Shown here: positions 1 to 64,000 of the stretch, piece by piece
Layout of the letters: each line of letters begins with the position of its first letter
Position numbering within the stretch: position 1 is the first letter of the stretch
From: Eukaryota sp. TZLM1-RC
Lineage: Eukaryota; Protista; Metamonada: BaSk clade
Assembly: GCA_040285825.1 (NCBI GenBank)
Contig: JAUPSS010000001.1
Coordinates: forward strand, 3,720,001-3,784,000
Length of the DNA stretch: 64,000 nt
Direction: 5' to 3'
The notes under the pieces: model-generated
Databases searched by the model: none
The model's input: only the letters and a program-made list of their open reading frames with translations
Told to the model about the DNA's origin: nothing
Made by a program: the position numbers and the translations under genes

Positions 1-1010
1 CCATTTAAATTGGGAACAACTAGATCACCTCTTGTCAGACCCATAGAAGCTCTGTTGTAACGCGTACTATCAATATTGGGATCATCAAGAATTAATTTTG
101 ACAACAGCGGCTCTAAAAAGGAATCTACTGGATATGATTTGCACATTACATAAATTTGGTCCTTGACGTTATTATGCCCTTTGCTTTTAAATGTAATGAA
201 ATGTTTACTGTTCAAAAGATGAGTAAACAAAAGAGGTTTACCACATTTACAAGTTAAATGATTGGACAAATTGTTTGGCCACAGAAAACAACGAAAACGC
301 ATGTTTAAAAGCCATTCATTGTTTTTTAACAAAAGTCCAGAAACAGAGAAAATTTGAGTTACTAGAGCAGCAGCAAAACTATCACCAATGTGTTTTAAAA
401 AATTACCGAAAGCGGGATTTTTAGTTTTGGCCAAGCCAAGTCTTACTTCATAATCCAAGCCTTCATGTAGTTTAACCAGATTGTGCTGAAGCTTTTTCAA
501 GCAAAAACGTAAATTTGGAAGTGATCGGGTGGTAATTCCTTGAATATTTTGAGGAAAACACTGAATCCAGATATCACTAGGCAAATTTTCTAATTCAATT
601 TCAAGTTGATTCAAATAAAAATTTGATTCATCATGGATCAGATGAACAGCATAAGGAAACCTTTGAGAAAATTCAAAAATAAAATTTTTCCACCTCCCCA
701 AAAAGCTGCTTTACATAAAATCGAAGATTTCGTGAAACCAATTCCACCTAATTCAGCAGAACAAAAAACATGACTTCGAATTAAAGATTCATTTACCTCC
801 AATAATGAAGCAAAAAATTTGACCCGAAGTTTGTTGAAAGATCTACAAAAATCAAGAAATACCGAAGGAGGGGTTGACCTTAAAATATGAGTGAATTTTC
901 CAGAATAACAAAAAATAAACAAATAAAAAATTTGATGTGTTTTTCAAAATCAAATTTAGCAATAAAACTTAGATCCCTGTCAAATTTTTCCAATAAATTG
1001 TACAAGTTAT
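1..1010 (-). mobile_element. Degenerate CRE/SLACS-like (RT-RLE) non-LTR retrotransposon, C-terminal half, runs off the window
   Basis: CYSGKFTHILRS motif (ORF 638-922), C-x-C...H-x-x-x-C knuckle near 220-255 and RGDLVVP RLE motif at 1-35; frameshifted. Confidence 0.85.
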
Positions 1011-1176
1011 TCAAACAAATGTTGGTTCAATCAATTTTGTCCCATCAGTTATGAGTTTATTTTGTAAAGTGTGCAAGACGAATAAACATCTACTTCATTG
1101 CTGAATATCAAGATTCAATATATAAAGATCATTTACTCCTAAAATACACTTACTATACACAAATTAAAACTTAAAA

Positions 1177-3139
1177 CTATGAATTTTCTAAATTCAAATT
1201 AATTAATTGGTCTTTAATCAACAACGACAGCCGTTGGACCAAAACTTCATCTAAATGATAAACCTCTCCAAATCTTTGTGCAAGTTCATCAGGATCATCA
1301 CCTTCGTGTATACCCAGCCTTCCCATCTTACCCCCTCCAAGTCCAACATCCATATAGAGCAACGGTTGGTGTGATTCCCGTTGAGTGGAGCGTTTTTCTG
1401 TTGCAAAATCAAAAGGCTCGACATCACGCTTTCTCCTCGCCCAGGTAGAATCGCTATAACCGCTACCCTCAGCTCTTTTCCTATCTTCTTCACGTTGCTC
1501 TTTAGCCTTCCTCATCCGCTGAACTGTAGCTTCCATTGCAGCCTTAGTTCGTGCAGGTAATTGTGGCTGGTTCTTCACAGGACTCTTTGCTAGATTCGGC
1601 TTAAAAGTGCATTCTGCGAGGTCTTTTTCTTCACGTGGAATCATATGTTTAGAAACTGTTGGTTTCTTTCTTGTATATAATTGATCATTGGATCTTGATC
1701 TCACAACATTGGTCCTAGCGCGGGAAATATTTGGCTTAAATGTACATTGGTCAAGTTCCTTCAATTCACGATCTCTCTTCAGTTGCTCTACTTTTTGCTG
1801 TCTTCTTTTAGTTTCCATAATTAACCGTTCGTGACGCGCCTGATTACGTGTTGATTGATTGGATTTGTCGAGATAAGCTGATTTCCGATTGATTGTGGGT
1901 TTAAAACTGTCAGAAAGATCATCTTCATGTTTTCTTTCATTTTTTATAAAAGCAAGTCTCAAGCTATTGAACTGCTGGAAATCCTTCAAAACGGAAACAA
2001 ACATCGTTTCAAACCCTTCAATGGGGGTCAGGTAAACGTCATCATTGCCTGTCGTTTTTTGATTAATAACGTCATCAATTTCCCTTAGTTCTTCATACAA
2101 ATCATCCTTGTTCCATTTTAAGGCAGTTCCCGCAAGTCGAATTAAACTACTCAAAGGGAAAGTGTCCCTCATAGGCAGTTCAATACACGTGAACAGACGG
2201 TCAATAAACGACTTTTCTTGACTCCTATCATTTGGTGAAGGACTTTGTTTGAAAAAACCTGCATTTCGGAGGACAGTGGACATTTCAGATCGTGAAATTG
2301 TCAGATTTTCAGAAGAAATTTCTTCAAAAGCACCACGAAGCAACCTAATTACACGTTTGATTGCCAATTTTCTTGAAGAGTCGCTGATTTTTGACCCTTT
2401 CTGAACTGGTACTGTTTCAGCCTCCTTCATCTTCTTCTCCATCAGTTCTCTTCTTCGTAGTGCTTCTTCGTAAAGGCTGAGAGCACGTTTGCTTGAGCTC
2501 CTTGGGGTCAGGACTTCTGGAGACTTCTCATCATCACTGACGTCATCCTCATCCTCCTTCTTTGCCATAGAATAGAGACGTTCATGTACTGGTCCTTCTC
2601 GCTGCAGAGATTGGGAGTACATTGAGATTGAAGGGGAAAAAGAGGAAGGATCTACCAAGGAAGAACGAAGTCGGGAGAGTTTGAGGTCACGTTCAGAGGA
2701 AAGACTTTGTTCTGAGATTAGCTTTAGAGTTGGACATACGTTCTGATAAAAAGTCTGATCGCTCTTTAGCAAACTTGTATGCGTTGGTTTTGGGCGTAAA
2801 TGTGGCTTCTCTTTCAGATTCAGATAGTAAGCTGGACTGCAGCTGTTGGAGACGTTGCTTTTTCTCTTCAAGTTCCTCCTTGAAGCGTCTTGATAGGGGT
2901 TCACGGGAAGAGAGTCCACGAGCAGTGTTAGATATAGAAGGAGAGAAGGTACATGACTCAACTTCTTGCTTTTCGCGACGTTCAGCTTCTTTGCGAAGTT
3001 GTTCGTCGCGTTCTATTTGTTTAACTAGAGCTTCAACGTGTAGCATTTCGCCATAGTTGAGAGAGCTGTGTTGAACAGGGGAGTTTGTGTGGGTATTATC
3101 AGAGAGTGGAGAAGCAGAAGGGGAAAGACTGCTACTCAT
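1177..3139 (-). CDS. Coiled-coil protein with repeated (C/A)TFxPxI motifs; exons 3139-2740 and 2711-1177
   Basis: ORFs 2693-3139 and 1177-2961 join in frame after removing a 28-nt intron GTATGT..CTAAT..CAG at 2712-2739. Confidence 0.8.
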
Positions 3140-3199
3140 AGTGAAGATAAGTGGCTCTAGTGGCTCCTACTATTGTGATTATTTAAATAAAAAACTTTA

Positions 3200-5463
3200 A
3201 TTTGTCCATTTTTGTGACAACAAAACTTTTTTTCAACAATCTTCTTACGTTAAAAATTAAAGTCCCTTTTGAGATGACCAGTGCTCGCTTAATTGCCCTT
3301 AAAAAAAGTCAATCCAAAATCCGTCCAATTGCAATTGGAGAATCTTTTTCAAGAATTCTTGCGTCTCTTGTTTTCAATAGAATTGGAAAAAAAGCCAAGG
3401 AATTTTTCAGTCCGTTTCAATTTGGAATCAAGACAATTGATGGTGCTTCTTCTGCTGCTCTTTCGTCGGATGTGTTTTTTAATTCTAGTGATTCTAATTA
3501 CATCTTCAATTTAGATTTTAAGAATGCTTTCAATTCTGTATCTCGTTCTTCCATTTTACCTTTGCTGCAAAAGCATTTTCCTGAAGTTGAGCCTTTTTTT
3601 CTATTCATTTTATGGAAAATCATCCACATTGGTCTATGAAAATTTTGACCTGCTTTCGTCTTCAGGTGTTAAACAAGGTGATCCACTTGGTCCTTTTTTC
3701 TTTTGTCTGGCAATTCATCCATTAATGTGCGAATTGAAAGAAAAGTTCCCAGAAATAGATATTGTAGCATATATGGATGACATTTCTGTAATTGCTCCTA
3801 TTACAATTCTGAAACAAATAGCAACTTTTATTCAACAGCGTTATGAAGATATTGGTCTCTCATTGAATATCTCCAAATGTTTGATTATTGGCCATGAACC
3901 AATTGATTTTTTCATTAATGATGTCAATGTCCCCTTTATCAATTATGATCAGTCTGGTTTTCGTTTTTTGGGTTGTTATCTCGGAAATATTGATGAAGTC
4001 AAAAGCCAACTTTCGACTCTGTTGACTCAATTTGGAAATGAATTAGAATCAATAGAAAATTTAAATATTGAGAAACATTTGAAATTCTTTTTCCTCAAAA
4101 TCTGTTATTCTGGAAAATTTACTCATATTTTGAGATCAACATCACCATCAATTTCCTTGGAGTTCTGTCGCATTTTTAATGAACAAAGAACTAATTTTTA
4201 GCAAAATTATTGGAAATTGATGCATCTCAGTTACGAAGCCACATTTTTGTGGTACAAATTTTGGTGGTGTTGATTTTCATAAGTCAAGCTACCTTTGTAA
4301 AGCTGCTTTTATTGGAGGTGGAAAGAATTTTATTTATGAATTTGTGAATCGTTTTCCTGAAAAAATTCATCTCATTGAAAATTGTGGCAGCTCCTATCTT
4401 ATTTCTTTGCAACAGGAATTGAAACTCTTTCACCCAATATTTGGGCTAAATGTTTCCCCTCTGATATTGTGGAACTTCCTTCAAGAAGCTTGCTCTCCTT
4501 ACCATTGACTTTTGCAAAATTGCAGAAAAAATTTTGAAAGTTTTAGAAAACTTGGATTATATTGTACGTCTTAGCTTGGCTAAGGAAAAAAAATCCCGTT
4601 TTTGCAAACTTTTTGATTGATCTTGAAGACAGTTGCTCAAGTTGCTTAATCTCCCAAATTCCCAACATTTACGGCCTTCTACTTAATGATCACCAATGGA
4701 CCACTGCAATGAGATTGAGATGTTTTCTATGGCCTTGTTCATTGCCAAATGATTTAATTTGTCGCTGCAAGAGTGTTGTTACGCTTTCCCATATTTTTAA
4801 ACTGTAAGTATTTCATAACTTATCGCTCACTTGTTCATGACTCAGTTCGTGATCAATTATATGCCATGTGCAAAAAGTTTCAATATAGAGGCATTTATTG
4901 AGCCACTAGTACGTAAGCTGTCTTCAGATCAAACTGATGATTCCTTTGGTAAAAGAAGGGCAGATTTAGTAGCTCCAGGGATCGATGGTGTTCTCAATGT
5001 TGTAGACGTTGTCTCAGTGGATGTTTGCAAAAATTCTGCTGCTCGTTTAGTGTATTCCGCTGACTCGCCGTTATCTAACGCCGAAAAAAAGAAGATAAAA
5101 AAATATGAAGAACCTTTGGCACAGTTAGGTAGAGTGGAACATGTGAAATATCAGTTTGTGCCGTTTGCAATTTCTCTTTTTGGCAATATTGGACCTTCAG
5201 GCTTGCACTTTTTGGAAAATTTTAAAAAAGTGTTACTGAATAGGTCTGGTAAAACATTGAACTCCACTTTCTGGTTAAATAGAATTGTTTTTGCATTTTC
5301 AAGTCTATTCCAACAATGATTTCAAAGGCACTTTTAGCTATTGGTGTAGAATATGAACGTAATGCTGTGAGTAGGTTCAGTAATAGTGACGCTTGTTTGG
5401 AGGATATTGAATTCTAGATGGTTATTTTTATCTCAATAAATATTCCAGTTTTTAAAAAAAAAA
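3200..5463 (+). mobile_element. 5'-truncated CRE/SLACS-like non-LTR retrotransposon (family B), frameshifted
   Basis: IRPIAIGE, DFKNAFNS, GVKQGDPLGP and YMDD RT motifs; CRC..H..C knuckle; RRADL..VVDV..AEKKKIKKY RLE; AATAAA and A-tail at ~5435-5463. Confidence 0.92.
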
Positions 5464-5639
5464 TTTTTTTGTGAGTAATACTTATTTATTAAAATACTTA
5501 TAAATCAACATTTGTCCATTGAAGGTTATTTGTTTGAATGAATCGACAGTTTGAAGGTCATGAGCAAATACAAACGGTTTTCATGATCAGCAATTTGAAA
5601 ATATTATTAATAATATAATTTTATGTTAATTTTATATGA

Positions 5640-6020
5640 TGATGTTTTACTTAGCACTAATGGTCATTTAAACAAGGCTGAAGATCGTAAGAGAGATAAA
5701 TATACTGAGATATTAAATGATTTAAATAAGAACCTTTACTCGAATTTTTCGTTTGTTCCTTTTGCCTTTTCGATTTTTGGCAACATTGGACAATCCGCCT
5801 TGAATTTCCTCAATGATTTTGGTAATTTATGTCGTTCAAGTGGTAAGAATTTTGCAGGGAATTTATGGAAGAATCGTATCATTTTTGCTTTGTATAGATG
5901 TGTTTTTAAGTACTTGAGTTTAATGATGTCCAAACTTTATAAGGATTCATCAAGAGTTGGCGTGGAGAATTTAGTTTCTTATGTATTTTAGTTTGTTTTG
6001 TTTTTATTTGATTCTTCGTA
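5640..6020 (+). mobile_element. 3' RLE fragment of a non-LTR retrotransposon (family D)
   Basis: AEDRKRDKY..FVPFAFSIFGNIG..WKNRIIF; near-identical to 41390-41700. Confidence 0.8.
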
Positions 6021-6119
6021 AAAATGAATATTAATATATAATTTATTATAAATGAGTTTATTAAGAAAATAGAACTTTATTGAAATCTTCTGAACCATCT
6101 CCTGGATCTTTAGGTTACC

Positions 6120-6330
6120 CTGTTTTGGCATTCCTTCAAAATTCCAGTGTAGTTGTAAAGGAAAGAACTGGAAGAGTTTTCAACCGTGTTGACTGGTTAA
6201 ACAAAAAAAAGTGAAAAACAGTAAAAAAAGTAAATAAGTGAACAAGTGAAAAAAAGTGAAAAAAAGTAAAAAATTGTGTTTTCTATTTATAAGGGAATAG
6301 TGAAGGTTATTTCTGATTCACTTTCTTCTT
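6120..6330 (+). mobile_element. Short degenerate RLE C-terminal fragment interrupted by an AAAAAGT-like low-complexity tract
   Basis: VVKERTGRVFNRVDWLN..[A-rich insert ~6200-6270]..IVFSIYKG. Confidence 0.55.
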
Positions 6331-6339
6331 TTTACCAGA

Positions 6340-7760
6340 TTTTCAAAATCATCAATAAAATTCATGGCAGTTCTTCCAAGACATTCAAAGATATATCAAA
6401 TGGGCAAATTTGATAATCTACATGGCGAAGATGTTTCAATTCTTTCATAGGATTTGCATATTTTTTCCATTTGTACAATTCGGAGTCATCAAGCAGGGAT
6501 ACTTCAAATTGTGCATCGTTCAAGGCATCATTCTAACAAACATCCACTCTTACGACGTCAACAACATTCAAGACATCCATAAACGGGGGCACAATAAAGC
6601 AGCGCGTCCTTTTCCATATCCTGAATCTCTTACTTCATTTATATCAAGAAACCTCAACAACGGTTCTACAAATGATTCAATATGATAGGATTTACAGACT
6701 GCATGGATTTGATTACTGACAACATCATGCATACTGGAACGATAAGAAATAAATCTGTTGCAACTAAATATATGTGATAATATCAAACTAGCTCCACATT
6801 TACAAAACAAATCATTGGGCAAATTGCAAGGCCATAAATAGCAACGCATTGTCAAATCAGTAGTTCTCATTCAAAAATAAACCAAACCAATAATAAATTT
6901 GGAGAATTTGATTCAACAGAACTGCAGATGAACTCTCCTTCAAATCAATTAAAAAAATTGCAAAAGCAGGATTTTCTTGCTTAGTTGAGATAAGTCGAAC
7001 AAGGAAATTTCTACTTTCAAATTTTCTCAAAAGATATCATTGGAGCTTTTTCAACGCAAATTTTAAAGAATACAAACTTCTTTCTGGAATGTCTTGAATA
7101 GATATGGGGAAACAAGATTGTCATAATTCAGGAGACAAACTGGATACTTCTTCTCTTAAGTTATCGAGGAATAGGCTATTTGTAGTTTCAAGAAAGTTTT
7201 CGGCATAAGGATATCTTCTAGAAAATTCAAACACAAATTTTGTTCCACCACCAGCAAATGCAGCTTTTGTCAAATACTTTGATGAATTAAAACCAACACC
7301 ACAAAGTTGAACATGAGCAAAAATATGATTTTGCAAAATTGATGGATCAGCAGTCATTAAATAGCCCACAAAATCTGCACTTTTTTGTTAATTTGTCTAC
7401 AGAAATTGTAAGTTAATGATGGAGGTAAACATCGAAGCAAAAGGGTAATTGTTCCAGAACATATTTTCAAAAGAACAAATTCAAGATGCTTTTCCAATTC
7501 AAGGGTCTTAGTGACTTCAAGCTTTGCTTAATTCAATTTCAATAGTTATCAAGTGTTTTTTCAGCAGAACCGAGGTAACATCCAAAAAAGCAAAAACTAG
7601 ATGAACTATAATGAATTAATGGTACTTCCAGGGAATTATTTATTAATTTAACATTGTTTCTAAAAAAACAAAAACATTTTTGAACATTCAAATCAAGACC
7701 TATGGATTGATATAATGTAGCATATAATGATATAACTTTATTTCACAAAAGCCTACATGA
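6340..7760 (-). mobile_element. Degenerate CRE/SLACS-like retrotransposon
   Basis: ORFs 6568-6870 (CKC..H..C knuckle, ESFVEPLL) and 7121-7369 (AAFAGGG) are homologous to the other copies. Confidence 0.8.
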
Positions 7761-7881
7761 ACAAACCAAACTGTTCTTTTTTTGATGGGAAGTTTGTTCG
7801 AAAATGAAAGATGCAACTACGTTAGTGTTTGCAAAAAAACTGAATTTATCCTAAAAATGACATATAAATTGGCAAAACCAT

Positions 7882-8616
7882 TCAAGAACACGGCTCGAGT
7901 TTCCAACAAATCACTTCAAAAAGTTCTTTGGGCCAATTAGGAACTGACTCTCTTGCTACAACACTCAATCCTGCAGCAGTGAATAATTCCTCAAAGTAGC
8001 TACACGGCCTCGTGACGCTGTTGTCATCTTCATCAAAGGAAAGTCCCCCATCAAACGTCACATTCTCCTTGATGACGATACATCCTCCCTTGGACAAATG
8101 GGACTGACAAAACTCAAGTGATTCAACAACTTCGTCATCATTTAGATAAAGCAATACCCATTCGAGAAAATATACGTCATAAATTAAACTGCCAATTTGA
8201 CTTACAGATTGAAATCCTAAACAAAAACGATCCGCAATCCTCTCAGGAACTGACGATAACAACGTTTTTGAATGCTCTAAGAACCGCAAAGAAGGTTCTA
8301 AAAGGCTTATTTTGGCGTTACGAAAAACAGGCAACAAAACACTTTTGGTAATTCTCCCAATGCCACTGCCCACATCTATCACACTGTTAACTGAATTCAG
8401 ACCCATTGTAGGTGGGTGTCGTCTGAGAAAAGACAGTGAATGTGCAATATCTATGCCAGACAGATTACCGAAACCCCCAAGCATTCCATCAGCGTCTGTG
8501 GAAGCCTCATTCCAGTAGTCAGTGGTTTGCTTCGTCCAAGTAGAACCATTAGAGGTGGCTTGGTCTTGAAATTGATCCCATATGGCCCTGGATACCTCTG
8601 TAAAAGGCGATAACAT
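7882..8616 (-). CDS. NTMT1: Alpha-N-terminal protein methyltransferase (NTM1/Tae1 family)
   Basis: YW..GMLGGF, DVGSGIGRITK SAM motif, WVLLYL, IKEN..D..D.SVTR. Confidence 0.9.
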   Translation of the reverse strand: MLSPFTEVSRAIWDQFQDQATSNGSTWTKQTTDYWNEASTDADGMLGGFGNLSGIDIAHSLSFLRRHPPTMGLNSVNSVIDVGSGIGRITKSVLLPVFRNAKISLLEPSLRFLEHSKTLLSSVPERIADRFCLGFQSVSQIGSLIYDVYFLEWVLLYLNDDEVVESLEFCQSHLSKGGCIVIKENVTFDGGLSFDEDDNSVTRPCSYFEELFTAAGLSVVARESVPNWPKELFEVICWKLEPCS

Positions 8617-8706
8617 AAGGTATCAAGAGACTATGACCGTTCCACAAAAGAGGAGATGTGTGGCTCACTTAAGAAAGAGTTTAGCAAAAGGAAGTGAACA
8701 AGTATT

Positions 8707-9213
8707 ACTGTGAATTTCACTTATCATTAGGATTTCGATTTGAGTCGAGTCGAGTTAACTCGAGTCAAACTTATCTGACTCAACTCGACTCATTCTTTCA
8801 TCCATTGACTCGACTCGACTCATGAGTCAAACGAGTCGAGTTGAGTTGACTCATTCTTTCATCCATTGACTCGACTCGACTCGACTCATAAGTTATCATG
8901 CATTCCCCTGTGCAATTCACTCCTGTTTTCAACTTTCTCAATGTCTACTCACAGGTTGTAAGAGACATGTAGCGTCACTTGACAAAGACAATCATGATCT
9001 TCATCAATGGGCTACCTCACTTAAATACACCTACTGCTTTCACAGAACAAAGCTCCGCGACTTGATGTATCTAAGTCGATCTACCAAATGCCACTAAGGT
9101 ATTTGTAGATCGGTCTCAAAAGTTTTTCAAAAAAATCAAAAATAAAGAAAAAAACTCAAAATAAAATATCAGTTTTTCCAAAGTTTTTGTTTCTGTATGC
9201 TCAGGTTCCCCAT
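8707..9213 (-). ncRNA. Candidate Fanzor omegaRNA scaffold (copy 1, interrupted by insertion 8728-8892)
   Basis: Conserved non-coding region downstream of the Fanzor stop, with a hairpin at 9078-9111 and a terminal GTGAATT..AATTCAC stem; function inferred from position. Confidence 0.55.
8728..8892. mobile_element. 165-bp MITE-like insertion made of GAGTC/GACTC pentamers, flanked by a 7-bp TTATCAT duplication
   Basis: Absent from the 43.1-kb copy, which has a single TTATCAT; TTATCAT occurs at 8721-8727 and 8893-8899. Confidence 0.75.
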
Positions 9214-11157
9214 TCATCTTCTCAACAGAGCTTCTGGGCAAATGTATTTTTCCGGCCACAATTCCGCTTTCTTCTTGCTTTGAATATTTTTTGCAGCGGA
9301 AATATCTCTGTCACTATTTGACACTCAGTACAAATACGCATCTGCCATGAGCCTGCTTGAATATTCTCGGCCATGCAACAACTTGACAGTTTGCTTGTAT
9401 TAAATTCACTGGTTGACAAGTGCTTCATGTCCTTTTGATAACACAACCATTTTCTGAAAGCCCTTGCCGATCCATATCGATCGATTTTTCGGCAATGAGA
9501 AGGGAAATTAGCAGAACTTACAGCAAGATAGAGTTTTTCAGGATGTCCAGCGAGCCTTTGAAATTTGTTGAGACTCTCTCTGAACCGTCTCTCTTTTTGT
9601 CTGTGGTTATCAAATTTAATTATTGTCCATTTCTGGCGATTACTTTCCAAATACACTTTCCTCCCGACCAAATTTCAATGGTTCAAATATTGGTTGAAAT
9701 TTTGAACGGAATATTGATTGGGAGAGTGTTTACTGGGTGATGGTTTTGTCATGTATCTTCTGCCAGTTGGACAAGGGATAACTCCACATTGATAATCATT
9801 TAAGAAGTAACCACATAATCTTGATTGGCCCATATCAACGCCAATAAGGGACCTTTCAGTTAAAATTTCGACTGGATGTCTACGTCTTCGACGGGGCAAT
9901 TTTTTAGTGCCCTTGAACTGTGTTCCTCTGGTTTTGTTGGCATCATGGTCACTTTTCATTTCTTTTTTCGATCTTCGTTTCTTTTTCGGTGGTTCATCCA
10001 GCTCAACTGTGTTGGCTGAGTCATTATTTTTACCTTCAAATGTCAAAAGCAGTTCCTTACCATTAGTTTTCAATAAAAAATTTTTAAATATATTTTTCAA
10101 ACTTTTTCTGTTGATATTAAAATTTTCGTAAGGACATTGTTTGCATTTTCGTTTCAGACACGTATTTTTTGATGAACTTTGTTTTGGAAGATGATCCTTC
10201 GGTAAGTGGGCATTTTTTCACAGAGTGGAAAACATGTGAAGGTACCTCATGAAATTTAGAACCCTTATGAGAAGCTAAAAAAATTATTCTAAATTTCTTC
10301 CAGTAATGCATATGAGAAAAGAAAGTGAGTAAATATTGTGAAATTTTAAGTTTGAAGAGAAAAAGCTCATCAATTTCCTTTGATGAAAATGTGATTTTAC
10401 CATGTGAAGACATTAAAGAAGCAATGGCAGGAAATCTTTAAAGGAGATTCAAGATAAACTTACATGCATTTAATAAAAAGAATCTTTCTCTTGAATTATT
10501 CAGATTGAAATTGATGTAGTGTTCGAGAACAGAATCAACTACTACTTCTTCGGGTTGGGCTAAGGGTTCATTTGGTAAGAGAATAGATAATTTGACTGAG
10601 ACATTCGTCTTATCTAGAGCTCTACAGTGAGCACGAATAAAGTTTTTGTCCAGGATTCACAAATTGTAGGTAAACTTGTCTTCACGTTAGACGCCAATTG
10701 ACGAGCCCGACAAGCAAGGTAGAGAGAAAGCCCTTTTCTATTGATAAAATTACATTTCTGATCATTGAAGGAAAATATTGAATGGATTTCTATAAGGCAC
10801 TCAAGAATTTTACCATGAAGAAACAAGAGACCTGTCTTGTGGGCATTCAGGAAAAAATCCACTGTAAAAAATATGGCGTAATTGGCGTTGGCCTTTAGAT
10901 GTGGAAGGCTTTGGAAAAGAACCAGTGTTAATGACGGTCATAAAAATATTCCATACATCCTGTTCCACTAAAGCTCAAGATGCCAACGGAAAATTTAAAA
11001 GAAAAGATTGAAGCAATAAAGAAGCTCCATGACAAATCTCGGTGACCAATGGAAGGTCAGTCCGAATTTGTTGCACCGCTGCAGGGGTCAGCAGCGAGTT
11101 AAGTGCACAAGACCGAGTAAATTCACGTGACACAGAGTGGGTGTCTGTGTCACCCAC
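9214..11157 (-). pseudogene. Fanzor1 (eukaryotic TnpB/Cas12-related RNA-guided nuclease), ~650 codons, with stops and frameshifts
   Basis: RuvC-I IGVDMG (~9830-9848), RuvC-II SEFNTSK (~9390-9410), Zn motif CC..CTEC, RuvC-III DRDISAAKNI (~9283-9312); N-terminal SCALNS..VTEI..ASLL and KTNG motifs. Confidence 0.85.
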
Positions 11158-11184
11158 TCTAATTGAAATAAATTAAAATGTTGG

Positions 11185-11520
11185 AAAAAACTTATAAATC
11201 AACATCTAAATAATCTAACTCTCCCAAAACAAAACAACTAGATGCAACCCTGTCATAGTGAGCTTCAATAGAAAGCAGAACATCAAAAACCATCTTCAAC
11301 ATCCCCTTGAAAATAGAAAACACAATTCTATTCTGCCAAAACAATTTGTTTAAATCTCTGTTGGTGCTTCTCTTAACAATCATTTCAAAATCTGCCAAAA
11401 AACGTGAAGCAATGCGAGCAAGAGAAGCAAACAGAGCAATTGCAATGGATACAAATTGTATTTAGCATGCTGTTGGGTAGACAATTTGGACAAAGGTCCC
11501 GTGTATTCCTTTGATTTTGA
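11185..11520 (-). mobile_element. 3' fragment of retrotransposon family A
   Basis: ADFEMIVKR..WQNRIVFSIFKGML..DVDL*; homologous to 18110-18470. Confidence 0.85.
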
Positions 11521-11731
11521 AATTTTATATGTGTGAATAATAACAAAATAATAGTAATATAATAAAATTGATTTGAATCAAAATGTATTGTTTTAGTTGA
11601 AATAATTTCATCGTTGAAAAGTATCTTTACACTATATCTCATCATTGGATGATTTGCATGAGTATTATTGCAATTACAACTTATTCATCTCCAACCTTCA
11701 CATATCACCCATATATCATACTGCAACCAAT

Positions 11732-13008
11732 ATGCTTACACATACTCTCAAACCTATGGAAGAGCTGAGGTTTGTCGTGAAGGACGAACCTTGTACTATC
11801 AAGGTTTGTTTGCTCTCACATCATCTCATCCCAAGCTAGAAGAAGGTAAAGCTGAGCTTTTTGGCACAGAACTCGCTCCCCGAAAACCATACACACTTAA
11901 AGATCGTGTTGCTTCCATTTTCTCTTTCCATGGTGCTAAAATCTCCTTTCTCGGTAATACTGACACTCAGTACATCTCTACCGATACTTCTATGGACCAA
12001 TACATCTCCTTCCATGGAGAACTTGAAGATATCCGAAGCCGAGCCAAAACTGATCGTGATGGTAGAGGTCCTCGTGTACTCATAACTGGACCAATGGACT
12101 CTGGTAAATCCACCCTAACCCAATTACTCACCTCGTGGGCCGTTCGGTGTGATCACAGCCCCATTGTGGTTGATTTAGACGTTGGCCAAAACCATCTCAG
12201 TATTCCTGGAACAATTGCAGCCAGTGTTTTCAACAAACCCGTTGATTTGGAATCTGGTCTTGATGCTGATGACGCCCTAGTTTTTTGGTATGGGCATACG
12301 TCTTTACAAAAGAACACTTCTTTGTTTCTTCATCTAGTAAACCAACTGGCGATGACGGTGGATATGAGGTGTGATCAAGATGAACACATTCTGGAAAGCG
12401 GAATTGTTGTGAATACGTGTGGTTGGGTGGAGGATTTAGGGTTTGATGTATTAGTAGATTGTATCAAGGTACTTGAAATAGATTATGTTATAGTTCTTGG
12501 AAGGGATCTTTTAAGGGTGAAGCTGGAGCGGCATTTTCAGAGTGAACCTGTGCAGGTACGTGGATTTTCAGTGAGCTCCGGGGTTGTTTCTAGAAGCAGA
12601 GAGACAAGAACAAGCTACAGAAGGAGTAGGATTCATCGATATTTTAATGGTTTTAGTGGTGAATTAGCTCCACATTTATTTCAAATACCATTTAATTTAA
12701 TGTCGGTTTATAAAATTGAATCTTCTAAAATTGATGCCAGATTACGACCAATAGGAGCTGAACAGAAGCTGGAAGAGAATATGGTGAAGGAGGTAGCTAT
12801 AGATGAGTATGAAAGTCTTTTGCACTCAGTATTGGCGATATCATTTGCACAAATTGACCAACAGATTCCCGATTTTCCAGTCGCTGGGTTTGTTGTGGTT
12901 CAAAGCGTAGATATGGAAAGCCAACACATGGAGCTACTGTCACCATGCTCCAGAGAAGCTTTGCCAAGCACAAAGTTTGTAGTTGGTTCACTTCAGTGGA
13001 TTGATTAA
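11732..13008 (+). CDS. CLP1: Clp1 polyribonucleotide 5'-kinase / pre-mRNA cleavage factor; intron 11804-11835
   Basis: ELRF..KLEEGKAELFGTEL is restored after removing a 32-nt GT-AG intron; GPMDSGKST P-loop, DLDVGQ, NTCGW. Confidence 0.92.
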
Positions 13009-13614
13009 TAAATTATTGCACAATTGTTTGTTTTTATCTCTCATACAAATTTGATAAAACAAGTTTTTTCTGCTGTTGTACATTGTAGACTTTGATTTTT
13101 CCATGAGTGAATCTGTTGCTTTTTGTGATAAGTTGAAAGATAAATATTGTATAACAAGATAATTTAAATTGGACATTACTGATCCAAATATTTCTGATAT
13201 TTCGTAATTTGATGTCATTAATACGAATAAAGAATGTTCGAAAATGCAAACTGGCACATCGAGACGTCTTGCCTTAGTGTTTCACGTCCACTTTTGTTCA
13301 GGTCTCACCTCCATCACAATCAACAGAAAAATGCTATAACGAGTTTTGTGAGGTGGATTTCACAACGGTTCAGCAAGCAAAATGAGGTGTTATCTGAATC
13401 ATTATTTTTTGGGGTTGTTTGATGTTTTGTTTAGTTGAAACTTCCAACCGTTTGATATTTTTCTACAGTTGTATACTGTTCCTGCTTTAAATTTATTTTG
13501 AACATGCTGTGAAGTGATAAATTACACAACCAAACTTCCAATTAGGTTTAGATCTGTCATTTTAGCACCACTATAGTCATTCATTCGGTTTATTTATTTA
13601 GTTTCTTCACAATC

Positions 13615-13960
13615 CTTCATTAAGCAGAAATACCCTTCTCTCAAAATAGTAGCTTGTGTGAATAAGATTTAGAGATTATTCAGTTTTTACTGTAATATGA
13701 TGCTAAATGACTCCTTCATTTCTTATAAAAGATTGGGTTTCATATCAAAACAGGTGAATGCCTTCTGGTTGGTTATTCCTGTTCTACTACAGGCCACGTG
13801 ATTAATGAAACTCTTCTACCTTTTACAAACAATAGTAGTGATGCAGGCAAATATCATGGTTGCGGGTGAGGCAATGTCCCAGAAATTCTGGGCGAATTAC
13901 AATAAGTGGGGAAAAATAAAAATTGGCATACACTCAATTTCATCTCTTGAACTTTTTGTA
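13615..13960 (+). mobile_element. Highly degenerate RT fragment related to family A
   Basis: IKQKYPSLKIVA and GCG*GNVPEI resemble 49890-50170. Confidence 0.6.
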
Positions 13961-14219
13961 TTAATAATGTTGGTGTAATTTAGTACGACTTTTAAATCAA
14001 CATCTGAATGAAACTCTTCAAATACCAATCGACTTCATGGAATCTCCTCATATTGAGCTACAAAAAGACAGCATAGCAGCAAAAACCATTTTCAATGGAT
14101 GTGATGTTTATTGTTCTGTTAAACTTGGAAATAATATTGGCCTATGTGCACGGTTTTCCTTAAAGAGTAAAAAAGGATGTTTATAGGAAATAAAGATACA
14201 ATATACAATACTAGAATTT

Positions 14220-15500
14220 GAGCTAATGATGACGTGACAGGGAGTTTCATACCTTCCTGATATGGGAAGGTCAGGTTTAGCCTTAGCTGAAAATGAATTC
14301 CTTATACTGTGACATTCACTGTTGGAAAGTGTTTTTACAATAAAAATGTTTTGCTCTGTTATTTCTTGTTGTGTTCGGAAATCTGTCTTTTCCTGGAATA
14401 AGTCCTTCTGTTACGTCTCTTTGTCGTTTATATAGAAGAACTCATAGTAATTTGTTGGGCTAATTTGGTGTAAGAAGATTTTGTTGTTCAGTTTCTGGTT
14501 GAAATAAAATAATGAATGGAGAAAGTTTGTTGTGACCTGAAATTAACGATCTATTGAACTTGTAAACTTAACAGAATCAACTCATACCTAATGAAACGAA
14601 ATTCAATAAACCAAGATTTCTTTTACAAATGCTGATCTCCTTGCTGTCTAGTTAAAGTTTCTCTACTTCGATTTCTTGTGTGTGAATGTAATTAAATTTT
14701 TTATTAGGGGCATTGACAAAACAGGTCCACCTGAGTATTTCATTTTGCAGATTTGTGTCCATCCATAAACGCTTTTGCAAAATTGGGCCCTTGTTCTGAT
14801 TCTCACTGGTGTTATCTTCTCCATCACTGTCCTATTGTTCTTTTAATAAACTTTGTCACTTCTGTCACTGATTCTGATATTCTCTATCAATGCTAAACAT
14901 ACACTTTTATTATGAACATGAACATATATACATATCGAAAACTCAACCTCAATACTGTAACAGCTGATCCAAGAAGCTGAAAGTTTGAGTCAAGAGTTCC
15001 AAAGAGATGTTCCTTTACACGATTAAGAGCACGATAGGCCGTCCAGTACTTGACATCTTGACCTTTAGAGATTTTGACTTCACTTATGAGATTTTTTGGC
15101 GTTATTTTAGGACGTAAGGCGACACGTTTTTGAAGGTCAGCATCTCGAGCTATCATTTTAGGTGATAGTACATTACCGCTGCTGCTGAATTCTCCTAGAC
15201 ATGTATGCTCCCGTGCAATGGTCATCTTCCAAAGTCTCCCACCTTTTGGAATGATCGCTCAGATATAAAAAGAACAATCAGAACAAGACCTTACGATACA
15301 GTTTGATTTTGTTTTCTTCTTTTGAATGTTGACGGCGTTTACTGCAACAGAGTTGTCCTCAATTGCTGTCAACAGTAGTTCTTTACTAGGGAATGTATTG
15401 CTTAAAGAAAGGCGGAAGTCTGTCAAAGATTTTATAGACGTCATTGGTAAGAAGTTTACCGGTGGAAGGTTGAATCGGAGAAGGTCCTGTGTTTGCAAAT
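14220..15500 (-). pseudogene. MuDR/Mutator transposase remnant
   Basis: FPSKELL..C..CSFYI..W..HTC N-terminal Zn module, YWTAYRA..FG..FQLL, and FMDG..KYSG traces. Confidence 0.7.
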
Positions 15501-15867
15501 TTATGTTGACAAGAGGTCCTTTTTTGTCAATTTCTCATTTTATTATTAAAAAGGCCTTAACCAGGTGAAACTCTGAATGTGTTATTAAAGTGCTGTTGTT
15601 GATAAGCAAATATTTATTCAAAGATCCACACTAATTCTGAACGAAAAAAAATTTGATTCAAGAATTTGACAAATGTTGTTTGAGGCTGTTTTGAATCAAG
15701 GTTCTATTATTTTTATAGTTTCATGTGTTTCAATTGTATCTTATAGAATGAGTCTTCATCACTGGTTAGGAAAGGGAAACACCTTAACAAATGTAGATAA
15801 GCGTTCACTGGTCGACACGTTGGCTCATATAATAACCAGCGTTCAATGGTGCGATGGTGCGACACAA

Positions 15868-16783
15868 TTAGTTAAATGAGTAAATAGAGCTAACAGAGTC
15901 TTGGGAGGAATAGGAATCATCAGTAATACCTAAGTTATTTGTAACAGGCATTATTGTGGCATGATGTCCATTATGGCATGGACCATATCTACTGTACCAC
16001 TGTTGTTGTGCTATTTCACAAGCCCTGCACTGAGGTCCATTGTCGGGACCACAATAACCATCAGTTCTTGGATTATTGAAGAGAACCATAGCACCACAAT
16101 AAACAGTGTCTTTGTCAGAGCCTGTCTTCCCACAAACTCTACCTTCCCTGTTAACAAGGTAACCAAGGGGTAAAGAACGTGCGCTGATGTCGAGCATCAT
16201 ACAATGTATGCAGTTGCAACCATTACGCCTGGAGTAAGAAGAAATGAGAATAGACATACGGTCCACATTGACCATCACAGCAATCGCAGCCAAGAGTTCG
16301 TTTTCCACAGTAATATTTACCAGTGGTTCCTATTCTGCACAAATCACCATTGCCGTTTCTTCTTGGTACAATAATTTCGTTTGCAACTGATAAAGTGTTG
16401 TTGGACTGAGGAGTTGAGCTGAACGTTCTGATCAAGTCAAGATGATGTTCTGAAGCGATGTGTTCGGCAAAATCATCAAATCTCACGTTGTATTTGCATA
16501 TCTTACATTCGTGAATCTTTTGAGGACATTTGGAATGGTGATCTCTAAGATTGCCTCTGGTAGTGTCATACATGCAATCTGGACAAGCAATAGGAAGGGA
16601 GTCAATGATTCGTCGAATGGAGTAGTTTGGCTTGAACGAGGGATTGGGAACACGGCAGCAAGGACATGGGGATCTGTTCAGTTTGTTTCTACATTGTTCA
16701 CAGAAAAGAGAATGACAACATTGAGATTCAAGAGCTTCAGCTGCAAGATCAAGACAGACTCCACATGCAAGATGCTTCTCCAT
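15868..16783 (-). CDS. RING plus TRAF-type zinc-finger protein with two Cys-rich YCG..DG.CGP.NG..C..C repeats; intron 16229-16259
   Basis: CGVC..CCHSLFC..C..CPCC RING; a 31-nt GTATGT..CAG intron joins the ORFs to give CGPRNGCNCIHC. Confidence 0.85.
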
Positions 16784-16959
16784 AATGTTGAGATTAGATT
16801 TATTTCATCAAAATTTAATCAATAAGATCCACCGAATACTCTCGACTTAAGAAAATCATTCAGTGACAATATAATTGTAAAAAGGGTTATGCAAGAAAAT
16901 ACACCATGTAAAACCAGCATTTGATTGAAAATGTTATTATTGACCAAACCAATCTATTA

Positions 16960-17480
16960 ATTGAACATGCACACTTAATGAAATGAATACGCAACTACAT
17001 GGACGAGATTCATTGATCTAAGATATTTTCTACAAAATCTTGATCTGGTTGCTCTCTAGCTAGACCATCTCTTATTTGATTGAAACTCCGGGGTAAACTA
17101 TTAATTTTGGCAAATTGAAGCCGATAGCGACAAAACCAAATACCAAAACTTTTCATTGTTTAAATGTTTTCTCTTGAACCATTTATTGGAAGTCATTGAA
17201 AGAAGTTTCTGCTTCTACTGATAGTTTTACGTTTATCTAATATGGGAAAGCAATAAAAACTTGTGGTGTTTTTCCACCAGCATTAGTCTCATCGATATCT
17301 TTGTCATATTTTCTATGTTTTTCTCTAGCTTTAAATTCGAGAGCACCAAAAGAGTGAAGTTTTCTTCTGTGAACCAAATAATCATTTTCCATATTACAGA
17401 AGACAAAGTCAACAACAGTTCATAGTTCTCCATACAATAACAGTAGCCAGCACCTTTGGCATCAGAACCAAAATGATTCA
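16960..17480 (-). mobile_element. Degenerate 3' fragment of retrotransposon family C
   Basis: Similar to 39170-39700. Confidence 0.7.
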
Positions 17481-17799
17481 ATGGCAATATTGCGAGCCTA
17501 CATGAGATTGGATTACGCTAAGTTACTTCATACTGAGTTGAAATTTCTTCTACCAAACACCTGAATCTTGGTTAAAGAATAAGTACACTCACATATGGAA
17601 ACCATAAGGCTATGTGATTTTGAGTTCCTGTATTTGCTTAAATTGATGCTGCATCTGTTGTCACTTTTGTCTCACATATTCTTCGTATGTTTTGATTAGT
17701 CAAGAACGTTCACTCTTAACAACCTTTTCATTACTTCCAAAAACACACTGGCCACGTTGATGTAATAGCTTACGACACCCTTGTCAATTACGATTCTCG

Positions 17800-17985
17800 T
17801 AATTTCAATAACTTTGATGATTAGTTGGCTTTTGACATCCTCAACATTTCCGAGATAACAACCCAAAATTCGAAATCCAGACTGATCAAAATTGATAAAG
17901 GGGATATTGACATCATTAATCAAAACATTAATCGGTTCATGGCTAATCATCAAACATTTGGAGGTATTTAAGGAGAACAGCTTTC
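17800..17985 (-). mobile_element. Internal fragment of retrotransposon family B
   Basis: SKCLMISHEPI..QSGFRILGCYLGN matches 3860-4010. Confidence 0.8.
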
Positions 17986-18079
17986 TCTGTTGGTAATTCA
18001 GCAATAGCATTCAATACTTCTTGAGCCTGATAATTAAATTGTGAATTTTGCCAAAATTATATTTTATTATATTCAAATT

Positions 18080-20564
18080 TTTTTACAAAATTTTAATTTT
18101 ATTCAAAACCTATAAATCAACATCTAAAAAATCCATTTCTCCCAGAACAAAAACACTAGATGCAACTCTCTCATAGTGAGATCCAAGAGAAAGCAAAGCA
18201 TCAGAAACCATCTTCAACATCCCCTTAAAAATAGAAAACACAATTCTATTTTGCCAAAACAATCTGTCGAAATAAATTAATAAATTAATTAATTAGTTAA
18301 TAAATTAGTTCTTCTCTTTACAATCATTTCAAAATCTGCCAAAAAACGTAAAACAGTTGGTGAAAGTGAACCAAAAAGGGAAAATACAAATGGATACAAA
18401 TTGTATTTTGCATGCTGTAGACTGGCCAATTTGGACAAAGGTTCATTGTATTTTTTGAGTTTGAAATTTTCAGCATTTGAAAGAGGATTATGAATTTCAG
18501 AATTAACAAGCCTTTCATTTGAGGCATTACAAGGATCAACAGACATTACATCCAATAAAATGAAACTTCCATCTAATCCAGGTAATATAACATCACCTCT
18601 ATTATTCTTATGAAAATCATCTTCAGCATCAAACAGATTTGACAACAGAGGTTCCAAGAAGGATTCAATTCTATGAGATTTGCACATACAATATAACTGG
18701 TCTCTTACAGCATCATGAACCTTGCTTCTAAAAGTAATAAAATGTTTACAATTTAACAAATGAGTAGTTGTAATTTCTCGAGAACATTTACAAATTAAAT
18801 TATGAGGTAACTTATCAGGCCAGATAAAGGAACGAAATCTCATATTCAGAGTCCAAGCAGAATCGGTTAAGAGAGTACCATAAACTTGTGGAATTGTTGT
18901 TACTAAGGCAGAAGAAGTACTGTCACACATATCTTGTAAAAGATTTGCAAAAGCGGGATTCTTTTTCTTGGCCAAGCCAAGTCTAACATCAAAATCCAAG
19001 CTTTCAAAAATCTTTGACAATTTTTGTTGAAGTTTTTTACAGCAAAACTGAAAATTAAAAAGAGATCGGTTTGGAATTTCTTGAATTGATTGAGGAAAAC
19101 ATTTGGTCCAAATTTGTGGCGGTAATTTTTCAAGTTCACAAGATAACTCATACAAATAGGGACTACAATTGGGGACTAACAGATGCGAATCATCAGGAAA
19201 TCTACGAGAAAATTCATAAATAAAATTTTTGCCACCACCCAAGAATGCTGATTGACACAAAATTGAAGACTTAGTAAAACCAATACCACCCAAATTTGGT
19301 GAAGAAAATAAATGGCTTTTCAACATTCCTGGTTCTACATCCAATAAATCAGCAAGAAATTCTGTTCTCAATGAATTAAAAGAACGACAAAAATCTAATG
19401 CTATGGAAGGAGCACAAGATCTCAAAATGTGGGTTATTCTCCCAGTGTAGCAAATTTTAAGCATGAAAAATTTAATATGCTTTTCTATATCTAAAGAAGA
19501 AATTGAATCAAGTTCAATTTTCATTTTTTCCAAAATAACTTGCAATTCATTCTGAATTTGAGGCACGTTTCCTCACCAACAACCAAGGAACTTAAAAGCA
19601 TCACTACTATAATTAGTAAAAGGGACAATAGAATCGTTTATCACGAGGTCTTGAGCAGAAGAGCCAATCAGAAGACAGTTGCTGGCATTAAGATGAAGCC
19701 CAATATCTTCATAAGAATCGGCAATTTCTTGAGCAACCAATTCTAGTAAATCAAATGAACCAATTAAGGGTATATCATCCATATAAGCAACTATTTTTAT
19801 AGAAGGGTATTTTTGCTTAATGATATTTAAAGTTTTGTGAATAGCTGAACAAAACAATAATGGGCCTAAAGGAGCACCTTGCTTCACACCAGAAGATGAT
19901 TTAAGACCAAATGAATTAAAAATTAAATCTTATTCTTTCCCATAAAAATGATAGAAAAAACTCGATTGGTCAGGAAAATCAGATTTAATAACTTCAAAAA
20001 TTGCTTCTCGCTTTACAGAATTAAAAAAGGTATCAGAGGCAATAGCAGCAACAGAAGCACCATCAATTGTTTTGATTCCAAATTGATGAGGATTCAAAAC
20101 AGTAGAAGCTTTGTCTTTGACACGATCGAAGACAATTGATGCCAGCAAACGAAAAAGAGATTCACCAACAGCAATTGGGCGTATTCCATCAGCTTTGATT
20201 CCGTTTCCAGGCTTTACTAAAGCAATCAGACGTGCAGTGAGTAATTCAAATGGAGGATTAACTTTCAGAACAATTAATTGTTGAAAATAATGGGCTAGAT
20301 CATCAGCAATTTCGGGAGCACTGGAACACGTTATTTTTAAGAGATCAAAAGAAATTCCAGATGGTCCTGCTGCTTTCCCCTTTGGTAATTCTTGAATAGC
20401 TTTGAGAAGTTCAATTGCAGTAATAGGATATTTCAAACCAAAAAGGACACACATCAGGCTTGCTGCACTTGAAATTTTCTCGAGGATGCAACTTTTGAAG
20501 TTTCTCAAGGGTATCAGAGTTTACATCAGCCAAAGAAGAGGAAAACAAGGACTGCTTTGCGGCA
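18080..20564 (-). mobile_element. CRE/SLACS-like non-LTR retrotransposon (family A), defective
   Basis: KAAGPSG, IRPIAVGE, YMDD, knuckle and RGDVILP..LDV..K.KKY RLE; highly similar to 49120-51600. Confidence 0.93.
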
Positions 20565-21036
20565 AACAATCTAGATTCAAATTTCCAAAATCAAGAGTTT
20601 GACAATAGATATACTTCATTGACCTACTGACTTTAAGACTTGTAACGCAATTGTAAGAATTCATCCAGACAGTAAATCATATACAAAATTATGGTCTGTT
20701 TGCTTCTATTTGATAATAAAACGAAATTCATTCCAGGAACTGATCATTTTAAAACTCAACAACAAATTCTAAGTAAAGCATTTACCGACACAGACCCCAT
20801 CAATTCAATGACAGGACATTTTCACTATTTAAACATGGTATTTAATCATTGACGAAGTTAATGTTGTTGTGTTGAGATTGTACATCTACGATTGTCGTCT
20901 ACGTGGCATTTATAGAATTGAATTTTATTCAGTTTAACTGAAATTGTAAAATCAAACAAATCTACCTGCTTAGGCTATGGTATTGTAAAAGGAAAAACAA
21001 CCTAGGTATTTGTAAACCTTGAATCAGACTTCAAAA

Positions 21037-24000
21037 TTAAAGCTGCCATTTTTCAAAAAGCTCAAAATACTTCCTAACTGGGTATGGCAGTCGGTCCCAG
21101 TCAATTTCAGAATAAACTTCAGTATTTTCTGTAAAATGCAAGATTCTGGAAATGAAATTGATAAACGAAAAACTAGTGCGTCGAAAACTAAGGCCAAATT
21201 CCACCAACTCTGAAATTCGATTTTCAAAATTCAAACATTCAGAATCTTCAGATAAACTAATATCTGAGTTAAATATTTTCGGAAAATCATTCAGAGGGCA
21301 GAGTTTATGAGAAGAACTAATCAAATCCAGAGCACGAGAAATCAAATAACCCTTCTTTTTCAGAGCATCACTTAAGTAACACCTGACTCCTCGGTAAATG
21401 AAATCTTGAAGACAAAATAGCTCGTCAATGTGCCTGTTGCAAACACTGAAAGTGTGTGTGATTTTGGAATTGTCCTCAACTATGAGATCGCAGAAGAGCT
21501 CACACAGTGTTTGGAAGTGTTCTTCACAGTGGGTAAATGTGTTGATGAATGATTTACATGTAGAGAACATAACACTCTTGAATGTCTCATCAGGGAAGTC
21601 TAGATTAGGCAGCAACTCCTGAATGATACGAAAAACAACATCTGCTGGAAGACAATTGAAACCAAAAGTAGTGACATCACTAGCACTATCAAGCAAAGGG
21701 TTTTCGTACCCAATTGCGTCACAGTAGTATGAGCTGAAGGAGTCAAGTGGGGAAAGAATATAATCCTTCCCGTCTATAACAGCAATAACAGCATCACAAT
21801 GAATATAATGATTACTTAGAAAATTCGCAAGCATGGGATAATGGCGGAATTGATTATTTTTCATTACAAAAATCAACAAAGAATTAGCATCTGTGATTTC
21901 GTCAGCAGTTGATACTAATTGCACCAAATCATCATAAGAATTAACGAAATTAAATGAAAATTCTTTAACTTTTGAGTAGTGAGCAACTTTAGAGGGAATT
22001 GAGCCCAGATAGTTGGAATGAATGATGATTCTATTGGGAAGATATGGATTGTTGTGTAACTTCATATGATGCTCAACTACTTGTTCCAAAGACAAAAATC
22101 CACCATATTCGGTATCACAACAACATTCAAGAATTAATTCCTGAGCTTCAAACAATTGACTCGCGCAAACGAATGGAACCTGGTGATGTGAGATTATTTG
22201 GATCAGCTTACCCTTACCTTCGACTGAAAGCAATTCTGGGACAAAGACTTTATGATTGAAAGCATTGATATGATTGAAACCAATGCTATTGCACAAGTCA
22301 TTTCCAAGTTGAAGTTCTGAATTTTCGAAAGGTCTTCCAAAACATGATAGGTCAATTTTTTCAAATTTATAGAGTAATGCCGTAGGTAGCTTGACCAGAT
22401 CACAAGAAGAGCAAACAACTATGAATCTAGTTGCCTTGTGTATATTAACTGTTCTGCCAACAGAATCAATAGCAATCTCGCTTCGTCCTAGTCCATCACC
22501 ATTGATTCTAAATTCATTTTTGTCAAAGAGATTGAACATTGCACACAACAGTTCTTGATGAGATGGCAGGAGAATAATTTTTCCAGTGGAAGCAAACTCA
22601 ATGATTTTTGCTAGATGAATATGAAGAAATTCTTTATGATTGTCAACGTCATAGCTGCTGCAAGGAAGTTCTCGTGCATCTTGGGATCTTGGATGATTGT
22701 TCAAAATGTATCTTACTAAAGCCATCGGGCCAATGAGCATCAAGTGCCGGGAAAATGGTGTTTCATCTGAAATGTTGTCAAAAATTGCTCGTTTCATTGA
22801 TGATTGCATATGTGCATCCGACAAGTGATGTCCAAAAAACTTATGATGCCACTGTCGATAGATTTCTCCATAAGGAGAGTTACCAAGCAAAGAAAACACT
22901 CCATAGTTTCTAATGAAAAAAGGAAAACAATCATCAATGCAAAAACCACCAAGACCAGGAACTCCCATGGCTAATGAAACAACATCCCGGAAGCACAATA
23001 ACTGTTTTTCTCTTCCCAATTCTGACTGAATAACAGAATTTTCAGCCAAATTGAAATACATTTCAACAAACATTTCGATGGAAGGATGATGATTGAAGAA
23101 CAATTCGAGGTAAGAAACCAATGTCTGAGGAACAGGACTTGATCTTTGAATAGTAAGTGTTCGAGAAGATGGAGGTCTGTAGAAAGAAAAACTACAAATT
23201 CCAATGAAAGCTAATGACTCATCACTTCGTTCTAAAAAATCACAAAGAACTTCAAGGGGCTTGGTTGTTGCATTGATCATGAGAGACATTTCGGAAACCA
23301 CAAAGCAGGAAACTAGATTTTCATTCTCATCTTGTTGGCAAGCGCAACCGATAGCATTCATGAGACTATCTGCAGTTGTTGTGTCGCTCCCTTGGAATGA
23401 AATAGGATGAACTTTTGGCAAAGCTGGGTCTCTGCTTGGTTGGCACAGATAATTGATCAAAAAGTTGAGAGCAAAGGTCCTTGATTGACAAGGATCACCG
23501 CTGAAAATAATTGGTGTTCTACAAACTATACCAACAACCATCACAAATAAGTTTTCAATTAGCAAATTGGTGAAGAAGATCTCCACGTGATCTGGTTTGG
23601 GAATAGAGTGAGCAAAGCGCGACATGACTTCCTGAACAAAAGAAATAGTAGGTCTGGAGTGGTGGATGCGAAAAACGGAATTGATGGTGTGATTTATCAG
23701 ACTTCTGGTTGCTCCTAGAGGGACTCTGACGGCATAACAGACATACAACGCAATTGCAACAACAAGTGAAGTACACATTCCAGTAATTCCAAATGCTGCG
23801 AATCCACGTTGTAACAAAAACCATAACCCTTCAATCACTTTTTTGACCGTCTTGACATAATTGATAGAAACTATAATGTTGGTTTCTGGTGAATTGCAAA
23901 GTACATGATGAATTCCACAAATTGAGTGAGAAATTCTCCTTACGTCAAGGGAGTTCAATTTGAGATTTTTCAACAAGCATTCTATATACTGTTTTTGATC

Positions 24001-27000
24001 ATTGGTGGACAATGAACCGAAATCTATTGTTATACTCTGTAGGCTGGCAGTAGAAGGAGAGATGTTATTAAAAACTTGGTTGTCATCACCCATTTGGTTA
24101 GGGATAGGGTTAGGGTTAGGGTTATGTGACGTCATCGTTGCGACAAGACGAACACTTGGATCTAGTGCTAATCCATCAATTCTCCTATTAGTTATCAAAG
24201 AGCACACCATCCCAAAATGCTCACTGGCATTGATATCATCCAAGAAAAGTATTGGAAAAGCGTGGGACTCATCTGGAAGTGGTTGAGGGATCGCTACTCC
24301 GGATAAACCACAGTTGTCGGCTTGTGTATTGGAACGATCAACATGGTATCGGTCTGATTGATCACGGGCGAGATGGTTGATTTCATTAATTGTTTCAAAA
24401 AGAACACTGACGGGCGTGTGTGCAGTGAACGAAATTTGTCTAAAAAGATCATCAATACGATCATTCAATAAAATAGAAGCAAAATGAGTGAAAAAAGATG
24501 TCTTACCGACCCCACTGGCTCCCTTTATAATAACAGGAAGGTTATACTTTAACTTCATCAACACAAAGAATGTCTTAACAAAAACGGCCTCTGTCAATAC
24601 AAAGTTTGATACACTGTCCATTATTTTCTGAGAGAGGAAACGGGGCAAATCCGCAAAGGAAACAATTTCTTCTAATCTTTCCATTTCGGTGCTGGGATAT
24701 TGAATTTTTATTTGGGAGTAAAACATCTGCAATTGATATGACAATGTGGTGATAATTGATGGAGGGATAAACAAATACGGATCACCTCTGCAATTGGTCA
24801 TGAAAAATAGGGGACTTTCAAAATGATGTGGTAAAGAATTGAGAAAAACCAAATGTCTGCAACTTCCCAACAGCATGAGTCGCAGTTGTTTCTGCAAATC
24901 AATGATAACATCACTAGTTAAACCAAGATAACACTCCAAATTTTCAGTTTTGTAAAACTCGCAAATCTCAAATCGAGAAATTTGAGAAACAAAAACACAA
25001 GCCAAATCAGACAACTTTTTATAAGAGATCCTTGAAGAATCTATGGAAGCAAACCCAGGAACTTCAATTGTAAAGAGACAATGTAAAGAGTTGACATGTT
25101 CGCAAAATGGCATATCAAAATAAGTAACCAAATATTGTCTCGCCTTGTCCAGAGTATATGATAGGTTCATTGAATCGTTGGAAAAAGGACACGCATCTAC
25201 ATCATGATATACGAGTTCTTTTTTAGAGTTCCATTTGTCTGGATCAACTGATTTACACAAAACTTCTGCCCAAAAGACACCATCGAATAAGTCCCACTGA
25301 CAGGGGCTAGGGATTTCCAAATATATTGTGGCATCGGAAAGCAAAGTGGTACCATTGATACGAATTCCACCTAAATAACTTAAAGAAAAAAGAATACACA
25401 AAAGATTGTAGAAGTCTTTCCGCACTGGTAATTGATCACTATTCCGAGTGTACAGATCTGGATTCCATTCTCCTTTCAAAACGTCTAGGGGTTTGTTGAG
25501 GTCTATATGAATAGCATGCTTGTTGCTTCGATTAAGATATTGCATCTTGATAATAGTATCCTCAATAGAAATCGAACCAGACAACATAACAGAATTATCA
25601 CCACACTTTTCTTTGGCACGGGATGTCTTCCCATTCCCTGGGTTCTGGGAAAACAAAATCTCTGAAATCTTGGATTGGTAGCTATCAAAAATAGGAGGGA
25701 CCGTTAGTTTTTGACCATTTAATTTCATGGTTTCAGAGGTGGTTATAATAAACAATTGAATGTTGGTGAATTCCGATTCTGTCAGAGCATTTAAATAATC
25801 TTTTGCCGAGAAAGAGAGGTATTCGGGACCTACAAGTATTCCACATTTAGTAGCACATCCAGCAATGAACGCTCTGATAGAATCAATGGAAGTTTCCTCT
25901 GAGCAAAGTAGAAAAGTACTAATTGATGGTGTGACATTCGCAAAAGAAGCCACGTGGAGAGCATCAATGAATAAAGAAGAAACAGACTCACTCTTGATTA
26001 TAGAAATGATTTGATCAGGACCTGATACAAGGCCATGATTTGCCTTACCAATATTCAATCCTGTTGAAAATTCTTCCAACCTGCCAATCAAGTTATCCAC
26101 CTCAGGTCCTTCTAGAGGAGGGTATTGTAAATTACATTCAGAATTGAAATCAAGGGGAGGGAGCTTGGAATTAATTACATTGAACTTTTCAATGTTTTTT
26201 CCAATGAGATAATCACGTAAATCTGCACCACTTAATCCAGCACATTCAATAGCCAACTGGCAACGACCAACTAGACTACACCACCTCTTGAGCAAGGTCT
26301 TTTGGCTCTCCACAGCACTCTGAAGATGAGTCAAGTCTCCTAATTCAGCAATCTCGATAATCCATAATCCAGATTCGAAAATGTATCCATTGTCTACTAA
26401 AGATCTGAGTGTTGAAAAGAGTTCAGTAACCAGTGTGTAGAGGTGGATGAAATGATGAAATGAAGTGTTGTTGGAATAAAGATCATCTTCTGTACCTGCA
26501 GCCGAGTGACCATATTTTACAATAATATTAGATGAAACCACTGAAAATGCCTTTGGATTGATGTAAACTCCTCCTTGAGGAATTCTTAAGGAAACTTCAA
26601 AATGAAAAAGGTCAAGCTCTACTTCAGCACCTACTAACTGACTTCCAACGATAAGCGAAACCAATTGTTCAGTTTCATTGAAGGAAGCAGACATAAGCTC
26701 CTCTACTGAATCTGCGCAACCCACTACTGTAGAGAACAGATCAGCAAATTCCCAAATGATGGATTGCTGGGAAATGCCCTTGTCGGAAGCATAAGTTTGT
26801 AATTCATGGAAAAATTCAGTCAACGTGAGTGGTAATTGTTCAACAAAAAAAGGAAATAAAACAGTTTTGCTCAGAGATTCATCATCTTTGAACTGTTGCA
26901 ATAGAAAATTTCTAGTTTTCACAGAGGAAAATGACAAACAAGCTGTGCCTGCATTGAGAAAAGCATCAACTTCTTCAGACGTCATTAGACGCATGTGTTC

Positions 27001-28938
27001 CATTAAGAAACCTGACTTGGCTAATGGACCGCTAATGGCCACCGCAAATGGAACTTCCAATTCATGATCACCAAGTCCAACTACATCAAGCAGAAATGAT
27101 GTATAATCATAGTAATCTACGAGACTAGTTGAGCTAGTGATGTCGTTGAGGGAACCAACCAGATCGTGTGGAATTTCGACATTAAGAAAAAACTGAACAG
27201 ACTGAATTGATCTAATCAAGCTAAACAATCCATCAAAATAAAAATAAAATGAAAAACGTCGTAATTGATCAGTTAAACCACCTAACACGCCGTTCTTATC
27301 AACCAAAGACAGTAGCTGCAGTTCATGACAAAAAGTTTCCTTAAAACGTGGTGTTTTCAATGGATCCAAGTACTGTAATGGAACAGATCCATTTAAATTA
27401 CTGACAAATTGTGTCAGACGATGTTGAAACTCAAAAAACCAATGTTCGTTGAATTCTCTGGGACGAAAATGATTGAAAAGAATGGTGTCGACCAAGGAAA
27501 CCAACAGCTCAAGAAAACTATCATCCATTCCAAATACATACTTGAATTGTTGACAAACGGTGGAGGTTCCACTGCAGTGAAGATCAAAATTGAATTCACA
27601 TGGTGAACAGTTGAAAAAACAAAGACCATCTAAGCATTGCTGTATTGCTTCCTCTTCTTTTGGATGACCAAAATGTGGTGAAAGATATTTAAACTTCTTC
27701 AAATCATCTTCAATTTTCCGGAAATTCTCCACCTGAGCACCAATCAGGACAGAGATTTCGTCAGTATCAACCCAGTCAAAAACAGAAAGATTGTCCAAAA
27801 TTCGTGTTTCATTTAAAAACAAAAAATTGATATCTTTCAAGGACAGTTTATCTCCAATTAACCGCAATCTGAAATCCAAAAACAACTTTTGTAAAACATG
27901 ATATTTTGAGTGTGAATTTTGAGCATTGAACTGCAGAACCCTCCAGCCAGCTTTCCACAAGGGGTTCACAAAAACTTCTAAATCTTTAGGATTCAAGGGA
28001 AATGATGGTAGGCAAGACTCAAAGCTTTTAATTACTTCTGATGACTCCCATCCCTCGAACCACTGAGGAATCAGGGGAGTATTGAACACTGAGAAGGGTG
28101 ATGATTCACGAGCTACTGAGGTGATGGCCCGTTCAATACGTATACGAACGTCAGGCCACGATTGAACAAATGCTGCTACTCGAAGGATAAAGTTGGGGAG
28201 CTCCTGACAGAACAAAGATGAGAAAAAAGGAATGTGTTGGGATAGTTTTGGAGAGAGACAAACAAGATGGATTAGCTCAGGTCTATCGGTGAGAACTTTC
28301 CGGCAAAGAAGTCGGTAAAGGTCGGTGGGGGATATAGATTGATTGTTGTATGGTGTAAATAGAAATTTAACTAACAAATCTAGATTTTGGGAAAATGGAA
28401 AAATTTCAAATGGAAAGTGGAGAATGACGGTAAGAATTTTACGAGGGTTAACCTCTGAAGCAAAATCATCCAAAACAAACAGCATAACGCTGCAGTAGTG
28501 GTACTGTTCATGATGAAACAGTAGATCAAATGACGATACAAGACGTGGTAGATCAGATTTGCTGAGCACAACCCGTTTTGATTCGTAAGACACACCAAAC
28601 ATGAGATCAGTCAAAACCCTTGTTATTGGTTCATATGCATGGACTTTGCCGAAATAATCCAAGTAATCACCAGCTGCAATAAATTTATCAACAAGAGTCG
28701 CCTTTGGATCAACCAGAACATGAAAATTATGCTTAATTTGGTATTGGAGAGGACAAGCTGTGTCAAACCGAGCAACCACTGTTGTCTCAATATATCTAGC
28801 GTCTGCACACCACAGGCTACCCTGTCCGATGCGCTCTAGCTGGAGGTCATTGAACGGAGTGTCAAGCACAGGTTTGTGGTCAGTAGCACTCAATAGGAAC
28901 AAAATAACCGGCTCATTGAGTCCAGCTTCCGATCCCAT
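21037..28938 (-). CDS. RNF213/mysterin-like giant multi-AAA+ protein (2633 aa); no recognisable E3 module
   Basis: PGNGKT..HIDL; LPVIIKGASGVGKT..LFLDDIN; ENLFVMVVGI..PIIFSG; FRDV; RHLMLIG; this order of motifs resembles the RNF213 AAA ring. Confidence 0.75.
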   Translation of the reverse strand: MGSEAGLNEPVILFLLSATDHKPVLDTPFNDLQLERIGQGSLWCADARYIETTVVARFDTACPLQYQIKHNFHVLVDPKATLVDKFIAAGDYLDYFGKVHAYEPITRVLTDLMFGVSYESKRVVLSKSDLPRLVSSFDLLFHHEQYHYCSVMLFVLDDFASEVNPRKILTVILHFPFEIFPFSQNLDLLVKFLFTPYNNQSISPTDLYRLLCRKVLTDRPELIHLVCLSPKLSQHIPFFSSLFCQELPNFILRVAAFVQSWPDVRIRIERAITSVARESSPFSVFNTPLIPQWFEGWESSEVIKSFESCLPSFPLNPKDLEVFVNPLWKAGWRVLQFNAQNSHSKYHVLQKLFLDFRLRLIGDKLSLKDINFLFLNETRILDNLSVFDWVDTDEISVLIGAQVENFRKIEDDLKKFKYLSPHFGHPKEEEAIQQCLDGLCFFNCSPCEFNFDLHCSGTSTVCQQFKYVFGMDDSFLELLVSLVDTILFNHFRPREFNEHWFFEFQHRLTQFVSNLNGSVPLQYLDPLKTPRFKETFCHELQLLSLVDKNGVLGGLTDQLRRFSFYFYFDGLFSLIRSIQSVQFFLNVEIPHDLVGSLNDITSSTSLVDYYDYTSFLLDVVGLGDHELEVPFAVAISGPLAKSGFLMEHMRLMTSEEVDAFLNAGTACLSFSSVKTRNFLLQQFKDDESLSKTVLFPFFVEQLPLTLTEFFHELQTYASDKGISQQSIIWEFADLFSTVVGCADSVEELMSASFNETEQLVSLIVGSQLVGAEVELDLFHFEVSLRIPQGGVYINPKAFSVVSSNIIVKYGHSAAGTEDDLYSNNTSFHHFIHLYTLVTELFSTLRSLVDNGYIFESGLWIIEIAELGDLTHLQSAVESQKTLLKRWCSLVGRCQLAIECAGLSGADLRDYLIGKNIEKFNVINSKLPPLDFNSECNLQYPPLEGPEVDNLIGRLEEFSTGLNIGKANHGLVSGPDQIISIIKSESVSSLFIDALHVASFANVTPSISTFLLCSEETSIDSIRAFIAGCATKCGILVGPEYLSFSAKDYLNALTESEFTNIQLFIITTSETMKLNGQKLTVPPIFDSYQSKISEILFSQNPGNGKTSRAKEKCGDNSVMLSGSISIEDTIIKMQYLNRSNKHAIHIDLNKPLDVLKGEWNPDLYTRNSDQLPVRKDFYNLLCILFSLSYLGGIRINGTTLLSDATIYLEIPSPCQWDLFDGVFWAEVLCKSVDPDKWNSKKELVYHDVDACPFSNDSMNLSYTLDKARQYLVTYFDMPFCEHVNSLHCLFTIEVPGFASIDSSRISYKKLSDLACVFVSQISRFEICEFYKTENLECYLGLTSDVIIDLQKQLRLMLLGSCRHLVFLNSLPHHFESPLFFMTNCRGDPYLFIPPSIITTLSYQLQMFYSQIKIQYPSTEMERLEEIVSFADLPRFLSQKIMDSVSNFVLTEAVFVKTFFVLMKLKYNLPVIIKGASGVGKTSFFTHFASILLNDRIDDLFRQISFTAHTPVSVLFETINEINHLARDQSDRYHVDRSNTQADNCGLSGVAIPQPLPDESHAFPILFLDDINASEHFGMVCSLITNRRIDGLALDPSVRLVATMTSHNPNPNPIPNQMGDDNQVFNNISPSTASLQSITIDFGSLSTNDQKQYIECLLKNLKLNSLDVRRISHSICGIHHVLCNSPETNIIVSINYVKTVKKVIEGLWFLLQRGFAAFGITGMCTSLVVAIALYVCYAVRVPLGATRSLINHTINSVFRIHHSRPTISFVQEVMSRFAHSIPKPDHVEIFFTNLLIENLFVMVVGIVCRTPIIFSGDPCQSRTFALNFLINYLCQPSRDPALPKVHPISFQGSDTTTADSLMNAIGCACQQDENENLVSCFVVSEMSLMINATTKPLEVLCDFLERSDESLAFIGICSFSFYRPPSSRTLTIQRSSPVPQTLVSYLELFFNHHPSIEMFVEMYFNLAENSVIQSELGREKQLLCFRDVVSLAMGVPGLGGFCIDDCFPFFIRNYGVFSLLGNSPYGEIYRQWHHKFFGHHLSDAHMQSSMKRAIFDNISDETPFSRHLMLIGPMALVRYILNNHPRSQDARELPCSSYDVDNHKEFLHIHLAKIIEFASTGKIILLPSHQELLCAMFNLFDKNEFRINGDGLGRSEIAIDSVGRTVNIHKATRFIVVCSSCDLVKLPTALLYKFEKIDLSCFGRPFENSELQLGNDLCNSIGFNHINAFNHKVFVPELLSVEGKGKLIQIISHHQVPFVCASQLFEAQELILECCCDTEYGGFLSLEQVVEHHMKLHNNPYLPNRIIIHSNYLGSIPSKVAHYSKVKEFSFNFVNSYDDLVQLVSTADEITDANSLLIFVMKNNQFRHYPMLANFLSNHYIHCDAVIAVIDGKDYILSPLDSFSSYYCDAIGYENPLLDSASDVTTFGFNCLPADVVFRIIQELLPNLDFPDETFKSVMFSTCKSFINTFTHCEEHFQTLCELFCDLIVEDNSKITHTFSVCNRHIDELFCLQDFIYRGVRCYLSDALKKKGYLISRALDLISSSHKLCPLNDFPKIFNSDISLSEDSECLNFENRISELVEFGLSFRRTSFSFINFISRILHFTENTEVYSEIDWDRLPYPVRKYFELFEKWQL

Positions 28939-29639
28939 ATTAAAGTAACAATACGTAATAGTTTTTTGGGAGATCGATGATTTGTGTCGAAATCAAATGA
29001 ATTTCATTTCAACAGGGGATTTGACGCCACAGTCTGATTTCCTTCAAAAATACCACTATCATCACCAGTAGTGCACTTTATCGTAAACAATCAATTATAC
29101 AATTAACCTTTGTATTTTACCAAAGACAAACGTATAAAGAACTAAATTCTATTGAACTGGACTGCTGACACTGGCATTAACTAACTGGTGCGTTTCACAA
29201 ACAGCATCTTTTATTTCCAGACCCAAGCAATAGGTGAACTTTGACAAGTTTTTCATGTGATCATTTGTTTTGTCATTGAAATCTTGTTCTTATTGTTGTT
29301 ATTAGGGTTTGAATTTAACATTCTAAATAGAAATTGAAATAGAACAATAAAATCAACATAAAAAGTTGTGCATTCTCAAAACTTGCACTCACAACATCGT
29401 AACTGTTAATTTCGGATAATTATCAACTAGAAGATAATGAACCAGAAATTGTTTTTACATTTTTTCAAAAATTGAAAACACAATTCTATTATTAGGAAGG
29501 AATTTCAAGTGGAATTTTTTCAAGGTAAAGAAAATTGTTCAACTTTTTTGACATTTCAAAATATGAAACGAATATGAAATTGTTTCACCATATCATTAAT
29601 TAGGAATTTTATCTTCAAAATGTTTACTTATTTTTACCT

Positions 29640-30560
29640 AGTTTAGATAAAATTCAAAGAGTGAATTACTTTCTAAGGATCGAACCACTAGAATGCCTGA
29701 TTTCATGTGTATGTTTGTTCAAGGGAATGAATTTTTTGAGAAATAATTCCTTCGCAAATGATGATCATTTTAAGTATAATTTATTTCCACTTCAGACCAC
29801 TGATATACCTGTTGTCTGGGATACCCAAGCAATTAACAGAATTTTAATCTCAGATTAATCAATTAGGCGATAAATTCGGAAGGGCTAATGGGTGGAAATT
29901 TAGAAAATTCAATAATAATGTTTCTCATCAATATTGGAAATGGATAATGTGGACAGTTAAAAGAGTTTTCCATCAGAAAGATTACTATTCTAATTTTTCT
30001 ACGAGGACTGATGGTGTAAATTGCTCATTACAGCTCATACCAATAGATACATCTGGGAAGAAGCCCCAACAAGAAGCCTCAAGAAGCCCGAACAAGATGA
30101 AGAAGATACAAAATTGACTGATTTTCTACGAGATGAGCTGATAAACAATACCTTCACAGTAATTGACCCTGCCATTAGGGAACAATTGTTGACTGGGAAA
30201 TTAAAATTCAATTGCCCAAATTCCAACACGTTTACTGAACCACACTCAACCCCAACAGATTCAAGATTGGAATGGGATGAATGGCGTCATGAAGAAAATT
30301 AAAGGTAGAAATAGGGGTTTTATTAAGAGAATGAAACAACAAAAAGACAAAACAATCAAATTTAAACTTCAGACAAAAACAAAATCCTCCTCCTCCAAAT
30401 AAAAACAAGAAAACAAAATTGAAGGAATAAAATTAATTAATAGTACCTTGAAGAGGTTGACTGCTCCTAAACGAAGAAGAGAAACTCTGAACAAAGACCA
30501 TCAAAAATTCTATAAGGATGCTACAAAATCATAGATTATTCAAAACAAAACTGTAAAGGA
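29640..30560 (+). pseudogene. Second, distinct Fanzor1 family remnant (WED to RuvC-I region)
   Basis: Y.L..P..L, YNLFPL..IP..DT, F..RTDGVNCS (30007-30024) and TVIDPAIREQLL (IDP at 30162-30170) occur in canonical order across frameshifts. Confidence 0.6.
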
Positions 30561-30850
30561 GTAGGAAGAAGAATAAAAACAATTTTAAAAAAATACTCTA
30601 TAACATGAAAAATTCCTAAACTACCGCAAGGCAAAATACGACTTTTCTCTCCATGTTGGAGCTTTTTACTTTAATAAAGAATTAAGAGTCATGAAATAGC
30701 GGAGAATCATGCACACAGAGACGTTTGATGCAAAATGGAATGAATTTGAGAGTAAAGACTCCAACGGAACTTCAACTTGATTCATTTCATCTTCATATTC
30801 CAGTAATCTCAACGTGTTACTACTATTTGACTTTTTTGTGCTGCTAGCCG

Positions 30851-33685
30851 ATGTCCTTTCCATCTAAAAAACGTAGTAAGTGGGATGTTGGGGCTCCTAA
30901 ATCTTCAACTTCAAAACTTGAACAACTTCTTATCCTCAGATTTTCTCAATCTGAACTCAACAAACCTTGGGTTGACGAAGAACTCGATATCATCCTCCCC
31001 TCCGTGGATGATGGCTACGAGACTCTTATACCACCTGAACAATACTACCATCCTAGAGTAAGAGAACCATCGCCTGAACCAGAACATCGTCCTGTGCAAC
31101 CTGTTCTCTCTACTGCTATCCTAGGTCTTCCACCTATTCACCCAGATGAAGTTCAATACTTTGAAGGAGCTCTTGATGGTTTAGACTCTCAAGGAAATGA
31201 GATTTCAGACCCTACAGCATCACCTGATGACGTGGCAACACGTAGAGTCAAGCGGATTCTTTTGTATTTGAGATATGGTTCCACGTGGCAACGCAAACGT
31301 AATCTAAAACTATTATATGACTACATTCTATCAAAATCAATAGGACCAAAATCATTTTTTGATTCCTTCATTCCTTTATTTTCTATTTCTAATTTAAATA
31401 ATATAGATATTTTACACATGCTCCGTTTAATTGATGGTGTATCCCATTACTTCAAAGAACTCATCCGTCCCTATACCAAAACCTTAATCACTACCATCAG
31501 CTCTTACCTCACTAGTGAAGATAGATCTCTTAGGATGTCTACCAATACTGTGGTTGGGACTTTGGCAATGTTTTCTGGAGTTACTACCGTTATTGATAGT
31601 GTAAAAGAGTACATCACTAGTGAAGATGGTCATTTAAGAGTGGTTGCGGCTTCTGTTTTAGCTGTCAGTGGCACAACAGTCGGGGTTGCCAGTTTAATAC
31701 CCTTTTTAAGGGCAGCCAGTCAAGCAAATTCAACAGAAGCACGTCATACAGCTATGAAAACCGTTGAAAAAATTGCCCAATCTTTGTCATTTTCAGTTCT
31801 CCCTCATTTGGATTCCCTCTTGGACGTCATTGGACCCTGTGTGCTCAACGAATCAGAACATAGAGTATTGAATTCAGGAGTAATTGCAATGGCGCAACTA
31901 GCTGAAAGTGTCAGTCCTTTTGGCGGAGATTTGTTTAAAAAATACATTACAGTGATTAAGAGCGAGATAAAACGATGTGGAGGTAGACTATTGAGTTCTT
32001 TTTTGAGGCTTTCTGGTGCAATTTTGCATTTGTTGAAGGGAGCGGAAGCCTTGTCTTTTGCAGCAAGCATCACTGGAAGAATACTAGACGAAGTTGGGAC
32101 TAATGACGAGCTGTTGAAGAAAACGTGCATGATTAGTGTGCGACAGATTGTGACGACTGATGACGTGTCTAGTGAGTTTGTCCGTCGTGAGTTGTTGCCT
32201 GAGCTCTTTCCGAAAATTTGGACACGTCGCACAATATATGACAAGCGATTATCCAAATTATTGGTGGAAACCTCTACAGCTTTTGCTATCAAACTCGGTT
32301 CTGTTCCTATTTTAAAATACATGGCTGATTACCTCCATGACGAGCTTTCTCCATTCAGGACTGTAGCTCTAGAAGTCACGTCTAACGTACTTTCCTTATA
32401 CGGAAGTCATGACGTTTCGTCACGTTTAGAAGAAGAGTTGATTGATGGGTTGTTGTATACTTTGGTTGAACATGACGGAGAAGATGTTTTTATTGTTGTT
32501 AAGCACTTTGGACAGGCCCTGAGCTCTTTTGGGACCAATATTTCACGATATTTGTCCAATTTTTCAAGAATTTTGATTGATCTCATGTCACACAGAAGCT
32601 CTCGACTTCGATCACTATCTGCAAAGGTTCTTTCGACAACAGCTAACGTTTTTGTTATCAATCAATCAATCCGTGACCTTCAACGACTTTCTCTGGTTTT
32701 CTTTGAATCACTTGGTGAAGAGTTTCCTGACGTCCTGGCATCTGTCCTCTCAGCTTGTAGGTCTTGCCTTGTTGCATTGGAAGACCGTATCGAACCACCA
32801 GCTGGGGAGTTTGTACTGAAGCTCTCTCCTATTTTACGTAACAAGCATGACGACGTGCAAGAGCAGGTTACCTTGTTCATTGACACTCTAGCAGGCATTT
32901 CTCCTGATTGTGCCCCTCCCAAAGAATGGCTGCGGTTAGTTTTTGAATTAATCGAGAACTTATCCTCAACGCGACGGTCCGTTCGACGTGCAGCCATCAG
33001 TGCAATTGGACAAATTTCAAAAGCAATAGGTCCTTCAGATGTTCTCCTAACCTTACTAAACAACTTACGTGTTCAAGAACGACAGAACCGAATGGCAACG
33101 ACCATGGCAATTGCCGTCATTGCTGATAATTGCGGTCCTTTCACCGTGTTGCCGGCCTTATTTGTTGAATATAAAACTCCTTCACTCAATATCCAAAACG
33201 GTGTTTTGAAATCTTTATCATTCATTTGTGAGTTTATGTCATCTAAATGCAGAGATTACGTCTATTCTATCGTTCCATTACTCGAGGATGCACTTACTGA
33301 TGCTGATCTAGTTCATCGCCAGACTGCATGTACTGTGGTTAAGCATTTGTCTTATGGTGTGCATGGCCATGGAGCGGAAGATGCACTTTTGCATTTGCTT
33401 AATTTGATTTGGCCAAATATACTAGAACCTTCGATTCCAATGATGACTGCATTTGTAGAGGCTGTTGAAGCTTTAAGAGTTGGTTTAGGACCTTGTCATT
33501 TACTCCAGTATGTGCTACAAGGGTTATTCCACGCTGCAAAGAAGGTACGAGAGCGATATTGGAGAATATTTAATATTATTAGGATTGGTTCTGAAGAGGC
33601 TTTGACCGCTTTCTACCCTGATCTGGTTGACGATGACAAGTATGGCAATGTTTATAGCAGAAGTGATTTGGACTTGGTATTGTAG
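30851..33685 (+). CDS. SF3B1: Splicing factor 3B subunit 1 (U2 snRNP HEAT protein), N-terminally reduced
   Basis: RSKWD, DEELD..LP..GY, LLNNLRVQERQNR, CGPFTVLPAL, NIQNGVLKSLSF, DLVHRQTA, QGLFH. Confidence 0.95.
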   Translation: MSFPSKKRSKWDVGAPKSSTSKLEQLLILRFSQSELNKPWVDEELDIILPSVDDGYETLIPPEQYYHPRVREPSPEPEHRPVQPVLSTAILGLPPIHPDEVQYFEGALDGLDSQGNEISDPTASPDDVATRRVKRILLYLRYGSTWQRKRNLKLLYDYILSKSIGPKSFFDSFIPLFSISNLNNIDILHMLRLIDGVSHYFKELIRPYTKTLITTISSYLTSEDRSLRMSTNTVVGTLAMFSGVTTVIDSVKEYITSEDGHLRVVAASVLAVSGTTVGVASLIPFLRAASQANSTEARHTAMKTVEKIAQSLSFSVLPHLDSLLDVIGPCVLNESEHRVLNSGVIAMAQLAESVSPFGGDLFKKYITVIKSEIKRCGGRLLSSFLRLSGAILHLLKGAEALSFAASITGRILDEVGTNDELLKKTCMISVRQIVTTDDVSSEFVRRELLPELFPKIWTRRTIYDKRLSKLLVETSTAFAIKLGSVPILKYMADYLHDELSPFRTVALEVTSNVLSLYGSHDVSSRLEEELIDGLLYTLVEHDGEDVFIVVKHFGQALSSFGTNISRYLSNFSRILIDLMSHRSSRLRSLSAKVLSTTANVFVINQSIRDLQRLSLVFFESLGEEFPDVLASVLSACRSCLVALEDRIEPPAGEFVLKLSPILRNKHDDVQEQVTLFIDTLAGISPDCAPPKEWLRLVFELIENLSSTRRSVRRAAISAIGQISKAIGPSDVLLTLLNNLRVQERQNRMATTMAIAVIADNCGPFTVLPALFVEYKTPSLNIQNGVLKSLSFICEFMSSKCRDYVYSIVPLLEDALTDADLVHRQTACTVVKHLSYGVHGHGAEDALLHLLNLIWPNILEPSIPMMTAFVEAVEALRVGLGPCHLLQYVLQGLFHAAKKVRERYWRIFNIIRIGSEEALTAFYPDLVDDDKYGNVYSRSDLDLVL

Positions 33686-34059
33686 TTTTTGGTTTTGGTT
33701 AGGGTTAATCATTTTTTGATTGTTTTTTTGATTGTTTTTAGTTTCTGTACATTCGTGTTTTTTGTGATCATGGAGGCTTTGGTTTTTTGATTGATTATAA
33801 TTTGCATTTTCTTAATTTGTTAAATAATTATTGTTGATAGTTTCTTTTTGTGCGGTTTTTATTGGTGACTTGACCAATTCAATTTGAATTTGAATTTTTG
33901 TTTTTAGGGTTTGGCACAACAGGGTTTGGTCTAAGACAGTCACTAAGGTTGAACATAAAGTTTCATTTCGTTGTACAGTTGCACAGATAGACCATACAAT
34001 ATACTTAACAAATTCTGATTTCTTGTATTTCACTAAATCCAAATATGTTTAAACAATTC

Positions 34060-34245
34060 TATCTTTTATTTATTTTTAAAACTAGAATAATTATTGAGAT
34101 AAAAAACCATCTAGAATTCAATATCCTCCAAACAAGCGTCACTATTACTGAACCTACTCACAGCATTACGTTCATATTCTACACCAATAGCTAAAAGCGC
34201 CTTTGAAATCATTGTTGGAATAGACTTGAAAATGCAGAAAACAAT
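34060..34245 (-). mobile_element. 3'-terminal fragment of family B retrotransposon
   Basis: Near-identical reverse complement of ~5285-5460. Confidence 0.85.
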
Positions 34246-34719
34246 CCAAATATGAGATTAATGATTTTGGTTCGATCAATTGAATGGTATATGTATATGA
34301 TTGGTACAAAGGTTGCTCAGTGGAATGAATCTTCTCATTAGATAAAGATTCAATTAAGAACCCAAATTGTCCATAATGGACGCAGAGTCAAGTCAAGAAA
34401 TGATGCATTAGGTTAGAGAAATCAAATATTGCATCAAGAAGACTTTGCCACAATGACGGAGTTTGACGAATTAACAAAGTTGTTGATTTAAGTTGTTGTC
34501 TCAATACCCATTAATAATCCATGTTCGGAGAAGTTGCAATAGAAATCATAATAGAGTATTTTCCAGAAACAATTAACATGATTTACAATTCCAAGAATTG
34601 ATTGAAGTACATGATACTTGAAAAAACTTAGAATCCAACAACGCAGCCGTAATAATTTTTGGAGTCTATTCACCAGAGTCTTTTGTGTCATGTCATCAAA
34701 ATTTTTCTAGTATCCCAAA

Positions 34720-37517
34720 ATGACGACCTTTCAATACCCCTACTCATCATTTGCCAATGGACTCTTCCATAGCCAGGACTTCCATGATGTCACTCTTGTA
34801 TATAAACAACATGAATTCCCTCTTCATCGAGTTGCACTCTCTGTCTTCTCTTCATACCTCCGACACACATTCACCCTGCCTTTCGCCGAGGCAAACAGTG
34901 ATCGTATAGTGCTTCAAGATCTTCCCATTGATGTCACTGTTTTCCAAGACTTCATCAACGCTCTATATTGCCAGCCTCTTGAGATTACCAATGATAATGC
35001 TTTTGATCTTTACTACATTGCTGAATTCTTTGGATCCGCAGAAATAGTGGAGAGAGCTTTCACTTTCATTCAACACCTATCCTCTCCTCATCTTTTGAAT
35101 GTCATCCAAAGAGCTGATGACTGTGTTCATTACTCCTTCATCAAGAAGTGCTGTCCTTTGCTTGATAAGCTTACATTAGATCGCCCGCTAGTTTTGAAGG
35201 AAGAATCCTTTGAAGTTCTTTCTATGAATCTAACCACTACTGCTTCTATCAAATGGATGCTTCTTTCTATGGTAGATTCCTATGTCAAGGGTAGCAATTC
35301 TGTTGAAGATGTTGACAAAGTTTTGAAAAATTGTTTTGAATTGATTAAACAAATTGAAATTGAATTTATTTGGAATAAAGTTGTAAAAGTTTTTGGTAAT
35401 TTTGAAGATTTAACTGACGTTTTGCTGGAATTTTCAATCAAGTTATTACCAAATTTTGAGCCTTCAAAAACTAAAAATGATTGGTTATTTTGGTTATTAA
35501 TTACTGCCAATCAATTTGATTCGCATTTGATTGAGGAAGTGGTCAATCAAATTCCTGGTATGTTTGATCTTGGTGAACGTGAACATGTTGAGCTTAAACC
35601 AATCACTTTAATCAATCTTTCCGGTCAACTAAAGTCAATCAATCACGTGATGTGGTTGATTAAAAGTTTCGTAAAGTCATGGTCAAGTGACCAAATTTTC
35701 ACCACAGAAGAGGTCAAAAATGTACTGACTTTGTTAGAAGTCAAGAATATTCCATTTGATTTTTTTTATTTTGATCTTTTTTCTCCCTTGAAAATGGATA
35801 ATTCTTTATCCACTATTTTAATTGAACTTTCTATAAATTGTTTTGGAAATGTTAAAGATACAAATAAAATCCAAATTGGTTGGTTGAGACGATTGATCTT
35901 GCCGATCGTGAAAATTTCGATAGTGAAAATTTGAAAGTTTTTATGCCATAATTTAGCATCATCAATGCTGATCCCATTTCAATCAAACCTCAAACTTTAA
36001 AAAAATTGAAATCTGACAGTCAAATTAATTGTGAAGTTGATTATTGGTTACTAAACACCTTGGTCACGTCATATTCAACCCTGGCCAATCCAAGTCAAGG
36101 TAATTCTGATTGGAACGTTGAAATTTTTAAAGAATGTCTTTATTCTTTTGATTTTGATCAATTTACTTTTACAGACCTGGACCAAATTGTTTTAAATCCT
36201 TTGGAAAAATTTGTTGAACTTCATTCTATTTTGGTCACTTTTTCCGTCAAAATTATGAATAATAAAATTCACAAAACAAATCAATTCGCAGAAATTAAAG
36301 AAAAATCTTTTGAAAAGGTTATTTTTAAATTAAAAAGCAGCGAACTTGACAGAATGGTTGGTGTCAGGTTACGTCATCTTTTTCAATCAATTTTGATTGA
36401 TGGTGTGATTGATTTCAGTAGTACAAATGTTGAACCATCTGTAATTGATGATTTTGTTCACCAGTTTCATAATTCAAATAATTTATCAGCATTAATTTCA
36501 TTTTTGCAGCGTTTAAATTCCAATGAGCTGAAAGAAAAACTTATTGAAGCTTTTACGATTCATTTAACAGAACCAATTTCAAAGGCACAATTGGAAATGA
36601 TTTTAGGTCTTGAAATTAAACAAGAATTAAAACACAAATTGTTTATTTATTTTATTTCTAATATTAATTCAATTAACGTTCAAGATTTTGTTTGGATTTT
36701 GAATCTTGGTAATGAATTTACTTCTCAAATTGACTTTGAATCATTTATTACTAAGATAGAATTCAATGCCCTGTCTGAAATGGAATTCAAAACTTTGGTT
36801 GATTTTGCAATTAAATGTTCAAATTCTTGGTTATTAGGCCAGGTAGTTGATCATTATGAATTTGGTTCAATTCCCAATTGTTTCCCTATTTCGAGTGATT
36901 TATTATTAAATCTAAATCTTTCTAATTCAATTAATAAAAAGAAGAAAAAATGGTTGGAAGGGGTTATTGTAAGTAATTGTTCATTTGACATTATTGATCA
37001 ACTATGTCAAAAGTTATTGGGTAGGGAAACCAAATTCATGAAGTTTAATACAAATCAAAGTGGTTCTGGGATGGTGTTCTTAGAAGGTAATAGAAGGGTT
37101 TTGAATGATTGTTGCGATGATTGGAAGCATTGTAATTTTGCAGCAATTAATTATTTTTCTGGGGATTTTAAAGTTGCAATTAAAAAAATTAAAGATGGTG
37201 ACCGGGAACTTATTGGTTTTTGGACAATGGATGATATCAGAAACAACAGGCCATCTAATGGTGTCAGGTATCCTACCGATGGTTGTTCTGGTAATGGTGT
37301 CAGTTTTTCTCACTTTTTTGGGATCGCCAAATATACTTTACTGTGCCTCCCCCAAATGAACCAGGGAGACATTCTTTACATAACTATTCGTAATAATCGA
37401 GCTACTTTTTCACTAAGAGGAAGTAGTGATAGCAAACATATTCCTTTTGGTTCTGTGTTTGGTATATGGACTAGGTATAAGGGTAGTGAATACCAAATTG
37501 TAGATTATCATCGATAA
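34720..37517 (+). pseudogene. BTB/POZ-domain protein with a SPRY-like C-terminus, split into two ORFs (34720-35934 and 36006-37517)
   Basis: FHDVTL..FPLHRVAL..SSYL..F.EA BTB; frameshift near 35895 and in-frame TAA at 35949-35951; no convincing small intron. Two separate genes also possible. Confidence 0.6.
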
Positions 37518-38112
37518 AGATTTTCTATTATTTTTTGTAATTTTGTGTGGATCATCAAAATGAACAAAAAGCATTCTATAAATTCATTGCATAACTATTA
37601 GTCATCAGGAATCACAAACTGCCTATAAGATTTAGATTGAGTAGTGTCCTGATGTGGAAGAAAAATTGATTTTATTGCATCTTCATAGACCAGGAATTTT
37701 CAAAAAAAAATTTTGTTTATTTTTGATAAAATAAATTAAAAGAAAAAGCAGCATTTCTAGTAGAAACCTTAAAAAAACAATTGCAATAAATATTGCATGT
37801 TTTGCAACAATTGTCGTGCTCAAATTCATCAATAATTGTCAGTTTATTTCAATATTATCAATTATATTTTCCTAACCTTTATGTTGAACAATTACATTAG
37901 CAAAATGTACATCTTGTGTAACTAATCCTGATGAGTTATGCGAAGACCATCATGGTTTAGTCTTTATATGTGGATTCTTGCAAGATTATACTATTCAAAC
38001 AAATTTATTCAAACTCATAATTGTCATTTAAAGTGGTGCACTATTTTTGAAAAATTGCTACTTGTTTAAATGAAGAAAAAACTATGTTATACTTATTGAA
38101 AAAAACATTAAT

Positions 38113-38973
38113 TTATTTAGAAAGCGAATACAAAACAGCGCCCAAAATTGTAGTAATTATACCAAACGCATTTAACGAAGAGACAGAGTTTCCAAAAATA
38201 GCAACAGAGACCAAAATTGTCACCACCTGCTTAACCAAACCTAGTATTGTTAGCGTTAATGGTGAAGTGGCCTTGTTCACAAAGAAATTTGCTACATTCA
38301 AGCAAAACGCCAAGGTTCCTGACAATACCAAGAAACTAAGTGTCAGAGGTGTCATAATGGACGACAAGCTGTCAAATTCTCTAATCAGAGCGAGTGGGAA
38401 AAGGAACACCAACGACCACGGGGCCATGGTGTTGAGCAAGACGATAGGATGAACTTTAAGCTCCCCAACCAGAAACTTGTTTGAAACAACACATTTGAGC
38501 GCAGAGAGGAAAACCCCAAGTACAGCCAGCAAAGATGGTAGTAGACGAAAGTCGGATTCCCCAAAGAAAGCAATGACCATTCCACAGAACAGAATGGGTA
38601 AAGACCAGTAAACTTGTGAGTTGAAGCTCTTTGCAAGGATCAGAATCGATAATACAATGGTGAAAATGGGTGTGGTTGCTCGTATCGTTTGGGTCAGTGA
38701 TACTGTGATGGCTGCCAAACTGGAGTTGCCCACACTGATGTTGAGAAAGAAAAGTATCGAGAAGAGTATGATCAGATTCTTGTGTTTTCCTGAAATTGTG
38801 TGCGTTTTTAAGTTGGCATATCTTGTATAGATGGATGAAAGACCCCATGAGAAGAGTAAATGAACACAAGTGAGAAGCAGAGGTGCGTTGAAATGGACAA
38901 AAGAAAAACAAGCCTTGTTCAACAGTGTGACTCCTGTGTTGAGTGTTAGCCATGCGGTTACCCAGAACAGCAT
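38113..38973 (-). CDS. Triose-phosphate / nucleotide-sugar transporter (TPT, DMT superfamily)
   Basis: LLNK..F.APLLLT..H, GNSSL..VSLTQTIRA..P, TSPLT..G.VK; multiple TM helices. Confidence 0.88.
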   Translation of the reverse strand: MLFWVTAWLTLNTGVTLLNKACFSFVHFNAPLLLTCVHLLFSWGLSSIYTRYANLKTHTISGKHKNLIILFSILFFLNISVGNSSLAAITVSLTQTIRATTPIFTIVLSILILAKSFNSQVYWSLPILFCGMVIAFFGESDFRLLPSLLAVLGVFLSALKCVVSNKFLVGELKVHPIVLLNTMAPWSLVFLFPLALIREFDSLSSIMTPLTLSFLVLSGTLAFCLNVANFFVNKATSPLTLTILGLVKQVVTILVSVAIFGNSVSSLNAFGIITTILGAVLYSLSK

Positions 38974-39169
38974 GTCGTCACTTGAAGAGTTGATAACTGT
39001 TGATCAATGATATATCCTAATGAGATACCTGCATTCTTTCATTGACACAATACCAGTTGAAAGCGAATGTCATGACGACGAGCTGAAGAAATGATGTGAT
39101 TATATACCCAACTGTTAGTCAGATTTAAATTTCAAATCTTGAAATGTGGTTGATAGTTTTGTTAACTAT

Positions 39170-40900
39170 TTATTGAATTTGCACACTTAATTAAATTAAC
39201 TCATAACTAATGGGACGACTATCATTGAACCAAGATTTCCTCTACAAAATCTTGATCTGCTTGCTGTCTAGCTAAAGCTCCTCTTATTGGATTGAAAAAC
39301 CGAGGTAATCTATTAATGATGGCAAATTGAATCCGTGAGCGCCATAAAAAAATATCAAATCTTTTCATTGTTTTTTCTTGAACCATTTTTTGGAAGTCAT
39401 TCAAAAAAGTTTCTGCTTCATCTGATAATCTTCCATTTATCGAAAATGGGAAAGCAATAAAAACCAGCTGTGTATTTCTATCGACATTAGCCTCTTCAAT
39501 ATCTTTATCATATTTTTTATGTTTCTCTTTTGCTTTAAAATCCAGAATAGTCACAGGATTAAGTTTTCTTCTTTGAACCAAAGTGTCATTTGCAACATTA
39601 CATGAGACAAAGTCAACAACAGCTTCAGAGTTCTCAATCCAATCACAGTATACATCACCTCTATCATCAGAACCAAAATTATTCAGAGACAGTGTTTCCT
39701 TCAGCAGAGGCTCTTTGATACACGATATTCTTGCAGTTTGTGCCATATTGAAAACAGTGTATCTAACAGCATCATGTAATGAAGAACGATAAGTTATCAA
39801 TTTAGAGCAATTTAGAGCATGGCGCAAAGAGAGTTGAGGTGAATTCGATCAAATACATTTTTCTTTTGATAATAATTGATTAATCGGGATATTCAAATAT
39901 AATCTCATTTTAGTTACAAATGCTTCATTAGTGGCACACAATCCAAATCTTCGTGGTATAATGGTTACAAAAAGTGAAGAGTATGATGGCTTATTTTCAC
40001 AAACACACTTTTCCAATAACAATGAGTGAAGATCTTGATTTAAAACAGCCGGGCTGCATATATTATTATAAAGATCATTTTCATACGTTCCAGTCAATCG
40101 TTTCTGCAATGTTCGAAGAGTATCTTTTAAATTTAACACATTCTTTTGGGGAATATTGCCATTGAATGATTGGGGAAAGTATCAACTCCATTTTTCTGTA
40201 TCAATTTTTGAAATCTCTTCATTTAATACAAAAACAGTGGAACTTTGCGTTGTCATCAACAAATCTTCCCAATCTGCAAATCTTTCGGAAAACTCAAAAA
40301 TTGCATTTCTGCATCCACCGATAAAAGCACATGAAGTAAGAATAGAAGCCTTCGTCCAACCTAAACCGCCATAATGTGGATTAAGATAAACATGATCTGG
40401 AATTTGAAACATTTTACATCCCAGTAATTGTGACAAAATTTTTGCACGTAATTCATTAAACTTCTGAGCCAAAGGTCTAGTGACAAGAGGATTTGTAGAT
40501 CGAAATATATGATTGAAGTTGGAACTAAAACACAGTCTTATAATGGTGAATTTGATATGTTTCTGTATATCTAAAGTCATCATTCGGTCAATTTTATCGA
40601 CAATCCAAATCTTCGTGGTACAATGGTTACCACATTTTTATGTTGAATACAATTCCCCCAAACATTCCCAATTTCAGTTTTCCCCCGAAACTCCCCCAAA
40701 TTATATGCCCCAAACAACATGCTATTGTGGATATAATCCCATTGCCCACCTTTTGTGATGTCTCTTTCTGCTCGCCGCATCAATTCTGATACTTTGCTTT
40801 CTTTTGGATCTGACTGTGAAAAAGTTGGAGCTGGTGTTTTTGTTTTGGAAGTGATGGATTTTTTAGAAGTCCAACATTTCGTGCTTTTAATTGCAAATGG
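39170..40900 (-). mobile_element. Retrotransposon family C, internally deleted or rearranged
   Basis: HALNC, DRGDV..VDF..KEKHKKY RLE (39222-39827); HIFRS..GGLG (40182-40583); 5' limit uncertain. Confidence 0.85.
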
Positions 40901-41389
40901 AATAACTGCTACACTACATTTTAGTGGATGTAATAGTGTTTTTGAGCACAGCACCCTCTTCCCCCTGTCCATTTACTTTAGGTTGTTGGTGTTATCCATC
41001 AAAATTTTTAAGCGTAAAACAATTGGCAATTCAGATATTTACTGAGATGCGCCAATTGAATTGAATCTTCCTTCATATCCTTTAAATGTGAACTAAAGAT
41101 CAGAAGTCACTGACATCAATGTTGCATTGCTCCACAGAACTAACTTAAAAAATAATCAAGAGTTTCATCTTTTGCCAAAAAGATATTGCTTCTTTTATCG
41201 TATGATTTAAATTAATTTAAACTTATGTTCATTTTCATTGCTTAAACAATCTTAGCTCTAATTTTGAAAATGGCTTCAATTCAACTCTCTACTTGAATAT
41301 TAAAAGTAATATTTCCATAGAATTTTTTATTTACTTTTTTGGTCCATGTTAATATTTTTAATTCAGATATTTTATATTTATATATATTA

Positions 41390-41700
41390 AGTTGAGATAT
41401 TAAATGATTTAAATAAGAACCTTTACTCGAAGTTTTCGTTTGTTCCTTTTGCCTTCTCGATTTTTGGCAACATTGGACAATCCGCCTTGAATTTTCTCAA
41501 TGATTTTGGTAATTTATGTCGTTCAAGTGGTAAGAATTTTACAGGGAATTCATGGAAGAATCGTATCATTTTTGCTTTGTATAGAAGTGTTCCCAAGTAC
41601 TTGAGTTTAATGATGTCCAAACATTATAAGGATTCATCAAGATTTGGCGTGGAGAATTTTGTTTCTTATGTGTTTTAGTTTGTTTTGTTTTGTTTCTTCG
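41390..41700 (+). mobile_element. 3' fragment of family D retrotransposon
   Basis: Near-identical to ~5705-6020. Confidence 0.85.
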
Positions 41701-41784
41701 TATATATGTTTAATTTTTTTTTCAATTTAGATAATTTAGACAATTTTTAAATTTTATTTTAAAATTTTATTTATTGTAAATAAT

Positions 41785-42408
41785 AATTTATTGAATTTGC
41801 ACACTTGATTAAATTAAATCATAACTAATGGGACGACTATCATTAAACCAAGATTTCCTCTACAAAATCTTGATTTGCTTGCTGTCTAGCTAAAGCTTCT
41901 CTAATTCGATTGAAAAACCGCGGTAATCTATTAATAATGGCAAATTGAATCCGTGAACGCCATAAAAAAATATCAAATCTTTTCATTGTTTTTTCTTTCA
42001 CCATTTTTTGGAAGTCATCCAAAAAGTTTCTGCTTCAACTGATAATCTTCCATTTATCGAAAATGGAAAAGCAATAAAAACCAGCTGTGTATTTCTATCG
42101 ATATTTGCATCTTCAATTTCTTTATCATATTTTCTATGTTTTTCTTTTGCTTTAAAATCCAGAGCAGCCACAGGATTAAGTTTTCTTCTGTGAACCAAAG
42201 TATTGTTTGCAACATTACATGAGACAAAGTCAACAATAGCTTCAGAATTATCAATCCAATCACAGTATACATCACCTCTATCATCAGAACCAAAATTATT
42301 CAGAGAAAGTGTTTCTTTCAGCAGGGGCTCTTTGATACACGATATCCTTGCAGTTTGTGCCATATTGAAAACAGTGTCTCTAACAGCATCATGTAATGAA
42401 GAACGTAA
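41785..42408 (-). mobile_element. 5'-truncated family C retrotransposon (RLE only)
   Basis: Close homologue of 39170-39790. Confidence 0.88.
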
Positions 42409-42454
42409 ATAATTTAAATAAAAATTTTGTGAATATTTATTAACAAGTCAAGAC

Positions 42455-43084
42455 TTACACTTCATTTTTGGACTCATCCTTCTGCTCTGGTGCTGGTGCA
42501 GGCGACGGTGGGATAACCTCTTGCTTGGCACTTCTTTTAATTCTAAAACCTCGCTTCACCTCAAAGGACATCCTTTCACGCAGGTCCACTGGAGCCATGA
42601 TCTTGTCAAATTCTTCTTCATCAATGGCAGCGTTACCATCAGCATCAGCCTCTGTCATTGCTTTCTTTGCAATAACATCAAGTTCTTCCTCTGACATAAG
42701 TTCATTCATCAGTAGTCGAAGCACGGCAACGAGATCACAGTGAGTAATTTCACCAGAGTTGTCCACGTCATACATCTTGAAAGCAGCTTTGATTTTGAGG
42801 CTCTGGGGACTTTTGGCAGAGAATGGCTTTAGAGTTTCTAGCATATCTTCAAAGGTTAGCTTTTCCTTTTCGTGAGGACAGAGGGCTAGAACTCTAGCCC
42901 GCAGAGGATTGTTAACAAGTTCGGGAAGCCATAAGAGTTCCGACCGGGTGATGTGATCATCTTTGTCAGTATCAAGTGCAAGGAATCTGTTGTGTAAGTT
43001 GGTGATTTCCGATGTGGAGAAGTTAAAGCGACTGTTGAGATCTTGCCTTTGCTCTAGTGAGAGCTTTGAAGTGGTTCCACCCAT
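42455..43084 (-). CDS. Calcineurin B / CHP-like EF-hand protein with N-myristoylation motif
   Basis: MGGTTSK, RF..LD, PEL..NPL..R, AFKMYDVDNSGEI, ADADGNAAIDEEEF. Confidence 0.85.
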   Translation of the reverse strand: MGGTTSKLSLEQRQDLNSRFNFSTSEITNLHNRFLALDTDKDDHITRSELLWLPELVNNPLRARVLALCPHEKEKLTFEDMLETLKPFSAKSPQSLKIKAAFKMYDVDNSGEITHCDLVAVLRLLMNELMSEEELDVIAKKAMTEADADGNAAIDEEEFDKIMAPVDLRERMSFEVKRGFRIKRSAKQEVIPPSPAPAPEQKDESKNEV

Positions 43085-43125
43085 GTTTTGAAGAACAAAA
43101 TAAAATTTAGAAAATTTCACTTTCA

Positions 43126-43457
43126 ACTGTGAATTTCACTTATCATGCATTCCACTATAAAATTCACTCCTGTTTTCAACTTTCTCAATGTCTACTCACA
43201 AGCTGTAAGAGACATGTAGCGTCATTCGACAAAGACAATCATGATCTTCATCAATGGGCTACCGCACTTAAATACACCTACTGCTTTCACAGAACAAAGC
43301 CTCGCGGCTTGATGTATCTAAGTGGATCTACCAAACGCTACTAAGCTATTTGTAGATCGGTCTCAAAAGATTTTCAAAAAAATTAAAAAAATAAAAAACT
43401 CAAAATAAAATATAAGTTTTTCCAAAATTTTAGTTTCTGTATGCTCAGGTTCCCCAA
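43126..43457 (-). ncRNA. Candidate Fanzor omegaRNA scaffold (uninterrupted copy)
   Basis: Hairpin at 43325-43358 and terminal stem at 43129-43167; homology with copy 1 ends sharply at 43126. Confidence 0.6.
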
Positions 43458-43570
43458 TCATCTCCTCAACAGAGCTTCTGGGCAAATGTATCTTTCCGGC
43501 CACAATTCCGCTTTCTTCTTAATTTGAATATTTTTTGCTGCCTGAATATCTCTGTCATATACTATCTGTC
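43126..43570 (-). mobile_element. 3'-end copy of the Fanzor1 element (last ~36 codons plus candidate omegaRNA)
   Basis: Encodes QIVYDRDIQAAKNI..LLRR*; closely similar to 8707-9320. Confidence 0.85.
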
Positions 43571-43845
43571 TTTTCATAGTTTTTTCTTGAAACATTCTGT
43601 GGAAGTCATTCAAAAAAGTTTCCGCTTCTACTGATAGGCTTCCGTTTATCGAAAATGGGAAAGCAATAAAAACTAGTGGTGTATTTCTATCAGAATTAAT
43701 CTCTTCGATATCTTTGTCTTATTTTCTATGTTTTTCTTTAGCTTTAAATTCAAGAGCACCTATAAAATTAAGTTTTCTTCTTTGAACCAAACTGTCATTT
43801 GCAACATTACAGGAAACAAAGTCAACAACAGCATCAGAGTTGAGA
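43571..43845 (-). mobile_element. Family C retrotransposon RLE fragment abutting the Fanzor remnant
   Basis: Similar to 39360-39635. Confidence 0.8.
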
Positions 43846-44185
43846 ACTCAATTCAACAATAACTGGGAGAGCACAATCATCAAAAGAGCCTTCAACACCA
43901 CCAAATCTCACATCAGCTGTAACTTCCCTTCAGCTGTAACGTCACATTGATTTGATTTCAAATTACCTTGAAAAATTTAATTAATAACAATTCACTTGAT
44001 ATCGTACCTTTAAATTGTGGCTTTTCATTTTAAAATTCCAGAATTCCAAATACCTAATGAAACACTTAAAGAATTCCATCAGTACTCACTGGAATTACGG
44101 AATTCTAGGATTAATGACAATTCAATTAAATATGAGCGTTTATGGAAATCTCTTGGGAAATTTGTTGCAAAAATTTTACCCTCTG

Positions 44186-45925
44186 ATGACTGAAGATCCC
44201 ACAGATCACCAAACTCCACAACTCAATGACACAGAAGATCATGAAACCGATGAAAAGCAAGTTGATGTGGCTTTAAAGGTCGTATCTGGCGATGAAGAAC
44301 TAATTGACGATGATCTCAAACCTGTGAAGTTCTCTTCCAGAATCGAGGTGTTCACCAGCATGTTATCATGGGCTTTTCTCCCTCTGAAGCGAACAGTTGT
44401 TGAGATTGAACGTGTTTTCGGTTCTTCATGCGCTTATTACTTTTCGCTCACCCGATCTGTACTTGGTGCAATTTTCTTGCTTGGATTGTTGTCTGGATCA
44501 CTACTTTATCGTCATATCAAGGAATTATGGGAAAATGATCAATCAGCCTTAGTCTTCCTCGATGGCCTCTACCCTGGATTCTTCCTGCCCTCAACATTGT
44601 CTCCTGATTTAAGAGATCATTGGGCTGTTTTCATCACATTTGGTTACTTTATTGTCATTATTTTCGTTGGAATGTTCATTGTATTCTCTAGTCGTTTGAT
44701 GTACCGCCATAGAGCTATCAGTGAAGGTAAGACGGTCGATACCCCAACCTTTATGAATCTAATCTATTCGTGGAATTGGAATCAACACTCTGAAGACGAA
44801 GTTGACCATGAACGGAATGTCATGAATGAAAACCTCAAAATTGCCCTCACCGAAGAGGATGTCCGAATTCAACAACTCAAGGAAAAGAAGAAAGGTGCTT
44901 CTGGATGGGTTAAGTTGAAGCGAACATTAGCTCTTCTTTTGTTGTTGGTTTGGGCTCTCCTCATTGCAGGCATCGTCATGTTCCTGGTTCAGTACGAACC
45001 CCAAGAATCTGACGAAGATGGATGGTTTGAAATGGGTGTTTCACTCTTTGTTTCATCATTGATCGTACTGATTAATTTGGCAAGTCCCATTATCTGTAAT
45101 TGGATTGTTGCACTTGATTGTGAACACGATCCCGCAAAACGTTCTGCTAATCGGTTGTCCTTGCTGTTTTACTTTAGAATTCTCACACTCTTTCCCATGA
45201 TTTTTGATTTTGTACTAATCTTTCTCTTCCGTGACGATGAAAATACCCATTGTCCTCTCAATTTTGCCGCCAAAAATATTCAGAATTTAATGTTTGTGGC
45301 ATTTGTTTTAGATATTGTTATTCCTCTTTCTCTTAGATTGGCACTCAACTTGCTTAAATTCATCAGAGGTGCCTATAAGGGAAAGTCTTTTGAGGAGAAA
45401 ATCCAAATGCGTCCTGAATTTAATTATCAAGATTTTGCACTCAAACTCATGTATCACTATGTGTTGACCATTTTGTCTCTTCCTTTTAGTCCATTTACAC
45501 CAATAATATCGTTTTTCCTTGCGTACATCAATGCCAAGTATGTCAAGTGGTTCATGAAAAAGTTTTTGAGACCTCCAAAGAATACTCTTCGGACCGAAGA
45601 GTCGAGATTCACTTTCTCTCTTTATTTGATGGGTTTAATGATCTTTTCAGGTTTTGTTTTGACTGGTTTTGTCAGTTTTCAGCATCCATGTGGTGCCTTC
45701 TTTGATGCTGATGAGGATCTCCATAAAGCTCCCATGTACCACAACATACTACTCCATCCTATGTTTTGGGTTCCCATGGCGTTTGTATTTTTTGCATGGT
45801 TTAGGTCTAGTGTTGGTTTTACCAAGTCGCAATGTTATAGAGAACAACTGATTCTCAGAAAGAAGGCAGCAAATGCTGCTATAAGTGATCTTAAAAAGAA
45901 ATTAATTGAGAGCCAAAATGCATAG
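44186..45925 (+). CDS. TMC (transmembrane channel-like) family protein
   Basis: IERVFGSSCAYYF TMC motif, multiple TM helices, PEFN..L.Y..PFSPF TMC-domain-like segment; start assigned to MTEDP. Confidence 0.75.
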   Translation: MTEDPTDHQTPQLNDTEDHETDEKQVDVALKVVSGDEELIDDDLKPVKFSSRIEVFTSMLSWAFLPLKRTVVEIERVFGSSCAYYFSLTRSVLGAIFLLGLLSGSLLYRHIKELWENDQSALVFLDGLYPGFFLPSTLSPDLRDHWAVFITFGYFIVIIFVGMFIVFSSRLMYRHRAISEGKTVDTPTFMNLIYSWNWNQHSEDEVDHERNVMNENLKIALTEEDVRIQQLKEKKKGASGWVKLKRTLALLLLLVWALLIAGIVMFLVQYEPQESDEDGWFEMGVSLFVSSLIVLINLASPIICNWIVALDCEHDPAKRSANRLSLLFYFRILTLFPMIFDFVLIFLFRDDENTHCPLNFAAKNIQNLMFVAFVLDIVIPLSLRLALNLLKFIRGAYKGKSFEEKIQMRPEFNYQDFALKLMYHYVLTILSLPFSPFTPIISFFLAYINAKYVKWFMKKFLRPPKNTLRTEESRFTFSLYLMGLMIFSGFVLTGFVSFQHPCGAFFDADEDLHKAPMYHNILLHPMFWVPMAFVFFAWFRSSVGFTKSQCYREQLILRKKAANAAISDLKKKLIESQNA

Positions 45926-47038
45926 ATGTTTGTTTTACTAAAATTTTCTGTTATACCTTTTTCACAATTACAGATTTAACTCAACAGAATTTTCCTCACT
46001 GGAACATTGTTATCAATTGATTCTCAAACAACACTAGAAATAGCAGAAACTGTCAGTCCTCAGGGTCATCGTAGCAGAATTTGCTTCGGATGTCTAGAAA
46101 TATGACGATCAGTAGATCCAAATAAATGATTGAAGATGTTTTTGGTTTGACCCAATTTCATTGTTTGGACAAACGATCCTGAATGAGGAATAGCATCAGA
46201 TGAATTAAAATTGGTTGTACATTCCATTTCACCAAATATAATCGCAACTGGAAAATTTGAAAGTAACACACTGTAAGTGGGTTCATTAGGGCACCAATTT
46301 TTTTGGTTAAGTCTTCAAAACATAAATTTGTATTACTCCGTATCAAATCAACTATAAGAACTGAATCATCCATGTAGATAATCACAAAGCTTAACATCTG
46401 TTTTATTTACTTTGTCTATCTTATTAAACACTATTTAAAAAGTTCGTCAATAACACTAGACAATTAACTGATGATATCGATACATACAATGTAATATGAC
46501 ACAGTGAGTCTTTTCCCATGATTTTTCTTCAAAAAAGAAAATAATTTCTAATGCCACCAATTGATTACTTTTTGAAATGACTACCAATTGTTTGTGCTGA
46601 AAACAGAAAACATAATCACTATTTATGCCACCAATCTGAACTACACCTATCTCGATTAGAATTAACACCCATTAGAAGCTCCCTTTGCAGTTGCACTCCG
46701 ATCAAGTTGCATCAAATTCGCACTCCTTAATTAATTAATCGATCGTTGTTATAAACTGTGCTGGAAGTAATTAGGGGATGAATCACATTCCATATTTTCC
46801 TCTATAAAAGTCTGATCTGCTGGTCTTCTAGTCAAAGCTGCTTTTTTATTCAATGCTCAAATCAATATCATACGCAAGTGTTGAAAAATTGCAACCTGAC
46901 ACCATGTGTATATATTTCAACAAATTGGAAAGTTTCATAGACAAACCTTATTCTATATTGTGTACGATAAGATAAAATCAATATGAAATAAAATCAATTT
47001 ATAAAACACTTTGACACAAAAACAATTCAAAATTTAAT

Positions 47039-48499
47039 CTAAAGTATGAAATTTTCAGCTGTAAACTCTAGAATTTTTAAGCTTCCATCCAAAAATAGAA
47101 CGACAACTCTATATAAATAACCATCCACCAAAACCGAATCTAGTCCACATATAGGAGCTTCTACATCAAAAACAACATCACAACCCACTTCAAATGAATA
47201 TTCTAAGTTGCTATCAATACCTAGATTAATTACTTTTAAAACATTACTGGCTTGGGAGGCGACAAGAATTACACCTAATTTCTCCAAGAAAGTAACAAGG
47301 GAAAGTCTATTCAGTGATTGATGTTCGACAAATATTTGGGCTAAAGGATACAAATGAGTGATTGTGGAATATTGCCCATTATACAAATTAATCAAGAAAA
47401 ATTCAGTCATTGTGCAATAAACCGCCAAAAATTCAACTTGTGTATCAATAACAAACTCTTCTTGTCTCGATGATCCCAGCTCGTCAGCTCTAAAAATTTC
47501 ATTTCTTCTCAAAATTTGTGAAATTAAATCTTGATCTGTATATCTTGCTGCCAACAACTGAATGATGTCACTAACAAGGCCATTACTGTCTACTGGTAAA
47601 ACAACTTGGGGTTCAGAAGATAGATCAGAATCAGTTAGACTTTGACTGACTTCTGACTGACTTTGACTGACTTCTGACTGACCTTGATTGACCAATCTGT
47701 AGCATAATTGCTTTGGTTTTAACAGTTTCACACACCATCCCCATTGAGATGAGGGCTTAAGATCATTTAAAATCGTAGACGTGGAGTGTTGAAAAAGACG
47801 AAAATGACCATCAATGCAAGCACTGGCAAGGTAGTCTTCGTAAGAGTCTAGGCAAGGAATATTGTGGTCGTGGAAGTTGAGGAGAGAAGAAGTGGAAAGC
47901 GTGGTAAGATTGAATGAGAAAATATCATGGCTGTTGTTTGAAACAAAAACACTTGGTTGACTTTGTGAGACTTCTGCTTGACTTTGGTTGACTGAGGGAG
48001 TGGTCATTGTAACACCCCATGCATCATCGTTGGTTTGGAGAGTGGTCATGGTGAAGCCTTGGGTGTGGGGCAGAAATACGTTGCATTCACCATTAGTGTG
48101 AACTGAGAGGATTGCTATCGTAGAAGAGGTTAGAGCTTGTTTGGTGATGTAGTTGATGTGGTTAGAGGGTGAAGTATAGGGATTGAGGATAGACGAGTGT
48201 GTGAAATTGAAGGTGTGGATGTCATACAAGTGGATGTGAGCACCCACAGCCAAAAAAAGGTTATTGGGAGAGGTCAAGAGCACAAGATTCAGCTTATAAG
48301 GAATGATATCGATATCGAATTTTGTGGAGCAGACAACACGATGAACTACAGGAGTACGCCAAGGAGGAAACATTCCGGTGAAGCATGATTCAGCAAAGAT
48401 GTGTTGAGTGTTTTCAAATAGCAGCCGCGTCCTATTCTCATTTTCCAACAATTTTGCACTTTCACGTGTGATGTTCACAACCTCATTGCTCACGGCCAT
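47039..48499 (-). CDS. WD40-like beta-propeller protein, CRT10-like
   Basis: HINY, AWG, HDHNIPCL, QWGW and NRLS motifs. Confidence 0.6.
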   Translation of the reverse strand: MAVSNEVVNITRESAKLLENENRTRLLFENTQHIFAESCFTGMFPPWRTPVVHRVVCSTKFDIDIIPYKLNLVLLTSPNNLFLAVGAHIHLYDIHTFNFTHSSILNPYTSPSNHINYITKQALTSSTIAILSVHTNGECNVFLPHTQGFTMTTLQTNDDAWGVTMTTPSVNQSQAEVSQSQPSVFVSNNSHDIFSFNLTTLSTSSLLNFHDHNIPCLDSYEDYLASACIDGHFRLFQHSTSTILNDLKPSSQWGWCVKLLKPKQLCYRLVNQGQSEVSQSQSEVSQSLTDSDLSSEPQVVLPVDSNGLVSDIIQLLAARYTDQDLISQILRRNEIFRADELGSSRQEEFVIDTQVEFLAVYCTMTEFFLINLYNGQYSTITHLYPLAQIFVEHQSLNRLSLVTFLEKLGVILVASQASNVLKVINLGIDSNLEYSFEVGCDVVFDVEAPICGLDSVLVDGYLYRVVVLFLDGSLKILEFTAENFIL

Positions 48500-48795
48500 T
48501 CTGATAGCCTGCAAATCATGTTGATAGAATATCGGGATTTTATGCCCTTTTCACTACAGAACTCAATGTTATCATTGTAGACTTGAATTTTGAGTTTGTT
48601 AGTGTTGCTACAATACCTTTTTGGATGTTGATCGGATTGCGTTCTTGATTGTGTTGAGGTGTAGGGGACACAAATACCTATTTGATAATGTCGTAATGGA
48701 AAAATGTTGTTTCGAGCTAAAGATCTTTGAATGTCACTAATCCGAGGCCATAGTTGTCCTCTGTTAGTCTTGAATAGTAACCATTGGTGTACCAT
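48490..48795 (-). CDS. Possible small hypothetical protein with two candidate introns (48644-48677 and 48582-48616)
   Basis: Two GTAT..AAG segments of 34 and 35 nt (one with CTAAC) whose removal keeps the frame; no recognised homology. Confidence 0.35.
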   Translation of the reverse strand: MVHQWLLFKTNRGQLWPRISDIQRSLARNNIFPLRHYQIGICVPYTSTQSRTQSDQHPKRYCSNTNKLKIQVYNDNIEFCSEKGIKSRYSINMICRLSEWP

Positions 48796-49119
48796 TGGAA
48801 TACTAACCAACAGCCAAGACCATCACCTCTACAAAACAACGACTGAATAGGTCCTCCAAATTTTATATCAATAGTTTGTTCTCGAGAATTTTCCAAGAGT
48901 ATTGTTTTTGGAGAAATTGAAAACTACATCTTAGTGAAACAATTACAATTAGCCCCGCCAGCACAATCCCCTTCTCAATGGAAATGAGAAATTTTACTTC
49001 AGAATTGAAAAATAATAAATGGAATATTTCATCCTTCTGGAAATATTTTGCTCGAAAAAACAAAAATTGTTTTAAAAAAATTTGGAAATAGAAAAATTGT
49101 AAAATCAAAAATTTACCGA

Positions 49120-51600
49120 AAATTGTGTTTACGTGGTCGTTATGGTGCCGCAAAGCAGTCCTTGTTTTCCTCTTCTTTGGCTGATGCAAACTCTGATACC
49201 CTTGAAAAACTTCAAAAATTGCATCCTCGAGAAAATTTCAAGTGCAGCAAGCCTGATGTGTGTCCTTTTTAGATTGAAAATCCTGTTACTGCAATTGAAG
49301 TACTTAAAATTATTCAAAAATTACCAAAGGGGAAAGCAGCAGGCCCATCTGGAATTTCTTTTGATCTCTTAAAAATAGCGTGTTCCAGTGCTCCCGAAAT
49401 TGCTGATGGTCTAGCCCATTATTTTCAACAATTAATTGTTTTGAAAGTTAATCCTCCATTTGAATTACTCACTGCACGTCTGATTGCTTTAGTAAAGCCT
49501 GGAAACGGAATCAAAGCTGATGGAATACGCCCAATTGCTGTTGGTGAATCTCTTTCTCGTTTGCTGGATCAATTGTCTTCGATCGTGTCAAAGACAAAGC
49601 TTCTACATTTTTGAATCCTCATCAATTTGGAATCACAACAATTGATGGTGCTTCTGTTGCTGCTATTGCCTCTCATACCTTTTTTAATTCTGTAAAGCGA
49701 GAAGCAATTTTTGATGTTATTAAATCTGATTTTCCTGAGCTATCGAGTTTTTTTTTTACCATTTTTATGGGAAAGAATAAGATTTAATTTTTAATTCATT
49801 TGGTCTGAAATCATCTTCTGGTGTGAAGCAAGGTGCTCCTTTAGGCCCATTATTGTTTTGTTCAGCTATTCACAAAACTTTAAATATCATTAAGCAAAAA
49901 TACCCTTCCATAAAAATAGTTGCTTATATGGATGATATACCCTTAATTGGTTCATTTGATTTACTAGAATTGGTTGCTCAAGAAATTGCCGATTCTTATG
50001 AAAATATTGGGCTTCATCATAATGCCAGCAAATGTCTTCTGATTGGCTCTTCTGCTCAAGACCTCGTGATAAACGATTCTATTGTCACTTTTACTAATTA
50101 TAGTAGTGATGCTTTTAAGTTCCTTGGTTGTTGGTGAGGAAACGTGCCTCAAATTCAGAATGAATTGCAAGTTACTTTGGAAAAAATGAAAATTGAACTT
50201 GATTCAATTTCTTCTTTAGATATAGAAAAGCATATTAAATTTTTCATGCTTAAAATTTGCTACACTGGGAGAATAACCCACATTTTGAGATCTTGTGCTC
50301 CTTCCACAGCATCAGATTTTTGTCGTTCATTTAATTCATTGAGAACAGAATGTTTTGCTGATTTATTGGATGTGGAACCAGGAATGTTGAAAAGTCAATT
50401 ATTTTCCTCAGCAAATTTGGGTGGTATTGGATTTACTAAATCTTCAATTTTGTGTCAATCAGCATTCTTGGGTGGTGGCAAAAATTTTATTTATGAATTT
50501 TCTCGTAGATTTCCTGATGATTCTCATTTGTTAGTCCCCAATTGCAGTCATTATTTGCATGAGTTATCTTTTGAACTTGAAAAATTGCCGCCACAAATTT
50601 GGACCAAATGTTTTCCTCAATCAATTCAAGAAATTCCAAACCGATCTCTTTTTAATTTACAGTTTTGCTGTAAAAAGCTTCAACAAAAATTGTCAAAGAT
50701 TTTTGAAAGCTTGGATTTTGATGTTAGACTTGGCTTGGCCAAGAAAAAGGATCCCGCTTTTGCAAATCTTTTACAAGATATGTGTGACAGTACTTCTTCT
50801 GCCTTAGTAACAACAATTCCACAGGTTTATGGTACTCTCTTAACCGATTCTGCTTGGACTCTGAATATGAGATTTTGTTCGTTTATCTGGCCTGATAATT
50901 TACCTCAAAATTGAATTTGTAAATGTTCTCGAGAAATTACTACTCATTTGTTAAATTGTAAACATTTTATTACTTTTAGAAGCAAGGTTCATGATGCTGT
51001 AAGAGACCAGTTATATTGTATGTGTAAATCTCATAGAATTGAATCCTTCTTGGAACCTCTATTGTCAAATCAGTTTGATACTGAAGATGATTTTCATAAG
51101 AATAATAGAGGTGATGTTATATTACCTGGATTAGATGGAAGTTTCATTTTAGTGGATGTAATGTCTGTTGATCCTTGTAATGCCTCAAATGAAAGGCTAG
51201 TTAATTCTGAAATTCATAATCCCCTTTCAAATGCTGAAAATTTTAAATTCAAAAAATACAATGAACCTTTGTCCAAATTGGCCAGTCTACAGCATGCAAA
51301 ATACAATTTGTATCCATTTGTATTTTCCCTTTTTTGTTCACTTTCACCAACTGCTTTACGTTTTTTTGGATGATTTTGAAATGATTGCAAAGAGAAGAAC
51401 TGGGAGAAATTTCAACAAATTGTTTTAGCAAAATAGAATTGTGTTTTCTATTTTTTAGGGGATGTTGAAGATGGTTTCTGATGCTTTGCTTTCTCTTGGA
51501 TCTCACTATGAGAGAGTTGCATCTAGTGTTTTTGTTCTGGGAGAGATGGATTGTTAAGATGTTGATTTATAGGTTTTGTATAAAATTAAATAAAAAAATA
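49120..51600 (+). mobile_element. CRE/SLACS-like non-LTR retrotransposon (family A), defective
   Basis: Same RT, knuckle and RLE motifs as 18080-20564; A-rich tail at ~51580-51600. Confidence 0.93.
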
Positions 51601-51639
51601 GTGAAACAATTGTATAAATAAATTTTATAAGTATTGAGT

Positions 51640-51830
51640 TAAATTTGTGTTTCTTTTAGTGCTGTGGATAAATCCAAAAGTACTCCAATTTCGCTCAGCC
51701 GCCGACGAAACCACCACACGTCTAACCAAACGTGTGTCTAACGAACTCAAAAGTCGTAAATTAGCCATTGATCGCCACCAAAGCGATAAATTGATTTTTA
51801 CCCCTAGTTCTTTCATACATTTGAATTGTA
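51640..51830 (-). pseudogene. hAT transposase C-terminal dimerisation-domain remnant
   Basis: WW..L..SSAAERNWSTFGFIHSTKRN. Confidence 0.8.
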
Positions 51831-52569
51831 GAGAATGAATAAGTATTGTTTCTCTACTGATGTAACTTATCTAGTGTAACGCTACAAGTAATCAATAATA
51901 GATTAGTTTCAATAGTTGAATTGGTGAATGATTATAGTCATTTTGTGTTTATATAGTGTTGATTTTGTTAAATACTGAACATGGTAAACTTGATGACTGC
52001 CTAGTGGATGTTAAAATTCTGAAAAAATTCAGTAATAATGGATAAAACAAATTAAAATAATACAATTAATTCCAAAAGATTGACTGAAAACTTACTGTTA
52101 ATCATCATTATGTAGAACGAACCTGCTCAGGCCACGTAATTTTATCCAAGCTTGGTTTCCAATCAGTGGACCAGATTGAATTCATGCTTTGCAAATAAAA
52201 ATTCGAGAACAATATAGAAATGATGTCAATCCGATACTTCAAACGTATTTAGTCAGATCTGTCGTTTTACGGAGCTTAACACACAGTACTATTTATCTTA
52301 GTTCAGTTTTTTAGACTCTTAATGATCCGATAAAGGTATCAAAATGATGTAGTGAAATCGTTCTCCACACATTTTTCAGCTCAGTCGATTTTTAACACTA
52401 TGTAGAGGAGTTCCTTCATCCAGAGCACTTTTTTGTCCTGGTAAACAAAGATTTTTCACTGAAGAGTTGATAGTCTTGAATCTAACTGATTTTCATTATT
52501 ATTGTTTCTATTATTGAACAGTCATAGTTTTAAGCTCAACAAAAACCCCAACTAATGCTTTTACCTACT

Positions 52570-52730
52570 CAATACCCCATCAATTGAATGATGGCAGATT
52601 GTCGCTATTCACTTGCATAGCAGTTCGCTTGTTATAAAACTCCGCAAGGTCAGTCAAAATGGAGTCATTATGACGGTGAAGAGCTTTCAATAACGAAAAA
52701 ACGATTCTGTTCTTCAAAATCAAAATATCA
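52570..52730 (-). mobile_element. Short RLE C-terminal fragment of another retrotransposon family
   Basis: KNRIVFSLLK motif. Confidence 0.45.
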
Positions 52731-52771
52731 AAGGTACGGAGACTTTGTCTTGTAAGTGTAAGACCACTTGT

Positions 52772-53060
52772 TTTCATTGCTTTCCCATTTTCGATAAACG
52801 GAAGACTATGAGTAGAAGCAGGAATTTTTTTTGAATGATTTCCAAAAATGGTTCAAGAAAAACCAATGAAAAGATTTGATATGTTTTTATAGCGTTCTCG
52901 AATTCACTTTGCCATAATTAATAAATTGTTTCGGTTTTTGACTCGAATTAGAGAAGCATTAGCGAGACAGCAAGCAGATCAAGATTTTGTAAAGGAAATC
53001 TTGGTTCAGTGAATTTCGTCTTATTAGTTATGCTTTTATTTTATAAAGTGGACAAGATTT
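52772..53060 (+). mobile_element. 3' fragment of family C retrotransposon
   Basis: FIAFPFSINGR..LARQQADQDFVKEILVQ*. Confidence 0.85.
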
Positions 53061-53129
53061 TATACACAATAATTGAAAGCGTAAATTGTTTTGAAAGAAA
53101 ATCTTTATATACTTTATCTCTCAATCAAA

Positions 53130-53339
53130 ATGGACAACCAACAACAAGACTCCTCCAAGGATATCCAAGCTGAAATGAACAGTGCCACTCTTCCCATCAG
53201 GGCATACCTTGACCAAACGGTGGTTCCAGTTCTTCTCCAAGGTTTAGCTGCTTTGGCGAAGGAACGACCTGCTAAACCAGTTCAATTCCTCGCCGCTTAC
53301 TTACTCAAGAACGACCCAGATAATGAAGGTGATGAATAA
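53130..53339 (+). CDS. DPY30: Dpy-30 (COMPASS subunit / Dpy-30 motif)
   Basis: [36 protein letters not shown]. Confidence 0.93.
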
Positions 53340-53620
53340 GTCACTGGCGCCCTAAATCTCCTCTGCGCTTGACTAGTTTCCTTTTGTATTAAAATAAATC
53401 ATTGTACGTTCCTGTAGTTCCATTTTTGCTTTACTTGACTCGTCAACACACTGGGGCACCATTTGGTGTAAGCAATCCTGAACAACATATTCATTTTACC
53501 AAATACACAATTGTTGAGCAAATTCTCACAATAGTTTGCTCTCTATCATTACCACGTTATAGGTCTCACTACTCTGCATCATCTTCATTGAGTTTCTTTC
53601 ACATAGGTTCTGTGAATTCA

Positions 53621-54583
53621 ATGATCTCGATTTCACTTAATCAGCTATCCAAACAAAACGCTATATTCACATTCTCTGACCGTTTTTACACCCACTTTGA
53701 CGAAATCCGACAGCAAAGACTCCCAACCTCCCTTCGCTACATCACAGAACTCCACATAGATCCGCAATCACTTAAACCAGACCCCAATGTCGTCTCCATC
53801 CTCCAAGAAATCTACAACACATGTACTCTTACTTCCAACACAATCACTCTCAGTCAGTACATCAACCTTCACTACATTCTCTCTTCAGTCCTTGCACCAA
53901 GTCTCACCCGTGAATATATTGCAACTGCTGCGAGATCAGACTATAGCATAGATAGATCTTCTACAACAAAACCAATGACGTGTTTCGAGTTTATTGAGTC
54001 AATGTACTACTTGGTGATTGCACGGTGTCCGCCTAACGTGACATTTTTGGAATTTTCACGTGAAATTCTGACCTTCATCACTTCCTCACCATCCTCTCCT
54101 CAATGCCAACGTCTACAGAGTTCCCTTCGAAACCCATCAGCACAATTAATAGCTGGTGAAGGTACAAAGTTTAGGACGTTTCATCAATTTATCAAAAACA
54201 ATAATTCTATTCCGTTACCCCTAAGTCAAGTTAGTCCATCTTTTGATAGTTGGAAACCCAGTCCACGTCAACACGGTCAAAAATCACGTTTTCAGGGTCA
54301 AAAGTCAGGGAAAGTGTCAAAAAGTAGACGGGAAGTCAAACGAAGTCAAGGAGGGTCACGTCAGCTATCATCACCATTATTAGTATTACCCTCAAGTTGC
54401 AAACACTTGGATCTTGATCAATTCAAAGAAACCCCCACTGGTACTTATTTCAAACAGTCTACAAGCAAAGCTTTCACACCATCAGTAATTAAGAGCTTGT
54501 CTCAACCAAAGTTTAATCCTAAATTACCGACTCTTAGTGTTGAAGAAGTATTTGGTAGAATCAATGGTTTTCGCAGGAAATAA
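53621..54583 (+). CDS. Hypothetical protein (degenerate EF-hand-like core, S/K/P-rich tail)
   Basis: Long ORF with host-like composition; start uncertain. Confidence 0.6.
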   Translation: MISISLNQLSKQNAIFTFSDRFYTHFDEIRQQRLPTSLRYITELHIDPQSLKPDPNVVSILQEIYNTCTLTSNTITLSQYINLHYILSSVLAPSLTREYIATAARSDYSIDRSSTTKPMTCFEFIESMYYLVIARCPPNVTFLEFSREILTFITSSPSSPQCQRLQSSLRNPSAQLIAGEGTKFRTFHQFIKNNNSIPLPLSQVSPSFDSWKPSPRQHGQKSRFQGQKSGKVSKSRREVKRSQGGSRQLSSPLLVLPSSCKHLDLDQFKETPTGTYFKQSTSKAFTPSVIKSLSQPKFNPKLPTLSVEEVFGRINGFRRK

Positions 54584-55128
54584 TGTTTTTTATTGTTTAT
54601 TTTTTGACAATTGTGTTTTTTATAATATTTGTTTAATGATAATGTTGCGATGAATCATCAAATGATTGTTGATTTGATTGATTTTCTACACGATTTGTTT
54701 TGTGAATAATGGGAATTAATTTATTTTGGTTTTTGAGGTTTTTTTATTATAATGTTTGTTTGTTTTTCTTTATTGAAAACTCAAAATTTTGATTAAAATC
54801 TTGTAAATATTATTGTATTTAATCCTGAAACCGAGAAAGGTAGAGTAAAAAGATAATGTTTTTGGTGAACTCCAATAACAAACCAACACGTGATCGACCC
54901 ATAACATATAGAGGCTTGCCATTTGCCACTCTTGGTTCCAAGTTGAAAATAATGAGAACACTATTCAAATATAACTTTGCAATTATCAAAATTAGAAATA
55001 ATTGTCTACAAGAAATTTGGTTTCCGTAACAATTGGTAAAAGTAAATGCTCAAAACAATGAATCTTCTTTCATTTATTTGATCTGTTGAAAAACAAAAAT
55101 GTTACCTGCCATCAGGACATAAAATTTT

Positions 55129-55201
55129 TACCTTCGCCTGGTCTCGATCCAGGGACCTTGAGGTTATGAGCCTCACACGCTTCCAACTGCGCCACGAAGG
55201 A
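55129..55201 (-). tRNA. tRNA-Met(CAT), initiator type
   Basis: Cloverleaf with CCTTCG/CGAAGG acceptor, TGGCGCAG box A, TGAGG-CTCATAA-CCTCA anticodon arm and T-loop ATCGAGA (A54/A60); TTTT downstream. Confidence 0.92.
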
Positions 55202-55647
55202 CAGATGGAAGATTGGGAACTATTTGAAGAATGTTTGGATCGAACCTAACATCAAAACCCAATCAGATGTTCCCACACTGGTCTTGTTATCAATTACGTT
55301 ACATTGTTATTGCATTTAAACTTAATCAAGAATATTTATTTACTTTTACAGGAAAGTTCTAATTTTTAAATAAATGAATTTTTTTGAAAAAAAATATTGA
55401 AAAATTTGCTGGATTTGGATCGGACGTTAATAAAGATTGAATAAGCAAATATTTCATAAACTTATAAAAACAAACATAGACTATTTGATATTAAAAATAA
55501 TTAAAAACATGTAAATAAAATCAATGAGCTCTAAGAGTGAAGCATAGAACATCCTAAAATATTTGAAAGCTGAATTCTTAGCAAAAAAGCAAAAACAATT
55601 AAAATACAATTAATTGATTTAATTTCTCGCAAAAATCACTTGTAAAT

Positions 55648-56904
55648 TCATGGATTTAAAAAAGTTTTCTTTAAAATATTCAATCTTTTTTCCAATCTAT
55701 TTTGATAAATTACAGCCTCTATAGCTTTCCTAAATTTTTGACAAACCAATGATCGATACTTTAGTTTTTCAGCCATTAAACTGCTCTTTCGGAGTTCAAA
55801 ACATTGAGATAAGGGCAAGACCTTTCCATCTACTACCTTAGTGGCAGTCGGAAACCTCACGTCATTTGATTCACAATTTGATTGGTTGATTGGCTCACAA
55901 ATTGAGGGTGGAGTTTTGACCTGTTCTGTTTTCTTGATTGAACGACTTCCATTAGTTCTTGATCCCTTACTGATTGACTGACTTCCAATAGTTTTTAACC
56001 CTCTACTAACTGACTGACTTCCTTTTAGTTTTTCTGCTGCTTTGACAACACAATTGAACGTGTCTCCCGGTACACACGAACCAGAGAGATGACTCTTAAC
56101 AATGCAAGTACCGAGATCAACAGAAAGAGTAGAAGTGGCTGTGCCAAGAACACAAGGTGTAAAAGTAAGGATGATGGTACAAGGAAGGGTGCCAAGGTTA
56201 GGGTTAGGGTTAGGGTTAGGGTTAGGGTTAGGGTTAGGGTTAGGGTTAGGGTTAGGGTTAGGGTTAGGGTTAGGGTTAGGGTTAGAAGATTCAGATAATG
56301 TAAGGTCCTTGTCAACGTTGGGTTCCATCATCTTGATTGATTGACTTCCATTCGTTGTTGACTGCCTTGTGATTGATTGAGCTTGAAAAGAAATGGCTGA
56401 GGAGAACCCTACATCTTGGTCTATAATGGTTTGGAAATGTTCAACTTCTAGGCTTTGTGAATGTTTATCTAATTCAAAAGACAGAGAGTGTGAGGATCCC
56501 AATGGTACCTTACCAAAGTCAATGTACTTGGGAAGAGAGATGGTAGAAGGGACAGAGGAGAGAATTACTGGAATCTTGATAACATACGGACTTGATTGAG
56601 AGTTAGATTGAGAGTTAGGAGCGTATTTGGTAAAAGCATGGAGTGTAATCATTGTGGAAAAGTGGGAGAGGTCGGGTGGAAAAGAGGGTTTGACAGAGAG
56701 AGCGTATGTATTTCCGGAACAAATCCAGCTAGTGTTTCGTGATGCGAAATGTTGTTGTATTGAGAGAAATTTAGTTTGGAGAGGTAGAAGCACAAATCGA
56801 CAGGGTACATTAAAAGAGTTGGTCAGCGAAATGGTTTGTGATGTGGAGGATCCTGGTACAAAAACCAAAGAACGTGGTGAAGGTGAAGGTGGAGTGTTGG
56901 ACAT
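55648..56904 (-). CDS. CFAP221/PCDP1-like ciliary ASH/Ig-domain protein with an (NP)15 insert
   Basis: QTISLTNS..RF..LP.QT.F, P..IDFG.VPLG, TFTP..GTA, GSCVPG. Confidence 0.65.
   Translation of the reverse strand: MSNTPPSPSPRSLVFVPGSSTSQTISLTNSFNVPCRFVLLPLQTKFLSIQQHFASRNTSWICSGNTYALSVKPSFPPDLSHFSTMITLHAFTKYAPNSQSNSQSSPYVIKIPVILSSVPSTISLPKYIDFGKVPLGSSHSLSFELDKHSQSLEVEHFQTIIDQDVGFSSAISFQAQSITRQSTTNGSQSIKMMEPNVDKDLTLSESSNPNPNPNPNPNPNPNPNPNPNPNPNPNPNLGTLPCTIILTFTPCVLGTATSTLSVDLGTCIVKSHLSGSCVPGDTFNCVVKAAEKLKGSQSVSRGLKTIGSQSISKGSRTNGSRSIKKTEQVKTPPSICEPINQSNCESNDVRFPTATKVVDGKVLPLSQCFELRKSSLMAEKLKYRSLVCQKFRKAIEAVIYQNRLEKRLNILKKTFLNP
56196..56285 (+). repeat. Interstitial telomeric repeat (TTAGGG)x15
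   Basis: Perfect 90-bp hexamer array. Confidence 0.97.
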
Positions 56905-57029
56905 TAGTTAATAAACCCTATATCCAAATGGCGGAAAGCTGTTGAAATTGCTGAAGACAAAATGATTTGAGAGTGTTTCCGAAAAGATTTTTTTGTACAT
57001 TTTTTTATTCAAACAAAATTGTAAAAAAC

Positions 57030-58985
57030 TAAAAATCAATATTCTCAAACTTCACATCTACTATTGAAAATTTACCTACAGCATTTTCTTCATAATAATT
57101 TTCCTAGTAATAACAACGACCTAGAAACAAGGCTATTCATTCCCTTAAAAATAGAAAATACAATTCTGTTTTGCCAAAAGGCTCGGTCTAATATTCTTAC
57201 AGTTTTATTTTTGGCAATAGATGAGAAATCATCCAAAAAAGATAACGCAGTTTTACCCAGGGTTCCAAATAAAGAAAAAGCAAAAGGACAAAGAATGTAT
57301 TGAGTATGTGAGTTGGAATTCAGATAATTGATTTTTTCTGTGTACTTGATAATTTTGGCTTCTTCAGCTCTACGTAAAGGTGAATTATAAGATTATGCCA
57401 ATTTTTCATTTGAGCTGTTTGATACATCAGTAGGTCTGACATCAATAATGATCATTGATCCATCAAGTCCGGGAATTAGCACATCACCACGGCTGTCACC
57501 AAAAGACAGATTCATCAACCAAATTTGAAAGCAAAGGTTCTAAAAAAGATTCGAACTTGTAAGACTTAAACATACAATAATAAGCTGATCACGAACTGCA
57601 TCATGCACTTTTTATCTAAAAGTAATGAAACGATTACAATTAAATAAATGGGTTGGAGTGACAGACTTTCCACATTTACAAATTAATCCATGAGGACGAT
57701 TATCAGGCCAAATAACAGATCGAAGACGCATAGATAAAAAAAAGCAAGGGTCATTGAGAAACAACCCATAAACTCTTGGTACTTGATTAATTAAACAAGA
57801 GGCAGAATTATCACAAACATCCAGTAAAAAATTTGGAAAAACGGGAGGTTTTTTGCTTGGCCATGCCAAGACGTACTTCATAATCCAAGCCTTCAAATAT
57901 TACTGTCAGTTTTTGTTGAAGCTTCTTCACACAATACCTTAAATTAACTAAATTTCGTGGAGGAATCTCTTCAACTGAGTCGGGAAAACATTGACACCAA
58001 ATTTATGGTGCAATTTTATTAATGGCAACACCAAGGTCATACAAATATTTGGTAGATGATGGATTAAGCAAATGAATATCTTCAGAAAAACGATTAAGAA
58101 ATTCAAAAGTAAAATTTTACCACCACCAACAAAAGCTGTCTGACACAGAATTAAAAATTTGGTAAAGCCAACACCACGAAATTGTGAAGAAGAAAACAAG
58201 TGAGCTCGAATTAGCCCAGGATTCATTTCTAATAGGGAAGCAAAGAAAGTTGCACGAAGTTGATTAAATGATCGGCAAAAATCGGAAGACAATGAAGGTG
58301 CTGTCGACCTCAATAAATGAGTAATTTTTCCGGAGTAACAAATTATTAAAATAAAAAATTTTAATATGTTAATTTCAATTTCTAATTCAGAAATTAATTG
58401 AAGCTTATTACCAAGTTTTGCAACAATTTCGCTGAGATTTTCAGTAATTTCGTCAACAGTTCCTAACCAACATCTCAGAAAACGAAAAGCTTCTTGTGAA
58501 TAATTTCTAAAAGGAATTTTACAATTATTAATTTTAAACTCTTTGAAATCATTACCAATTAATAAACATTTTTTTTAGGATTCAAGTGAAGACCAATGAT
58601 TTCGTATTTTTCAGCAATTTCATTTGAAGCTTTTTGGACAACATCAAAAGGACCGATAAGATGTGATCCATGTAACCCACAATTTTGAGAGATGGGTATT
58701 TTTCATTAATTGCTTTTAAAGATTCCTGGATTGTTATGCAAAATAATAATGGGCCCAAAGGGTCCCCTTGTTTTACACCAGATGAAGACTTGAGAGAAAA
58801 AACATCATATACTAATTCACTTGGTTTACCGTAAAACAAGTAGAAATAACTTGATAGTTCAGTGAAATGTTTTTGAATTATTTCGTAAATTGCTTTTCCT
58901 TTTACACTGTTGAAAGCATTGCAGAAATCTAAATTGAAAATAATGTTGTTTCCTTTGGAGTTAAAGAACATGTTCTTTTAACTTT
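57030..58985 (-). mobile_element. Degenerate CRE/SLACS-like retrotransposon (family E)
   Basis: DFCNAFNS, GVKQGDPLGP, CKC..H..C and RGDVLIP motifs. Confidence 0.9.
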
Positions 58986-59905
58986 ATCAAAGTATAAAAA
59001 CCAATTTTTCTAGACACGTATCGCCAGTGCTCTATGGTTTATCCTTCAATACACCTCAGTTGCAAATCATTGATTAACACATGGACTGAGTACCGGGAAT
59101 AGTTAATGTGAACATGATTCGGGAATGTGTATGTGCCATGAGGGACAATTTCATTCACTAGCAATAATCTAATTACGAGTTTGTAACTATGTTTTGGGTT
59201 TCACGCACTGTAGAGATGAACAGATAACGGAAATTTATGAAGAAGTCTGATAAATTCTGATAAAGTAAAAACAACAACAGATTTAAATGGAGGATGACGA
59301 GATACTTTCCTATTGTGGAAGGTCACGTTGAGCCAAGGCTAACATCTGAACTTTTTGAGAATCTCTACACAATTGAGAAACTGAGTTACCTCAATTGAAA
59401 TTCATGCATTCGAATCCGTAATATAGTAAGTATAACCAAAACCAAAGCACAGAATTCATTAATTCGTTTATTCCTGGAATTCAGCAACGGAATATTATTT
59501 TGAATTGGAATATAATCAATGAAAATTCCAGAATTCTATTTACAATTTTACAATAACTATAATTGATTGCTGATGTTAGTAATTGTGGTAGTGCCAATAT
59601 CCAAAAGAAATCCAAAAGTTGGAATTCCAAAGTATATGGAAATCATAGACTGACATTTAACAAAATTTTTGATTAATGAGAGTACATTTTTATAGGAAAA
59701 ATAAGCAGAAGGTTCTATTTGTGAATGCTGAAAAGCAGTATTTAAATAATGTGAAATAGTCACAAGTTGATGACATTGAAACAACTCTAGCTACATCAAA
59801 ACTTTTTTTATTAATTTTAAATCAAATACTACATCAAAGTAGTGAGCAATGATACTCAACAGAAATACACAATTTAAATAAATAAGAAGAACCTAATCAG
59901 TACAA

Positions 59906-62689
59906 TCAACTAAGTCCTAAATTCGAGATCTTATCTCCCAAATCATCCTTTTCATCATCGACATCAATCACGTCATCAATCACATTTGATTGGCACTCAT
60001 CTTCATCCAAATCAGAATCAGAGAGATCCAGCTTGATTAACCTTCTTTTTGGTTTCTTTTCCACTTTTTTAAATGACATATCATCATCAGAATTGACAAA
60101 TTCAACATCGTCATCACCACAAACAAAGCCATCTAGATCAGTATCATCATCAGTATCATCATAAACGTCATCATCGCTCAAAAACCCACGTGCCCTGTCG
60201 AGAGAAAAATCAGCAAGTCTACCCTCGACCTTCACTGTGGATAGGGGAGTATTTATGTTTCTAAATTTAGTAACAGCTGGAGTAAGCTCAATCCCATTCC
60301 GTCGAAGAGGAGTTTCCTGTCCAATTTCGACTGTCACCGTATGGTTTAAAACCTTTTCATCATTTTGATTATGATTTGATTGATTTTCTATTTTAACCAA
60401 ATGATCATGACGAACAACTCCAACTGGCCCATATTCGAGAAGCTTATTTACATATAAATCGTTTTCAAAATCGTTAGGCATTCTGTCAATAAATCGCTCA
60501 AGCATTGCTGCTTGATCATAATGCTCAACAGGGACGACTATGCGACTGATCTCATCTTCGTCAATCAAATTTGATTGGCACTTGTCTAATGATGTATTAA
60601 CAGTTCTTTTTAAAATTCTTGCGTAGTGTGCCTCTTCAGCTACTGATACAATTCTATACGCAACAACTTCATTTTGTTGCCCTATACGATAAACTCTTCC
60701 TAGAGTTAATTAAACAACAGAAAGAGAAAACACACCAATTGCTTGAATATCTTCACTTGGAGTTAAACCAATATCAGCGATAATCACACGATCTGCCTGA
60801 ACCAAGGTAAGCCCTTCACTGCCACAAGCAGTTGTTAGTACTAAAACTGAAGGTCTGTGTCTATTACAGCTTGGTATGAAATGTTTAAGAACCTTGTGTC
60901 GTTGTTTCTTTGAGAGACATCCTTCATAACTATAAGCAGGAATTGACAAGACTTGTAACAAAAACAAGACCACATCAATAGTAATGAGTCTTTGAACGAA
61001 AACTAAAACAGAGTGATTGTCATTAATTAAATCAGAGATCAATAAGATGATGGCTTTCAACTTTGGTGAATGATCAAGAAGTGCTTGGAATAATTCTTCT
61101 TTTGTTAGAGGTTTTGGAGGAGATTTTGAAGAGTCGCTTTGATGAAAATCATTATTTGATTGATTGACCTGTAGTTCATCATCAACTGATGGGTGACTAA
61201 CAGATTGATTAATATCATCTTCAGTTGGTTTGTTGTAGGAATCATTTATAAGATTTTGAGATTCTTTATAACTCTCAGAGCAACAATCATCAAAAATTGA
61301 TTGATCATCATCACCTGAATGATCTATTGATTGGTTGACAATATCAACAAGACTCTCACGAATTTCCTTAACCGCTGACGAACCTTCTACGTCATCATTT
61401 TGACCTTCATCCAGATCAATACCCTCTTGATTGTCTAGTTTCCGTTCCATCTCATCAATATCAACTTTACACACGTTTCTACAAAATTGCTTAAAATCAA
61501 AGCGGTCCCCATTTTCCAAAGTCCCTACAAAATCCAGAGATTGCAGTTCACTAGTGTAATCATCCCCTTTAACCGTATCAGCAATCTTAACCAAGAAAGG
61601 CGGGAGAGTCGTAATTAACCTTGAATCAGAAACTCTTTTAATCTCAGCACGTTGGTTGTAAAAATTAAACAAATGACATTGAGTTTTAGATAGTGGTACA
61701 AATACAGTATATTCTTTTTTTGGAGGTAAAGAAAGCAAGTCAGAAGACCTCTGGATGAAAATAGGATCAACAAGAGTAACAAGCTCGTTAGTGAGCTGTA
61801 TACACGTGTCAATTTCTTCTGGGCTTGCGGATTTTTCGTGCCCTATTTTGATTTTTTTAGCATATTCTTGATTAAAAACAGTTTCATTAGTAAATAATGT
61901 AGGATCTATAAATGAGATTAACCTGTAGAATTGAATAGGATCACTTTTCATTGGTGTAGCTGATAATAACAACCTAGGGTTAGGGTTGGGGTAAATATAC
62001 CTTTAATAAATACTATTGATTTTAGTCACAATACCTTTGATTAAAACAAGACTTAACACCACAAACCTGAAATAACCAACCATTAGACGTTCAAAAGCTT
62101 GCCTTGTTTTGCTCTTTGGGTTTAAAATGTGGTGTGCTTCGTCTACCACTAATACGTCAAACTCATCCTCTTCCAGCTTGTCTATGAGAGAACGGACCAT
62201 ACCATGGGTGATGAGGAGAATACCACCGTATTGCAGAACATCTGAGATGAGTCTGAATTTTCCCTGCGTGGTGCGGGATGACGTGATCTTGTGAACAGCT
62301 GGGTTGGAACCAGAATAGGAAAGCCAACGGGTGAGTTCCTTGTCCCATGAGTTAATGTGTTCCTCGTTGCGTACTGCGATGAGGATAGACTGGAGAGGAT
62401 TGTGTTTGAGCATAAGAGCCAGGGAAACGATTGCTTGTGCTGTTTTTCCTGGAGTTAATGTGAGGAAAAGCAAACCTAGTCCCATCTCATCGGCAAGGAG
62501 GAAGCCATTCCGATCTCCTAGATAAGAACCAAATATTTTGAGGACACCATGAATCTGAAAGGAATGAAGCTTGGATAGAAGGGTTTCATTTAGGATGGAT
62601 GTATCGATGGTGACTTCAGTTGGCTCAATGGTTGATTCATCTGAAAGATCGTGTGAAGTAGGAGTGTTGGAAGGTGAAGGCCCTTCCAT
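59906..62689 (-). CDS. SNF2-family helicase (Rad54/ERCC6-like); introns 62449-62475, 61974-62066 and 60700-60735
   Basis: Splicing restores LADEMGLGKT, FRLLLSATP and QAIGRVYRIGQ; DEAH, SPKL and GLTL..ADRVI are also present. Confidence 0.9.
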
Positions 62690-63361
62690 TGTTGTTAAAG
62701 TTTTGGCAGGCAATCAGGAATTTAATGGGATCAAATGAAGCAAAAAAGCCTTTCAAAATGCCTTTCATCATCAAAATAAAGTACAACCTCTCCAGGAATT
62801 TCTTATTTGGAAACATTACGGTGATTGTCTGATGAGCACATAACATCAACGGCAAATAAAGGTGGACTGCATTTTTTATTTTAATATTTTTGAAAATTGT
62901 TTGGTTTTTTCAACTATTACCCATCAGTCTTTTGAGACCTTTTCTATTGAACAGCAGAGCACAGAATTTGGTATGTAATTTCATGATTGTTTGATGACTA
63001 GGAGCACGCAGGTTCCGCACCCTGTGTCATCGTTATCTGAAGATTTGGTGTGTGAGCAAAGAAACAATCAAAACTAGAATTATTAAATGCGTCAGATTCC
63101 AACTGACAAAAAATGTAAAAGATTGATATAACACGAGTTGATGTTTACACAAATTGCGTGTTGCACTGGCAATCAAAGTTTGCAAAGAAACATCAACGAT
63201 AACGACCATGTGCATGATTCCCCTAACTAACTTACCTCATGCACGAAGAGTAGTGAAGAAGTTGACTACAACTATAGAGCTTGAGTGAGATTTGAGTACA
63301 CAATGAAGACATCAAGAAAAGTCATACCCAGCAAACAAAGTGGCAACACAATGGTGTTTCA

Positions 63362-64000
63362 ATGAGATATGGGTTTGGTGTATGCTTCAAAAGTTGTATT
63401 CACAAAAAATTGCATGCATTTTATTCAATGCCAAACTTCGTCTTCAACAGTGATACCTTACAACGGGTCAAATCCAGGATCCAACCAATCTCACCATCAG
63501 TTCCAATGACAGTAGAGGAAGGTGCCTATTACTATGAGGAAACTGCTAATGACTTGGTGGAGGCTTTGGCTCAAGGAAGTCTTCACAGTCCACAACACTT
63601 GGTTACAAAAGTATCACCCAGTGAAGGCACTGTACAAGACCTTCAACAGTGCATGGAAGAAAAAACATCTATTGAAGAAAAGCTGAATAGATGTAATGAA
63701 CAAGTTGCTTCTCTTAGAAATGACTTGAAGAATCTCGAAATCAAGCATCACAAAACCATTGAGAATATACAAACAGAACTTCTGCGTCAAACTGAATCAA
63801 TTCCACATCTACATGAAGAAATAGACGTACTGAAAGATGAAAACAAGGAGCTACGTGAACATATAGATGTACTGAAAGATGAAAACAAGGAGCTACGTGA
63901 ACATATAGATGTACTGAAAGATGAAAACAAGGAGCTACGTGAACATATCCAACAACAAGATGACCATATAAGAGAACTGCAAAACGACAACAAGCATCTA
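63362..64000 (+). CDS. Partial coiled-coil protein running off the window end
   Basis: Open frame to the window end with heptad-rich IDVLKDENKELREH repeats; start uncertain. Confidence 0.55.
   Translation, partial: MRYGFGVCFKSCIHKKLHAFYSMPNFVFNSDTLQRVKSRIQPISPSVPMTVEEGAYYYEETANDLVEALAQGSLHSPQHLVTKVSPSEGTVQDLQQCMEEKTSIEEKLNRCNEQVASLRNDLKNLEIKHHKTIENIQTELLRQTESIPHLHEEIDVLKDENKELREHIDVLKDENKELREHIDVLKDENKELREHIQQQDDHIRELQNDNKHL
63821..63946 (+). repeat. 42-bp tandem repeat x3 (coding)
   Basis: ATAGA(C/T)GTACTGAAAGATGAAAACAAGGAGCTACGTGAACAT. Confidence 0.95.

Follow-up and report, generated by a model that had tools for sequence, protein, structure and literature searches.

The region from 11147 down to 8707 on the minus strand of the window is very probably a dead, 5′-truncated copy of a 2.4-kb element that is confined to Skoliomonas and carries a Fanzor gene alone. 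The window is the whole 64,000-nt stretch analysed, which was taken from contig JAUPSS010000001.1 of TZLM1-RC (GCA_040285825.1), the organism published as Skoliomonas litria, a free-living flagellate. Its DNA is eukaryotic, low in GC (about 35%), and has long ORFs without introns. The locus itself represents ordinary decay and matters only as a marker; judged by its sequences, the family to which it belongs appears to be a very divergent, undescribed lineage of Fanzors. The GenBank annotation inside the relic consists of one 94-aa ORF and nothing more. The features identified in the window are these:

9214..11147, minus strand: Fanzor pseudogene body, spanning the counterparts of codons 2-651 in P0034 (an intact paralogue) and ending with the stop codon 9214-9216 (alignment to L009 DNA, tblastn)
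10207..11147, minus strand: N-terminal region, putatively REC-like, equivalent to P0034 residues 2 to about 315
9834..9836, minus strand: RuvC-I aspartate codon GAT, in GVDMG (LIGVDMGQ), equivalent to P0034 D444
9405..9407, minus strand: alternative RuvC-II glutamate codon GAA, in SEFNTSK, equivalent to P0034 E587
9321..9380, minus strand: zinc-ribbon (TNB) segment, comprising SSCC (9375-9380), 14 residues and CTEC (9321-9332)
9313..9314, minus strand: site of a 4-bp deletion between the zinc ribbon and RuvC-III (alignment to other copies)
9304..9306, minus strand: RuvC-III aspartate codon GAT, in RDISAAKNI, equivalent to P0034 D622
8707..9213, minus strand: non-coding 3′ tail, candidate omega-RNA scaffold and right end (8-copy and two-species alignments, consensus fold)
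9128..9188, minus strand: 61-nt T-rich insertion in the tail (copy alignment)
8721..8892, minus strand: 165-nt GAGTC-rich MITE-like insertion with a duplicated ATGATAA, in the terminal-stem loop of the tail
43126..43568, minus strand: second copy, a 3′ fragment of 443 nt with the last 36 codons (QIVYDRDIQAAKNI...LLRR, stop 43458-43460) and the tail

The first line of evidence is the homology of the relic to complete genes. The same genome encodes an intact paralogue of 651 aa, P0034 (KAL0223451.1), and the window copy is 91.8% identical to its DNA (L009) from 11147, i.e., codon 2, to the stop. Full-length relatives P0007 and its neighbour P0010 map collinearly over 11124-9220 by tblastn (E 1e-14 to 1e-38); P0003 and P0004 were also mapped. 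The preliminary description had proposed a protein of about 650 aa split across five collinear ORFs. The length agrees with that of P0034, and the collinearity is borne out both by tblastn and by the L009 alignment, but the relic comprises about eight frame segments rather than five. One of the five ORFs, 10614-10862, is not wholly in frame, its N-terminal half being out of frame, and the in-frame segment 10441-10646 had gone unlisted. The motifs quoted earlier do lie where they were placed, as three-frame translation of the minus strand demonstrates: LIGVDMGQ, SEFNTSK and SSCC...CTEC share one frame, while DRDISAAKNI occupies the next, which terminates at the stop codon 9214-9216. The codons of all three catalytic residues (D, E and D) are retained in the window copy, as had been supposed.

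The window copy is certainly inactive. It contains five in-frame stops (10975-7, 10810-2, 10801-3, 10438-40 and 9675-7) and four frameshifting indels (+1 at 10769, -1 at 10647/8, +1 at 10170 and -4 at 9313/4), as well as deletions of 12 nt and 3 nt that preserve the frame. Moreover, the element has lost its ATG and its initial 156 nt; an unrelated LTR-like repeat stands where the start codon and the 152-nt leader should be. Four of the five stops, together with the +1, -12, -1 and -3 indels, fall in the N-terminal region, which a low-confidence model suggests to be mostly helical and REC-like. The frameshift that had been postulated ahead of DRDISAAKNI is real: it is the 4-bp deletion, and the missing bases are present in the second window copy and in all six copies from other contigs. 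Copies that have the four bases read Q-I-V/I/E-Y-D/Y-R/P-D in frame. Without a start codon, with five stops and four frameshifts, and with its tail split twice, the window copy would be incapable of RNA-guided cutting. The comparison with L009 gives a dN/dS of 0.34 (dS 0.18), which indicates that most of the divergence arose while both lineages were protein-coding and that inactivation came later.

The second copy, near 43.5 kb, had been described as carrying the four bases that repair the frameshift. It does carry them, but it is not a full copy, since its homology is limited to the 443-nt 3′ fragment, which is 92% identical to the first copy and adjoins an unrelated repeat at 43568/43569. 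The tails of both window copies contain the 61-nt T-rich insertion; of the six copies on other contigs, five lack it and L007 retains about 11 nt, so that the closest relative of each window copy is the other.

The second line of evidence is the distribution of the family. A phmmer search with the piece 9222-9671 against 1.84 billion representative proteins returned nine proteins, all from Skoliomonas. Six are fragments 82-89% identical to the query, and two are distant relatives, namely the 382-aa P0006 (43%) and the 659-aa P0007 (41%, E 7e-14). The ninth, P0008, is a tandem-repeat protein. A profile search retrieved 23 proteins, all from strains TZLM1-RC, GEM-RC1 and TZLM3-RCL (RCL), and the divergence of the family is evident from the exhaustive HMMER comparison, which among the 1.84 billion proteins gave no match outside these three strains. 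P0011 lies in a 90%-identity cluster of 82 members, of which those listed are 153 to 651 aa long; intact P0034 is among them. The suggestion that intact copies exist elsewhere has been confirmed, with P0034 in the same genome and P0047 (648 aa) and P0051 (646 aa) in GEM-RC1; it should be noted that all full-length analyses used such natural intact paralogues and not a joined-up window copy. Family members are annotated as "hypothetical protein" only. In GCA_040285825.1, Fanzor copies occur on at least nine contigs, amid eukaryotic genes such as those for Clp1, NTM1, kinases and WD40 proteins. A pair of intact GEM-RC1 paralogues shows a dS of 0.107 and a dN of 0.029 (dN/dS 0.28), and thus purifying selection acted on the protein during the spread of the family.

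The third line of evidence concerns the protein superfamily. Intact members from all three Skoliomonas strains exceed the Pfam gathering score of PF07282 (Cas12f1-like TNB), which is 26.3 bits: P0034 scores 27.6-29.4, P0047 29.4, P0007 28.5-29.5, and P0006 32.6. The window copy's own ORF pieces match nothing in Pfam, NCBIfam or the PDB, and the lack of a PF07282 match is explained by the 4-bp deletion, which splits the TNB domain. Searched against 177,635 distinct PDB sequences, profile A6, which covers the C-terminal half, matched only chains of the TnpB superfamily, i.e., UnCas12m4a (E 1.8e-4), LaTranC (0.035) and a "Transposase" (0.49), and all of these alignments span RuvC-II, the zinc ribbon and RuvC-III. 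The profile match to the TnpB superfamily that the earlier reading predicted was accordingly found in intact relatives and with Cas12m and TranC. No solved Fanzor1 or Fanzor2 chain in the PDB was matched by sequence or by family profile, and phmmer with P0007 found no match in the PDB. AlphaFold2 models of full-length P0034 (15-row alignment) and of its C-terminal 352 aa (8 rows) reached a pLDDT of 37.5 and 38.1, respectively, too low for either to be usable, which we attribute to alignments holding just three lineages.

The published hallmarks of Fanzors are DPG in RuvC-I and a relocated RuvC-II glutamate, which lies six residues ahead of the zinc finger's first CxxC, the canonical site being Gly or Pro (PMC10711439, PMC10530073). 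In the Skoliomonas family, the triad D444, E587 and D622 (P0034 numbering) has the right order and spacing and is invariant across the three strains. The invariant glutamate lies in E-x-x-T-S, 140-149 residues past D-x-G. At the canonical site, 37 residues upstream of the E587 position, intact members have Gly (LAVGSANF or IAMGDAAF), and the window copy has Ser (LAVSSANF). A 14-residue spacer precedes the CxxC of the second knuckle, and RD-x-x-AA-x-NI then follows. All motif spacings are inside the published Fanzor ranges. The first zinc knuckle is S-S-C-C rather than C-x-x-C, its cysteine being shifted from +7 to +9, and DPG is restricted to the RCL relatives P0007 and P0006; all TZLM1-RC and GEM-RC1 members have DLG, the window copy having DMG. 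Owing to the SSCC knuckle and, in TZLM1-RC, to DLG, the family does not fit the strict regular expression that Yoon et al. 2023 (PMC10711439) give for Fanzors. On these grounds, the family belongs to the TnpB superfamily, with an active site that appears to be of the Fanzor type but falls outside the strict published pattern.

The preliminary description had gone further and named the gene a Fanzor1. A decayed gene of the Fanzor type within the TnpB superfamily is what the data support; the assignment to Fanzor1 is not, because no solved Fanzor was matched, RuvC-I reads DLG or DMG, the first knuckle is SSCC, and neither eukaryotic transposon ends nor a transposase were recognised. The length of 651 aa and the roughly 300-residue N-terminal region favour Fanzor1, but the nearest neighbours in feature space and the missing eukaryotic transposon context do not. 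It is possible, although less likely than not, that the Skoliomonas family descends from a TnpB homologue acquired independently, for example from a giant virus or a bacterium, and is an "unaffiliated" Fanzor, neither Fanzor1 nor Fanzor2; unaffiliated Fanzors have been reported by Jiang et al. (PMC10530073). By language-model features, the C-terminal 360 residues are nearest (score 0.97) to clusters from giant viruses and green algae with DUF8286 plus TNB, the giant-virus proteins being 326-430 aa long. The TnpB-like DLG form of RuvC-I in two of the three strains, an element without inverted repeats or target duplication as in IS200/IS605, and the failure to match any solved Fanzor all agree with a separate entry. 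Arguing against it, the RCL relatives retain DPG, all members possess the defining rearranged glutamate of Fanzors and their bacterial forerunners, and the length and long N-terminal region fit Fanzor1 better than compact Fanzor2, of which ApmFz2 has 520 aa (PMC11832414). The DUF8286 model itself gave no match to the Skoliomonas proteins even at E 10.

Comparison with known systems gives a similarly mixed picture. Fanzor1 (SpuFz1 of Spizellomyces punctatus, PDB 8GKH; Fanzor1a-d, Jiang et al. 2023) is likewise a TnpB homologue of about 650 aa that occurs in eukaryotes in multiple copies and lacks introns. It shares with the Skoliomonas family a long N-terminal extension, a basic NLS-like stretch, a RuvC-II glutamate relocated beside the zinc ribbon, and a 3′ region, non-coding, structured and conserved, that extends up to the right end. 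Unlike Fanzor1, the Skoliomonas proteins have DLG or DMG (TZLM1-RC) in RuvC-I, an SSCC first knuckle, and an NLS-like stretch that is internal, right before RuvC-I; there is no detectable sequence or profile similarity to solved Fanzor1, and the element lacks a hAT, Mariner, Helitron or other transposon context. Fanzor2 and the TnpB-like proteins of giant viruses are the nearest by language-model features and have the rearranged glutamate in common with the family, and the omega-RNA of ApmFz2 (247 nt) is close in size to the Skoliomonas candidate (about 270 nt). However, the Skoliomonas proteins are about 130 aa longer than Fanzor2, and no TnpA serine recombinase of the IS607 type is found nearby. 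The bacterial TnpB forms with an alternative glutamate (TnpB2 or "pro-Fanzors" of IS200/IS605 and IS607) share the D-E-D RuvC split by a zinc ribbon, the position of the glutamate, the absence of inverted repeats and target duplications, and a guide presumed to come from the right-end flank; in contrast to them, the Skoliomonas family resides in a eukaryotic nuclear genome, is restricted to Skoliomonas, has about 300 extra N-terminal residues, and lacks a TnpA partner. Cas12m and TranC (PDB 23vu and 9jfo), the TnpB-derived effectors matched by profile A6, differ in being prokaryotic and associated with CRISPR or transposons, and the similarity to them is confined to about 60 residues.

The fourth line of evidence is the discrete nature of the element. 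The unit is about 2.38 kb long (L009 4849 to about 7232), and the Fanzor ORF is its sole gene. In an intact element, a leader of 152 nt precedes a single 651-aa ORF without introns, which is followed by a tail of about 270 nt. From its N-terminus, the ORF encodes a putatively helical region, a wedge-like part rich in beta structure, a basic linker resembling an NLS, and the RuvC domain, which is split so that RuvC-II and RuvC-III flank the zinc ribbon. Three full-length copies have the same left boundary, 152 nt upstream of the ATG. The right boundary is common to at least six copies and reads ...GTGAATTTCACAG, a loop of about 15 nt, then GTGAAATTCACAGT; in the window, the shared tail sequence ends with ...GTGAAATTCACAGT at 8720-8707. 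Beyond this boundary, the flanks of the copies all differ. No terminal inverted repeats were found in the unit, no target duplication accompanies L008, the sole copy with both ends intact, and the three left flanks compared have no common motif. Neither a transposase (hAT, Mariner/Tc1, Helitron, Crypton or others) nor a TAM consensus was found for the unit.

The tail is conserved more strongly than the gene. Between TZLM1-RC and GEM-RC1, identity amounts to 79% in the tail, 62% in the CDS, and 68% in its RuvC half. The tails of the two species, folded separately, form the same set of several stems, which GAGAC...GUCUC closes and a terminal 11-bp stem follows, with fold z-scores of -4.95 and -4.62; a z-score of -3.6 was also obtained for the tail. 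In the consensus fold, fifteen of the 17 base pairs that differ between the species are still paired, four of these 15 having changed on both sides, while about half of the changed pairs stay paired in frame-shifted controls; this covariation is that of two lineages only, whose sequences also served to derive the structure. Across 8000-12000, an Rfam scan yielded nothing but chance matches below threshold. In our opinion, the tail looks as an omega-RNA scaffold should, and by analogy with known systems we treat it as a candidate.

The truncated copies bear on the way in which the element moves. Spread via RNA or by 3′-anchored copying (retroposition, or abortive repair synthesis from the right end), instead of cut-and-paste or peel-and-paste, would leave copies with a fixed 3′ end. 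Such a pattern is seen in a small sample of nine TZLM1-RC copies plus one RCL copy: five of the nine combine the common 3′ end with varied internal starts (L009 5005, 5450, 5744, 6331 and 6846), and L003 of RCL is truncated at the 5′ end with its 3′ end intact. Nevertheless, the 3′ ends show neither poly(A) nor target duplication, and at least two truncation points adjoin other repeats, so that later insertion and deletion would explain them. We consider this mode of spread unlikely.

It is very improbable that the family is a domesticated host gene and the window copy its duplicated pseudogene. The purifying selection on intact copies would be expected of such a gene, and so would the failure to find a transposase, inverted repeats or target duplication, but dozens of copies are dispersed over many contigs with differing flanks and one sharp 3′ end, most of them are decayed or truncated, and the tail is conserved as in elements that bear an omega-RNA. 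That non-coding DNA resembles the motifs by chance, a reading to which the individual window pieces without database matches might lend itself, has a negligible probability and is refuted by the phmmer relatives, by the DNA alignment over 1.93 kb to an intact 651-aa ORF, by the collinear tblastn match of an orthologue only 35% identical, and by the passing of the Pfam threshold by the family.

The preferred reading, a decayed Fanzor element, implies a mode of action for its intact relatives that is drawn from homology to TnpB and Fanzor. Transcription of the tail would yield an omega-RNA scaffold, DNA immediately past the right end of the element would supply the guide, and the protein-RNA complex would cut DNA through D444, the relocated glutamate E587, and D622. 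We tentatively suggest, as a rather doubtful extension, that P0034, P0047 and P0051 are active RNA-guided nucleases and represent a deep, unsampled Fanzor lineage, the first from Metamonada, with a variant zinc knuckle, an omega-RNA of roughly 270 nt and no recognisable transposase, and that the lineage includes an EXO1 fusion in RCL. If the copies are active, RNA-guided nucleases would be extended to metamonads, and a variant layout of active site and zinc finger, along with a natural relative fused to an exonuclease, would become available for comparative and engineering work. Since natural intact copies and a well-defined candidate omega-RNA exist, no reconstruction is needed to test activity, TAM and guide length; the consensus "resurrection" proposed in the preliminary description is therefore unnecessary.

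The searchable literature holds no paper that names Fanzor together with metamonads, and Fanzor and Trichomonas are mentioned together only in an unrelated review of AlphaFold 3. The genome paper does not mention TnpB. The family is also absent from the published Fanzor surveys examined, which predate these genomes.

In strain RCL, one relative carries a fused EXO1-like nuclease; the RCL protein may be made as a single polypeptide with an EXO1-like 5′-3′ exonuclease behind a 2A-like DVEPNPG site, which, if true, would make it a natural "cut-and-resect" enzyme. An EXO1 part was considered for the window copy as well and was rejected because the TZLM1-RC and GEM-RC1 elements begin at their own Met; tblastn finds no EXO1 domain upstream of the window copy. 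Finally, the Fanzor relic is neighboured in the window by a gene for an NTM1-type methyltransferase.

Many copies of the Skoliomonas Fanzor element retain a common 3' end, and their 5' ends begin at varied internal points, which correspond to positions 5005, 5450, 5744, 6331, and 6846 of L009, the TZLM1-RC locus that holds the intact paralogue. The 5' start points of the truncated copies and the intervals between right ends and neighboring start codons are as follows.

Truncated copies and right-end intervals (window positions unless a locus is named)
11147, minus strand: 5' start of copy 1
43568, minus strand: 5' start of copy 2
L002:7571, L005:6106, and L006:5300: 5' starts of copies on other TZLM1-RC contigs
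L003:5758: 5' start of a copy in the sister strain TZLM3-RCL
8616-8707 and 43081-43126: right ends of copies 1 and 2 near host start codons
L002:9369-9433 and L006:6200-6238: the same, other TZLM1-RC contigs
L003:8996-8999 and L001:8021-8065: the same, TZLM3-RCL

Varied 5' starts combined with a shared 3' end would fit either 3'-anchored copying or later deletion, both being compatible with this pattern. Two further copies, those of L004 and L007, are cut inside the non-coding tail at points no more than 5 nt apart. Of seven copies that could be assessed, six are followed by a co-oriented host gene whose start codon is 3 to 90 nt beyond the element's right end, the sole exception being the TZLM1-RC copy L008. 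The host genes beyond the right ends of the two window copies encode an NTM1 methyltransferase and an EF-hand protein.

Copy 1 carries additional rearrangements at both ends.

Features at the ends of copy 1
8721-8892: MITE-like insertion of 165 nt, rich in GAGTC/GACTC pentamers, in the terminal-stem loop of the tail
11134-11160: fold-back junction at the 5' truncation point
11170-11526: LTR-like repeat in place of the 5' end; further window copies at 18088-18470 and 51237-51590

The insertion in the tail is accompanied by a 7-bp duplication, ATGATAA; its matches to miRNA precursors in Rfam are weak and are due to its hairpin-like character. At the 5' junction, ten Fanzor bases, CACCCACTCT (11134-11143), recur in inverted form as AGAGTGGGTG (11151-11160) after a 7-nt spacer, and this fold-back might be a trace of hairpin-type end repair. 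The LTR-like repeat found on the 5' side of copy 1 also adjoins the Fanzor loci L002 and L004.

In TZLM3-RCL (GCA_040285805.1), the Fanzor orthologue is preceded by an EXO1-like 5'-3' nuclease that was formerly in the same reading frame (L001:3923-7980 and L003:5758-8996). The nuclease part scores above the Pfam thresholds for XPG_N and XPG_I, matches human EXO1 beginning at EXO1 residue 1 (E 2e-43), retains the acidic active-site motifs, and is followed by a linker of ~240 aa; a 2A-like sequence, DGDVEPNPG, stands immediately ahead of its MGIKNLL start. Each of the two fusion copies contains one break and, because these breaks fall at different places, we infer from the sequences that the ancestral EXO1-Fanzor ORF was continuous, with a length of ~1,330 aa. 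A literature search found no description of a natural EXO1-Fanzor fusion.

One copy of the Skoliomonas family, that of L004, adjoins genes annotated as DNA_pol_B_exo1 (L004:5663-6439) and DUF8286 (L004:7250-7918), the latter of which had no Pfam match on rescanning. Together, these genes are probably a member of a different, exonuclease-fused Fanzor family.

In GEM-RC1, the repeated unit includes ~1.2 kb of sequence ahead of the ATG of the Fanzor gene (L010:1812-3000 and L011:1815-3000), compared with a 152-nt leader in TZLM1-RC; this upstream region is without an open reading frame. Finally, P0008, a 591-aa protein that consists of ~10 tandem repeats of ~55 aa, was matched by the window piece 9222-9671; the match covers query residues 118-145, where the C-terminal part of the Fanzor gene is translated out of frame, and suggests that a satellite array derived from the 3' end of a Fanzor element exists somewhere.

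Follow-up and report, generated by a model that had tools for sequence, protein, structure and literature searches.

In a RAD54B-like SNF2 helicase gene (DNA repair) of Skoliomonas litria, a flagellate from a soda lake, a gap of 93 nt in the coding sequence (minus strand, 62066-61974) consists of three abutting GT-AG units, 32, 34 and 27 nt long and joined as AG/GT. This three-unit anatomy is a real feature and lies well beyond chance. Judged from its sequence, the gap probably represents three independent and complete U2-type mini-introns, which the spliceosome would remove one at a time. Positions refer to the window, i.e. the whole 64,000-nt stretch of DNA that was analysed, unless another locus is named; the source organism, Eukaryota sp. 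TZLM1-RC, is S. litria, a free-living metamonad (PMC11603281). By an exact match of its SF3B1 protein, the window starts at position 3,720,001 of JAUPSS010000001.1 (assembly GCA_040285825.1).

Host gene and anatomy of the 93-nt gap

Once 27, 93 and 36 nt are removed, the RAD54B-like gene encodes a product of ~875 aa. Its best matches are the orthologs of Skoliomonas sp. GEM-RC (59% identity) and TZLM3-RCL (RCL, 56% identity), followed by RAD54B-like proteins with ~30% identity. In an exon-by-exon search the upstream exon aligns gap-free with residues 59-182 of the RCL ortholog and the alignment of the downstream exon begins at residue 184, with the split Arg codon corresponding to residue 183. 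The Pfam SNF2-rel_dom profile stands at position 151 before the gap and at 157 after it, and in the NCBI product P9112_014620 the junction has become VGYF-R-LLLSATP, with the 93 nt precisely removed. The S. litria annotation was RNA-guided (HISAT2, GeneMark-ET, AUGUSTUS and PASA with RNA-seq guidance and manual curation; PMC11316075) and is compatible with a single 93-nt intron. S. litria is available in culture, and the RNA-seq reads of its genome project belong to BioProject PRJNA949547. On the sequence evidence, the colinearity with two intronless sister orthologs together with the NCBI model thus requires that exactly 93 nt be removed from the transcript.

The gene has three intron positions and neither sister has any; most genes of the loci examined are intronless. 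NCBI represents it as two overlapping products of 611 aa (partial) and 669 aa, the second of these starting from a Met that lies shortly after the 93-nt gap.

All four junctions of the 93-nt insert, outer and inner, read AGGT. Each unit carries a branch A at -7 (62041, 62007 and 61980 for units 1, 2 and 3). Scored against the single-intron model described below, the donors reach 8.6, 3.5 and 4.8 bits and the acceptors 6.2, 4.8 and 12.3 bits, respectively. Unit 2 is the weakest of the three, its sum of 8.3 bits being close to that of the lowest single introns, while the acceptor of unit 3 is the best of all. Unit 3 ends in 18 nt of telomere-type CCCTAA repeats (61991-61974), which are the source of its branch motif.

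When the eight combinations of kept and dropped units were translated, the frame stayed open only with all three dropped or with unit 3 alone kept, which adds 9 aa, the length of unit 3 being a multiple of three and free of stops; all remaining retained subsets cause a frameshift or a stop. The preliminary description had claimed three complete GT-AG mini-introns with zero-length exons, a middle unit that cannot be coding and the restoration of SNF2 motif III upon removal of all three. Units, joints and coordinates match this account exactly, retention of the middle unit shifts the frame or adds a stop, and the spliced product reads ...VGYF-R-LLLSATP. Its proposal of an isoform retaining unit 3 is borne out as far as the open frame with nine additional residues is concerned; the isoform itself is unsupported, these residues being absent from both orthologs.

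Table 1. Features of the RAD54B-like gene and of the 93-nt gap (window positions)
Feature	Position	Strand	Remarks
RAD54B-like SNF2 helicase gene, NCBI P9112_014619/014620	59906..62689	-	Pfam SNF2-rel_dom and Helicase_C
Ordinary intron A, 27 nt	62449..62475	-	In motif I (GLG/KT); removed in P9112_014620
Upstream exon	62067..62448	-	3' end ...TTTCAG, split Arg codon
Insert of 93 nt with 5-bp direct repeat AGGTT	61971..62068	-	Outer junctions 62068-62064 / 61975-61971
Unit 1, 32 nt	62035..62066	-	Donor GTTTGT (consensus), branch motif TTAAT, acceptor AAG
Zero-length exon 1, AG/GT joint of units 1 and 2	62034..62035	-	From sequence
Unit 2, 34 nt	62001..62034	-	Donor GTATTG, branch motif TTTAT, acceptor AAG
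Zero-length exon 2, AG/GT joint of units 2 and 3	62000..62001	-	From sequence
Unit 3, 27 nt	61974..62000	-	Donor GTATAT, branch motif CTAAC, acceptor TAG
Weak hairpin of A-U and G-U pairs, predicted for intron nt 22-65	62002..62045	-	Covers branch 1, donor 2, branch 2 and acceptor 2
Downstream exon	60736..61973	-	Starts GTTG; encodes SNF2 motif III LLLSATP onward
Ordinary intron C, 36 nt	60700..60735	-	Removed in P9112_014619

The units compared with single introns

To describe ordinary introns, further S. litria loci were searched by subtracting the product length from the gene span. In this small sample, covering ~1% of the S. litria genome, ~20 single introns were recovered in single-copy genes. 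All have 26-36 nt, one candidate of 42 nt aside, and bear out the narrow intron size assumed in the preliminary description. The 15 introns used for training measure 27-36 nt (median 31) and follow the consensus GT-W-T-G-T at the donor and Y-T-n-A-Y-n-n-n-A-G at the acceptor, with the branch A at -7 in 13 of them and at -8 in two. Four later single introns have 26-32 nt and a branch at -7 to -9, and five introns from the sister species (28-33 nt) agree with the S. litria model.

The units of the gap conform to this model. T at -9, A at -7 and, directly after the A, a pyrimidine (-6) are found in all three units and in 13 of the 15 training introns. In leave-one-out scoring, single introns range from 1.1 to 8.6 bits for donors and from 1.4 to 11.9 bits for acceptors, and the four internal splice sites of the gap score inside this range. 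The strongest sites are the two outer ones (8.6 and 12.3 bits). The internal sites are weaker, donors 2 and 3 being without the G at +5 and acceptors 1 and 2 reading AAG. Such variants occur in single introns: GTATTG, the donor hexamer of unit 2, is also the donor of a single intron that interrupts the HCKAG-LGRTG motif of Cdc14, a single intron of S28e has the donor GTATAG, and single introns of L36e and Clp1 have AAG acceptors. Against a consensus extended by the AG in front of the donor, the internal donors agree at 6-8 of nine positions and single introns at 4-7 of nine.

We then shuffled the interior of the 93 nt with the outer sites fixed. Any split into three units at AGGT arose in 0.12% of mononucleotide and 1.2% of dinucleotide shuffles, and the observed internal splice-site score was reached in none of 300,000 mononucleotide and none of 60,000 dinucleotide shuffles, figures that are to be read with the selection of this locus for its three-unit appearance in mind. 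A scan of 294 kb of S. litria DNA gave this one three-unit chain only, at three thresholds, and none in shuffles; the strictest threshold was picked post hoc, after the scores had been seen, with the two laxer ones serving as control. No second chain was found in ~335 kb of S. litria DNA. For joints of two units, 7.5 are expected by chance at the laxest threshold. As such joints are common by chance, the result rests on the triple and on the scores.

Several longer gaps proved to be of another kind. Intron totals of 59, 61, 62, 88 and 98 nt per gene, considered as further chains, each resolve into separate single introns, and annotated gaps of 45, 46, 79 and 251 nt were rejected as long introns as they sit in multi-copy retroelement models. 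Many fragments of a multi-copy reverse-transcriptase element are called as genes in the window (3524-5319, 18289-20508, 50144-50914 and 57948-58971) and in loci L007-L019. Their annotated 'introns' of 22-251 nt look like frameshift-bridging artefacts, which would skew intron-length tables made from annotation. A naive motif-distance scan of the window gave no length peak.

Some observations concern the limits of the intron model. A candidate plain intron of 42 nt without internal AGGT lies in a single-copy gene of unknown function (L007 14774-15364, minus strand, gene nt 344-385); if real, it sets the upper size limit above 36 nt. The gene of a membrane protein (L019 718-1594, plus strand) has three separate mini-introns of 32, 26 and 30 nt, two of which have the branch motif at -9 and not at -7, so that this distance is not strictly fixed. 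The first Cdc14 intron appears to be GT...AT, not GT...AG (L012 1770-3127, minus strand, gene nt 38-68, JAUPSS010000008.1). It has 31 nt and a branch motif at -7, the length of the NCBI product needs it removed, and its removal restores IK-DRLYF; it reflects either a non-canonical acceptor set by the branch distance or a base-call error. SF3B1 (window 30851-33685, plus strand) has 944 aa and a short N-terminal region, compared with ~1150-1350 aa in most matches, and is possibly connected with the tiny introns and the short distance from branch to acceptor. An Rfam search found no snRNA in the window.

Removal of the 93 nt

The probable removal of the gap unit by unit would follow from a spliceosome that handles introns of ~26-36 nt with the branch point beside the acceptor. 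With AG/GT at all joints, each excision would regenerate valid sites for the neighbouring units, so that any order of removal would yield the same mRNA. Abutting units are unlikely to be engaged simultaneously, given the footprint of the spliceosome on flanking sequence. Six intermediates would be possible, lacking 32, 34, 27, 66, 61 or 59 nt; five of these had been named before, validly, while the 59-nt form, from which units 1 and 3 are removed, was missing from that list. All six would be distinguishable by size or sequence. Of the 221 parses that restore the reading frame, none that is made up solely of introns of up to 40 nt and leaves the conserved protein scores higher than the three-unit parse. 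Parses with microexons, in which coding bases are kept between introns, were rejected for their poor sites and for added residues that both orthologs lack.

Several observations count against stepwise removal, the candidate 42-nt intron among them. Inner sites weaker than the outer ones are the pattern expected of decaying inner sites. In addition, a weak hairpin is predicted (-4.1 kcal/mol at 37 °C, -8.6 at 21 °C) in which the first and second branch points, donor 2 and acceptor 2 have unpaired probabilities of 0.04-0.2 at 37 °C, and which would mask the inner sites at equilibrium. A specially stable hairpin was rejected, the fold of the whole intron being no better than that of shuffles (z +0.67).

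The main alternative is removal of all 93 nt in one step, from donor 1 to acceptor 3, the two strong sites. An internal stem-loop would bring these as close together as in a normal intron, and the internal sites would be insertion relics or minor cryptic sites. This seems unlikely. In its favour, the outer sites have the top scores, the single 93-nt parse tops all 221, and the NCBI model fits one 93-nt intron. Related metamonads are moreover proposed to compact introns to 35-45 nt (PMC6679479), and with the outer sites held open a long hairpin is predicted that leaves ~24 nt single-stranded. The energy of this fold, however, is that of shuffles (-9.7 compared with -9.7 ± 2.6 kcal/mol), and its span lies in the lowest 9% of shuffles, which is not significant. 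One-step removal also gives no reason for three units of suitable length, every one of them with a branch motif at -7.

Mixed or regulated use of the sites, in which some units are removed singly and others paired (66+27 or 32+61), appears quite improbable. Incomplete removal would then give non-productive transcripts or the form with nine additional residues and would tune the level of the helicase. The weakness of unit 2, at 8.3 bits summed, is in line with this, as is 66+27 being the best multi-step parse. The NCBI product starting at the Met after the gap could reflect incomplete splicing, a weak hint, but may be a plain annotation split. Neither the orthologs, which do not share the nine residues, nor the acceptor of unit 3 fit this reading, and the sample of ~20 introns holds no single intron of 61-66 nt. 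It is highly improbable that an insertion has disrupted the gene or that the 93 nt are an assembly artefact: several genes of the GEM-RC sister assembly do have frameshift-like splits, but here every exon has an open frame and follows the 888-aa RCL ortholog colinearly, the RNA-guided annotation excises the 93 nt precisely, and the insert, which is not repetitive, carries three complete sets of splice signals.

The split genes of GEM-RC encode SF3B1, clathrin heavy chain and the SNF2 ortholog, each present as 2-3 frameshift-split gene calls (L003 8937-11797 and 14689-19095; L004 10001-12377). These splits are most likely assembly indels.

The reading we prefer, removal in three separate steps, includes a probable hard ceiling on intron length in S. 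litria. More tentatively, this ceiling may lie at ~36-40 nt, with introns growing only by the addition of complete mini-introns, one after another, at AG/GT junctions through break repair, partly with telomeric filler, and with recursive splicing being obligate and free in its order, an extension that we regard with some doubt. If it is true, most S. litria introns above ~45 nt should come in multiples of a ~30-nt monomer, with zero-length exons as a by-product of intron gain.

Origin of the chain and comparison with known systems

The DNA of both sisters (GEM-RC and RCL) has no 93-nt intron and no AGGT at that codon. In the rRNA tree, TZLM1-RC is closer to GEM-RC than to RCL, which is the first to branch off (PMC11603281). 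With both sisters intronless, this branching order makes a single gain on the way to S. litria more parsimonious than two losses. The same argument holds for the ordinary introns A and C, neither of which occurs in the DNA of the two sisters.

The sequence bears possible traces of this gain. Unit 2 is flanked by an 8-bp direct repeat, AAAGGTAT (62038-62031 and 62004-61997, minus strand). Given AGGT at both joints, its chance is ~0.03 by a hand estimate from the single-intron matrices, and as an insertion trace it is only suggestive. The whole insert is flanked by a 5-bp repeat, while those of single introns measure 0-4 bp (n = 15) and AG before plus GT after is found in none of the 15. Similarity among the units or with the flanking exons is not significant (p 0.21-0.97), and a tandem duplication of the flanking exon or of one unit was rejected on these grounds. 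Introner-type copies of the units were not found in ~290 kb (~1% of the genome) beyond words of chance length.

The chain was thus probably made by repeated insertion at one site, as we infer, including the order of events, from the 8-bp repeat around unit 2, the 5-bp repeat around the whole, the telomere-type unit 3 and the lack of relation among units. Successive pieces of unrelated filler would have entered one AGGT site in the S. litria lineage, each insertion duplicating a few target bases through the repair of a staggered break. The filler of unit 3 would be telomere-type sequence, and unit 2 would have come last, into the joint between units 1 and 3. An insertion would have survived only when it was itself spliceable as a complete mini-intron. 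The length and the branch motif of unit 2 lie outside the 8-bp repeat and are therefore not a by-product of the duplication. Were one-step removal of long introns easy, an insertion would presumably have had no need of its own length and branch motif. New introns of Daphnia likewise have direct repeats of 4-12 bp and arise by repeated insertion at one site (PMC4202315). The two cases share unrelated filler, short junction repeats and reinsertion at one site; secondary inserts in Daphnia lengthen the intron, whereas in S. litria each piece is a complete intron.

Zero-nucleotide recursive splicing at ratchet points is known from Drosophila and mammals, mostly in introns above 10 kb and described as proceeding 5' to 3' (review PMC13149111; Duff et al., 10.1101/006163); wider intron sizes are given in PMC10156609 (Hoppe et al.). 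Ratchet points and the 93-nt gap have in common an acceptor directly abutting a donor as AG/GT. Removal at ratchet points is stepwise and traceless in the mRNA, with several sites possible per intron, and the same is proposed for the gap. With its two AG/GT joints, host-like internal sites with a branch A and a product free of internal sequence, the gap has the anatomy of recursive splicing. The typical setting is a long intron with a site shared across species, while the gap has 93 nt and is absent from two sisters. It also differs from ratchet points in being fully tiled by minimal units with their own branch points, in being lineage-specific and in being described from sequence. The chain is likely driven by a length ceiling, unlike ratchet points, where the driver is great length.

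In Schizosaccharomyces pombe two instances of zero-length exons have been described, one of them in a 336-nt intron of SPNCRNA.445 (10.1101/226894). Like S. litria, this is a microbe with short introns in which an acceptor adjoins a donor inside one intron. SPNCRNA.445, however, is a snoRNA host with one internal site that is conserved across species and was shown by spliceosome profiling, whereas the S. litria chain has two internal sites and units of 27-34 nt, lies in a protein-coding gene, is missing from the sisters and is known as sequence. Stwintrons and complex intervening sequences are known from fungi (PMC9024468, PMC7138796). A stwintron has one intron lodged within a donor, branch or acceptor element of another, and the order of removal is forced. 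A stwintron was rejected here, with donor, branch and acceptor uninterrupted in each unit; the S. litria units abut, and their order of removal would be free in principle.

Compaction by stem-loops has been proposed for the long introns of diplomonads and parabasalids, namely Giardia, Spironucleus and Trichomonas (PMC6679479). These metamonads resemble S. litria in their uniform short introns with the branch point fused to the acceptor, and in that a long intron calls for a special solution. In contrast to such compaction, the hairpin predicted in S. litria is at shuffle level and the internal splice signals exceed chance by far. A literature search of incomplete coverage returned no paper on Skoliomonas introns, their recursive splicing or chains of tiny protist introns.

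If true, three-step splicing within 93 nt would be the most compact case found in the literature searched. Recursive splicing is usually viewed as the way in which animals cope with very long introns; the S. litria case would show the opposite driver, a spliceosome unable to reach beyond ~35 nt. The locus seems to record the birth of ratchet sites through repeated gain at one AG/GT with target duplication, and it bears on two open questions, the source of new introns and the source of ratchet points. To our knowledge, zero-length exons are beyond what gene finders can represent, and such chains would for this reason be invisible in annotations.

Further repeats were seen elsewhere in the window. 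Interstitial CCCTAA runs lie within ORFs at ~56196-56285 and ~24107-24124 (both minus strand), the 90-nt run encoding a poly-Asn-Pro tract. A tandem repeat of ~42 nt with about three copies (~63820-63960) lies inside a called plus-strand gene.
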